Source: Paramecium tetraurelia (taxonomy: Eukaryota). From it: a stretch of DNA of 64,000 bases. Below the pieces are notes generated by a model. That model made no database searches, was not told the origin of the DNA, and saw nothing but the letters and a program-made list of their open reading frames with translations. The first letter of the stretch is position 1. Each line of letters opens with the position of its first letter. Below, in pieces: positions 1 to 64,000 of the stretch. The DNA lies in contig CT868024.1 in the NCBI GenBank assembly GCA_000165425.1, forward strand, positions 62,001 through 126,000. The letters run 5' to 3'. Position numbers and translations under genes: made by a program.

Positions 1-1770
1 GAAACTAATTAATGGATTGTCTAATTAATAAAGAATCACTCAATAATTATAAACTAAATTATTATTGCAAGAATAGATATCTGAAGAATAATAGAATTAT
101 TATAAGGATTTGATAGGAGATTTGGAATACAAATTAATAGAATTGAAGAGAAACATTCATGATAAAGAGTATGCGATCCAAGAGTTGGAGAGAATGAAAC
201 CCATTCAAGAGAGAGAAGGTCAATTCGTCAAAATAATTGAAGTGGTCACTCCATCAGAATAGAACCTCAAATTGCATGAGGAATTAGAAAATGTGAGAAA
301 TTTATTGAACAAAATCACTTAGGAAGCTTAAGCCATCAGTGAAACCAATAATGCCTTGAGAGAAGTGAATTATGTAAAGAATATTATGTAATAAAGAATC
401 TAAAAAGAGAAATATTTAAAATGAGAATTGTGTTGAGAAGCTAAATTAATTTTTAGAGTATGAAAGGTAAAATTTGTCAATTTTATAATCAGATTTCGTC
501 TATAATGAATATATAGATAAAACGGATGACAATCTTCAAATCAATAGAGAAGTTCAAAATCAAAGAGGCAAGTTGGAGCAATTGCATTAGGAATTGTATG
601 GAACTTCAAGTTTGGGATATGGTTTCTCCCCAGAACCCTAACAACTCAAATACCTGAGCAAGAATGAACGTATGATTTACCAGGAGAAATTGCATAAGAT
701 GGAAATGATGGTCAAAGGATTTAAGGAATTATTCGAAAAGGAGAAGAATGCTAATTTACATGTTAGAAAGTTATACAATGATCTATTGACGAAATATGAA
801 TACATATTAGATACTAATGAATTGATAATCAAATCCAACAATTTGAAAGATGAAAGAAATGAAAAACAGTAAATTGAATTGCAATTCTACAAAAAACAAA
901 GTTAGAGTCTGATGGAATAACTAAGAAATAGAAAAGCGTTCAATTCTATACCTTTAAATTAAGAATAAGATATTGCAGTAGGAGTGTTTAGTCCTAGATA
1001 TCAACAGAAATATTTGAATAACCAATCTCAATCATCATTTTCAAAAGTGCAATAGACAGGCTCAGATGATTTAGAAATTAAGAACTCAGCCAGATAATTG
1101 AATTCAAATAACTTCAACAAAGTTATCAAACCTCAATAAATTAATTCAGTGTAGAGTACTTGTGCAAAAAAGTAGATTCAACAACTAGAAATTTAAGATG
1201 ATAGTTCATCCCTTGAATAAGATAGATACATTTGTCAAACTGCTAGAGGAGAGAATCCAAAAATTAGTAAATTGACCTAACAACAATAATAGGGACAAAT
1301 TATTTAGTATTATGATATGACTAAATAAGAGTGCATTGACTTCTTGATGTCGATGTTCAATGATTATTTTAAAAAATTTGACGTAAACCATTTGATTATT
1401 TTTTCTTAGTTGAGTAATATCAAGAAGCAATAACTCATGAAATAAATGCAAAATAGTGGATTTGATAAAAAGTCCATTAAGAGATCCTATAGCAATCCCT
1501 TTTTGTATTTTTCTAATGTCAAGGCAATCACTTTCAATCAACCACCAAAATAGTCTGTTATTGCTCTTGTATTTAATTGTTCTATCGTAGGCAAAAAATG
1601 AAATTTAATAGCTATTGTCTGAATTATAAAGCAAAAAGTAAAAGCAAGTTTAGAATCAAGGCGATGGGGTCTTTAGTGTAGATGTATCCAAAATAGACTT
1701 AAAACAAAATAAAAGATAGATGTTTGATGATGATTTAAGCTTTATATCTAATTTAGATGACTAAGATTGA
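1..1770 (+). CDS. Coiled-coil protein, 5' truncated by the window edge
   Basis: Long E/K/Q/L-rich open frame in code 6 with short introns near 365-490; ends GAC TAA GAT TGA at 1770. Confidence 0.7.
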
Positions 1771-1806
1771 TTAATGATTATAATTATATTTTTAATTAAT
1801 TAAGCG

Positions 1807-2253
1807 ATGTCTAAATAAGGTGTTAAAACAACTTCATCCACTTTAGCTGAATCGATGCGTTTTAGTGAAGTATCGCTAAGCCATTATAATTTCAGCATGA
1901 AGGTAGGCTCAAAAATCTTGCAGGTGCAAATTGAAATCACGTCTGATTCTCTCATCATAGAAGCCCTAGAAACAGCCATTGATTATTTTGTTCAAATTTA
2001 TTATGATTAAGATATTAATGAAAAATTAGACAATTATGAGGTGTATTCTGCTGATCCACAGGGAAATCCCTTATAAACTAAATTCAAAACAGACTAAACT
2101 CTTTCAGAAATAGATTGTTAAAATTTTGCATTAATTGTTAAGAAAAAAGGGGCATTATTATCTATATTAAAATAACCACTTTAAAAAGAAGTTAGAATTA
2201 CTGATAAACTTGAACTACCCAAATTTAGATACAATATTACAATTGCCAAATGA
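1807..2253 (+). CDS. Hypothetical 148-aa protein, possible ubiquitin-like/Ras-binding fold
   Basis: Intronless ATG..TGA frame in code 6 (MSKQGVKTTSS...YEVYSADPQG...NFALIVKK); fold guess is from the hydrophobic pattern only. Confidence 0.65.
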
Positions 2254-2598
2254 TTACTATAACATATAACAAGAAACTATTAAACCTAATTCCTATCTAA
2301 AACACTTATTAAAATAGGACTACAAGTACTATGATGAAATAAAAATAAATTGTCTCATTTTATATAACATAGATAGATGGGATACTTATTTTTCTTATTA
2401 TTATGAAGTCAAAACTTAGTTTTTATTTGATCTCTCTTTTAATCCTTTCAACTTTTTGAAATATACTTATTTAGAATTGATCTTTAAGTGATTTCTTTAA
2501 ATATCCTAATAATAACAAATGGATTTTGAATCAAATAATATATTTGTAAAATGAATTACTTTTAATGTTTTTCTAAATTATAAACAATTAATATTAAT

Positions 2599-2940
2599 AT
2601 GTTTTAAGATAGTAAAGTGCATGGGCCTTCATTAGTATTACAAAACTTGGGACCATTACATAAGTCTATAAGCAAAATAACAGACCCTGATCTGCAAAGT
2701 TTTGAGTGTTAGAAAAATACTTACATCACGTCCCCAAGAGCATAACGATTTGACAAACTGGGAAATTTGATTCACAAAAATTAGAAAAAAAAATACTAGA
2801 TCACATTTAGAGATGAAGTAACAGCCAAGACCAAATTGTATGATATTATTCTGGTGGACAATTGGAAAAAATACAACATTATAGATGAAGAAAAAGAGAA
2901 AGTAGGTTGTTGTAGATCCAATAGTTGTTAACTATTTTGA
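2599..2940 (+). CDS. Small RVxF-like/VDNWKKYN/CaaX protein (family member 1)
   Basis: 113 aa: ...RFDKLGNLIHKNQKKKYQITFRDE...IILVDNWKKYN...GCCRSNSCQLF*. Confidence 0.85.
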
Positions 2941-3967
2941 TATCACTCTATATTACAATCTCTATATATAATAAATAATTCATTTTACTGTTTGCTTTCT
3001 ACCATCCCATTCAACACTTTTGATGTTCAGTGTAGATGGACAATCTCTAATCTCCTTTATGAAAAAGTACATTCACCAGATCAAAAATAAGGAAAAGTTT
3101 AAAATACCTAGTATTCTTCTATTTTTAAAGCTGTTAAATTTGTGTCTTCTCTTTTATGTCAACTACCTCAGATAAACATTCGTTGTTTTTTAAATTTTTT
3201 TTGATACACTTTGGACCTTCCAAAATTTGAGGAAAATCCTAATTTACACTCTATGAATCGATCACGTATCTTATTATATTTATCAGAAGTAGATTAAAAA
3301 GTGAACAGTCAAAGAAATCCTAAGAGTAGGTAAATTTACTAGATTACTCGTTTATATATAATAATCACAATACTTTTAAGTACTATAATCCTATGAGAAA
3401 AATAGATAAACTGAAAGTTGTTTCAAATGGAAGAAATATTTTTAATATGCAAGATAAATTCCATAAATTTATGGATGCTTATAAAATTTGCTATTATCAT
3501 TATTTGGATATTATTATGCTAATATATTAAGCTAAAAAAAAAGGAATTATATTACTATATTATTAATAATGGTAACCTAATTGTTCAAAATTATTTTACT
3601 GAATTTAGGAAATTTAGCAATTGTAATTTGTTTCTTCAATTATTTTGATGAGTAATGTGATTTAATTTGAATATTCAAAGGTCTTTATTATTATATTATA
3701 AAAAAATTTTGATAATTATCGGATTTAAATATATGATAAAATATTGCCAGCTGGATAAACTAATAGATATATGTGAATTAGCTAAAAAAGTGTGAGATTA
3801 TTAAAGAAAATTGAAATTCTTTGAAGTTTTAAAAAATCTGTATAATAAATAAAGTTTATAAAACCCATTCATTAATATTTAAATTTATATTAGAATTATG
3901 GAGCTTAATAGCGACAAACTAATTAGATATATTAATTTATTATAAATCATATAATTATAATAAATAA

Positions 3968-4271
3968 ATGTCAGATTGTGAGTACTATTAGAAATTTGGA
4001 ATTAACTAGTCTATTTTCAATAGCGAGCCTTTAAAACAGCTTACACCAATATTAAAAATCTCTCGTTCTGCTTCAGATGATACTATGGTTCGTAAAGATA
4101 GTTATGGGAATGTAATTATGCGTGGAAATAAGTAGCATAAAATATAGTTTAGGGATTAAAATGAAGTACATTTAGGTATTTAAAATTAATTATAGATTAG
4201 TTGAAAATTGGAAATAATACAATACGGACATGACCAATAAAGAATCTCCTTGTGTCTGTCAAATAATATGA
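3968..4271 (+). CDS. Small RVxF/VENWKQYN/CaaX protein (family member 2)
   Basis: One 25-nt intron at 4176-4200; ...PILK...RKDSYGNVIMRGNKQHKIQFRDQNEVHLVENWKQYN...PCVCQII*. Confidence 0.85.
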
Positions 4272-4513
4272 CTTTTCAGTATTTCATTTTTTTTCAAGCT
4301 TATGGATAATTTTTATTCTGTTTATTTGTTAGAACCCCTACTTTTTAAACAAAATTTTAACTAATAAATTTAGATCAGATTAATCATATAATCAGTTTTC
4401 TAAAGGAATCGAATTCTTTGTTTCTTATTGCTGTAGGATTTATTAAAAGAATGCCATTAATAATTACAATTATTTGAATTCAATATTATATATATTAAAT
4501 CAAATTTGAGAAG

Positions 4514-5216
4514 ATGTCTCAGTAAAGAAGACCAAGTAGTTAACAGAAAATGTAATAGAATATTGTAAAAAGTTATAAAATGTTAGACCTAATCAATTAA
4601 CAATTTGAAGACTCAACTATAGTAATAGAAATAACACAGATGGTCAGAACAAAAAATGAATAAAGAACTTTTCGATTTTTTATTATAAATAAATTTGCAG
4701 CAATATTACGCAAAAATAGCATAGCACTGTGACGGGAGTTTATAGTAACTGATTGATATGAAGTATGTTAATGATTATAATAATCAGATCAACGAAAGAT
4801 ATAAAGGATTTACCATTTGGATATCAGATTAAATTATAGGTATAAAGACTTGATTAAAATTGAGAAAGCGATTGAGAAGATGTCTAAAGAAACAGGAAAT
4901 AAAATACCCAAAATAGAATAGAAATTGCAAAATGATCAAAAAGAATGTTGTTGGATTTGCTTTTAATTGATATTTGAAAGCATAGATTGTTATGGAAAGA
5001 AAATGTGTTCTGATAAATGCAAACAAGTGTATTTGAAAGAGATATAAGTAAACAAGCTTTAACTAACTTAAGATAAATTGTAAGAGATGTGGAAAAGTGA
5101 AAACCAAATACGATGCAATTAATTCATATGGAGAATGGTATTGTTAATAGGAATGTGCTTATACTGAAGAGGAATTAATGTTTCTATTAATGAAGTCAAG
5201 TTAACTGAAGAAATGA
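4514..5216 (+). CDS. SAM-domain protein with two C-terminal Cys4 (FCS/TRASH-like) zinc-binding motifs
   Basis: FLLQINLQQYYAKI...DLPFGYQIKLQKAIEKM (SAM-like), then CWIC...MCSDKC and CKRC...YCQQEC; three short introns. Confidence 0.7.
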
Positions 5217-5274
5217 ATTAGTATATAATTAATTATTATAATTTTTGATGTGGAAATTAAAATATTCAATATTC

Positions 5275-5840
5275 ATGTCTAAATTTCATATTGATTCTGC
5301 AGAAATGGAGGTTCTTAACTAAAATAAATGAAAGAATCTGAAGAGTCACTTTGATAGAAGAAAGAAATTAAAATTAAGAGCAATATTAATTAAGGCAAGT
5401 ATGAGGGTGAATTAACTATTGACAATAGACGTATCATGAATATAATGCCTGTGCTTATGTGTGACAATTGAAAGATGAGAGATCGATGAAAAAGGAGAAT
5501 AATTCATCTCAAATTGCAATATGAAGAGAGAAGGAAAGAAATTAGATGATAATATCTATCAATAAAATTGCTAACACGTATTAAGTCGAGTATGCTACAA
5601 TGATAAAAGAATAGGAAATTTATAAAATATTTATAAATAATCAGAAGTATGAAAGATTATGATTGATATATATCAAAAAGTAATTTACTATACAAAATAA
5701 ACCGTGTATATTAAAAATTTTATTGATAGCAGAAAGTTCATACATGTAGTAGGATTAAAATACGAATAAGGAACCTAATGTTAGTCTGATGGATCTAAGT
5801 ATTGATAAGATAAAGAAATTGAAAAAGGGGAAATGAAAGG
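5275..5840 (+). pseudogene. Probable decayed gene remnant
   Basis: Coding-like purine-rich composition and intron-like GTA..TAG segments, but the frames I followed hit several TGA codons. Confidence 0.35.
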
Positions 5841-5917
5841 AGAATTTATATCATATAATTTAAATGTTATTAAATTGAATTTGCTTAGAATGCATTATAA
5901 AATAACTTATATTATTA

Positions 5918-7667
5918 ATGAAAATTTTAATAGTTAATGGGTATGGAAAATGTATTAAGGGGTTCAGGAGCGCAGAACATTATAAGCAAATAATAAAAGA
6001 AGTAAAGCAAATCAACTAATTAAACTTTAGGTATTGACAGGCAAAAAAGAAATGATCGACACAGAATTAGAATTCTTCTTTGCTGATCGTGATTCAATTG
6101 ATGACTTTCTTTATGAAATTGACAGTTCTTTTGTGAGAGTTGAATGTGGTAAAATGTTTGATTCAATCGACTTAATCTTCTTTGAAGGTGATGCAAATCT
6201 TAGACCTTGGTCTCCTAATGCTTACAAGTACTTGATTTTGTTAAGGATGTGCATGAGAAGTAATAAGATTCTATTTGCATCATCATTTGCCATGCAAGGC
6301 TTAGTGTTTTTGATTGCGTCTAATGTCGAATGTGTACAAACTTACCCTACTTTAGTAATTCTCAGTCATCAATGGACTCAATGGTGGATAATTGGGAGAT
6401 CTCTCCAAAATCAAGAAATCTCTTACTGAAATCAGAATGAATGATTACTTTCTTGATAATGTAACTGGTGATTTATACAGTTTTAATTATGATACAGGAG
6501 AATGGGTCAGTAAAGGAAATGCTGGGTTGCATAGTAGAAGAGCTGCTGAAGAATTTAAGACTATTGGCAAGTATATTGTTAAGGCACCACAATACAAGGT
6601 ATAAAGAATGAAAGAAATCGATTAACCTTACATTTCCAAAGAAAATGAAATTGTTTGTTCTTTAAGAAAGAATTCCATGCATAATTATCTATTTAATGGT
6701 TTGCCTTTTGAATTTGTGGTTCCATTTAAGAATTCTTGGGATGTTCATCCGTTTAATTTTGTCAACCCAAAGAAGACATTCCAAACAATGGCTGATTGTG
6801 AAAAAGGTTATTAAACATTTTATATTGCTAGGACCCCTTGTGATTTAAGTTACAGACAATATTGTAGCCACTCAATTCTCAATACGTTCTAAGTATAAGG
6901 AAACAGTTCAAATTATGCGTAATTTTATGGGATATTAATTAAGTATTCTAATAGTTTATTTAGCAAAATTATGTTCTGGTAGAGCATAAACAATTCCGAT
7001 TGAAATTGCTTCGATTAAGTAGAATGATAATGCCATGGATATTTATTTGGAACATTTAGGTCGTAGTAAATATCATAACTAAAAAACAATTAAATTTAAT
7101 GTTATTACAGAATTTCATCATGCAGGATTTGCAGCTAAGAAATCTAATCAATTAGATGTTGTTGTGAATAATGCAATTGGAAAACGAAAATTTAAATAGA
7201 CAATTCAAAAGTTAAATGCAAAAGACTTGGATAGATTATTAGATTAAGTATATATCCAAATTATTTTGTAATAGAATTCTTCCCTTCCAAATCAAACTTT
7301 CTAAAATGATTAAGATCGTTAACCAAGCATCTATAGTTCGTAACCATAACATAATGTTGAGGATTAGCCACAGGTATTCAATAAGACAGGTGCAGAGATT
7401 ATTTAATTTCTACATCCATCTATTGATAAATCTCTATTTCACGAATCAAAACCTCTTTGGGTTCCTGGCTATTTGTCTCAAAGTCGATTATAAAAGAGTT
7501 AATTGAAATAAAAGTAGAATACCGCAGGTGATGAGGGTTAATCAACCCCTTTTTTGACAGAACAAAAGCAGATTACTACTCCTAGGTTACCGAGAACAGC
7601 TTCATAGCCTCATTTTAGAGTAATCTAAAAGGATAAATGGATAACAAATAAGAATTTTTAAGTTTGA
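5918..7667 (+). CDS. Class I glutamine amidotransferase-fold protein lacking the catalytic triad
   Basis: MKILIVNGY..., DLIFFEGD..PW, KILFASSFAMQGL (cf. PILGICLGMQ), NIVATQFSI (cf. GVQFHPE), IMRNF; several short introns. Confidence 0.7.
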
Positions 7668-8508
7668 CTATATATGTCTATATTATAAAATCAATCTGTA
7701 TATATAGTACTCAGTTTTTTAACTTTTTTAGCATCCAGAATCATTTCTAAATAAATAGTATTTGAAAGTCTATTCATTAGATTTAGATCAGAAAGATGCA
7801 ATATTTGAAATAGGAATGAATTATTTACAATAATCTTAAACCAATTTTATCTGAAACTTTCAAAGTTATTTTAAGAGAGACTTAAAGTTTTGTTTATTTA
7901 AATTACTTTTTAATAAAAAAGACATGTATTCTTCTTTTGTTTGGCTTATTAAAAAATGAATAATATTTATTGTATATTATGAGATTATCCTTAAATTAAT
8001 TATTAAGATAGTTTTATTTTTATAAGTTTCAAAAATATGTATTCTTAAAAATTCTGTAAATTTAAAGTGTTTGAGTGCTAAATATTTTTAAAGATAAAAA
8101 TTAAGCCTTAAGTTTATTTTGTTAAATTTCGAAAGCATTGAAAGAATTCTAAATTCAAAGAATATGGTCTTATTAATAACTATCTTAAATTAATTAAATT
8201 AAATATTAATTGCTGTTGAGATAAAATTAATCAAAATTTCAATTTATCTAGATTAATTGTTTTATAACCACTATCATATGATCTTGGTCTACATTAGCAT
8301 CAACATATATTGCACATTTTTTGGCTATTCTAGAATGATCACTAATTGATTTTAATACTGACAATTGCTTTTATTATTAATAATCTTACTAACTGAGAAA
8401 GATTATTAATAATTGAAGCATTTAATATTTTATATTTTCCACAATTGTAATTACTTTAACATTTAATAATGATTAATTATTATATAACTAATACGATATT
8501 AAGAGTAG

Positions 8509-9386
8509 ATGAAGAAAGGAAAAAAAACATAGGAGCATTTTGATATTGCAATCCATTATAAAAAGTAACAAGAATACTTGAGATACAGTCTCTAAGAGAA
8601 CTTAGATAATTATGGTATTTTGAAAAGTAAAGAAGGACTTTAGAAGCAATCATTCAGGGAACAAGAGTAAGAAAACATAGAGATAACACCTAAAAAGTCT
8701 ATGAGACCTAGAAGCGCGTATACATCATTGAGTCAGGGATTTTCATCACGACAGAGACCAATAACAGCACCCGGATTCAATTTGCAAGTAAAACATATGA
8801 TGAAGATTAATGAGAATGAAGAGATGGTATCAGCACCATATCATTCAGAAACTAAGTATTGGAGGAATACAAAGAAATTTGATAAAAGTAACTTATTTTT
8901 ATATGTTATTAATTAGCAAACTAAAATGTGATTCGTAACCATTCAGCTTTACAGAAGGTTTCTTTGGGATGTGAAAGTGAATTTTACAATATTGAGGAGG
9001 AAGAAACAAGAAATCAGAATATGATCGAGAAACAGATCATTAGGAATAGATTGTTCTCTCCGATGTAGAGTTAACAAAAACATTAAATAAATGATAGAGA
9101 CATTCAATATTTAACGGAGGGGTTTTATCAACATGTAGCATTAATTAAAGGGACTCAACCTTAAAAGACATTCAAGCATTCCAATTTGTAAATATGCGAT
9201 AATCTTGTTGACATAATGAGATTGATAAATGGGCAAACTTACACTAAAAGTCCTGTGATCGTTAAGACGAAACCTTAAGGATTGAGACCTCAAAGTGCAG
9301 TCAGCAAATTAGTGAGTGTGAATAAACGCTATAAACCTGTGAGTGGAAAGATGTAATCGATTGCAATCAGAGGATTCTAATTGTGA
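8509..9386 (+). CDS. Hypothetical basic protein with RPxSA/RPxTA motifs
   Basis: Code-6 frame with two introns; contains RPRSA, RPITA and RPQSA. Confidence 0.7.
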
Positions 9387-9449
9387 TATAAATATATATA
9401 TAATTTCTCAAAATATCCATTTATTATTATTTAATCAATATCCAAAACA

Positions 9450-12400
9450 ATGAGTGATATTATCAGAAGTTCTTAGTACAGAGCAATACAGGTAATAACT
9501 TGATTCTATCGAATTAGAATGTTACAACTAATCAACAAGCCAATAATCCAGTCCTCCAGGGACAAGTGGTAAAGCAAGTAATCTTGGAAACACGCAAAGA
9601 TGAATAGACTGAATAATACGAATTGAGAATCGAAAAACTCACTCAAGAGGTTGAGCAGTGGAAAAGACAATGCTTTTTAAGTGAGTAGTAACTAAATAAA
9701 TTTACAACTCAATTACAAGAAGTAATTTATATCATTAACCAATTTAATAGATGGCCAGTCTTGAAGCTAGATTGGCTGCTTTGTAATAGGAATATAAGAG
9801 TGTGGAAATCAAATATCGAGAAAAGTGTAATGAATTCGAGAAGTTGAGGATTGAGTATAGTAAACTTGATTCAGCCCTTATCTCTTATTCATTAACTCAC
9901 ATTGAAACCAAGAAGTTCGAGGAGGCCATACAGAGTAAATAGAATATCATTTCCGACTTGCAAAGACAACTCCAAGATGCCAATGAGAGATTATTACAAA
10001 TCCCTAAATTGGAAGATTTGTTGAGAAACGAACATCGCAAAAACGAATAACTAGTCTAAGAGATTGATTAATGGAAATAAAAGTACTCAGCCACACAATA
10101 GGACAAAGATAATTACATTAAATAATTAAAATACGAAAGTGAAGATATTAATTAGAAAAACAAAGAATTCTTAGAGGCTGAAATTTAGAAAGGGAATAAT
10201 GATCTCTTGAACAAGGTGAAATTACTTTAAGCCCAAATCGAACAACTTAAGACAGAGGCCAAATAATTCTAAAATCTCTTGTAATTGGAGTAGTCTGAAA
10301 ATAACAAATTAAAATCTGAGGTGGATTTATTAAATGCTCGTATTGTGGAACAAAATGAACAATTAGACATTGAGATTGGATTGGTCAAGGAGAGAGACTT
10401 CAAATTAAATGATGCTGAAGCCAAGATCAAATAATTAGAGGATGATTTGTTGGAAATCAGAAGATTGGATCAAATTATTCAGGATTTGGAAACTAAAAAT
10501 CAGAATCTAGTGAATGAGATAGACACATTACGTAATGAGGCTAATCAATACAAATTGGTTATTTAGTAATTGGAACATGATCTTGGTAAGTTAATGGAAT
10601 TGGAAAATAAAGTGGCTATGTTGTCTTCCGAAATTGAAAGATTGAAATAGATGATAGCTTCTAAGAATGAGTAAATAGATAGATTGAAACAACAAATTGA
10701 TCAATTAAATAAAGCAATAGATGAGTATAAGACTATTGAAGCAGAGAAGTAGGTGCTTGAAAATAAATGTGCTATGTTGGCTACAGAAATTGAAAGAAAG
10801 AAGTTTTAGATTGAATAGAGAGATGCTAAAATTAATGATCTAAATAAACAAATCAACGAGCAACAATAATTCATTGATGAGTTGAAGGAAAGACCTGATC
10901 TCTCCATCCCTTTGGCTGAGGCTGAGAACTTGATTAAGTTATGGCAAGAGAAATATTAAAATTTAGAGTAAATTCAAAACAAATACACAATTATTGAATA
11001 AGAAAACTATTAATTGAAGAATTAATTGTAAGCCTTGTTGTAAGAATTAGATCAACTCAAAAAAGATTTAGAATAGAGATCAAATCAATTGAATGATGCT
11101 GAGTCAACCATTCATTTAATGGAATAAGATCTTAACAAACTCAGTTCACTTCAAGAACAGGTCAAGGCTTGGGAATCTAAATATCAATTACAAACAGAGT
11201 AATTTACCACAATAAGAGAGTAATTGATTCAAAGTTAGGAAACCATAAAGAAGAGCGATAGGGATGAGATTTTAAATGAGTTAAGAGAGTTACAGGGAAG
11301 ATACCAATCTTTGGAAACCTAGAATCAAGACCTCATTGATTAACTAGAATAATTGAGATAGTTGTATATTAAGTGTCAAGCAGAATTGGAGGAGGCCATC
11401 AAATTAGAATCAAAGGTGTATGATTTGGAAAACAAGGTGGCCATGCTTTCAAGTGAAGTAGAAAGATTGAAATACAGAACCAATTAAAAGGATGAGGAAT
11501 TAAAGAAATTGTAAGCTTAGACTAAGGATTTCGATAGTTTGAAGAATGATTTCTAATAGTAGAGTGGAGATTTATAGAATACATCACAATCATTGGAGGA
11601 AGTGACTTAGCAATTGGAATCATAATTGGATAAGTTTAAGTTATAGACGAAAGAATTGAATGAGGCTTAATAAATGAGGGATCAATTGGAAAATAAGATT
11701 GCTATGTTGTCTACTGAAATTGAAAGATATAAATACAAGTTAAATAGCAAATAGAATGAGACTGATGAATTAAAGAAGTAAATCCTAGATCTACAATAAC
11801 AGATAAGTCATCTAAGTTAAGTGGAGAATGACAATATCAAATTAAATTAAGAGTGTGAAAAATTAGATCAAAAGTATAATGATTAAGTTGAAGTATTGCA
11901 ACAAACCAAAAATGAGAGAAATGAATTACAATAAATCAAAAGCCAATTAGAATAAGATTTACACTTATTGTAATCAGAGTTGCAAACCTCTTAACAAAAT
12001 TAAGAAATCAAAAACAAATAAATAAAACAATTAGAGAATGTGATTTAAGAGAAGGAATAAAATATTTCATAGCTTAAGAATTAAGAGTAAAAGATGTTTG
12101 AATATGAAACTAAATTAGCATTTCTAAGTCAGGAGATTGAAAGATAAACCAATCAATATAAGGTGAAATTGGGTGAATTGGCAGAGTTGTAATCCCAATT
12201 GATTAATATAAATGAATTATAAATAGTCATCTAGACCCTTGAAAATGAAAAAGCAAAACTCTCAGGAATAATCTAACAAAAGGAACATGAGACTCAATCA
12301 TGGAAGAATAAGGTAGATGAGTAGTAAAAGGCAATGGAGAAATTTGAAGAGATGAAGGTAATCTTAGAAATCTATTTTATTAGTATCAAATGGAGAATAA

Positions 12401-12741
12401 AATTGCTATGTTATCAAGTGAAGTTGAGAGATTGAATTACAAATATAAGGTATTATTGGATGATAAGTCCAAATGGAATAAGAGAATGAAGTTGCTTTTT
12501 GATGAATTAACAAAAGTTAGTATGTAGAATGAGATTTCATCGAATGTAAAGATATTGATTTTAACATTTTTAGGAAGCATTCAATTGGAAACATAAGATA
12601 TTGGAGTTGGCTGAATTGCAATCAAAATTGACACAACAAGATGGTTCTATTTAACAATGTTTGTAGGAGACCGAACACATGAGATAGCAATTACAAGAAT
12701 AAGATTTCTTGGATGCTAGACAAAAAGTAAGATCATTATGA
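9450..12741 (+). CDS. Large coiled-coil protein with repeated LENKxAMLSxEIER motif
   Basis: About 1060-aa heptad-rich frame with four short introns; the motif recurs at least 6 times. Confidence 0.85.
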
Positions 12742-12766
12742 AATATTACATAATAAAATTTATTAT

Positions 12767-14041
12767 TCATTATTGCTATTGTTTTTATTATTATTGTTTC
12801 AATTGCTATTTTTTTTATTAATTTATTTTAGTTATTTGTTCTCTTTTTTCAATCTCCAACTGAACATTGATTATCGGTTCTGAGTTTTTTTGTCTCATGA
12901 TATTCACCTCATTCAAAATCAGGGCCTTCAAATCTTTTAATTAGATAGTGCTATCATTTTCAAATTAGCAATCTAAATTGCCTTCAAATGATGGTTCATC
13001 ATCAGGGTCTCTAATTGGTTCTAAGTAAGGATGATTAAGAGCCTAGGAGTTATTTTTATTAATGTACTTCAGCACTTGTAATTCTCTTTTTAGGATTAAT
13101 TTCAAGTAATTTATCTAATAAATCGATGGCTTAAGGATTAGAATATTTGATAACAGAGCCAATAGATGCTTTTTATTTGGTTTATAGGCTACTAACATAC
13201 TTTTTGGCATTTAAATTAGTAATGAAGCCCAAATCTTCTTCGCCTGGCTTTCCCAAAGTATCAAAGATCAATTTAATCATTTGAATATAATTTGTTCCTT
13301 TAAATAAAATTTATCTGGTGATTAATTCAGCGAAGGTACAACCCAACGACCACATATCAATGGCAGTTGAATATTCATGTGAAGATAACATAACTTCAGG
13401 AGCTCTGTAGTATCCTTGATTAATATTTGAAATATCGATACTTGTAACAACGTATTCTGTAAGCATATTCTGACAGCGATTGTCTTCAGCTTCCAATTCC
13501 TCGATTTGTCTGGCCAATCCGAAATCACAAAAACAGATTTCGCAATTCTCAGTGGCCAATATATTGCTTGGCTTGATGTCTCTATGGACGATGTTGGCTG
13601 AATGCAAATATTTTAATGCTTTTATTAATTGATACCTATGTTATCAATAGCAAATTACATGATGTATTGGAAGTGCTGATCAGTCAGATTCTAGCCGCTC
13701 TTTATTATTTTATATAAATCCACTTCCATGTAATTGGTAACCAAATAAATTTCCCCAAAATCCAATTCCTTATTTGAGTCATCATAAATGAGATGTTCCA
13801 AGCGAAGAATGTTCTCGTGCTTCATTGTTCTCAATATTCTAATTTCTCTCAAAACTCTTTTAGCATCTATTTCATCTCTCACCAGGTGGAGCTTTTTAAT
13901 AGCCACTTTCTAGTAATCAGGGTCTGTCTATTTCTTATCAATAGCCAATGCAACATGTCCATATGCACCAGCCCCTAGTAATTTTTTAACATCATATCTA
14001 GGCCCTACATTAAATTGAATCCCAGAAACGATTTGATTCAT
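12767..14041 (-). CDS. MAP kinase (TEY activation loop, ERK-like)
   Basis: GAGAYGHV, VAIKK, HRDIKPSN, DFGLAR, MLTEYVVTRYYRAPE; Gln-rich tail; three introns. Confidence 0.95.
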
Positions 14042-14264
14042 AAGTATATAATTAATAAATCACTATACTAGTTTTCTATTTGGTTTTAATATTCCTAACT
14101 TTTAAATTGTTCTATTTTCAATCTCTCTCCATTCCAATCCCCTCAATATCGATTTCCCTCCCATCTGATGATTACTCGTCACTAGATTCAATAATCTCAT
14201 GGTTAATCTGCATCAAAAGATCTAGTACTTAATAAATAAAAAAGTTATCTAATATAAATTAAAT

Positions 14265-14924
14265 TCATTCATTTTTAGATTTTTCTTAGTAGAGTAACAT
14301 CTGCAGTAGTTTATACGGAACTAGATGAATTGATATATATATAATACTTGCATTCCTTTGTGGTCTCATTTTGAAAACAAGATCTTCGATTTTCTTTTTG
14401 TATAACAAACGATCCTCATTATTCAATAGATTGCTCATTGATGCACTCTTTACTGACCTAGTCTATCCCTTCATGACATTGTAGTGTGTATCATTGACAT
14501 TCGACAAAATTGGATTGAATTGCTTTGGTTAAAGAGTTCTCCCCAATTTTATCGGACTGCCTTCCTCCCCTGGAGTTTGATAGAGAGTTGATCTAAGAGA
14601 TATTCGCTAAGGATATAATTAAAATTTCTATTATCTAATAGGAGTTTTTATAATTATTGGAGATGCTTGCTATTTAACTTGTTATTCGACTTTGGGTTAG
14701 ACTTCTACTACACTTTTTTTTGTAGGAGAACTAGGTTTATTACTCTCATCTAATTTTGGCATAGAGGTGGTTCTGAATCTCATTCTTGTTTTTGGTGATT
14801 CCTGAGCCACCACAACAGTAGGCTTCTCTAGTTATTATGATCCTTGCCGTTTCAAATTCAGAGGAGGATTTTACATCAAATGTTCCAAGTAGTGTTCTTC
14901 ACTTACTTCCCATCCTTGATCCAT
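14265..14924 (-). CDS. Hypothetical low-complexity S/P/K-rich protein
   Basis: Open code-6 frame starting MDQGWEVSEEHYLEHLM. Confidence 0.7.
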
Positions 14925-15185
14925 TATCTGAGTTTAATTATCAAATGTTTATAATATTACTATATTGATAATTACAAAACAAATTTATTGTATTGATATA
15001 TTCATTAAATGTTCTATCTGCTTACATTTCCATTCATAAATCAACATTATTAGTAATACTAAACTTTTAATTGGAAGATATTCTTATTCTCCACTATTTT
15101 AATTAAAAACAACAATAATGGAGAATATCTTCAAATTAAAAGACTTCTAATATGATAATTCAAATTTATAAATATATATATATAT

Positions 15186-15952
15186 TCAATCTATCACAAT
15201 TTCCTTGTATTCAAACTTTTAATTCGGTATTCAGTTTTGATTCTTTGCTAACTTCGAATTGTTGGATTTTAGGGCTATTAGCTCTTATTTTCTTTTGAGT
15301 TTTTTGCTGGCATGATAAGTTGCTTGTGTTTTCTATGGTTGGTTCTAACTCTGAAATAATCCCAAAATCTCATGTAATTCATATCATCATTGATATTGTA
15401 TTGTTAAGTGTAATCCTTTAGATTCTCGAGAGGCAGGATCTTCTTATATTTCAAATAATGTAATTTCAACTTATTGATTAATTTCTATGTTTCCAATGCC
15501 AACTATTACTCTGAAATCTGCTCCTTCTTGTTTGGATAAGTCTCAAACCTGACTTTGTACAGCATCTGCAACTCGTCAGTTGGTGATAAATATGCGTAAT
15601 CTCCTAAATGAACTCCCTTCAATAATATTTCATCATCGTTCCAAATGTTATGTTCTGATGCATCGGAACTGGTGTCTGAAGATGAACTACTATCTTATTT
15701 TACCTGAACAACAGGCTTTTGGAATCTCGACTTCCGTGAGGCTATTTTTGAGGTTTGTGGAATTTTCAAGGCATCTGGAGTATTGGGTTCACTCACTTCT
15801 TTCAAAGGTTAAAGAGGCTGTTAAATAAATATTGGTTATTTGAATTTAATATCCGATTTTGTTGAAGTGCTATCAGAATCAATCGAAGAAGTTGAAAGTT
15901 TACGACTATTTGATGTCCTAATAATTACAGTCCTATGTAGGTTTTTTATCAT
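15186..15952 (-). CDS. Hypothetical protein
   Basis: Open code-6 frame starting MIKNLHRTVIIRTS; the 3' end is approximate (an untraced intron is likely). Confidence 0.65.
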
Positions 15953-16064
15953 AATATTTAAAAATGTAATATTATAAAGTTAAATTTATTGGGGATTCCC
16001 CAATTTTGCTCATAATGAATAAGCTCGATGATGTTTACATTTTTGTAATTTATAGATGAATATG

Positions 16065-17301
16065 TCATATTCCTCCCGAATTTAACTTGTTTCTAATCAC
16101 AGTGCTAAATTCAGCAGAATTCACGAACTCCTTGGCATTTCTAGTGGTCTATAGTTGAATTTGATATTGAGCCTTCAGTTCATTATATATTTGGATTTCC
16201 TAGGCTTAAGCATCCTTATCCTATTCTATATATAATTGGTGTATCATTCTTACATAAAGAATCATTGTAATTTTGTAAGTCCAATTCGTTTTATGTCAAA
16301 GCTTCTTAAGTTGACTTCAATTTATCTAAATGCTATAATTGCACTCTTACTTTGATAAGCTGCCAACACGTAAGTAGCCTCCAATACAGAACGTTTGAAT
16401 TCTTAGTATTCTGTATTCAAAGTTTTCTATCTTGCTTCCCAGGTTTCTTAGATTTATTACTCATCAGTGTTTTCCTATGATATATGCATGATTTATACTT
16501 AGTTAAGACTAGAAACCAACTGATTTCTGGTGTCTTACAACAAGTCTCTAATTTTCTGAGCCTGTCCTTGATCTGCAAAATTCTATGTCAATTATAGCAA
16601 GGCTTCAACAAGGGGGTGTATTGTGCTGGTCTTCTGAATCTTGCTATTGACTCTCTTGACTGCCTGATGGATGGTGGCTTTCTCTGAGAAGGCGACATTG
16701 CCATTGATTAAGGAGTTGATCAATTGCAAGGCTTCATCAACTGCACTGATTGCTCCTTGATGTTCACTCACTAAAAGGGGTTGTGGGTTATTCAATACCT
16801 CTATCCAAATAGGCTTGGTGTTGGTTTTATCTAGCAAGTGTTTCCCTAGATAAAGCGTCTCGGTTGTCATTCATGAAACCATTCAATCTCTCAATCTTTG
16901 CATTAGTTTAATCAATGCTTGGTAGGAGGATGGCATCGATAAAGTCTTTTTCATTGAAAATATTGATTTCTGTTTAACCAATATTGATATCGAGGTTCTC
17001 TTGGGTCACTTGATGCTAATTAGTAGATCTAGTGAAATCATCTTCCAACTGTTGTAGTTCAGCAGTCAATTCATTTTCCAAGTCACCAATTGCAGTAACC
17101 AAATCATCTAAATGTTATTACTCACACATTCATACCAAGAGGGCCTCTCATTTCGGCATGTGTTTGGGCCATTTCTAATATAAACTTCCCCAAATTGCTT
17201 TGCGATAACTCATCCATTTTTTCTGTGCTTAATTGCACCATACTTGGATCAATCGAATAGACTATCGATAAAGTCAAAATCAAAGCCAATAGTTTTTGCA
17301 T
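16065..17301 (-). CDS. Trichocyst matrix protein (TMP/Grl-like dense-core granule protein)
   Basis: Signal peptide MQKLLALILTLSIVYS, then SNLGKFILEMAQTHAEMRGPLDDLVTAI, acidic coiled coils and EHQGAISAVDEALQLI. Confidence 0.85.
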
Positions 17302-17531
17302 AGGCTATTTAATATAATAATGTAATCCGTTTTAATATTTTGTATATAAAATATTTATATTATTTCCACACATGATACTTATTTAACCATTTCTGACATC
17401 AACCCAGAGACACAATAGATCTACTTGATTATGGTATGAGAATGTAATGATTAATTGATACTATATATTATTTATCATCGTATATCTTAAATTAAATTGA
17501 ATTAATAGATCAGTAATGTAGAATATAAATT

Positions 17532-20408
17532 TCAATATCTGGATAACTATTGTCTAAATTTCGATTTTTCAATGACTGTCAAAAGATGAGTTGCATGTCT
17601 TGAAGTCTTTTTGGGCTTCTTTGCTTTCATTAAAACAATATCCAAATTGAATTACGGAAAGTAATTCTAAGTATTTTAGCATTTATCCACATCAAAATCT
17701 ATTCTTTATAGAGGATTATAGGTTATTTCATCTAATTTATTATTTTCTTAAATTACAGGTATTGAAATTTATCTCAATTCCGAATTTGATTTATTTTATG
17801 AAGATTAGAGAAGTTACGGTAATTTTTAATCAACATTCTAAAAAGTAGAAGAATTTCCTTTTCTTATTTTATTTGCAAGGCCATTATGATGCAATTCCTA
17901 ACTGGTCTATATTATTTATTATGGCTAGATCTGGCCAGTAAAAGAACTTGAAGATGACGAATTTTGTTAGGATGATTAACCCTGATTAGATAAATCTTAG
18001 GACAATAACGACACACTACTCCCTCGTAAGGTTTGAACCTATTATAATTAGGCTAAGGTTCTTCTGTTGGCTCTCATAGTTAAAAATTTGGAAGCCCATT
18101 CAGTAGCTTCTCCATGATCTGAATAATCAGGTGACATTTATATAAACTAAATTTTCTAATCGATTGTAGAGCATTTCGGTAAGTTCTTAAGGCCTGCCTA
18201 ATTCTCATCATTTTCTGATTCGTATTTAATAGATTTTAGAGTATTACTTTTCACACTTAACAACGTTTCAATCACATGATCATATTATTTAATATATCCT
18301 AATGAGTTTAGATACTAATCAGTTAAGTCTTCCAAACATATAATATTATTATCTACTATTTATTAGAGAGCAGTTTATTGTATAAGCGATAAGTTGAATC
18401 GTATCTTTCCAGTGACAATTCTATTGAATCTATGTCTTTGATTACTCTCATTAATCATGAACTGTTTTCTCAATTTTCTAAGGTTTGCAATATAGAATAC
18501 GAAAGGACATTTCATAAACTAGTGAGTCCATCTACATATGTAACAAACCTCTCCATAGTTCTGTTTCTCCTCATTAAATTACATCTCATCCTTTAACATT
18601 TAATAATTCTCTTCCTCTCTTGGATCTTCTTTTATGATATTTAAAAAGTCTTCATATTCAATATAAACTATCTGACAGAATTTGGTTGTCCTTATAGAAT
18701 AATCATATTGAGTCTACATGATGAATTCCTTCTCTCCAATAAATTTACCAGCATCTATGATGGCTAATTAGGTTTCTCTATTGGCTTAATCACAAATCAG
18801 GTTAATTTATCCTTTCTGCAAAAAGAACAGTTTATTAGCCAATTCATTCTGAGTCTCAACAATCTCTTCAGGAGCAAATCTTTTCTCTCTCACAAAAGAA
18901 CACAACTTTTTCACACTCTTCTCAGATAATGTATTTTTAATAAGTCTTGAACTCATTAAGATATTGTGATATAGATCAATCGCAACCTATTCCTTTAATC
19001 TTTTATTTAATGCTTTCATCATGTTCTCTCCAAACTCATTGTTCTCATCTTGCATTTTCAAGTAATATTCAAAATACTTTCTTACTTGCAAAATCAATTA
19101 CTTACTTAATTATCTCTTTTTTACATAATTATTTAATTACATCATCTTTTACTTATAAATTTACTCCTTCTCTGTCAATTACCTCAGTATATTACCTATG
19201 CTGGATATTGTGTATCCAAATAATCCACAAATGACCATTGCCATCAGTATAACGAATGTCCTCTCAAGATCAGTCTATGGAACTATGTCTCCATATCCCA
19301 CGGTTAACGTTGTAATTGTACTAAAGTATAGTGAATGAATATATCTTGATTCCCATGAGGCATCCACTATGCCCTTTGAATCCAACCAAGAATATTTCCC
19401 TCCATCTAATTGTATCTATCCTATCAAGTTCCATAAACAAGCACAACAATGAGACACAAACAATAACAAAAACACTGATTTAAATAATTCCATCACCGTT
19501 TACATTGTAATCGAAGGGTTTATTGCTTCCTCTAGTTAATCTATCAAGTTCTTTACTTTTGCCATCCTCAACATCAAAATATACTCAATGTCTGGAATAC
19601 TAAAGAATGATAAAATGAATGGGATTATAAATAATAAATCCCACCAAAACTTCGATTTTGCATAATTCCTAAATATATCCTTATGACTTTTATGGATCTA
19701 TCCTTTACTGTAATACGCAGTGAAGAAATTTATGATAATGTCTATTATAAATGTCCAAGAAGGCATAGATTCAAAAAACAATTATTTCATCGTTTTATCG
19801 TTATTAAAACCAAATCCTAATTTCATGGGGATATAAAAAATACTCAAGATAATTTATACTAATAGAAATATATCCCATATCATCTTAAAATTTGAATCAG
19901 GATCTATAATGGGAAGGTGACTCAAAGTCCCTTTCAAACCATAAATTATAGTTGAAATTTTATTCAGATTTTTTTGCAATAAAACATCCGAATCACTTGC
20001 AGAATCCGAAATCAACATCAGAATGTCCGCATTTAAAGATTTAAATTTGACTTGGGTGGAATGGTTTTTCATTTATTTCACGAATTTAGTCAAGAAGAAC
20101 ATTATACTGAGCCCCTAAATTGCCCAATTCTTATTGCTTTTCTTTATCAGCTAATCTTGGTTACTATCTAAATCAAGAGGAATCTTGGTTTCCCTCTTAA
20201 TGTTAGGTATCTCAAATACACTTTACTCTAATTTTTAATCAGAACTAATATTAGGTTCAAAAGAAGCCTCCTCACTATTGTTTTCACATTAAGGCATTGA
20301 AAAATCAGATCGAATATTGGCAGATTGCTTAATTGCAGGGCTAAATCAAACTCAGAATTGGTACATATATTAGGATCTATTAGAATAAGAATTCATTATG
20401 TCCAACAT
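17532..20408 (-). CDS. Voltage-gated K+ channel with cyclic-nucleotide-binding domain (EAG/HCN-like)
   Basis: PDSNFKMIWDIFLL (S1), pore TITTLTVGYGDIVP, CNBD with GKFIGEKEFI; C-terminal YFPQFN. Confidence 0.92.
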
Positions 20409-21630
20409 CTTATTTGACAAGATATTTAAATGTTATATTTTAAACTTTAATTATTTATATGCAAATAATAATTACATTTATCAATCTGAATTAAGCCTAT
20501 TGAATTATGATATGATGATTTATTATTCATAACATAAATATTAATTATTACTTAAACTGATTTCCAAAATAAGTATTCAGTTAAAGACATTTATAAAGTA
20601 TTACTTTTCTCTAACACTAAATTATCATCTTAGGATAATAGTAAATATAAAAACTCACCAAGGGTATTTTAGTAATAATTATAATTCTTCCAAATTGTAT
20701 TTTAATTATAAATTGGTTTATTATAAATTCAGAATCTTAAAGTTTCTAAATAAGTCAAATTTAATTATTTCATTTATTTTGATACATCTTCCTTCAAAAT
20801 ATTAAGCTTTGTATTTTAAAATTTTTAAACACAAAGTTTTAGCTAATTTAATTATAAGAAAGTAATTGTGAAACTGATAGATTTTCATACAGAGTTTTGA
20901 TTCGAGAATTCGGTGCTAAATTTAAATTAAAATTAATTCTTTTAACAAAACTCAAGTATACACTTTTTGCAGTTGATATTATTTAATTAATTTTTCAAAA
21001 TAGAAAGAATACCTGAATTTTAAGATTTTTTGATAATTTATTTTATATCAATAATGCAAGGATTAAATATATAAAAAAGATGATTATTAGCATGGAGAAC
21101 ATTGAATGATAAATAATTTCTTCTCAAACATTTTTAATATCAATTACTTCTAATCTTTTCAATTCTAAATAGAGTATTAAAGAATTTCAAATCAATTAAC
21201 TTGTATAGCCCTTTGATATTTATATTAATGAAAGATTTACTTTTGAAATAATATAATCACATTTCTCTTATATTAATTTAGCATAGCTTATTTAAAAAAG
21301 AATATAAGATTATAATAAGACACCTAATTAAATGGAACTTAATTTTTTTTGGTTCAGAATATCTTTGAGATTAAATTTAATCTTAGATTTAATTATATTT
21401 AAGAAATAAAAAAGCTGAATAAAAGTGTACTAAAAATGAAGAAGATAATTAAAATGATTTCAATGAATTTTTGATGAAATTAAAGTTAGATAAACAAATT
21501 TTTGAGAGATTTATGAATGAGACAATAAATTTAAGAAAATACTATATTCTACAATTATTAAGCAGTTGCATTAATTATGCTTATGAATTTATATAATTTA
21601 ATATTTTAAATAATAAAATAATTTTTAATT

Positions 21631-21697
21631 ATGATGAACTCAACAATATTAAGCTAATATGATCATTCTATGATTATAGATATTGGAGCTGATCTGA
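21631..21697 (+). ncRNA. Box C/D snoRNA with SSU rRNA guide UAUUGGAGCUG (copy A)
   Basis: C box ATGATGA at 21631, D box CTGA at 21694; guide is complementary to conserved SSU CAGCUCCAAUA. Confidence 0.75.
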
Positions 21698-21720
21698 TAT
21701 GGTGTATTAAATTATATTAA

Positions 21721-21783
21721 ATGATGATTTGATTATTTTATTGCTGATGCAGGTAGTGACTAAAATTTATTGGAGCTGTCTGA
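21721..21783 (+). ncRNA. Box C/D snoRNA with SSU rRNA guide UAUUGGAGCUG (copy B)
   Basis: C box ATGATGA at 21721, D' CTGA at 21744, D box CTGA at 21780; same 11-nt guide as copy A. Confidence 0.8.
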
Positions 21784-21840
21784 CATCATATTAAATAATC
21801 AAACCCATATTTTAATACAATACTATTATAGTAAATTATA

Positions 21841-21893
21841 TAAGATAAAATGGCTTCTTTATTATAATGAAGAATTTATCATAGTTAAACTAA
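21841..21893 (+). pseudogene. Degenerate U46/snR63-like C/D snoRNA
   Basis: TCATAGTTA followed by AA and CTAA resembles the U46 3' end UCAUAGUUACACUGA (LSU target UAACUAUGA); both boxes are decayed. Confidence 0.4.
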
Positions 21894-21915
21894 TAATGGA
21901 TATAAATATTATATA

Positions 21916-22001
21916 ATGATGAAACGATGACGAGTATGAAGGAATCGATAGACATCCATCTATTGTTCCTGCATCAATGATTATTTGAGGCATTTGTCTG
22001 A
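21916..22001 (+). ncRNA. SNORD15: U15 (SNORD15/snR75-like) box C/D snoRNA
   Basis: C box, then GATGACGAG, an internal hairpin and GAGGCATTTGT-CTGA; both guides match U15 and pair with LSU CAAAUGCCUCGUCAUC. Confidence 0.9.
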
Positions 22002-22024
22002 ACAATATTGAAAAGTATGAATTA

Positions 22025-22082
22025 ATGAAGATATATATGCCGCCCCAGTCTTAACGACTCTGATGATACGGCTCATGACAGA
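22025..22082 (+). ncRNA. SNORD31: U31 (SNORD31/snR67-like) box C/D snoRNA
   Basis: ATGAAGA C box, guide TGCCGCCCCAGT pairing with LSU CUGGGGCGGCA, C' TGATGA; terminal D box is non-canonical (ATGA or CAGA). Confidence 0.75.
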
Positions 22083-22105
22083 TTTATTATTATAGTTATA
22101 TTAAA

Positions 22106-22167
22106 GTGATGTAAAAATATTTGCTACTCTTGAAATAGCATGATGAGACAACCACCAAGATCTCTGA
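22106..22167 (+). ncRNA. SNORD24: U24 (SNORD24/snR24) box C/D snoRNA
   Basis: GTGATGTAAAAATATTTGCTA...TGATGA...ACCACCAAGATCTCTGA, colinear with U24 across both guides. Confidence 0.92.
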
Positions 22168-22196
22168 TTCATAATAATATTATATATATATACATA

Positions 22197-22253
22197 GTGA
22201 TGATTTTGTAGTCCATGATTTAATCATGATTTCAATCTTTCGCTCCTATCTGA
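22197..22253 (+). ncRNA. U80/snR60-like box C/D snoRNA
   Basis: GTGATGA C box; TCTTTCGCTCCTAT-CTGA guide pairing with LSU AUAGGGGCGAAAGA. Confidence 0.88.
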
Positions 22254-22282
22254 TACACATAAATTACAATTATATATATATA

Positions 22283-22345
22283 ATGATGACAATTAAGTAC
22301 TAGAGTCTATGACTTCAATATGAACTACAACCCTTGGCTGTCTGA
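22283..22345 (+). ncRNA. Double-guide C/D snoRNA with U52-like D' guide and U53-like D guide
   Basis: ATGATGA; ACTAGAGTC (pairs with LSU GACUCUAG) before ATGA; CCCTTGGCTGT-CTGA (pairs with LSU ACAGCCAAGGG). Confidence 0.85.
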
Positions 22346-22371
22346 AATAAAATAGCTTTATATATATATAT

Positions 22372-22432
22372 ATGATGATAACTGACACCTCTTGATTGAG
22401 CCTATTGGCATTGATCGGAATTCACTGTCTGA
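22372..22432 (+). ncRNA. U60/snR48-like box C/D snoRNA
   Basis: ATGATGA; CTGACACCTCT (pairs with LSU AGAGGUGUCAG) before the D' box; CTGA D box at 22429. Confidence 0.8.
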
Positions 22433-22773
22433 ACTCTTTTTGTGACAGTCTTTCAAATTTAAATCGGCAGACAAGTATGAGAACTAATAAGGGAGATAAT
22501 ATTAATAATATTGATTGATTCAAAAAAGAAGATAAATAAGATAGTTGCTATATTATATGTTTGAGAGATCTGATATATAATATTAATTTTTACAAATCTC
22601 CTGTTTAACAACAAGCATAAATCCATAGGATCACGAATTAAGGTGTAATTTAGATTTCCGTTAATATAAAAAAGCAAGCTGAATCAAAAACGACATAGAT
22701 GAATTAAAATAATTTGATTAAAGTATTGAATCAAAATGAAGACATTTGATCAAACAGGTAAGAGTAATGATGT

Positions 22774-23019
22774 TCAGAATGTGGAACAGCAGGTTTTCGC
22801 TGATTCCTCTGTTAACTAATTATATCTTTTCCAATTTTCAACAACATGAATATCTGCAATTGTCTTTCCTTTTTGACATTCATCTCTAAAAACCACTCTA
22901 TGCACTTTCGTTTTCTTCAATATCGGTATATAAAATTTGTCTAATCTAATTTATACTTTGTTTGCTGCAGTTGGTTCTGTATTGTAAGTATCATCTGGAT
23001 TATTTAGTTTAGATTACAT
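22774..23019 (-). CDS. Small RVxF/VENWKRYN/CaaX protein (family member 3)
   Basis: 81 aa, intronless: ...RLDKFYIPILKKTKVHRVVFRDE...IHVVENWKRYN...KTCCSTF*. Confidence 0.85.
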
Positions 23020-23037
23020 TAAAAAATAAAATAAAAT

Positions 23038-23755
23038 ATGTATATTATAAACAATGTGCAAGAATAAATAATCAATTATTATAAGAATTGGCAGAACATA
23101 GTTACCTAGAAGCACTCTTTGAGAAAGTTGTGTATGAAAGCAAAGGAGGATTTCACTTAAATTGCAAAGCAAATTATCTTAACAATGCTGATATCACAAA
23201 TTTAAATAGAAACCAATCAAAGTTGTCCCATTTGTTTGAATGAAGACCTCGTTTTCAAAGGAGTCTAATCAGAATAGTGCAAACATGCTTTTTGCATTGG
23301 TTGCATCAATGGCTATTGGAAATATAATCAAAAGAAATAGTTAAAGTGTCCATGTTGCAGAGCCAAAATTAGCACATTTGCTAAATCAAAATTGTTATAA
23401 GAGGAATACTAGTAAGAATGTAATTCATTCATATTGTTTTACAGGGTTCGCTGCACAGTCTTAAAATATAATGTTATTTATGTAAACTTTATTAAACATA
23501 TCTTAGCCTTTTCAGATAATAGCAAACATATTCAGGCATTTGGGTCAATTGTTTAATCTATTCAAAATTTTACTTAAATTATCCCTCTAATTGTAACTTG
23601 TTTTGTGTTTTATATTGTGTATTTATGTGCTATCACCAATTGACTTATTTCCAGAAGCCATATTTGGAGTTTTAGGATTGGTAGATGATCTCTTGTGCGT
23701 AATATTTATCGTTTGGATACTAATTACTCAAATTATCATTAGAATTTTTTTTTGA
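23038..23755 (+). CDS. RNF170: RNF170-like membrane RING E3 ligase
   Basis: CPIC...CKHAFCIGC...CPCCR RING plus C-terminal YVLSPIDLFPEAIFGVLGLVDD. Confidence 0.85.
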
Positions 23756-24343
23756 TTCAAATAAATATTATAAATTTTATTATAGATATGAGAATTATAT
23801 CAAATATTATATTCTAATAAACAAGTATTTAGACTCAATTTATGCGTGATTCCTCATCTTTAATGCTTCCATAATATTTTAATGTAAGATTTACAGCTTT
23901 GTCTATCAGAAGATGAAAATCTAATTAATTTGATTTAGAGTAGAATTAAAAATCATAATTGTATTAGATTTAAACCTCTTTTGGTTATAATATAATGAAA
24001 GTAAAATTATAAATTTTATTCTTAAATAAAAGACAACATCTATTATTTAGGAAACCAAAATAATTATAAAATTTTATGAAATTATTATATCTAAATATTT
24101 AAGTATAATAACTGATAAATGTCATATATCTAAGTCATAATGATCAAATGTGGAAATAAATATATAAATGTTATCTAAAAATGATCGGTAAAAAGAAGCT
24201 TAAATCATTTAAAATTACTCCTGTTAACTTGTGCATGTAATATCTTATCATTATTATCATATATCTTTAGAGTCTTAAAATTAATTCAAAATATTTACAA
24301 GTGATTTTTAATATTTATAGTTAATTTTTACTGTTAATTAATT

Positions 24344-26027
24344 ATGAATTATCTTAACATTATTGAGCAATCCCAAATCGACAAATTAAAGGCTTAACTT
24401 GAGAAAAAAGAATGTAATTTATATCCATTTATAAATAGAAACTATTTCGACTTTGTAAACAATAATTGAATCTCAAAAAGAACAAATTAATTAGTATTAA
24501 CATGAGAAATAATAATTAGTTAAAAACATTCAATTACAAGTTCAATAAAAGTTTTAGGATGATTTAAATTTTGAGAATATTATAAGAAAACTCAAATAGG
24601 ATTTAGAATAGAAATCTATATAATTCGAATAAATGACTATGAGATTAAATTAAAATGATCCTGGTTTTCTATTAATGAAATTGAAAAATGAGGCTGAAGA
24701 ACCTCATAGAATTGAAATTCTATAAAAAGAACAAATAATTGATGAATTAAAACGACAAATACTGTAATTGAAAAATCAATTGTAATTACAAGTTGAAAGA
24801 AACAATGCAATTCAAATCGCAAATCAAAATGAATTGGCATAATTAAAAGAGAAGTATGAATCCAATCTCGGAGTTGATAAACTGTCATTAAGATAAGTAA
24901 AGGAACTTAATTAATTAAATGAAAGAGATCAATAATAAATATAAGAATTATTGAAAGACAAAGAATAATAGCAGAATCAAATAATACAAAAAGACAATAC
25001 TATAAAAGAATTAAGATTTCAGAATGAATAATTACATAAAAGCAAATAATAAATTATTGAAACCTTAACTCAAGAACTAGAAATAGAGAGAATCAACAGA
25101 AGAAAATTGTAGTAAGAGAATGATGATTTAGAATCAGCCTTGAGTAATATTAGACTGACAATGAAGGTGAATTATTCAACAAATGTTAAAAGTGATGGTA
25201 CAACTATCAAAGATCAAGAATTTATTGATCTCTAAAATCGATTGAACGAGTACATTAGATTATTTGAAGAAGAAAAGGATTAAAAGAAAAAATTATCTCA
25301 GAAATTAAATGATATAATAATCTAAACAAAATAAGAAAAGTCTGATAGTGATAAAATATACGAAAATAGAATTAAGGATCTTTAAGAATAGATTAAGGAA
25401 GAGAAGGGAATGAAATCTAAGTAATCAATGAAAATTAAAGATTTATATGCTGATATTGAAGAAATGAAACATGAACTAAATATTTTGAGAGACAATTAGG
25501 CAAGAATTGAAGAAAGAGCCAAAGAGGTTGAAGTTAGAGAGAGAAAGGTAATTGAAAGAGACATGAAATTGAATGAGTTATAAAGAGAATTTGATCTAAA
25601 GAAACCACCTGAAGAGTTAATGTATGACAATAAGAAGATTAAAACAAAATACAAGTAAGCAAAAAAGAAGTTGATTGAAGCAAATTAAAAAATAGTAGTC
25701 TTATTAACAAAGATTAAGGATTATGAGTAAAATAATGAAAATTCTACTACTACTAATAATAAGAATAATGTTTTTGAGGGAAAGAGCACTTATAATAAGC
25801 AAGGATATACAAATACAGATTAATAAAGAAAATAGATGGAAAGATAGGTTTTCAAGAATTAATCATATGAGGGATATTATGATTTACCTTAAGATGCAGA
25901 TTATTTGGGCAATCCTTATCAAACTGAATTTTAAATGGATAGAATCTCTTAAAGATTAAGAGAAGACATAGTCAAGTAAAAGAATAGTTTAGAAACTCTT
26001 GAACATAAATATAATATATTAAAATGA
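24344..26027 (+). CDS. Coiled-coil protein
   Basis: About 550-aa E/K/Q-rich frame with one 5' intron. Confidence 0.8.
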
Positions 26028-26135
26028 TATTAATTTGTATTCTATTGTATTCTATGTCAGTTATTTTCAGAACCTTAAAATTGTATTATATATAACATTT
26101 GTAAATTTAGACTTGTTTAACTAATATTAAAATTA

Positions 26136-26924
26136 ATGGATTCTAAATAATCAAAAGCAATATAGAAGATTGAAAAGGCTGGCTTACTCGAGAAGCATAA
26201 CCAGCTAATTGCTCAAGGTTACACTAATCCCTGGTTCAATTATAAACTTTTAAAAGATTATGATGGAAATCTTGATTAAGTTAAAGTTGCCTACAATGAA
26301 AATAAAAAAAGAAAAGATGAACAAAATGGCAAAGCTCTCAAGATTTTAGAAACCATGGGTTGGTTAAATAAACATTAAGAACTTGTTCAAAAAGGATTTA
26401 TTCAAGTCAAAAAAAATTTAAAAGCATTACTTGCAACTGAAGGAGATTTAGCTAAAACAATTGAAAAGTTAAGTATCAAGAAGACCTTTTAAACTGATTA
26501 ACCAATAGATCAAATTATAGAACAACATGGTTTCAAAGTTTAATATGATAAATTAAAAGAAATGGGTTATAACAATTAAAAGAGAATTGTGAGATTGTTA
26601 TTGAAATTTAATGGAAATTTGGAGTCTATTGTCAATAAGCTATTGAATGAAAAAGATAGAAAAAGCAAGAATTATAAGAAGAAAGGAGAAAAATGTTAAA
26701 AGGATAAAACTTCTGAAGAATTTTAGGAATTTAAATAGAAAAAGAAAGAATTCAAAAAGAAGCTTGAACAAATAGAATAAAATGGAATTCCTCGTCATAG
26801 AGCAGTGAAACTATTGGCTATTTGGAATGGAGATGCCGATACTGTTGTGAAATGGGCCAAATAGCTTAAGCCATAGGCTGAAACATAAACTTTGTAAGAA
26901 CCATAAGTTCTTGCATAAGAATGA
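26136..26924 (+). CDS. Protein with about four UBA-like repeats
   Basis: Repeats such as LKEMGYNNQKRIVRLLLKFNGNLESIVNKL and LIAQGYTNPWFNYKLLKDYDGNLDQV. Confidence 0.75.
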
Positions 26925-27079
26925 GTTTGAATAAACTCAAAAAGTTAGGGAGGGAGGGTTGGATATATTATATATATATATAAACATATAAATATTATGC
27001 AAATATTAATATTCCGAAAGCATTAAATAAAAAATGATATTAACTTATATCATATTAGATACTCCATTAATGTCTTATT

Positions 27080-28573
27080 TCAATCTACTAATTCACTTTT
27101 ATCAAATTTAATTTGAGTAGAAGAATTTGAATGGGTTTCAATTTTATGATATAATTAACTTTCATCTTGCTCTTTGGGTTTATTGTAATTGATTTTCAAT
27201 AGATCATTTATTATCTGTTATTGTTTTTAATTCAATTAGGATATAAGTTATTTATGATGATTATTTAATGGCTATTTTTTTAACAAGCAATCATCTAATA
27301 AATATAGAATCTGTTTTGTTTCATTTTAGTGATCCAATTTTTGTTGAAATTACAATAGAAATATGTCTTCACTCTTTGAATAGGTTTACCTCTTGTCATT
27401 AAGTCTTATTCTATCCTCTTTACTTAAATATTCCTTTAAAACCGATGGCTTGGTATTCTTGATAATTTAATTAGTGAAATATTCATCATCTAACCCTTTT
27501 TACTTGAAATCATTTAGATATAATGATCCAATCAAAGTAGCAATTTTTTCTAATTCAAAGTAATCTCTAAATTTTAAAACATGATCATAAATAAATATTA
27601 GACATTACACCTAAGTTTAATAGAGATATTACATTGACAAAATTAAAGAAAGTATTTGACAACATCTTCTCAGCATGTTTCTCCAAATATTTCCTAAAAT
27701 AAAGCAAATCGGTTGGCTCAATTAGATAATTTTTTTTTCCAATTTCTAATAGAAAATCTATCTCGTAATCTTTGATCGAATCGTTTTAATCTAAGAATCT
27801 TCCTAAGGAAATTTCTTCTCTAAAACAATTGATAAAATGAAACACAAGAGGCGAAGAATGAAAACACAATAGAAAATATGTCATTTAAACTAAATTCTAA
27901 AGATGAATGCTATAGTCTTACTTGATTAATTTGAATGTTTGGATTTTTATAGAGCAGACATTACAATACTGATTATAGAAATATTGCTGACATATTATCC
28001 ATTAAATCTTTAGTTAAGTAATAGTCGAATTCTTTCATAGAATAGTTATACTAATTGCGAATCTTCATTTATGAAATTCAAAGCTTACTTAGTTCAATAT
28101 AACTGGGATGGATTTTAGTTCTTCAGCTGCTGACGGTGGCAAATTATTTTTACTTTACCCTAATATCGCGTAGTATTCATCAATGAGATCTTGTTCTCGA
28201 ACACTAAATACATATTAGATCATACTTGTCGAGAGAGTATCTAAGCCATTAGTTAGTTATTAGTGAATTTTTATTAAAAGATAACTATTCCTTAGAAATA
28301 ATATCTTAAATGGCGAGTTATTCCTCTTTACAAATAATACAACATCGATGTTAAGTTTTGAGATCATAGTCGACAATCTTAATTTTTAAATGAAAAATAA
28401 TACAATAGCTTTAAACTTTCCGCAATCAAAGCAAACTGCTCGTTTACATCTTTTACATTAATGTTATTATAATAATCTTAATTATGAGATGATGAATACA
28501 ATGAGAAATTTCTTTGGCAAATTTCACATCTTTGTTGCTTTGGTCGTGGTAAAGGTTTCTTTATTGTGGACAT
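27080..28573 (-). CDS. FYVE-like zinc finger plus degenerate TBC (Rab-GAP)-like domain
   Basis: CEIC..FSL...HQCKRCKRAVCFDC...CIIC, then VLQCLLYKNPNIQINQNLVQMTYFLLCF; multiple introns. Confidence 0.65.
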
Positions 28574-28649
28574 TTTACAAAGTTAATAAATTTATATGAA
28601 TGTATATATATTTACAAGAAACATAATTATAATGAATTTCATATTTGAT

Positions 28650-29877
28650 TCAATATTCATAAAATTGAGGAATAGGATCCTGATCATAAAAAGAATTCTT
28701 TCTACTTAAATTAGGTGATTCTGGTATAATATAATTATCATCTAATTTATGGAAAGAAAATGGATCACTATATACAATGAGTTGATTATCCTATTTTTTT
28801 TCTTCATTTTCTTACCTTAAATCCATTTTTTTAGTTATTGGATATTCTTCATCAAAACTAACTTCATCATCCTCATATTTAAATATATTTTTTTTCTCCT
28901 ATTTCTAATTATTAGCAACTGCCTTCATTAAAATTTAAATGATTTAAGTTTTTGATAATTATTCTATTTATTGTTCGAAATTTTATTTTAGTATTTGTTA
29001 TGGCAGTTAATCAAACACAGGTTTTTCATTTTCAAATATCTTTTGATGTTAATATTCATTTTAGAACTCATCATCATTTTCGCTTGTCTACTTAATCATC
29101 AAAAGGTTATTATTGGAAATATTTTTGTGCTTTCCATTTTGTTTGTACCCTTGCAATGATTGTAGAACCCATTTCATTATTTATTCCTCTGAGTTTTCAT
29201 TCTTATGCCTATTTATATGTGTTATATACTTATTCTTCATTAGTTCTGTCCATAAATACTTATTTTCTTTAATAATTTTCTCATTTTATTTTATTAGAAT
29301 TTTCATTAGTTTTTCTAATTCACTCTATTTGTTCTACAACCTCGACATTTGCATAGATATCTTTGATAATTATAAAAATCCAATACTTCTGGAATTTCCT
29401 AATTCCCATTTCTCACTATCTCTGTTTTTATGAGAGTCAACGAATTTTAATCTTTCTAATCATTTGTTTTGCGTTTAATTTAACTCAATAAATTTCTACG
29501 TATATACAAAATCCTTACTTCTTTCCTCTTTAAAATAACTTATGTTTAAATTCATTTTCATTATTGTCATGTCGGGTTTTATGAAAGTCGTACATATTTA
29601 ATTATCGAACGAACGATGCGAAGTTACTGTGCTTGAATGATTTAGGTAGAATGATATCCGAAAACTCATTAACTTTCTTAACTATAAATGCATTTCCTTC
29701 CTCATTCCAACTAATGACATCTGAATTGCTAGGATTCTAAGAATTGCTCATAATTTTTACATCTATAATCTCATAGGTTTTTAATAAAAATGCCGGTATT
29801 GAATCTCCATTGTCTTTTTAAGACCTTGATCTCTTTTTCTTAACTAATTATTATTACTCCAATAAATCGATTTGCAT
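28650..29877 (-). CDS. Heat-shock-factor-type transcription factor
   Basis: PAFLLKTYEII...ISWNEEGNAFIV...LPKSFKHSNFASFVRQLNMYDFHK. Confidence 0.93.
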
Positions 29878-30024
29878 AAACTTAATAATATAATACAACT
29901 TTTAAATTATTCTTAATATATTAAATTCTATAACACATCAGAACTTACTAAATCTGCTATTTTCCAAAATTTAGTAATAAACTCAAATTTCAAAATTGTT
30001 ATCCTTCCCAATTTCCTTCCATAA

Positions 30025-30784
30025 ATGTTGGAATATTTAACTCCACCCTTAAAATAAGCCTTCATCTCTCTTTTTTCATAAAGCCCTTATTTTTATTTGC
30101 TTCTCATCTCTACTGGATTAGATAAACAAAAACTGATTTGTTTTTATAATAAATGTGTGTTTGCATTTATACTCTTAATTTAAGGTAAATAAGTATAAAT
30201 ATTTAATTATGATAAAGCAAACAAAAGATGGCGAACCAATTTTTATTCCACCTGCTAAAATCTTACAAGAATTAAAGTATTTGCATAAAGAATTACCAGC
30301 ATTTTGCTATTCTTGGGCTTGGGAGGCTAGATGTGTATGTGCTTTTGAAAAAGGAGAATTCATTGAAGCAATAAAAGAGTTGAAAGTAGCTTTTGTAATA
30401 TAATAAAAAGTAAATTGGTTGCTAAAAACGATGCGAAGTATATGCGAAAAAGCCTATTCTTATTGGGAAACGACTTTTTAATGTAAGATTAATTTCATAT
30501 GGGGCATCATCTCCAAAAAAAATGTTCTTTGGGCCGAACCATTTAGCTCATGCATTTGACAAGCTGATGTTTGATTATGTATACATATTTTTGGAGACTG
30601 CTTAAAAAACAGCAAAAAAATTGTAATTACTAATATAAAAAGCTGAAAGCACAAACAATAATAGGTATTTTTAATTTTAATTGGAAGATAAATCGCTAGC
30701 TTTAAGGAGAGCTACAAAATACTACTGGGGAAGGAATATGAGGAATAGAACATGGAAGAAGAATAGAATGAAGATCAAGAGTGA
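30025..30784 (+). pseudogene. Frame-disrupted hypothetical gene
   Basis: Protein-like segments lie in different frames that I could not join with canonical introns. Confidence 0.35.
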
Positions 30785-30933
30785 TTAAAAATCATAATAA
30801 TAAATAGTCTTGATATAAATTTAATTTTAAAATAAATTATATTAATGATGGAATATAATTATTGCAATCATCATTATATAAATCATAATCATTATCAAAT
30901 AATTTTAAGTATAATAAAAATATCTACCTAAAT

Positions 30934-31518
30934 ATGCCAATTAAATTAAATATTCAAGGATAAACAGTCGAAGTTGATGAAAAGTTTGCTGATGTCAGCA
31001 ATTTTTTGAAAGAAGCCTGGTAACCAGGATCCAATGAAGTAGATTATTTAAAAAATTGATAGGAATTGCCATTGTTACAATCCTAAGTAACTTTAGAGGC
31101 ATTTAAGACTTTGGAAGAATATTACAAATTCAACAATTTTAATCCAAGAGTGATAGATGCTATTAGTAAAATTTCTCAATATTAAATTAGCAAATGAGCC
31201 CATCACCTGCTTTTTAAATGAGCATGATAGAGAATTGATAATGAAGGTCGACGTGTTTAATGGAAATCAATTGAAAGAGTTGTTGGAAGCAGCCAAATAT
31301 CTCCAGACTACTGCATTTAAGAGTAAAATAATTTAATAAGGTTAATAGAGTTATGCCTAGCAAGGATTGCTTTTGAATTCCATGTCGATAAATAAGAGCC
31401 AAATAAATCATTTACCGAATTAAAAAAGAAGTTTAATTTGTCCAATACAGCTCTTACTTTAGGAGATGTCGAAAGATTTAAGTAAGACTATCCAACAATC
31501 GTCAATAAATACAATTGA
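30934..31518 (+). CDS. Divergent SKP1-like (BTB/POZ) protein
   Basis: GQTVEVDEKFADVSNFLKE...LKELLEAAKYLQTTAFKKLCLARIA...KKKFNL; three introns. Confidence 0.75.
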
Positions 31519-31547
31519 TTTCATATAAAGGAACAATAAATATCATA

Positions 31548-33638
31548 TCATTTAAAAGTCGATTTAAAAATTAAAGATGATCCAATAATGCTTTTTGGAG
31601 TTGTTGGCATTGTCTTAATCTTTCTCTATTATTAATTTAATAATTAAGATACTTTGATTTATCTCAGTTTAATTAATGATTTAAAGTTTTAGATGATCAC
31701 TTTTTTTTCAACTCCATGGCCTCTTTCACTCAATAGATCACAATACTTTTGTTATTCTGATGGAATTTTGGCTGTATTTGAAATACTATTTTTTGGATTT
31801 ATAATTTTTTATCTTTCAGACTCTAAATAGTTTTCTTCATTCACATCCTATTAAATCCTTCTTGAACTTCCTAAAGTACTCGTAAAAGAGTTCCGCTTGG
31901 TTGTTTTAGTTTTAAAATTAACTTAAACTTATGCTCTGGATTCAGTGTCTGTTCTTAAGGATATTTTTTTTTAAGATAACTCAATGCTCAATTTGCTTTT
32001 GTAATTTTATTGCAATAAAGGTGAATCATTATAAGAAAATTTCGATCTTTTGGGTATTTAATTTATTGATTGGACTAATTCTATCATTGTGTGAATTTAA
32101 TTGGAGTAGTAATCCGAAGCTTTCAAATATAGTTTGATAAATGTAGATCCAGCTTGTAAATATTAATTCAAGGCATCTTCATTTACATACAGTTTCAAAA
32201 TTATGCTCTATGTAACAATATAGCGATACATTTTATATTTAATGATATAGATCAGGTTAAGTCGAAGTTAGTGGGTTATTCATGTATTAATATAAGGATA
32301 GTGAGTAATGTCCAATATAGGTATTGGCACAAAAGTTTTTAATTTTGCTATCAATTTGAGAAGACTTTAAGTCAATAGCCATTCTCTTTTGATGGATGGC
32401 CTAGAAGATATCATTGAATCTAATAAATTCGTAATATATATACACCTTTTGATGGCATTGTAAAGATTCCCGAAGACTTTTATTATGAAGGACTCTGCTT
32501 TGTGTAATAGATTCTACTTAAAGTTATTTTGAGATTGCTTCATGGTTAAGAATCCCATCAATTTCTGAACATCTTGAAATTGTGAATCAGATTCTTCCTC
32601 CTCATCATAAATATAGAATCTTTCACACAACTCCTTTAATTCTTTTAATTCCTGTTGTAATTCTTATTTTTCCTCCATCAAACCCAAACCTATTGATGAC
32701 TCACTATCAATTTGAACTTAATATTTTCTGTACTGCTGTATGAGATTCTCAACCAAGAATGAAACTCCGAAGGGATGCTGATGCATAAAATCAGTTATTT
32801 CTTTATTGCAATCTACCTTATTGATATCCTCAGTAACAAAGTCTTCGTTAATTCCTTCTTCAAATGTCAAATACATTCTTAGAACATTATTATAATTTTA
32901 TACCTTTCTAATTTTTATAACACCTGCAAATCTATCACTACTTTTCTTTACTCGTGCAATTTAAAGATATTGGTCTCATTCTAATCATTCAATTATTGTA
33001 TAGTTTTTTCTTATTCAGCTAATGTTTATTAAGCTTACTTATAAAATTGTGTCAAATACTTTTATTTTTTGCAATAAGCTATAATAGTTCTATTGAGTCT
33101 GCTATGTTTCATTTTTGACTTTCTCCAAATTATCCAATACATCAACCTTCTTATTTTACAATTGCTTAATGTACTCATCATAATTTGATTTATATTTGGA
33201 ATAACTTAGGTAACTTAATTTCTTGGTCTATTGACTTTCCCTATGCTCAATAGGCAAATCTTAGTAGAAATTGTTGATCAATCTCAGCTGCTCCTCCAAA
33301 TCATTAATGTATTTCTGTCTCAACAACTAAATATATCGAATTACCATCATACAATTGAATAGAGTGTTCTATCTAAATCTATCTCCAAATACTATTTTTG
33401 TTCCAGGGACTTCTCAATCTCCTCAACATGCAACTGTTATTTCTCTTACTTAATCTGATACTATATTTCTTCCTTCTTTAATCTTGCAATCTGATCTCTC
33501 TTAGATATATTGTTGAAATGCACCTCGTTAAATATTTGTTCAATCTTTTATTGTAGTAATTATGAATACATAAGAATGAGAAAATGCTGAACTCTCTATA
33601 TTGCATTAAGTCAAAAATTCGTTCTCCAATTCATTCAT
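31548..33638 (-). CDS. Hypothetical coiled-coil protein
   Basis: Long code-6 frame with several short introns; starts MNELENEFLTQC and ends FKSTFK*. Confidence 0.7.
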
Positions 33639-33643
33639 AATTA

Positions 33644-34429
33644 ATGAATATTAAATAATAACTCCTCAAATAGTAAATTCCATCTTATTAGCATTCAGAT
33701 GGCACTTGTTTCTGCTCTGTGTGTTTGTGCAGCAAGTGTTACTGCAAATAAAAGCCTTAACAAACGTATTACATTAATGAACCAAAATCAATCTATAATG
33801 TAGATTTTGATTCCAGAAGAACCCCTATCAAACATTCCAGATTGCCTAATCAGAATTACCAAGGCAGACAAAAGGCTTTGTCACTTCATTCTGTTTACAA
33901 TGATGATTTCGATAAAAAGCAGTTGAACAAATCATCCCTAGATAATACCCAAAAACCATAGAACAATTCTTTCAGCATTCCTTTTTGTGGTTGCAACTCA
34001 TATGCACTCCAATTTCCAGCTAAAACTTCTATGCCTCCTTAATTGTTAAAACCATTAAATTAAATTTAACTACTACCTGGTAAATTAGACATCAAATCAA
34101 GTTATCAAAGAGAACACAAACACCACAAGTTGGATCAAGAAAAAGTCATTAATTTTTCCAAGATTACTAATCAAAGATTACATACCAATTCTAAAGAAAA
34201 AAACATCTTCTTGAACTCCAGCTATTAAGAGTAATACAAAGGTTAAACTGCCAAAAGAGTTTCATAATTACCAATCTAATCAACCTATTTACCTTTTGGA
34301 CTCAGTAACTAAGGAATCAATCTTTATGTTAGTACAAATAAATAAGATTATGAATAACAAAGTTTATATTAATGTGAAGCAGATTAGAAATTACAAGAAT
34401 TAAGCAATTAAATATTATCATAACAATGA
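33644..34429 (+). CDS. SAXO/STOP-like microtubule-stabilising protein
   Basis: N-terminal CFCSVCLCSKCYC followed by SxY..[DE][FYH] repeats (SIYNVDF, SVYNDDF, SSYQREH, SSYQEQY); intronless, 261 aa. Confidence 0.75.
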
Positions 34430-34442
34430 AAATATATTATAA

Positions 34443-35975
34443 TCAAATTATTGAATATCTTTTTTTTTCTATTTACTTAAATTAAGTTGAGATATTCTAG
34501 TCTAATGATTGCCTCTTTCCAAAACGACTATTATTACTACTATTTAACATAACACGATCAATTATTGATCTTCTTTTCTATTTTGAGAATTCCATAGAAC
34601 AACTATTCTATTTTCTTTAAGTAGGAATGTTAATATCATATATAAATTAAATTTTGGTTTTACCATTCTAGTTTAATTGGTTGAATAGTTCTTTTTTTTG
34701 TTTAACAATTTAATCAATCCTCTAAAAAGGAGAGTTTGATTTGATAACACTTCTTGACCTTTCAGGTGATTATATCTTTTTTTAAATTCTATTTTGTCTA
34801 TGGGTTTCTTTTAAATCACTTAGATTCTTCAGTTCGTTTATCAAATGTAATTCGTTGTTTGCCTAATTAAGACTTAATATTACTAGCAGTCTTTATACAA
34901 GGCTTTCCAATTAGATACACAGGACCTTGCCATAATCTGAATTGCATCGAATAGTCTGCGTTCTTTATTTTAAATGTTGAAATGTCTCCTTGTCTCCAAA
35001 GATACACCCTTTTTATAAAATAGCTATTTCTCTGGTCTAATTCAATTGCTATTAATTTAAGTAATATGTTAGTTTTTCTGTTACAATAAATTCTCCACTA
35101 AGAATTAAATATATTTCTTCTTTATTAAGTTAACCTTCCTTATAAATAAGGTCTCTAAATTTATATTCCTAGCTTTGGAATGCATATAACAGAATTGTTA
35201 AAAGCCTTCTGGACATCCCTTGAAAGGTGGAAATCGACTAAAGTCCCTTAATTTGCTATTGAATTTTTTCACTTTGGGCCTGTTACAAAATTTCTTTGTA
35301 GGCTTATTTATTTAATACTGCAAAATAGCATTGCTTCTCACAAACTACAGTTGCCAATCGACCAGTTTCATTTATCAAGGCTCTTTCACCAAAAGAATCC
35401 CCTTCATGTAATTCATTCACTTTCAATAATCTAATTTAAATAAGATTATTTACTTTTTTATTTTTTCATTTAGAAGTATTCTTCGAATCTCAGGAGTTTA
35501 ATCTTTATTTGGTCCAACGCCTTCCCCTATTAGTTAATTTACACATTCTCTTATTCCTTACCGAATATTTATTTTATTGTGCTAAAGCTATTCCATATTA
35601 TTTGAAAATATATAAATTCCGACTTATCCGGACAAAATGATGTAGAAATCTCTTCCCCTATCCCCTTTCTCAAAGACAATTGTGTCCTATTTGCACTATT
35701 TTTCATTTAAATACTTCTGGATAAATTTCCAATTGGATTCGCTGTAAACATCTTTATAGAGCATGGACACCGCATTCTTCTTAGATTTCCTAAAAATATT
35801 TGATATTTTTAGTAGCTAATTATAGAATCTGTTTGATTTAAAATCATATAGCATGAACAAATACATATATATCATGTGTGGTTCGCTCAGACCAAGCCTT
35901 TTACAAAATAACAGTGCTCATTTCTCGAAGTTGTAATGGAGTAAAAGTATAGGACATATCAGAAATTTCAAACAT
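34443..35975 (-). CDS. Cyclic-nucleotide-binding domain protein
   Basis: GDRGRDFYIILSG...GDSFGERALINETGRLATVVC, plus a second degenerate CNBD. Confidence 0.85.
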
Positions 35976-36357
35976 ATTGTTGTTCCTGATAAATTAATTC
36001 ATGCACTAATGTGATCATTAATATAGTATATATCATAAATTGATTTTTTTCAAATACTCTTCTCAAGCGAAAGGGATTATGCAAAACTGGAATTCCCTTA
36101 AAAAACTACTGCTTTACTAATGATATCAATTTTAATAATTTTATTATTTACACACTTTAATATCATAGTGAATATGATATTGTTATTAATGACGTAATAT
36201 AAACAAAGATAACTAATAAACATAATAATTAGTAGGAAAACATTAAAAATGATTGCTACAAACTATTGTCCCAGATTGGTGCAATTAATTCTTAAATTCA
36301 AATGCAGATGTTGATGTGATTTTATAATCTCAAAATTTTATTTATTTTGTTTTATTA

Positions 36358-37726
36358 ATGGATACACCAAATATGTAAAGATAATATTTATTTAAGACAA
36401 GCAGCTGGATCCAGACCTAACAAATCAACATTTGATCAAGCACCTCAAACCAGACAAGTGTAATTATGCTTGATTTATTTAGAATTCAAAACAAATCTGA
36501 TATTTTTGGAGTCAATACTCCCGCACCTGCCCCACAAGTATCAAGATAAAGTGTAAGGCCTAAAACTGATATTTTCAGTAATGAAAGTCAAGCACCTAAA
36601 TAATCTGAAGTATTAGACTTTTTATATGTGTATTAGGTAAGATAAAACAAAACTTTTTAATCTTAAATCTTTTAATAAGAGGCTGTTCAAAATGCACCAC
36701 CACCTGCTCGTTCAAATCAAACATTTGAGAATTCGCAACAAGAAGTGAAGAGATATTAGAAAAAAAATAATGACAATAGATAAGTTGACCATGGAAAAGA
36801 TTTCCTATTTGGGAAGAGTGGTAAAAACAATTGAATAAGTTGTAGATTTTGATGAATACAAATCTTTAAAAAGGGCAGCCACTTTGAGTGAGTTCAAACC
36901 AAAATTAAATTATGATCCATAAAACAGAAGAAATAAAGAACTCTATGGCAATGAAATAGCTCGTGATCATCTACCAACTAAGGAAGTCAATTTGGAAACT
37001 TCAAGCCCTTAAAAACCAAAGAAATAATAATAATAGCAATAAGAATAGAATCCAACCAACAGAAAATTGATGGAAAATCAATCAAGTGTTTTCGGAGAAT
37101 CCGCTAAGTATTGCATATAATGTTATCTCTAGTAAGGCTGTGAAAAACTAAAAAGTAGAAAAACTGACCGCTTCCACTTAAAAATGGAGTACTGTAGGAG
37201 GATAAAGCAATAATCAAGTGAAAGAGTTTGATCCTGATACATATGCTAAAAACAGGAAGGAAGCTGAATTGTAATCGAGCGTATTTGGTGAACAGCAAGT
37301 GAAGGTTTAACCAGCTCCAATTCCAGAATAATAGGAAGAATCTTAAACATAATAATGTATTATCTTATTTAATATAGCTACATCATAACAGCAATAAAAA
37401 GTCTAAAAGCCTAAGGAAAGATTAATTCCTAATAATTAAACATGGTAATAGACTGATTCAGTTAAAAATATGAGAGATTTTGATCCAACCTAATCTTAAA
37501 TTAAAGAAGATGTTGATGCCTCTTAAAAGAAAATGGATGCTCTTAAGTCAGCTATGGATTCTCATCAATTTGAAGCACAATAGATTCCAACTAACCAAAA
37601 AATATCAAATAAACATCTTAAAGTAAAAAATACATTTATAATTAGTAAAAAAAAGACATCATCTAAAGGGAAGAAAAATTAACCAAAGAAAAAACAACAA
37701 CAAAAACATAAGCTAAGAAGAAATGA
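36358..37726 (+). CDS. Low-complexity protein with S[DS][IV]FG repeats
   Basis: KSDIFG, KTDIFS and QSSVFGE twice; six short introns; reminiscent of Jupiter/HN1-type repeats (inference). Confidence 0.7.
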
Positions 37727-37819
37727 TATATTTATATCATATCATTATAGTATTTGGAATATATTAAATGTTTTATTAAGAGAAGAAATTTATTTATTTT
37801 AATTATATTTGTATATACA

Positions 37820-39198
37820 TCAATGCTTTTTATTTCTCTTTATTTTTCTCATATCGTTTACATCATTTGGATTCAGTTTGCCATAACCAACTGTTATTTT
37901 TTATTAAGGATGTCTATAATCAATATCTTCAAAACCAATTCCGTTTTCATATGTTTTCATAACCTTTTTGTATCTAAGTTCCTCTTGTTTTCTCTATACA
38001 ATATAAATCAATAATATACTTGTCTTGCTAACTATTACTAAATTCCGCTTTTCATTAATTGATCTTAACAGAAGATAAATGGGGCATCCTTTTTGGTTAA
38101 ATTCGAAGGAATGGAATACTAATAAAATTAGGACATTAATTTACTTAAGTTCCTCTGAGATTTACTTTGAAATTCTTCTTTCTATACAAGATAATTGTTC
38201 CATCAGATTCCAAAGAGCATGAGACTTTTAGTAATGAATTGTTTCCGCAATTGGTGCAGAAGAGTCTTGTTGGATCTCTGACTAAGGTTTTACATATATG
38301 ACATTCTAAGATGAATCTTCTTGCACTTTTAATCATATAGCCTTCAGTCGATAAGACAGGAACGCCCATTTACAATAGAACATTCTATTAAATGACAAAT
38401 ATATGATACTTGCATAGCAAAGTCAGTTGTCAAAAGAGCAACCCCAAATTGATTCATTTGATTGTTTTATGGATTGATTTGAATTTCATTTAATTTTTCA
38501 TGAATGTTTGTATTATTAATCCATTCTTCTTCATTTTCATCTTCAGATGATTCCTCGGCTTAATCTTCAACTTATTTTTCTTCTTATTTAGGTTTTTATG
38601 AGTTATTTTATTTAGAGTAATTATTATAATATTTTTTCTTTGGGACAACTTCTTCCCATCCATCAGATTCATCATCATCGTTATTATCTTCATTCTTTTA
38701 AGTTTCTTATTTTTCTGGTTCTTCTGATTTTTATTAAGTTTATTATTCATCTTATTGTTTATTTTAAACTTATTCATTTTCTTCCTTTTATACTTCTTCC
38801 TCCTCTTCTTCCTCTTCTACTTGTTAATGATTTTTGGATCCATATACATTCTTAATTTTATTAAACTCTAATGGTTTTAGTGGTTCCAACTTTAACTTGT
38901 CCTTCTGACCATTTTCCTCTATCAAGGTACAAGCCAAAGCTATGAGTTCAATATCAATAGGGGACAATGAAGCTATGTCTGATGTTTATGTGGCGAATTG
39001 CTTAACGATTTTAATCATTTTCTCGGATGGAGTCAAGAAGGTGAGGGGGTAGGTGAAATTTTATAATTTTTATCTGGCTCTTTCATCTCTGACTTCAGTG
39101 AGAATGGCCTCATGAGTTACGAATGAGTAGTGTTCTGAAAGGTGTTGAAAATTGATTTCTTTAATAAATGCATTGGCATCCAATATTAATTTATTCAT
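37820..39198 (-). CDS. NOB1: 20S pre-rRNA endonuclease NOB1
   Basis: PIN domain LILDANAFI...EVRDERAR...LSPID; TTDFAMQNVLLQMG; zinc ribbon CHIC...FCTNCGNNSL. Confidence 0.93.
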
Positions 39199-39223
39199 TT
39201 ATTTTAATTTAAAAAAATAAAAG

Positions 39224-40658
39224 ATGTCGGAACCATAAGTATATAATAAATTAATTAGGTTATATTTAATGTAGCCAAAAATGAATAAGGCCATCCCAGT
39301 CAGAATTACAAGAAGCTTGTTAAAAAGTATAAGAGTTAATATAAGGTAAGTTATGGATTTTTGAAATATTTAGTTTGGCTTAAACAAAGATGACTTAGTT
39401 ATAGACAAAATCAGAAATGCCAATTTACTCATTTTTGCTGGGTCCAGAGCTCCCTTTACTGAAAAAGGTATTTTTTATTTTGATTCCTAGAAATCAAATG
39501 CCTCGAAGAATATCTCAATGGCAGGAGGCAATGTATTAATCTTATTCTCTGATGGTGGTGAGAGTAAGTCTACTAGCAACTTAAATGCATTCATTGAGAA
39601 ATTTGGAATCTATGTGAACAACGATTGTGTTGTAAGGACATGCTATTTTAAATATTTTCACCCAAAAGAAGCATATATTTAATAAGGAGTTATCAATCAA
39701 GAAGTTTGAAAATCTATATTCTATTCAAGATAGTTCGTGTGATTAATGGTGAATAAAGAGAGACTAGAAAAAACAAGGCATCCACACCATACCTCTAAGG
39801 AGTCATCGAGATGGAAGATACTGAAATTAACAATCAAAGTGGCCTCGACTTTGTCTATCCCAACGGAGCCACTCTAATTGTGAAGGACAAGGCCTTCCCC
39901 ATCCTATCCACTGGCCCTATGTCTTATCCATGCGAAAAACCAATCATGGCCGTCAATCAAGAAAAGGGTAAACTAGTAGTCGTAGGCTCAACCGACATAT
40001 TCAATGATGAATACTTTGAGAAGGATGACAATCAAAAGATTTTTGACTTCCTCTTAAAGTTCTTCTTAACAAAGGAGGTTGAATTCGATAAGAAAACTCC
40101 TTTCGCTGAAAACGATTGCAAAAATGCCCCTGATATTGCAGAGCTATCTGATAAACTAAAGAGTTGTTTACAAGAAAGTGAAGAACTACCAAAAGATGTG
40201 ACAACCTTGTTTGATTCAACCTTATTCAAATTTGATCTAGATCTCATTCCAGATGCAGTCAAGCTATATGAGACTCTCTGTAATGTTCAATCATATTCTA
40301 GAGGTCAAGCATGAACCACTGACTCTTATAGTTCCCCAATTTGAAACTCCCCTATTGGGATTACAACCAGCTGTCTTCCCGCCTATTCCAAGGGAATTAC
40401 CACCTCCTCCTCTTGAGTTGTTTGATTTAGACGAGGAGTTTGCTTCTGAAAAGTAATTTTATATGCAATATCTTACTCAGAACTCGTTTGGCGTAATTGA
40501 CAAACAAATGCACAAATGAAGATTTGGAATATTACGTAAAAGAGGCTGGAGATATCATAGGAATCACAGATAAATTAAAGAATAGACAAAAGGCATAGTC
40601 AGTAATCCATTATGTTCTGGAAAATTTAATCAATTTTAAAAAATTAAATTAAGGTTGA
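39224..40658 (+). CDS. IFT52: Intraflagellar transport protein 52 (apparent 1-nt insertion at about 39523)
   Basis: VVRTCYFKYFHPKE, FVYPNGATL, LIVPQFETPLLGLQPAVFPP, LELFDLDEEFASEKTRLAQLTNKC. Confidence 0.95.
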
Positions 40659-40756
40659 GCTTTATTAATAAATAAATATAAAGTTACATCTAATTATATC
40701 TTTTGTAGATTAACATACTGTTTTGCATATTGATATATATATAAATATAAATTAAT

Positions 40757-41870
40757 TCATAGTTTTCTGCATGAAAACTTTTTGTTTGTTGAATTTAAAT
40801 CAACTTTATTTAAAGATGATGTTCTGATATGTTATTATGAAAAATTTGAATGTTCCAATCGAGATTTCAACTTATTCCATAAATCTTCAATCAAATTGTA
40901 CATTCTTGAATTTTATTTTATCAATTTTAGCATTTCATTACTTTTTATGGCTCTATAAAGGATGTTTGAGACTAGTTACAACGAATCTTAAGTAGACAAC
41001 AATTCGGGTTCAATTATTTAATCATTTTATAGGATTTTTATTTACTCCATTAACTAAATCATATTCATTCAAATGTTTACTTCTTTCAATTTAATATTAT
41101 GATGCTTCTTTAATTACATGATTTCTTCCTTTATATCTTCCATGTGTATCCAATCTTAAATCACCTAGAGTCTTTCATTTTTATTGATTTTAATCGCCTC
41201 TTTAATTGCTAGCACAATGTTGTCCTATTCAACTGATGAAAACTAAGCCAAGAGCATCTAGAATGGATTATTTAGTTCAAAATTATTGAGTTACTATTGC
41301 TTATTGTATATCTATTGTAATTCATTGGTTAATTGAATGATTTGCCAATTCTACTATTACATAGTTTATTGATAAAACTATTCTTTTTCATTCTGCTCGT
41401 TAATAAGCTCATTGATTTTATTCTTCTAAGCATTGATTTCAATTTCATATGATTTATTCTAAGTAATTAGTAATCCATTCTCTTTTTTTATAGACTTAAT
41501 TTAATTGAAGATCTCCTCTTTTTGAAATTGCAATTGCATAACATTTTCTTATAAGATCTCTAATTTTGGCTTGGGTAGAATTTCTGTTTATATTTCTTTG
41601 TTTAGTTAATTTATTTAGATTTTATTCAAAGATTGGCTGAATATGTCCTTTTTTTGGTAACGCAAAGGCAGAAACCTCCTCATAATAACCTTAATACTAT
41701 CTACTATCAGCTGTGGTCATGCTATGCATATCTGTCGAACTTTTTGATCTATTTTGCCTTGAGAGATCTTAGATTTACGACAATTCTTATTGAAAATATT
41801 CTAGTCTTTTAACCTACTCTCTAATTTTAGGTTTTTGAGTTTGAAAACTGAAAATCATTTGTTTATCCAT
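40757..41870 (-). CDS. Coiled-coil protein
   Basis: Open code-6 frame starting MDKQMIFSFQ. Confidence 0.7.
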
Positions 41871-42265
41871 AATATTCAAATTTTAACAGTAATATATTGA
41901 ATTAATTTGTTATAATTATATAAGATAAAGTATATTTTCTTTTTGTATTATACAAGAAAAAAACAAAACTAATTTTATAGCTTTACTTTTGCAATTGCTA
42001 ATTCGATGCTACAACTTAATAAGGGTTATTATTAAAGTAAAATCAATTTATATTCACTCTCTGAAACAATTATTGGAAATACTTTTTTTATAAGCTTTGA
42101 ACCAGTTTCATTAGTTCATTTGAATATAATCATATATAATATTTCACATGGTATGGAAAGTTCAACTATTGTTAGCAAAATAGATTCAATAGATTAACTA
42201 AGATAATTAAAATATGAGTTAATGATAACTTTGATATGCTAAAATAATTATGAATAATGAATTCA

Positions 42266-43641
42266 TCACATTGTTAAGAATTTTTCTAACATAGCATAAG
42301 CACCCAAGGGATTATCAGTAGGGACCATATGACCTGCTGTGTAAATTGTTGCATAGATGAAATTTTCATATTGCTTCCAGGTTCCTTGTGTCTCTTTGTT
42401 CACAACAATCATTTCCTTCTTAGCACTTTTCCATTGTCCAATTTTGTCCCAATTCAATTAACTCATCCACATGACAGCCCCAGGAGTATTAACGATATAA
42501 TCTAATTACCCATTGAACAATAAGACTTTGATGTTGCTTTCTAACAAGACCTCAATGTCACCCTTTCTGCTTGTAGGAATATCCAAAGCAAAGGCATCAA
42601 AGGTAGGTCCATCACATCCTTCGAATTAAGTTTTAGTGGTTGGAGCCTTGAATTAAGTCTTTAGATAAAAGTTCAAAAATCTCTCATGAGAAGTATCTTC
42701 TATGTCTTATCCTTGGTATTGTCTGAAGTTGTAAACGTTGATTCCACCAGCCATATTAATGGTTTCATCATCTGACAACAAGTCGAATTATTTGTATGCC
42801 AATTTCATATTTCCATCCAAAATGGCATTCTACCCTATGGCTATGTTATTCTGTATTATTTTGAATTGTCTTTCTGTGATTGTACCAATTGTGTACAAAT
42901 AGGAAGCATATTAGGAAAATTATTAAAATGGCTATGTCCAGCCATCTCCTATGGCAACTCCCTTAAAATTGACGATGGTCAACTTCTAAGTCAATATTTA
43001 GATGGCTATGGCAGGGATGTAATGTCCAGCGAAACTTTCTCCCATAATATACAATTAAGTTCTCTATAGAATTGTGTGTTTGTTGTAGAGGACTCGAAGG
43101 AAATTAGCGAAATACTTGGCGGCAGTTTCAGTATTTGAGACCACAAATCCATCTTTTGCACCACTCATCCCGACTCTTAATGGTTAATCGACAAATAATT
43201 GATGTGTCAACTTATTCCAAGATTAAGGCTATCCCATATTCAATAAATAATTACTCTCTCCTCAACCTTGTAATTGTCTTTGCTCACTTCCACCACCTTA
43301 TAAGGACCTATCTCTTAAAAGTTTCCAAATTGTGATGAACAACCTGGACCACACATTTCAGCCAGATAACCAAAATATCGTCCTATTTTATTTGGTCTAA
43401 GCTCATGGTTCCTTGTTTTAAAAACATGTGGTAGAACATTTCCCCAACGGCTGTCTATCCATCCTCTAAGTCCTTTAATGTAACATATCCTGTTTCGATG
43501 TATTATTTCGGATCTGCACCCAACAATTATTTGTAAAAATCTGTGCAATTAATTACAACCATTGATACCTGTCTAAACTGTAGTTTGCACATCTCCTTAA
43601 CAAAGGACTAAACTAAATAATCCAATCAGAATATATATCAT
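42266..43641 (-). CDS. Serine carboxypeptidase (S10 family), secreted; apparent 1-nt insertions in the 5' part
   Basis: Signal peptide, WL(NG)GPGCSS, FVDQP, GESFAGHY (catalytic Ser), AGHMVPTDNP (catalytic His). Confidence 0.92.
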
Positions 43642-43911
43642 TTTTTTGAATATTTTTTTATATTTAATTTCTTAATTTCTTACATTAAGTTTTTACAGGG
43701 ATTATTACAAAAATTGCATCACTACTATGCTATTCGATGATTGTCACTCCTACTTGTGAGAATGCACATTTCTAATTAATACAACTTAAAATCAACTATA
43801 TAATTATTTCTGGTATTTAGCTTATAATAATTAATATATCAATTTATTACATTTTGATGCCTTTCATAGATATTAGAAAATAAATGCCTTCCTTGGACTC
43901 GCAAGAAATTT

Positions 43912-44361
43912 ATGAACTATACCTATTCCCAGAGACCTTCCTCGTATTACAAAATCATCACAAACACTGTGGCTATTGCCTATTTTGGATATTTTTATGG
44001 GATGGCCGAGGCCATATATAAAAATAAATCGAAATTCATCTAATCAAACAAGTATTGCTTTTATGGATTATTGGCTGGATACACTCATTAGCAATTGAAT
44101 GAAATAGGCACTGGCATATTAATAAGAAACTATGGATTTGATTAGTATTGGCTATCTAATACAGCAGCAGGACTGATTAACTGTGGAATCATTTACAGTG
44201 CAATGCAATTGAGAAACAGTGAGAATGGACAATTCATTAAAGCCCAAAAGTACGCAGGAACAATTTGTTTGATATCTATGTTCTTGGATCTGTTCAGTCA
44301 AATGCAGAGGGATCTGTATTTAGAATATCCGCAACAAGGGAAGGAGAGGAAGAAATACTGA
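43912..44361 (+). CDS. Small multi-pass membrane protein (Tim17-family-like pattern); may start at 43857
   Basis: 149-aa frame with Gly/Ala-rich hydrophobic segments. Confidence 0.6.
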
Positions 44362-44425
44362 AATTATTTTGTAAATTTATTTGAATTAAATAGCATTGAT
44401 TTATATATTATTATTACTTATACTA

Positions 44426-46490
44426 ATGAAGGTTTAAGATTTTTCTGAAAAGTAAGCCAAACCCATCGATTCACGATTGATGAATGGTCCATTACAAGAT
44501 CGCCACTGCACAGATATCATATGTTGTTTATTATTTATTGCGTCATTCATTTTCATGTGGTGAGTTATTTTATTTTACAACCTTAGGTATATTGCTATAA
44601 CTGGGTACTCTTTGGGGAAAACCAGAAAGAATATTGGCAGCCTATGATTCTGATGGTACTGTTTCTCCATTATATTTAGGCAATGCTTGTGATCTGGATT
44701 TGCCAAGTTATCCCTTATTATACTCTCCCTATTATTCATCCTGATTACTATAACAAGACAGTCTGTGTGGAAAGATGCCCAGCAAATACATCAGACACTG
44801 TTAAATGTTAGACAAATAAAAATATCACATCCTGTCCTAGAGATTGTACAAAAGTTTCAGTTAATACATCTGCTACTTTTGATTTCACTTCTGTGGATTC
44901 AATGAAGACCTACGTCGACACAATCACAAGTTCAGTCACTAATCCTGAGAATTGGATTTGTCTCTATGGGAGTGAACCCATTTTCTCAAGAGCATGTTTT
45001 CCAAGTACAGCTTTAGACATTCTGAATTAAACCTCTAATTTCAGTTCTTCTATTGACTTGAATAGATTGACATCCTGGTTATATGACCTTTCTGTTGCCA
45101 AATATATCATTCTTGCATCATTTTTTATAGCATTCGGTTTAGGGTAAAAACTGTAAATTTATAATGATAGATTAATTTACATGGTGATTCTAAGATTTTT
45201 GGGAGGATTATTTGTATGGTTGACAATCTTGCTCTACTTTGTTGGAATTTCAGTTTTGGCAGGTTACACTTGGAATTAGCACTTATATTATTTGAAGTAC
45301 ATAACATTCTATATTTTAGTGATTCTCAATAATCAGCCTCAGCAGGTTCGACTAATGCATCTGATAATGCAAAAGCCTTAGAATATATATTTTATATTGA
45401 AATAGCTTGGATAGCATTTTCAATTCTTGCCTTTTTTTTGCATTTTCAACAAAATCAGATTGGCTATAGGAAGTAGTGAAGACAGCTACTCTCTATGTGA
45501 GAGATAACTTTTCTGTTATGATTGTACCCTCCAGTGATTGGAATTTGTTTAGGAGTCTTGTGGGTTTGGTGGATTGTATCAGTTGTGTAATAAATATCAG
45601 TAATTTATAAGATACATTGTTGGTCTTGGAAACATCAAGGGAGATGGCAGTACTCCTTTTGCTTCAGTAACATTTGACAATACAACTAGAAACATGGTTT
45701 ATTACTTTATGTTTGGTGGGTTATGGAAATAGGCCTTTTTGTTGGCTCTGAATCAATTCATAATTGGTTGTTCAGTGTGCATATGGTATTTCAATTAAGG
45801 ACCAGGCTAATCCTATACTGGCAACTTATTCTAAAGTATTTATTGGGCATTTCGTTATCATCTTGGATCATTGGCATTTGGTTCTTTTATATTGGCAGTG
45901 GTTCAATTCATTCGATTGATGTTGGAATATGCAAAATATCAGACAAAATAGATGTCAGGAGATAACAAATGCACTAAATGCATACTAGATTGTCTCTCTT
46001 GTTTGGTGGCCTGTTTTGAGAGATTCATCGAATTCCTTAATAAAAATGCTTACATTCAAATTGCATTGACGAGCAAGAGTTTCTGTCCAGCTGCTAAAGA
46101 TGCTTTTGAATCAATATGGGCTAATACCATGAGGTACAGTCTAGTTTCTGGTATTGGTTCCATTTTTACATTCGTAAAACTTTATTTATATTCAAATAGA
46201 TTGGTAAGTTATTTGTTGGTTTTGCTACAGTTCTGTTCTCATATGAAATCTTTATCAATGTGGAACCATATAAAACAGATCTAGCATCTCCAATTGTACC
46301 ATCAATAGTCTGCTTTATTATAGCATATATGGTGGCAATTCTATTCATGAGTATCTATTAAATGGCATGTGATGCTGTGTTGACTTGTTTCATTTATGAC
46401 GAAGAATTAAATAAGTAGAATGGTGGAATGTCAGCATAACATTGTCCAGAGACATTAAGAGAATGGTTTGATGGTACTTAATCATCATGA
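44426..46490 (+). CDS. Choline transporter-like (CTL/SLC44) protein with several 1-nt frameshifts
   Basis: RHCTDIICCLLF, YDSDGNAC, RYHLGSLAFGSFILA, FERFIEFLNKNAYIQIA...FCPAAKDAF. Confidence 0.9.
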
Positions 46491-46768
46491 TATTAAATTT
46501 TTATAAAAATAATTTGATGATTAAATTACTACTAAAAATAATCATAATGTTTTAATGTTTTTATTCATCTAATTGATCTCTCTCTAATTGGTTAAAATTA
46601 TATGATGATAAATGTATCTAAATTAAATATTTTGACCATTATATCAAAAATAAAAAAAGTAATGATCAGACTTATATTCAGATATGTCATTATTTATTAA
46701 TTGAAATTATAATTGTCATATTGGAATATATCAATTTTCTTTTATTAATATATTTAATATTAATAAAA

Positions 46769-49016
46769 ATGAAATTCCTTTTCTATTCCATATGTTTCCT
46801 CCTGCTGAGTATGTAAATCAAGGCAAATGAGGAAAATAACACTAAGTGTAAAGAATATTTTACAAGCTTTTTCGAGGCAATAGCTAATGGTGAAATTCCA
46901 AAGAACATATCAGCATAATCTATACTTAGTTCTGGAAAAGGACTTTAAGATTTAGGTTCCTATCTAGTTTGTAGAGACTCTGTCGACTTGCATTACATTC
47001 ACTTGAGAATGATCAGCGGAGGAAGACCATTGCATATGGGATTTTGTTTACCTTAGTTTTGCGAAATGAATTATCTGTAGACGTTCAATGAAACTACAAA
47101 ATCGTTCATCAACAATCTAACTGTACTTATCCGTAATTTCCCTAGCATCTCCAATACAATAGGTCAATGGTTGATAGTGTTTCCTACTAGGATCCAGAAC
47201 TCATGTATCCAGAATGGGGTATTGGCACCTATTTGACTCTTATGTTGTTGATAGTAGTTGTTGGCCTCAATGTTACGGGAAGCATTTTGTCCATAATGGC
47301 AGAAAACAAAAAGAAAGCTTATTCGGAAGACTTATAGATAGAGATAAAGAAGAAGGCTGCTGAGAAAATAAATGATTCTAAAATTGAAGATCCATCCTTC
47401 CAAGCAGATATAATAGATGAACAGTACAGGAGATCGGAATTGATTTGTAAATAAATATGTCATTATACAATATAGAGAATGAAATCATGGAAAATTAGGA
47501 ATCTGCTTTCATGAGTGGCAAAGGGCAATTTGAGGAAATTAAATATGAGAAATACAAAGAACCATCATGGGAACGACTTGCCTTAAGCTTTTCCTTTGTT
47601 CACAACTACCAAAAATTATTCAAAATCAATGAACCCAAAGGTGAGAATGAAGGTTTTGTAATTTTTAATGGAATAAGATCCTTATCAATATTTTGGGTTA
47701 TCTTTGGTCATGATTAACTGATCAGAGGATCTAATTCCTTCAATCTAATTGACATCCCCTACAAGATCACAGAGCCTGGGTGGGTGACACTAACACCTGC
47801 AGCATACTTTGCAGTTGATACATTCTTTTTTGTGGGAGGCTTTTTGGCTACTGTTTTACTGTTGGAGAAGTTGACCAAATTGAGAACAATCAAATTTACA
47901 TTGGTGCCAGCAATGTGGTTACATAGATTCTTAAGAATATGGCCAACATATGCATTTTGCATTTTAATGTATTGGCAATTGAGTGTGTATTGGTCAGATG
48001 GACCAATCTGGAATGAATACATAGCATCGACATCCACTTGCAACGCGTAATGGTGGAAGAATCTATTGTTCATTGACAATATGTTTTCGCATGCAAACAA
48101 TGGATTAAGTTATTGTTATGGATGGGGCTGGTATTTGTCTAATGATTTTCAAATATTTCTAATCACTCCAATCTTACTGATCATCTATGCAAAAAATACA
48201 AAAATCGGATTAGCAAGTATTATTTCGTTGTTAGTCGGAAGCATCTTCTCAGCCTATTACATTGCTTTTTCTCACAATTACCATTTGTAAATAGGGACTC
48301 CCAATTCCAAACCACAACCAGATTATCAAGATGTATTCTACTATAAACCTTGGGTCCGAATCTCTCCTTACCTAATTGGAATCCTCTTTGGACTTTTCTA
48401 TAGAAATTACATTAGCGGTTAAAATTAAAAGATTGTTGATTTGGCTCAGAAGATCAAGGATAGTGTGTTTATCAGAACACTGCTATATGTCATTGGAATT
48501 GGATTGACTCAGACCATCATTTGGATCATTATACCACTCCAAAAGGATATGGATGCTTGGCCTCCATAAGCCTAATATTTCTACCAGGCTTTCAATAGAG
48601 TACTTTTTGTAATAGGTGTTGGATTTTGCATTACTCCTGCTTTGCTAGGTTGCAAGAATGACCCATCAAGATTAATGTATACAAATAATGAAATTTTAGA
48701 CTCGGACACCCCTTTTGGTAACCAATAGCCAGAATATCATTTTGCATGTACTTGACACATTTCATTGTGATCTTGTTCATGACTTTCAGTTCAACACAAT
48801 TAGTTTATTATCAATACTCTCACATTCTATTTTTCACACTTACTGATATCGTCTACACAATTGTAGTCGGAGGTCTCGTAAGTTTAGCCATTGAAGTATA
48901 GCATTCGTATAATGTAGGTGCCTTGCATGAATCTTGAGAAGATCCTATTTGCTCCCAAGAAACACGAAGCCGTAAAGTTGAACAACAATTAATTAGGTGA
49001 GTAGATTGATTTATGA
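46769..49016 (+). CDS. Acyltransferase-3 (NRF-6/OafA-like) membrane protein
   Basis: SGKGLQDLGSYLVC, FNGIRSLSIFWVIFGH, AVDTFFFVGGFL, HRFLRIWP, WGWYLSNDFQ, ISFCMYLTH. Confidence 0.9.
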
Positions 49017-49139
49017 ACATTTGTTTTATGTATTGGTATAATTGGGATATCAATTAAATCAGGTTTTCCTCCAATGAGATTCCCCCATATTCAATCGTAT
49101 TACATATGATTCAATACATAAATATTAAATATTTAAAAA

Positions 49140-50601
49140 ATGAAGCTTAAAAGGTTTCTTCTGAGATATTATCCTCCTGGCATAATTTTGGAGTACATTC
49201 GCAGTAATGGAGAATAAGAAACGAAATCTATTGACTTGCTAAATTTGAGCAATGAGTATAGTTTGAAGTCTAACATAATAGTACAGATGTAGATCAATTA
49301 GTTGAAGAAATAGTCATGGAAGAGCCAATCATTTCAGAGAGTCGGAAACCCTAACTCGCAGCCTTAATCAGAAGTAACACAAAATCTAAGCTTTATTAGA
49401 ATTAATAGATAAAATTGAATCAAAAAAAGAGCAATAATTTGAATTATTCAAAACTCTTAAGGCTCATATGCTGCCTCTGACAAATTGTGCATTCAATAAA
49501 AATGGAGACAAGTACTTAGTTTGAGTTGATATATAAAATAGGTTTATCACAGGTAGCTATGACAGAACATGTAAAGTGTGGGATACTTTTACAGGAGAGG
49601 AAATAGTATCTCTGGAAGGTCATAAAAATGTTGTATATTGTATTGCATTTAACAATCCATTTGGGTATTAAAGCTGAAATATATCAATAGTGATCGGGTG
49701 GTAACAGGATCATTTGATAAGACTGCGAAAATATGGGATGCTAATTCAGGCAAATGTCTATAAACTCTAGTGGGACATAATTACGAAATAGTGTGCACAT
49801 CTTTTGATCCTCATTCTTTAATCGTGGCTACAGGATCAATGGATAAAACTGCTAGGTTGTGGGATGTAGAAAGTGGAAAGTAAATAGCAAGGCTAGATGG
49901 ACATGATGGAGAAATTGTTAGTTTGCATTTCAATTCAGATGGAGATAAATTATTGACAGGTTCATTTGATAAAACTGCAATGATCTGGGATGTTAGATCA
50001 GGAGAGTGTATTCATATGTTGGATGAACACACAGGAGAAATATCAAGTACTTAATTCGAGTTTACAGGTGATTATTGTGCTACTGGATCTATTGATAAGT
50101 AAATACATATATATAATTAAATTAGGACTTGTAAAATCTGGGATATCAAAACAGGTAAATGCATAGAAACCTTGAGAGGACACAAAGACGAAGTTTAAGA
50201 CATCTGTTTCAACTCCACAGGTTCATCTATATATTTATTCTAGGCACTAGATTAGTGACAGTTTCAGCAGATGCCACAGGAAGAGTATACAATGTGCATA
50301 CTGGAGAATGCATTGCGTAATTACTTGGTCATAAGGGAGAAATATCCAAGGTTCAATTTAACCCCTCTGGTAACAAGATCATTACTGCTAGTGCAGACAA
50401 CACTGCCAGAATATTGTATGACTTTTAATTAATTCTTTAAATAGTTCAGAAACTGGTGAATGTTTGTAAGTACTTGAGGGACACACAGATGAAATATTTA
50501 GTTGCTCATTTAATTATGAAGGAGACATCATCATTACTGGGTCTAAAGATAATACATGTAAAATATGGAAAGAAGTCAATTTGCCAGTCAAAAATAAGTG
50601 A
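49140..50601 (+). CDS. DAW1: Dynein assembly factor with WD40 repeats (ODA16/WDR69)
   Basis: [20 protein letters not shown]-terminus, [13 protein letters not shown], eight WD repeats. Confidence 0.95.
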
Positions 50602-50725
50602 CAAATTCATTAATAATATATTTATTATTTTCAGCAACTTTTATATAGTTTCATTTGCTAAATTCATGTGAGAATAACAATAGAATAATTATAATTTATG
50701 ATTTTTAATAATCATCTCCAAATCT

Positions 50726-51010
50726 TCATTTTATTAATTTCTCCAATTCTCCCTTCTAGTCCAAATTCACTACGTCTGTGTATCCACCAACAAACCTTTA
50801 TTTAATGAATACCATTGGAATTGTGCTCCACTTCAATTTAACTACGAATTCGTTCACCTATTTTTCGTGTTCCTTCTCCTTTGTGATGTCTCTGTATTCA
50901 TAAGGTATATTTTTAGTCTCCAAAAAGCGCTTTAATTTATGGCAATATGGACAATAATCACCTCCATAGATTACCACAGGTTTATCTGATTTAATTTCTG
51001 AATGTTCCAT
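50726..51010 (-). CDS. Dithiol glutaredoxin
   Basis: 94 aa with CPYC, TIPMVFI and GGYTD. Confidence 0.93.
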
Positions 51011-51403
51011 AGATATGGTAACAATTTTATATTAATACTTATATTAATTATTTAATTTGCACGTATGATCAACAAGGTATTGTTGGCCATAAACTTTAAC
51101 TCTTATTTTCAGTGAAGCAAAGTCAATTAGACCAGGAGGGAGAGGTGAGATTCATGTGCCTCCTTTCTGATGTTCAGTTCAATAAAACTTAGAGGAGTAA
51201 TATAAAGATAGAAATATATTAATCTAATAATTTATCTGAATAATTATAAGTCCACATATACATTAGTATTTTCAATATATATATTATTAACAAATTTAAA
51301 TATATATAAAAGATTATAAGATTTTTTAAGTTCTGAAAACTGTTGTTATTTAATACAATACTATCATTCTCAAATGAGATCCTTTAGTGTAGTACGACCC
51401 TCA

Positions 51404-52017
51404 TCAAATCTTTGGTCTAGACACTTGCTTGATTATAACGGAGTTATATATTGTCTTTGCTCTTGTATGCGGCCAAATTATTAAAGAAGAGGCTGTGTTT
51501 GCGAAATAGGTTACTACCACCCTTGGGAATTGACCATTTGCTGGGTTTGCAATTACATTAGACATTAGTTTAAATATTGGTTTCTAGAATCAAATTAATA
51601 CACTTACTGTTGAAGAAGCATGTATGGATTCATGGACAAGCTCAGCTACATCAGTTAAATTTATTAGTTTAACTATAATTATAACGATTGAAATTATTGG
51701 TCGATGGGCGAAGTCTAGGTGGATTGGACTGGAGCCAACGATTCTTTTGTTTTATTGGTTTCTTAAGGTTTTTCAGGTAGAGATTCTAACTTAGAGGTAC
51801 TTCTTCTCTGACGTGTCTTCTTCTTCCCCACTCTTCCTTCCCTTCTGTAAGTTTGCAAAATAGCTTTAGACGTGCTAAACTTAATCCCAAATTCTTGGGC
51901 AGCCTACTTTATTGTTGATTATTTCGATTAGACTCTTTTAATAAAAGCCATTCTCACTGCTGGTGTGATTACAGCGTATTTTTTCCTCGTTTAACTACCA
52001 TCATTTAATGACTCCAT
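51404..52017 (-). CDS. Helix-turn-helix protein with Gln-rich tail (putative transcription factor)
   Basis: STIKQAAQEFGIKFSTSKAILQTYRREGRVGKK; one intron. Confidence 0.75.
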
Positions 52018-52162
52018 AATTTTAATATTTATAATTGATGAATTTAATTAAAGATAAGAACTTACATATTACATTAAATCATTATTCATAAGAGAAATTA
52101 CATTAATATATCCTATATACTTATTTTATACTAAAACAATTAATTAATTTAATACATACAAA

Positions 52163-53242
52163 ATGAATTAGGATATGATTATTATTGACGGATCATACAA
52201 TGAAGGAGGAGGATAAATGTTCAGAAGTGCCTTAGCTCTTTCGGTACTCTTTCAAAAACAATTTAAAATCACAAATATTAGATCCAACAGGCCAAATCCT
52301 GGAATAAATAACTAGCTTCTCAATTAGATCTCATTAATCACAAAAATTATCAAATCTGAAGTTGAAGGCCTTAAATTGGGTTCGGAAGAATTTTCATTCA
52401 GACCTCTTCACAAGTTTCTACCTGAAGACTTAGTTTGCCCAGCTCAAACAGCATAAAGTATAACCTTAATCTTGTAATCTTTGTTACCTATTTCTATTAA
52501 TGCTCAAAAACAAGTCTCCATTACCATACACGGAGGAACTTATTTAAATCATTGTCCTACCATCTAAGCTTGGAGCACAATCTTCCTCCCAATAATAAAC
52601 TAAATGGGTCTCAAATGTGATGTTAAGGTTTTAAAGGAGGGCTACTATCCTTAAGGAGGAGGCTAGATTCAAGCTGTGCTTCAGCCTGTATAAAATACAC
52701 TCAATTAATTAATTAAGAAAGAATATACTAAAATTAATAAATTGAATTGCACTTACTTATTAGGATCTCCAAGTGACACTCAAATATTTGATCATTAGAT
52801 AGTGGATGAATTGAAATAATATGCTGAGAATGACTAATTAATCATAAACAGTGAAATAAAAATCGTTAATTCAAAAAAGTTCAAGAAATGCTATGGGATT
52901 TCTCTGGTTAGTCATTCGAATTTGAATTCTTATGACTATACTATAATAAATGACAGCGATAAAACAATTGAAGAAACTCTAGCTAATGTAATAGGAAATG
53001 CTAAATCATAACTGGAATAATAAAATTGCTTTGATGATCATCATTAGGATTAACTTCCTTTATTGATGGCTTTGGCAAAAGGTAAATCGGAAATTTTGGT
53101 TAGTAAGCCCACTTCCCATACTGAATCTTTAAAGTATGTGATTTAGAAATTCCTTCCAGAGTGCTAGATAGAATTTGAGAAGTCAAATATAAAGGACAAT
53201 TTTATAATATCAGTCTAAGGAGTAGGTTATGTGTTTGAATGA
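52163..53242 (+). CDS. RTCA: RNA 3'-terminal phosphate cyclase
   Basis: IDGSYNEGGGQMFRSALALS, IRSNRPNPG, GYYPQGGG, DDHHQDQL, TSHTES; intronless, 359 aa. Confidence 0.9.
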
Positions 53243-53308
53243 ATAGTTATATGTAACTAATATACAGAAAAAAACAAAACTAAATTCAATAAACACACAT
53301 TCGCAATC

Positions 53309-54129
53309 TCATCGTTGCTTAAAATAATAATATTCTTATGGTTTCGTTATTTTATTTAAAATTTCTCCTATTTGGGAGAGATATTTGAGCTTTTCTTGTT
53401 GGTCGCTTCTTAAGACTTAGGCATAAGCATGTTTTTGATAGAATTCAATAGACAACTTTTAGAATAGGGTTTTAAATAGATCTTAGCATTATTACCCTTT
53501 GGGATCAGAATGACATAAGATCAACATATCCTAGATGGCCTTTACTTCGAATTGCTATAGCCATGTTTTGAAATGGGGCTTGAGATTGGTGTTTTCTGAA
53601 AAGTAGATCTCAATAATTTAAATTGCTTCTTCATGTTAAAAAATAAAATTCATTTAATTTTAGATTAGAACATTTTATATTTTTTTTTCTTCTATTATAA
53701 AAATATAACATATTATATATACCATCAATAGGGTAGAATCCTTTTTGTTAGATTTCGATCTATTTGATTAGTTCCTCAACGGCGTCATTTCTGTTCTCTT
53801 CGACTCGAAAAGAGGGGTTATTTAGTGTTCTTAACTATTTATTGGAATAGGCTTATTAAATTAGTTATTGTAGGAAGCTGAGAGGGATGGTGACAGTTGG
53901 ATCTTGGCGAGTCTACATTAAGAAACATGATTACAATGGTTTCATCGGCTGGTTGGAAGCGTAGATTTAACTATGGATATTTGCGTCTTTCCTCACTATT
54001 GGCAATATCGTTGTGAATAATTTTGACAGGAGCATATTTTAAGTGCACATGATTGTTGCCATTGTGATGATGATTGTTGTCATTAGATTCCATGTTTAGT
54101 TTAGATGGATGATAACGTTCGAAGCTCAT
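53309..54129 (-). CDS. Hypothetical protein
   Basis: Two introns join MSFERYHPS... to ...FQKLSIEFYQKHAYAQVLRSDQQEKLKYLSQI...FKQR*. Confidence 0.7.
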
Positions 54130-54256
54130 TCTTATAGACGATAAATTATAAATAAATTATTATATAAAATGATCAATCAAATTTTCATTATCAGGAATTA
54201 AATAAATTAAAATAATTATTTGATAGATAATAAAAATTAATATAAGTACTTCATCA

Positions 54257-55373
54257 TCATTATTATTTAACATTCTTATGAGACTACAAATAAGATAAGA
54301 AATAAATGATTACCAATAGCGTTGAAGTTTTTTGTTAAAGTAAAGTCGTAGAATGTTTTGGGTGGATTTGCTCCTTGGAATCCACTAACTATTTAAGTGT
54401 TCTGTAGATGTTGACAGCTTCCATAATCTTGTAATCCCCAATACTCCTACTATTATTTTGACTTCGATTAAAGTGGTTGTCCTTGTTTAAATAAAACTAG
54501 GATCAAAGGACATAATTACTTATTGTGTCGTATTAGCTTTGGTTGAACTAAGATCGTATGTGTGATTGGAAGTTTACTTTAAAATGGTTTTGACTGGTGA
54601 GGTCTTTTCACTCTCTGAATTCCTCTTTTGAGACAACTATTTCAAAGGTGGTTTGGGGATCTTACGCTCACTGGAAATCACTTTGCTGGACTTAATAACA
54701 TTGGCTTCGATGTTGACTGATTTTGTTTTTTGTTTAACAATTTTTTTTTCGGATTGAGTGTTGATTTAAAGAAAATCATAGGGTTTGGATTAATCGTTAG
54801 TTTTGGATTCTTCAATCTTTCTCTGATTGGAATAATTGCGTAGAGATTCAGCCAGTTTGGAATAAGAATTTTCAGCTGCCTTATTGATTTTGTTAGATTT
54901 TTGTCTATTTGTATAATAGCTTTGATTCTTGTTCTAAATTGAAGTTTTCTATTCAGATTTGGATAATTCAGTTTGATTTAATGTTTTGGTCAGTATTTTA
55001 GAATGGGAATATTGTTTTTCCAAATAGAGTGGTTTAGTTCTGTTCGTGTTATATTCATTGGTCATTTTTTGTATTTCCACATCAATATTGCCAATGTCCT
55101 TTAACAATGAAGTCTTAACTATTTTTTTTAATTGATTTTCTTTGGAAGTGTCCCCAATGCCTTAATTTGATTGATTGAGCTTTTAAGGTAATTTGGGTTA
55201 CTCATGTTTGGATAGGATATTATTTTTCGATAGTTACTGTTATTTTTGAACTTTAGTGTATTGATCGATTAAATTTCCTATTAGTTTTTTCTTTCTCTTG
55301 ATAGAATATTTAGTGGTTACCTTTCCTCGAATATAAGAGCTGCCTCATCCTCATTCATTTTACTCAACTTCAT
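54257..55373 (-). CDS. Hypothetical K/S/N-rich protein
   Basis: Long open code-6 frame with two 3' introns; the 5' exon junction is uncertain. Confidence 0.6.
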
Positions 55374-55436
55374 CCGCGTCAATTAATAAATTATTTATTA
55401 ATTTTAGTTATTATAATAATTATATATCAACGTCGA

Positions 55437-55960
55437 TCACTAAGATTAAATAAATTAGGCTGTCTTTCTATCCTGATTCTATTGTTGCGTACAAAAGGGC
55501 TGAGGTTCCTCATCCGATCCGAAGAGAGACTATTCCATTTCCTCGATAGACTCCTTTTTGCTTTTAGGCCATTTTTCTTTTTCGTAAATTCTCCTGATCA
55601 AATCCTTTTTATTTTATTTCTTAGCATGAGAAATCTGAGAATAAGTAGTCATCACATCATCGTCTATTGTAGTTTTATTAAGCTTCTATTGGAAGATCGA
55701 AGATATATTTAAATCGGAATCTTAAAACACTCTAAAAACAACTCTCTCCTTTTGGGACTCCAAATAGACTTTCCCCAATGTATATTACTACACATTCTTA
55801 TTTAGTTGATACTTCTTGTGTACTATCACAGATATTCGCAACATTTACATAGACTATCAAGAAAATTGGCTTTTGGCTTGAGATCACTCAAATCTAATTA
55901 AGGAAAATGCTTTCGACTTGCCCTCCCTTTGATCTCCGTTGAGTGTACTTCCTAGCTCAT
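55437..55960 (-). CDS. Hypothetical protein
   Basis: One intron; ...FRVFQDSDLNISSIFQQKLNKTTIDDDVMTTYSQISHAKK... Confidence 0.7.
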
Positions 55961-56082
55961 TAATTTAAATATTGTTGTGTTCGATTTTCTTGACTTCGAA
56001 TTATATATAAATATTAAATATTCTACTAATTCAGATGTCTAAATTGTTTATAATGCACTCGAGAATATAAAATATATTAATT

Positions 56083-58459
56083 ATGCGATACCAGCAATTA
56101 GTAACTCATGTCATCGACCTCATCAAATCTTACAATCCCATTATCCTGACTCCAGACTCCCATTGCGAACAATACATCCAGGAAAATTGCAAGAAACTCT
56201 TCGATACTGAAATCATGTTTTTGAAACAAGTATCAATTTTGCACTCATTCTCAAATAGGTTTTCTCAGGAGTACAACGTTATGAAGAGTTCCTCAAAATC
56301 CTCACCAAAACTATGTTCACTCTCTTGTCCAGCACAACCAATAGAAATGATGCCACTCTATATCACATCTTCTCCTATCTCATTTTGTTTAGATTGGATG
56401 AACTACCCTACAATGAATTCAAAAAGATGGTCAACGAACAAGACCCAGTCAAAATGAATGTCCTCTTGCAATTTCTATTTGACATCGACAAAGTTATTAC
56501 GCATGTCAAACCCCTATGGATAGAAATCTACGATCCTCAATACATCCACGAAACTGTGATTGGAGGCTTGGAATAGCACTTCCCCATGATGAAAGATCTA
56601 TTGAGTTCTCTGAGTTCGAGAGCCACTGGCAAACAAAGCGAATTGGTCCAAGATGATGAAAGACCTGAATCAGCTGCAAAAAAATAACCGACGAAAACTA
56701 TGCCCTTCAAATTGAGTGAAACCAAGAAAAAGCCCGATCCTCCTCCTCCTCCTAAACCAGAGTTATACAAAAGTAAACCTGTTCCAAGTAATCTCAATAA
56801 AAAAACATTGCAATAGATTGAAGAAGACAATAAGCTTAGATTTGAGCAATCTAAAAAAAAGGTTCAAGAAACCTATAAGGATGCAAAGTAATTTGAATTC
56901 AAAACAGATCTTCGACCAACCAACTATGAAACTGTCAAAAAGGAGGTCGAAGACACTCTCAATCAATAATTGTAGTTCAATATGAAAATTGCTAAACCTG
57001 CCCCTGCTGATTTAGAGACTGCAGAAATCAAATTAAATGCTGCAGCCATCTTGAGGGAGGAAATGCTATTAAAGAAGAAACAAGATATTGAAAGAGAGAG
57101 AGTCAAAAATCTAGAAGTCAATCTCAGAGATTCAGGAGAATTCGAAGAATGGAAGAGGTAGTAGGAAGAAGTAGAGTAAATAGCTAGAATGGAACATCAA
57201 CAACAAAAAAAGATAGAAATGGAATTGGCAAGAGAAGCAGCTATGAGAGCATAAGAGGAGAAATTTAAGGAGAATAGAATCTTGGCTGAAAAAATGAAGG
57301 TTGAGGCTGTGGAAAGATTAAAGGAAAGATAAGAATTGTAGTAAGAATAAGTTGAGTATAAAAAGTAATTAATAGAGCAAATTATGGAGGCTGAGAAGAA
57401 GGTGTATTTGTAAGTAGAGAAAGTGCAAGAGAAGAATAAGCAAATGGCTGAGGATTAGAAATTAGAAATGGCTAGGATGTTGGAATTGAAGAGACAGGAA
57501 GATGAGTAAATTAGAATTAAGAGAGAAGAGTTAATTAAATAAATTAGGGAGTTAGAAAGGTAACCAATCAAAAGAACTAAGGGATATGATCCTACTGAAA
57601 CTATGGGTTATGGTCTGTTGGAAGAAATGTCATTGGCTGAATTAAGAGATAGATTAGAAGTTGTAAAGGCTGAAAGAAAGGCCGAAGAAGAAGACAAAAG
57701 AAAGGAGATTGTTACTTAGAAGGATGAATACTTATCATCGATGTAAAGGAAGGTCCAAGAAATTAAAGCACATCGATAAGCTGAATCGTAGCAGAAGGAC
57801 ATGGAGAGAGAAGCTAAGAGGATGAAAAAGCAAAAGGAGGAAGAGTTGAGAAAAAAGATTAGGGAGGAACAATTACTTTAAGTTTAAAATAAGATTAGCA
57901 ACAAAAAGCAAGTCAAGAGTGCTGAAGAACAAAGAATAGCAGCTGAAGTTAGAGAAACTAAACTTAGATAGCAATATATGAATGCTAATAAGGCTATGGT
58001 GGAAATGAAAGCTTGGGAAGTCTCAATAGGATGGTATAATAGAAGAATAATTGGTTAGGTTTGGAGAGAGAAATCAAGAATAGACAGAATGAAAAACTTA
58101 TTGTATAAGAGGGAGTCGAATCGGTGAATTTAAGGGAGAGGAAGATCTTGGCTGAGTAAGCTAAGAGATTAGTGAAGACTAAAGTTGATTTCAATTAGGC
58201 ATATGATAATGAATTGAAGACAGCCTATAAAATGAATGACTAATTGCATTTAGAGGAGGCTGAAAATAGAACTTAAATGCATAACATTCAAAGAGAGTGG
58301 AAGGAAGAACATACTAAAAATATGATCACTAGAGATGAGTATAAATAGAAAATATCAGAAACTTCATTGAAAAATTCAAAAAAAAAAAAATAATAATAAA
58401 CTATTAAATAAGATTTTAGTAGATAATTAGAATAACTACCTTCAGCTTAGTATTCTTGA
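56083..58459 (+). CDS. CFAP99: Cilia- and flagella-associated protein 99-like (apparent 1-nt insertion at about 58016)
   Basis: YLILFRLDEL...KMNVLLQFLFD...WIEIYD, PFKLSE, LNAAAILREE, GLLEEMSLAELRDRL, long coiled coil. Confidence 0.85.
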
Positions 58460-58532
58460 TATTTCATCACATAATCAAACTAGATATTTATTTTTTATAA
58501 TATAATATGCTTGGTTATTTTATTAGATAAAA

Positions 58533-60792
58533 TCACATCCCAAGAAATCTTTTTGTTTTATTAATTGTTTCTGCTGCTGTCTTCTTCACCTTATCCATAA
58601 CTGCTTCACTAGTTTGTCGTTGGAATGTTTATCTATTTATTTAAATATTTAAAATACTGTGGATCTTATTTCAAGAGTTTCTATGCATTTCTCAACACTA
58701 ACAATGTCTTTTTGATGGTATCTCTTTTCGATTGTAATGTATTCAGGCTAAAATGAATTAAACACATTCTTTACTTCAGACATCAATCCCATCACTGACT
58801 AACTTTTCATGATTTCATTGTATAATTAGAATTGCATTTATTCTTAAGCAGCTCTAACTAAGAAATACCCTATTGCCTTAGGAACAGAATCTCTTAGGTT
58901 TCTTATGACAATTCTATAATAAGCATCTAATCTTCTGCTCAATTCTTAAGCTAAAACCTTTTCAGGGTCTGTGTCTTATTTGTTAGCCTAAGCAGCAGGT
59001 TTATTCGCAGTGTTTGCAGATGTATTTGCCGTATTTGCAGTGCCAGCAGCATTGTCACCTGTTGGAGCAGCAGCTGCAGTTTTCTAGTCTTCTTTATCTT
59101 CTTACTAAAATGATATAGAATAAATAGAACATACTGGGATAATGCTGGCATTCATGGTTAAGTAGTCTTGATCATTTGTGAAAATGTATCCTAATTCAGC
59201 ATCAATCAAGTTTTCAACAACAACTTTAGTTTTGTTCTTTTATTCTGTCAGTACTTAAGAACTGATGTCTGAAATAGCATCTAAAATTGTTGGGAATCTG
59301 TAAAACACCTTTTTCAATATGCTATTAGACAATGAGTCAACATAGGTAAACACTTCATTTAAAGTATCTATTGCAGGATCCCTCAATCTTCTCTAATTAT
59401 GGCATGATTAAATATAAAAAGCTATCAAATGATGGGAATCCTGGAATAGAATCACCTTAATGTAATCTGATGGCTTCTCTAATTTCTCTATCTGTGTACT
59501 CTCGACTGACTCTGTAATTCTTGCCAGATTATCTAAATCCTAATACTAATAGAATACTCATTGTATAGTTCATTCAAATATAGTTTCACTTAGGCTCCTC
59601 CTGAGATTTGAGTGTCTTTCTGTAATGCTGATTTAACATCGAATTTTCCTCTTAATTTATTATTTAAATTTTCTGTATATTCAGTCAACATATTCCATAT
59701 AACTTGCATCTTCTCCTTGTTGTCTCTTGGTAATCCTGGGCCTAATTGAGCGAGTTTGACTTCACAGTCCTATACTTTTTAATCGATTTCCCTAATGATC
59801 TGAGGCAAGGATGCTCGAATACTGTTAATATATAATAGATGCATACTGTTTAAACAAAATAGTAGTTAATTTCTGAATCAATGCCTTTGTTCCCATGATG
59901 TCTGGAGGCATTTAAGAATATAATGGATGTTTTGCAAAGAAATCAGTCTCCCTTTACAATGCAATACCAACTCTGACCTTCTCATTAATGTCTTTTTAAT
60001 TTCTGTTTTTAACACCAACAAAACCCAATTTCAATGGAATTATTTGTCCCAACAATTCCTTTCTGCAATCTGTTCCTTAATCCATGATATCAATCTAGAT
60101 TCACTATGAATTACTACTTTTGTAATAACACCCAAAGTCCTTGATCCTGTTGGATCTAATTTGATTGCTAATTGAAGTCCATCACTAGTTGATAAATCCT
60201 GATTGGCTGGACACACAGCTAAGATTATTGTTCTCTCATCTTAACAATAATGAGTGGCCATCTCCAAAGTGACTTTTTCTATGTCTTCTCTCTGTCCTTT
60301 GATTGCTATTCTTGTAATTCCTGGTAAATCGATCACTGTCAAGTCTGGACAATCTCGTGAATAGACAGTCATTACAATTGGGTCAGGGACAACATCTAGT
60401 CGATAATTTCACTTCAAAATACCTTTTGAATTTCCTGTTGCTTTATCTGTCAATTCTACAATGTATTCTCTAACCTTCTCAAAATCAAAGAATTTCTGAT
60501 CTTTGCACACATCAAACACTGCCCATGGTTTTAATGCGTCAGGTTTATGTATCAATCTCATTTCCAAAGGTCTTCTTGTCACTATACCTTCTCCTCTTGG
60601 TAAGAAATCCAATCCGACAATGTTTTCCAAAAGACTACTTTTTCCTGCACTCTAACTTCCCAACACAGCTATTCTGGGTAATTTGATGTACTCCTAAACT
60701 CCTAAGTCTCTCAACTGATCGATGAGTGTAATCAAAGATCTTAAATTATCAAAGAGTTGTCCTTATAATGAACTATCTTATTATTCTGACAT
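58533..60792 (-). CDS. Dynamin-related GTPase (apparent 1-nt insertion at about 59390)
   Basis: [40 protein letters not shown] motif, middle and GED regions. Confidence 0.95.
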
Positions 60793-60962
60793 TATTTAAT
60801 TAAATTTATTATAGCAAAATCCTTTATATTGAGATTTAAAGAACATAAAATATTGTCAAGGTGTTGCCTTGGTACAAATCACATAAATCCATTTTCCTTC
60901 TCATGTGATATCATATACTTTTAAAATTACAAATAAAACAAAATAAGATTGCAAAATTATAA

Positions 60963-61763
60963 TCATTTGATATTTTTTTATATCTTTTTGATTTATTAAT
61001 ACAGATTGGTATATATTTCTAGGTTTTCTTGATGCAATTCATCAATTGAATTGACAATGGCTGCAATACCCTCATTGGGATCCCCATGTCTTATTTGACT
61101 AAATTGGTAATGATATTATATATACTAACATAATGTAGGCATGGCTATCCTAGTTAATCTTCGCTTTTCGACATCAGTTAATTGAAACTTAATTTTAAAG
61201 GTATCATCATCACTTGATTTAAAAATGTTGTTAACTTTTTTTTCATTTGCTCTATTCAAGCCAGGCTCATCACTCTTTTGTTTTTCCTTACCCATCCTTC
61301 TGACCAGCAAGTTATCTCTCGTCATTTCTATTGCATCCATCAATCTATTAACATTTCTATCACTCCATAAGTCAACAACCCCCATTGAGCCATCGTTGGC
61401 CAACTCTCCAAAAGCATCATGTACTTATTTGATCAGTGGTTATAAATAATAGTTGTTCTTTTTTTCATGCATTCTAAATCCAAATTTTAAGAAAGTTAAT
61501 TTTTTTGTTTTCGATTTGTTATTCACTTTTCCATAAGTTTCGTCTCGTTTTTATTATATTTCAGTTTTTGGAATGACATACTAAGGTTTATGAAGCCATT
61601 TGCCACGTATATGGCCGAGAGCAAACTAATTCTTCACATTCTCTTATAGGATATCAAAATTAGGTAGCAGAGACGGTTCTGTTTTGGTTCTTTTGGCTTA
61701 AAATGTTCTGTGACTTGAGCTGACCTGTCCCCTACTCTGTAAATTATCTCTCTAAGTATTCAT
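60963..61763 (-). CDS. Hypothetical basic protein
   Basis: Open code-6 frame with one 3' intron. Confidence 0.7.
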
Positions 61764-61796
61764 CAATTTATAATTAATAGTAATAATTAAATCAAT

Positions 61797-63315
61797 TCAA
61801 TATTGTCTTCTGTCCATCAAGATATTACTTAAATATGTTTTTGTTTGTCTGAGTTCCTCAATCTACTACAACTGCTAATAATTTTAATATTTAAAGTATT
61901 AAGCCTCATTCCTTAATTGTTCACATTCATTCCTCAACTGAAAACACTCCTCTTCCAGATTCATTTGTCCCTCAACCTAACTCTTCTCCTAGGCCTATCT
62001 AATCTAATCTCTTAACCCTGTGCATTCCAATTAAACCTTGAGGAACATATTCTTCTCTACATTCACAGTTTATTACAACTCAAAAATCTATTTCTTTAAT
62101 TCTTTTAATTCCTACTTCAAAATCTCATTTTAACTAAATAGCGTTTGAAATTCAGCATCCTAATTTTGATTTTTAAGTTGCAACTTTTCTTTCAAAACAA
62201 TCTCTCTTTCAAGTTCTTGCCTTATCTCTACTATTTTCTCTTGAAGTCTCTTAACCTGAGTATTCAATTATTTAATTTCACTCTCATTGTCACTTTTAAC
62301 CTACTTATTACTGTTTCTCGCATCTTTCAACAAATTTTACTACTCAATCAATTTTTACTTCAGATGTTTAAGTTATTAATCTTTTTCCTCCAACTGAGCT
62401 TCCTATGCTTTGACTATCACAGTTAACTTATCGTATTTATTTTCTAAGTCTATCAAAACTTAATTCTTATGCTCAATTCTCTTAGTCAATGAATGAAACT
62501 ATGTGCAAATAATAAAATAGGCATACTTCAGATTGATTGCCTTATTGTTGCAATCTAAAGTTGTTGTACTCCTATTCCAATGATTCATACATTTTTGATA
62601 CTTTCTTCATCTAAACGGATTACTCATTAAACTTTCTATCTATTTTCTCAATATCATTAATAAGGTCATTATTCTTCTTCATCAATGAATCAATCAGCTT
62701 ATCCTTCTTAGCATTCTCCAAATTGAAACCTTCACTTTGCTAAGATAAATTCTTGATGACTGTCTCCTGCTTTAATAAAGTGCTCTTAAACATATCTTCA
62801 CATTCCTTTAGAGTTTACATTACATTATTCAATTCATCATTCGATTCCAATAATTATTTTTATAATTTTGATTTATCTTACTTCAGAATTTGCTCATCTT
62901 GTTTTAATTGCTTATTAATGTCCGTCAAGACTTGCATCTTCTGATTTGTTTCGTTCATCAATTACTTAAGCAAAGCATTGTTTTTATTTAATTCCTCTAT
63001 TCTCTTTTATTATTCAATCATTATTTCATTCAATTCCTCCAATTAATTTATCAACTTCTTCAATTTAGGATCACTATGCACTACATCCTTATTTTATGCA
63101 TTTAATAAGGTCTGATGCTACTTCTCCAATGCCACATAGGCCAAAGACAGACGTTCCACCTCAGTTGAAACAAGCACGAAATTCTTCATCACTGTCCACT
63201 TTTCAATCAATGAATCCTGTCTCACCAATTCTTGTAGATTGGTCTCCAATTCAATGAGATTCTTTCGCAATTTAGCATTTTCTTCTAAGAGATATGCCTC
63301 GTTATTATTTTACAT
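61797..63315 (-). CDS. Coiled-coil protein
   Basis: Heptad-rich frame containing FVLVSTEVERL, similar to the repeat in 9450-12741. Confidence 0.8.
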
Positions 63316-63451
63316 TTTTTGAAATATAAATTAATTTTTATGTTTAATCTTCGATAAGGATTATTACATTATTCATATTTAGATCTTCAGAATTATTTTT
63401 TACAGTGAAGTTCTAAATTAATAATTTCTTTACCAATTTTATATAATAATA

Positions 63452-64000
63452 ATGCAATTAAAAACAAAGCTATTGTTAACTTAATTGATGTTATAAAATT
63501 TAATTACTCTGATTTAGGCAGGGAATTAAGAGCATAAAGATGTAATGGCCATAACTCAAAATTCAATTGGATTGTTATTAAACCTGATTATTTTTTGTTC
63601 AGAATATGCAAAACAAAGACAAGACTTCATCAACATTTTGATTCAAATAAACATTATTGTTGAATTAGAGACTGTCTTTTACAACGTGGACAACATCACT
63701 AATTACTTCTCTCTCATCTACTTATTGATTGTAGAAGATGTGTTGAAAAAATAGCACAAATGTTATTAATTTTTAACTCACACAATTTGCATCTATGTTT
63801 CTATTAGACTTGGAGCTTAATTCTATGAAAAATTTACAACCCAGAACTTTGCTCTATTTGTTCTCTGGCAACCACTCAACCATCTAATATTTTACAAAGA
63901 CAATCAACCAAATGAAATTAGAAAGCCAAGTCCTACTTCTCTATCACAAAGACAACCCAATCACAATGCTCACTTCAGTTACGCAGAATAAATCTAATAG
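63452..64000 (+). CDS. Transmembrane protein, 3' truncated by the window edge
   Basis: Hydrophobic N-terminal segments; frame stays open to the window end; exact start is uncertain. Confidence 0.55.

What the first reader, a model, noticed from the sequence alone, without database searches (positions are those of the whole stretch)
21631..22432. Intergenic cluster of eight box C/D snoRNAs plus one relic
Seen: eight same-strand 57-86 nt units within 800 bp, each running from a C box to a D box and separated by short AT spacers. Known: from memory, the guides match U15, U31, U24, U80/snR60, U52/U53 and U60 families and pair with conserved rRNA segments. Inference: a polycistronic snoRNA locus. 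Host introns of about 25 nt are too small to carry snoRNAs, so some other transcription and processing route must exist.
Basis: partly seen in the sequence, partly recalled or inferred. Interest (0 to 1): 0.75.

Follow-up and report, generated by a model that had tools for sequence, protein, structure and literature searches.

The report
Compact ciliate snoRNA operon
Eight small guide RNA genes (box C/D snoRNAs) lie within 800 bases; the five tested are made as discrete small RNAs, six are likely cut from one transcript to guide ribosomal RNA methylation, and the arrangement is an ordinary, already described kind.

Summary
Confirmed and ordinary. Eight plus-strand C-box to D-box units of 57-86 nt lie at 21631-22432; 0 of 2000 shuffles come close. 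Rfam passes one (SNORD24); others hit U15, U31, snR60 and Tetrahymena TtnuCD10/11/13/15/16 weakly. Each unit has a 10-14 bp guide against rRNA of other ciliates; this genome's rDNA is not in the assembly. Small-RNA reads show units 1-5 as discrete plus-strand RNAs, with mapped ends 4 nt before box C and up to 2 nt after box D; the relic gives none. Correction: an snRNA-type promoter element (USE) sits inside the array, 66 nt before the relic, and is kept in all four genome-duplication copies. The likely operon is relic plus units 3-8; units 1-2 lie upstream of it. The relic is an snR61-like gene, intact in older copies. Seven members follow the order of Tetrahymena cluster 5, with spacers cut to 23-29 nt. 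Clustered, USE-driven snoRNAs are already reported for Paramecium (Chen 2009, seen only as cited). Polymerase and processing nuclease remain open.

The parts
21631..21697 (+). Unit 1: box C/D snoRNA upstream of the USE; D guide pairs 11 bp with the SSU rRNA helix-18 region, starting 3 nt from box D; D' guide has no target found
   Evidence: 9 of 11 rDNA loci; 0 of 30 shuffles; small-RNA depth about 1500, window and L002 alleles near 1:1; 64/67 identical in L002, absent from L003/L004
21721..21783 (+). Unit 2: box C/D snoRNA with the same 11-nt SSU guide as unit 1, set 1 nt closer to box D; weakly expressed and likely decaying
   Evidence: depth about 30; 50/63 identical in L002 with altered guide and D box
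21800..21813 (+). USE/PSE-type promoter element; start of transcription predicted about 63-68 nt downstream
   Evidence: 14-mer exact in all 4 cluster copies, 7 matches in the genome against 0 for the reversed control; same core 63-68 nt before 4 of 4 U6/U2 genes measured; matches the published ciliate USE (PMC3273799)
21867..21911 (+). Relic of an snR61-like snoRNA (counterpart of TtnuCD8): C box kept, guide and D box lost; no small RNA
   Evidence: C box 66 nt after the USE, against 65 nt for the intact unit in L003 and L004; Rfam snR61 hits there, E 0.31 and 0.06; depth 0
21916..22001 (+). Unit 3: U15-type snoRNA (TtnuCD10, Plasmodium snoR21), two LSU guides
   Evidence: Rfam E 7.5e-09 snoR21, 0.0086 SNORD15, under cut-offs; guides in 10 and 11 of 11 loci; 5' end 21912, depth about 10,000
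22025..22082 (+). Unit 4: U31-type snoRNA (TtnuCD11), D' guide to LSU; variant D box
   Evidence: Rfam DdR13 E 6.6e-04, SNORD31 E 0.055; 13-bp duplex in 11 of 11 loci; ends 22021 and 22084
22106..22167 (+). Unit 5: U24 snoRNA (TtnuCD12), two adjacent LSU guides
   Evidence: Rfam SNORD24 55.3 bits, cut-off 41; 13-bp duplexes; 5' end 22102, 3' ends 22167-22169, depth about 118,000
22197..22253 (+). Unit 6: snR60-type snoRNA (TtnuCD13), D guide to LSU; conserved D' segment without a target found
   Evidence: Rfam snR60_Z15 E 0.16, TtnuCD13 E 0.73; median 14-bp duplex; 54/57 identical in L003; expression not tested
22283..22345 (+). Unit 7: TtnuCD15/snoZ157-type snoRNA, two LSU guides
   Evidence: Rfam E 0.07 and 0.024; D guide 11 bp in 11 of 11 loci; expression not tested
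22372..22432 (+). Unit 8: TtnuCD16-type snoRNA, D' guide to LSU
   Evidence: Rfam TtnuCD16 E 1.2e-05; 10-bp duplex in 10 of 11 loci; kept in all 4 copies; expression not tested
22437..22441 (+). T5 run after the last D box, candidate transcription end
   Evidence: T5, T6, T6, T7 within 5 nt of the last D box in the 4 copies; none of 5 or more inside the 3 intact copies

Best explanation
This is an intergenic cluster of eight box C/D snoRNA genes in a Paramecium-type ciliate, of which units 3-8 are likely cut from one ~580-nt transcript started by an internal snRNA-type promoter and are predicted to guide 2'-O-methylation of rRNA. Shown: the units, their rRNA-complementary guides, discrete small RNAs for units 1-5, the conserved USE and end T-run, and sparse same-strand reads over two spacers. 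Inferred: transcription starts 63-68 nt after the USE (at the relic's C box) and ends at the T-run; snoRNP proteins bind each C/D pair, the AU-rich spacers are cut and trimmed to 4 nt before box C and 2 nt after box D; Pol III is slightly favoured over Pol II. Units 1-2 are a separate upstream pair without a USE, likely transcribed from an upstream start that may read on into the operon. After genome duplications the copies lost different members: the window and L002 lost the snR61-like first gene, L004 kept it and lost most others.
For: Chance test. Rfam. 9 of 17 guide positions give median duplexes of 11-14 bp across 11 ciliate rDNA loci, reached by 0-1 of 30 shuffles; every unit has one (unit 8 box corrected: 10 bp in 10 of 11). 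Small-RNA run X24: 134,932 reads laid, all on +, with near-zero depth over USE and relic and 5' ends at C-4. Oligo-dT runs X21, X22: 18 reads, all with first mate on minus, covering relic and the spacers after units 3 and 4. USE geometry equal to U6/U2 genes and no second USE in the array. Units 3-8 are 74-95% identical in L003, four of their five spacers only 43-57%. Spacers after units 5 and 6 contain neither GT nor AG. Seven members in the order of Tetrahymena cluster 5.
Against: Guides were tested on other ciliates' rRNA only (no rDNA found in G000). Only 1 of 8 units passes an Rfam cut-off. One oligo-dT read starts near 21834, before the predicted start. The USE precedes both U6 and U2 genes, and U2 genes are also followed by T5, so neither signal identifies the polymerase; 285 of 2000 shuffles also lack an internal T5. 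Flanking stems beat shuffles for 1 of 6 units only.
Confidence: 0.8

Rival explanations
1. All eight snoRNAs come from one longer transcript that starts upstream of unit 1; the internal USE is secondary.
For: No T5 and no USE-like match found around units 1-2; one oligo-dT read begins upstream of the predicted USE start; a 551-nt contig of run X3 spans units 1-5.
Against: The USE is invariant in 4 of 4 copies at a fixed distance from the first C box, including copies without units 1-2; units 1-2 have no oligo-dT reads; the X3 contig mixes window and L002 alleles and may contain DNA.
Confidence: 0.1
2. The snoRNAs sit in introns of a spliced non-coding carrier transcript, as proposed for the Oxytricha arrays.
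For: Oxytricha C/D arrays appear intronic (PMC3177221 section 27); some ~80-nt Paramecium introns hold snoRNAs.
Against: Two window spacers have neither GT nor AG, one has AG only; the GT before unit 4 is lost in L002, whose allele is expressed; four of the L003 spacers listed lack both; no joints in the laid reads, at low depth.
Confidence: 0.03
3. Each snoRNA has its own minimal promoter and terminator.
For: In Tetrahymena 11 of 19 clustered snoRNAs have a putative USE; abundances here differ about 45-fold among units 3-5.
Against: Spacers of 23-29 nt cannot hold the 63-68 nt USE-to-start distance; only one USE in the array; reads cross spacers. Abundance differences can reflect stability and library bias.
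Confidence: 0.05

Closest known systems
Tetrahymena thermophila snoRNA cluster 5 (TtnuCD7-16; PMC3273799)
   Same: Seven members with the same guides in the same order: CD8 (relic here, intact in L003/L004), CD10/U15, CD11, CD12/U24, CD13, CD15, CD16; intergenic; USE motif
   Different: CD7, CD9 and CD14 are missing here; spacers 23-29 nt against 169-421 nt in Tetrahymena clusters; one USE for the array rather than several; extra upstream pair (units 1-2)
Clustered snoRNA genes of Paramecium tetraurelia (Chen et al. 2009, RNA 15:503; seen only as cited in PMC3273799 and PMC3177221)
   Same: Same kind of genome; USE/PSE promoter; Pol III implicated for clustered snoRNAs
   Different: Could not check whether this locus, its relic or units 1-2 are in their list
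Polycistronic box C/D snoRNA genes of budding yeast and plants (recalled; general picture also in PMC3273799)
   Same: One promoter, several C/D snoRNAs released by cleavage and trimming
   Different: Yeast clusters are Pol II transcripts cut by RNase III at spacer stems (recalled); no consistent flanking stems were found here
Oxytricha C/D snoRNA arrays (PMC3177221)
   Same: Large ciliate arrays of C/D snoRNAs
   Different: Those appear intronic in a carrier RNA; these spacers lack conserved splice sites

Membership tests
Box C/D methylation-guide snoRNA | Box C near the 5' end and box D near the 3' end, 50-150 nt | tested here: met
   8 units of 57-86 nt; 7 with exact CTGA, unit 4 with CAGA
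Box C/D methylation-guide snoRNA | 10-21 nt antisense element next to box D or D', pairing with rRNA | tested here: met
   At least one 10-14 bp guide per unit on surrogate ciliate rDNA; unit 1's duplex starts 3 nt from box D and is marginal
Box C/D methylation-guide snoRNA | Complementarity to this organism's own rRNA | not testable with these tools
   No rDNA match in G000
Box C/D methylation-guide snoRNA | Accumulates as a discrete RNA with ends 4-5 nt before C and 2-3 nt after D | tested here: met
Box C/D methylation-guide snoRNA | Binds fibrillarin snoRNP and directs 2'-O-methylation | not testable with these tools
   needs immunoprecipitation and RiboMeth-seq
Rfam SNORD24 | Score over the gathering threshold | tested here: met
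   55.3 bits against 41
Rfam SNORD15, SNORD31, snR60_Z15, TtnuCD10/11/13/15/16 | Score over the gathering threshold | tested here: not met
   All under cut-off, E 1.2e-05 to 2.7; kinship rests on shared guides and order, so filed as '-type', not as Rfam members
   Not among the 32 matches listed (6 same-clan overlaps were not shown)
Polycistronic intergenic snoRNA gene | One promoter and one end for several snoRNAs | tested here: met
   Single USE before the relic and T-run after unit 8 in 4 of 4 copies; sequence evidence only, and it covers units 3-8, not 1-2
Polycistronic intergenic snoRNA gene | Precursor RNA spanning the spacers | tested here: inconclusive
   18 same-orientation oligo-dT reads, depth 1-2 over two spacers
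Polycistronic intergenic snoRNA gene | Not inside an intron or coding gene | tested here: met
   Flanked by a minus-strand channel gene and a gene relic upstream, a minus-strand ORF and a DUF1232 gene downstream; no conserved splice sites
Pol III-transcribed snoRNA cluster | Pol III promoter and oligo-T terminator | tested here: inconclusive
   USE and T5 occur at both U6 and U2 genes here; internal T5 absence has P about 0.14

The most novel reading that the evidence does not exclude
An ancient snoRNA operon whose gene order has survived since Paramecium and Tetrahymena split, compacted in Paramecium into a single Pol III polycistron processed without RNase III stems, partitioned among genome-duplication copies by reciprocal gene loss, and extended by a lineage-specific tandem pair whose 1-nt guide shift targets two adjacent, otherwise unreported SSU rRNA nucleotides.
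Probability: 0.25. Interest if true: 0.45.

Novelty: already known. Interest (0 to 1): 0.24.

Why it matters
Mostly as annotation and as a tidy test object. The kind of locus is known in ciliates. What it offers: a single-promoter, 580-nt array in a tractable organism in which to settle which polymerase makes clustered ciliate snoRNAs and which nuclease separates them, a question left open in PMC3273799; a case of conserved snoRNA gene order between Paramecium and Tetrahymena, which I did not find stated in the papers I could see; and a clear example of reciprocal loss of non-coding genes after whole-genome duplication.

Tried and rejected
[quoted passage not shown] Guides without a target: D' of units 1, 2 and 6 and D of units 4 and 8 did not beat shuffles on rRNA (4-30 of 30 shuffles reach them) and pair at most 7 bp with this genome's U6 or U2; tRNA targets were not tested (no tRNA in the window). 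The 9-bp D' guides of units 3 and 7 hit conserved LSU sites but do not beat shuffles alone (5 and 6 of 30). The unit 8 D' box was set one base off and redone. External stems as RNase III signals: only unit 7 (2 of 200 shuffles), others 25-121 of 200. The other three genome matches of the 14-nt USE variant (L105-L107) have no convincing Rfam RNA (1 hit, E 1.4). No degenerate USE in the 300 nt examined upstream of unit 1 in window or L002. No RNA holder was listed as such by the run search. The X3 contig is chimeric between paralogs and was not counted as evidence of one transcript. Earlier findings of this scan: none. Chen et al. 2009 is not held.

Full report
Setting. The genome held for this window has 72.09 Mb in 697 contigs and long frames open under the ciliate code; that this fits the Paramecium tetraurelia macronuclear assembly is my recall, not a tool result. 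The finding lies between a minus-strand cyclic-nucleotide-gated channel gene ending at 20345 and, downstream, a small minus-strand ORF and a DUF1232 gene.

Observation. Eight C-to-D units are present at 21631-21697, 21721-21783, 21916-22001, 22025-22082, 22106-22167, 22197-22253, 22283-22345 and 22372-22432. A strict box rule finds 7 in 802 nt; 0 of 2000 dinucleotide shuffles reach 6, and no other 810-nt stretch of the window has more than 3. In the whole window Rfam passes one match, SNORD24 at unit 5 (55.3 bits, cut-off 41). At a loose threshold, 28 of 32 matches in 21400-22600 are C/D snoRNA families, 27 of them on the + strand; the best are Plasmodium snoR21 and SNORD15 (unit 3), DdR13 and SNORD31 (unit 4), snR60_Z15 and TtnuCD13 (unit 6), TtnuCD15 and snoZ157 (unit 7) and TtnuCD16 (unit 8). 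Units 1 and 2 have chance-level hits only (E 4.6-9.5).

Guides. The assembly yields no rDNA, so I fetched rDNA loci from metagenomes with a ciliate SSU primer (89 loci, 80 listed) and used the 11 that reach the 3' half of the LSU. Of 17 guide positions tested, 9 give median duplexes of 11-14 bp that 0-1 of 30 shuffled guides reach, at least one per unit (unit 8 redone with the right box: 10 bp in 10 of 11 loci). Two more (D' of units 3 and 7) hit conserved LSU sites with 9 bp but do not beat shuffles. Six positions have no target on rRNA; five such guides also have none on this genome's U6 or U2. Units 1 and 2 share one 11-nt guide against the SSU helix-18 region (exact target in 41 of 60 loci that cover it); by the fifth-nucleotide rule they point to adjacent nucleotides, a G and the next C. 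This guide-plus-box pattern occurs three times in the genome, at this locus and its closest paralog only.

Expression. Reads were laid on 21640-22175 only. Small-RNA run X24 gave 134,932 reads, all on +: depth about 1500 on unit 1, 30 on unit 2, 0 over the USE and relic, 10,000 on unit 3, 2600 on unit 4 and 118,000 on unit 5. Starts pile up at 21912, 22021 and 22102, each 4 nt before a C box; ends at 22084 and 22167-22169, up to 2 nt after a D box. Variant letters show that window and L002 copies are both expressed (743 of 1542 reads carry the L002 letter in unit 1) and that the L003 copy of unit 4 is too (566 reads with its 5' end). Two oligo-dT runs gave 3 and 15 reads, all with the first mate on minus, which in most stranded libraries means plus-strand RNA; they cover the relic and the spacers after units 3 and 4 at depth 1-2. 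That fits a precursor but is thin. One read starts near 21834, upstream of the predicted start. A contig of run X3 spans units 1-5 but carries window letters in its 5' half and L002 letters in its 3' half, so I do not count it. Units 6-8 were not tested.

Promoter and end. A 14-nt element at 21800-21813 is exact in all four copies of the cluster; the genome has 7 exact matches against 0 for the reversed control, and the other three show no convincing RNA gene. Its core is the ciliate USE reported for Tetrahymena snRNA and snoRNA genes and for Paramecium ncRNA genes (PMC3273799). In this genome it stands 63-68 nt before the 4 U6 and U2 genes measured, and 65-66 nt before the first C box of the cluster in the window, L003 and L004. 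That places the start at the relic. A T5-T7 run follows the last D box in 4 of 4 copies, and no run of 5 or more T lies inside the three intact copies. Against over-reading: 285 of 2000 shuffles also lack an internal T5, and U2 genes share both the USE and a downstream T5, so Pol III is not shown. No USE-like match was found upstream of unit 1. In L002 a 422-codon plus-strand ORF ends about 45 nt before unit 1; the window keeps only a 96-nt, 71% alike remnant of its end, yet expresses unit 1 equally, so unit 1 does not need that intact gene.

Paralogs. Four copies exist: the window, L002 (91%), L003 (81% over query 294-833) and L004 (76% over 707-833). In L003 units 3-8 are 74-95% identical to the window and four of five spacers 43-57%; the last spacer, a TA run, is 85%. 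L003 and L004 carry an intact snR61-like unit right after the USE (Rfam E 0.31 and 0.06; 11-bp LSU duplex for the L003 guide, 0 of 30 shuffles), which identifies the relic. L004 has lost or damaged most other members. Units 1-2 are found only in the window and L002; unit 2 has drifted in L002 (50/63).

Comparison with Tetrahymena. Cluster 5 of PMC3273799 holds TtnuCD7-16 (supplement Table S4). Reading its printed sequences against this locus by eye, CD8 matches the snR61-like unit, CD10 unit 3, CD11 unit 4, CD12 unit 5, CD13 unit 6, CD15 unit 7 and CD16 unit 8, guide for guide and in the same order (1 in 5040 for seven shuffled items); CD7, CD9 and CD14 have no counterpart here. Rfam hits for CD10, 11, 13, 15 and 16 agree. 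Tetrahymena clusters have 169-421 nt spacers and often several USEs; this one has 23-29 nt spacers and one USE.

Mechanism. Most likely the USE starts one transcript of about 580 nt that ends at the T-run; core snoRNP proteins protect each C/D pair, and spacers are cut and trimmed (inferred from established snoRNA biogenesis and the read ends). An intronic carrier, as in Oxytricha (PMC3177221), is unlikely: two spacers lack both GT and AG and the one GT that looks like a donor is lost in the expressed L002 copy. Individual promoters do not fit in the spacers. RNase III-type flanking stems are supported for 1 of 6 units only.

Literature seen. PMC3273799: passages, sections 12 and 21, supplement file 2 parts 2, 3, 5, 6 (file 1 could not be searched). 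PMC3177221: passages and section 27. PMC6735861 and PMC5485702: passages (142 annotated snoRNAs in this species; a handful of ~80-nt introns with snoRNAs). Chen et al. 2009: nothing seen directly; it and its supplement bear directly on whether this locus is already annotated and on the Pol III claim, which I know only through PMC3273799. Six paper searches (listings only, apart from the four papers named) showed no paper stating the Paramecium-Tetrahymena order conservation or a Paramecium rRNA methylation map; most subscription journals are not in that library.

Verdict. A real, expressed snoRNA cluster of a kind already described in this genus and, member for member, in Tetrahymena. Interest 0.24.

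Noticed in passing
window, between the channel gene (ends 20345) and unit 1; L002:217-1482: The window keeps only a ~96-nt, 71% alike remnant of a 422-codon plus-strand ORF that is intact in L002 and has a 34% alike relative upstream of L003; no Pfam family. A likely pseudogene after the recent genome duplication.
   Followed up: partly
just upstream of unit 1, window and L002: About 50 AT-rich bases are almost identical in the two copies although the neighbouring gene remnant has diverged; a candidate non-USE promoter or processing element for units 1-2.
   Followed up: partly
window 22168-22196, 22254-22282, 22346-22371; also L002, L003, L004: (TA)n runs sit directly before several C boxes; 3 of the window's 8 runs of five or more TA lie in this 580-nt array. 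Possible cleavage or spacing signal.
   Followed up: partly
window 22204-22214 (unit 6 D' segment): Identical in window, L002 and L003 but without a target on surrogate rRNA, U6 or U2; may pair with a Paramecium-specific rRNA segment or a tRNA (the Tetrahymena counterpart was predicted to target tRNA).
   Followed up: partly
L004 (G000:C690, about 204150-204550, minus strand): Oldest-looking cluster copy: USE and snR61-like unit intact, unit 8 counterpart partly kept, U15, U31 and snR60 counterparts gone, with an internal T6.
   Followed up: partly
window 22774-23022, minus strand: An 82-codon ORF conserved in L002, convergent on the cluster; no Pfam family.
   Followed up: partly
window 197, 3861, 44459 (+) and 34807, 27138 (-): Other 8-nt USE core matches in the window; not examined for downstream RNA genes beyond the whole-window Rfam scan, which found none.
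   Followed up: no
L096-L102: Three U6 and four U2 genes of this genome share the USE at 63-68 nt (4 measured) and a TATA-like box about 34 nt after it, so promoter layout alone does not separate Pol II from Pol III genes here.
   Followed up: partly
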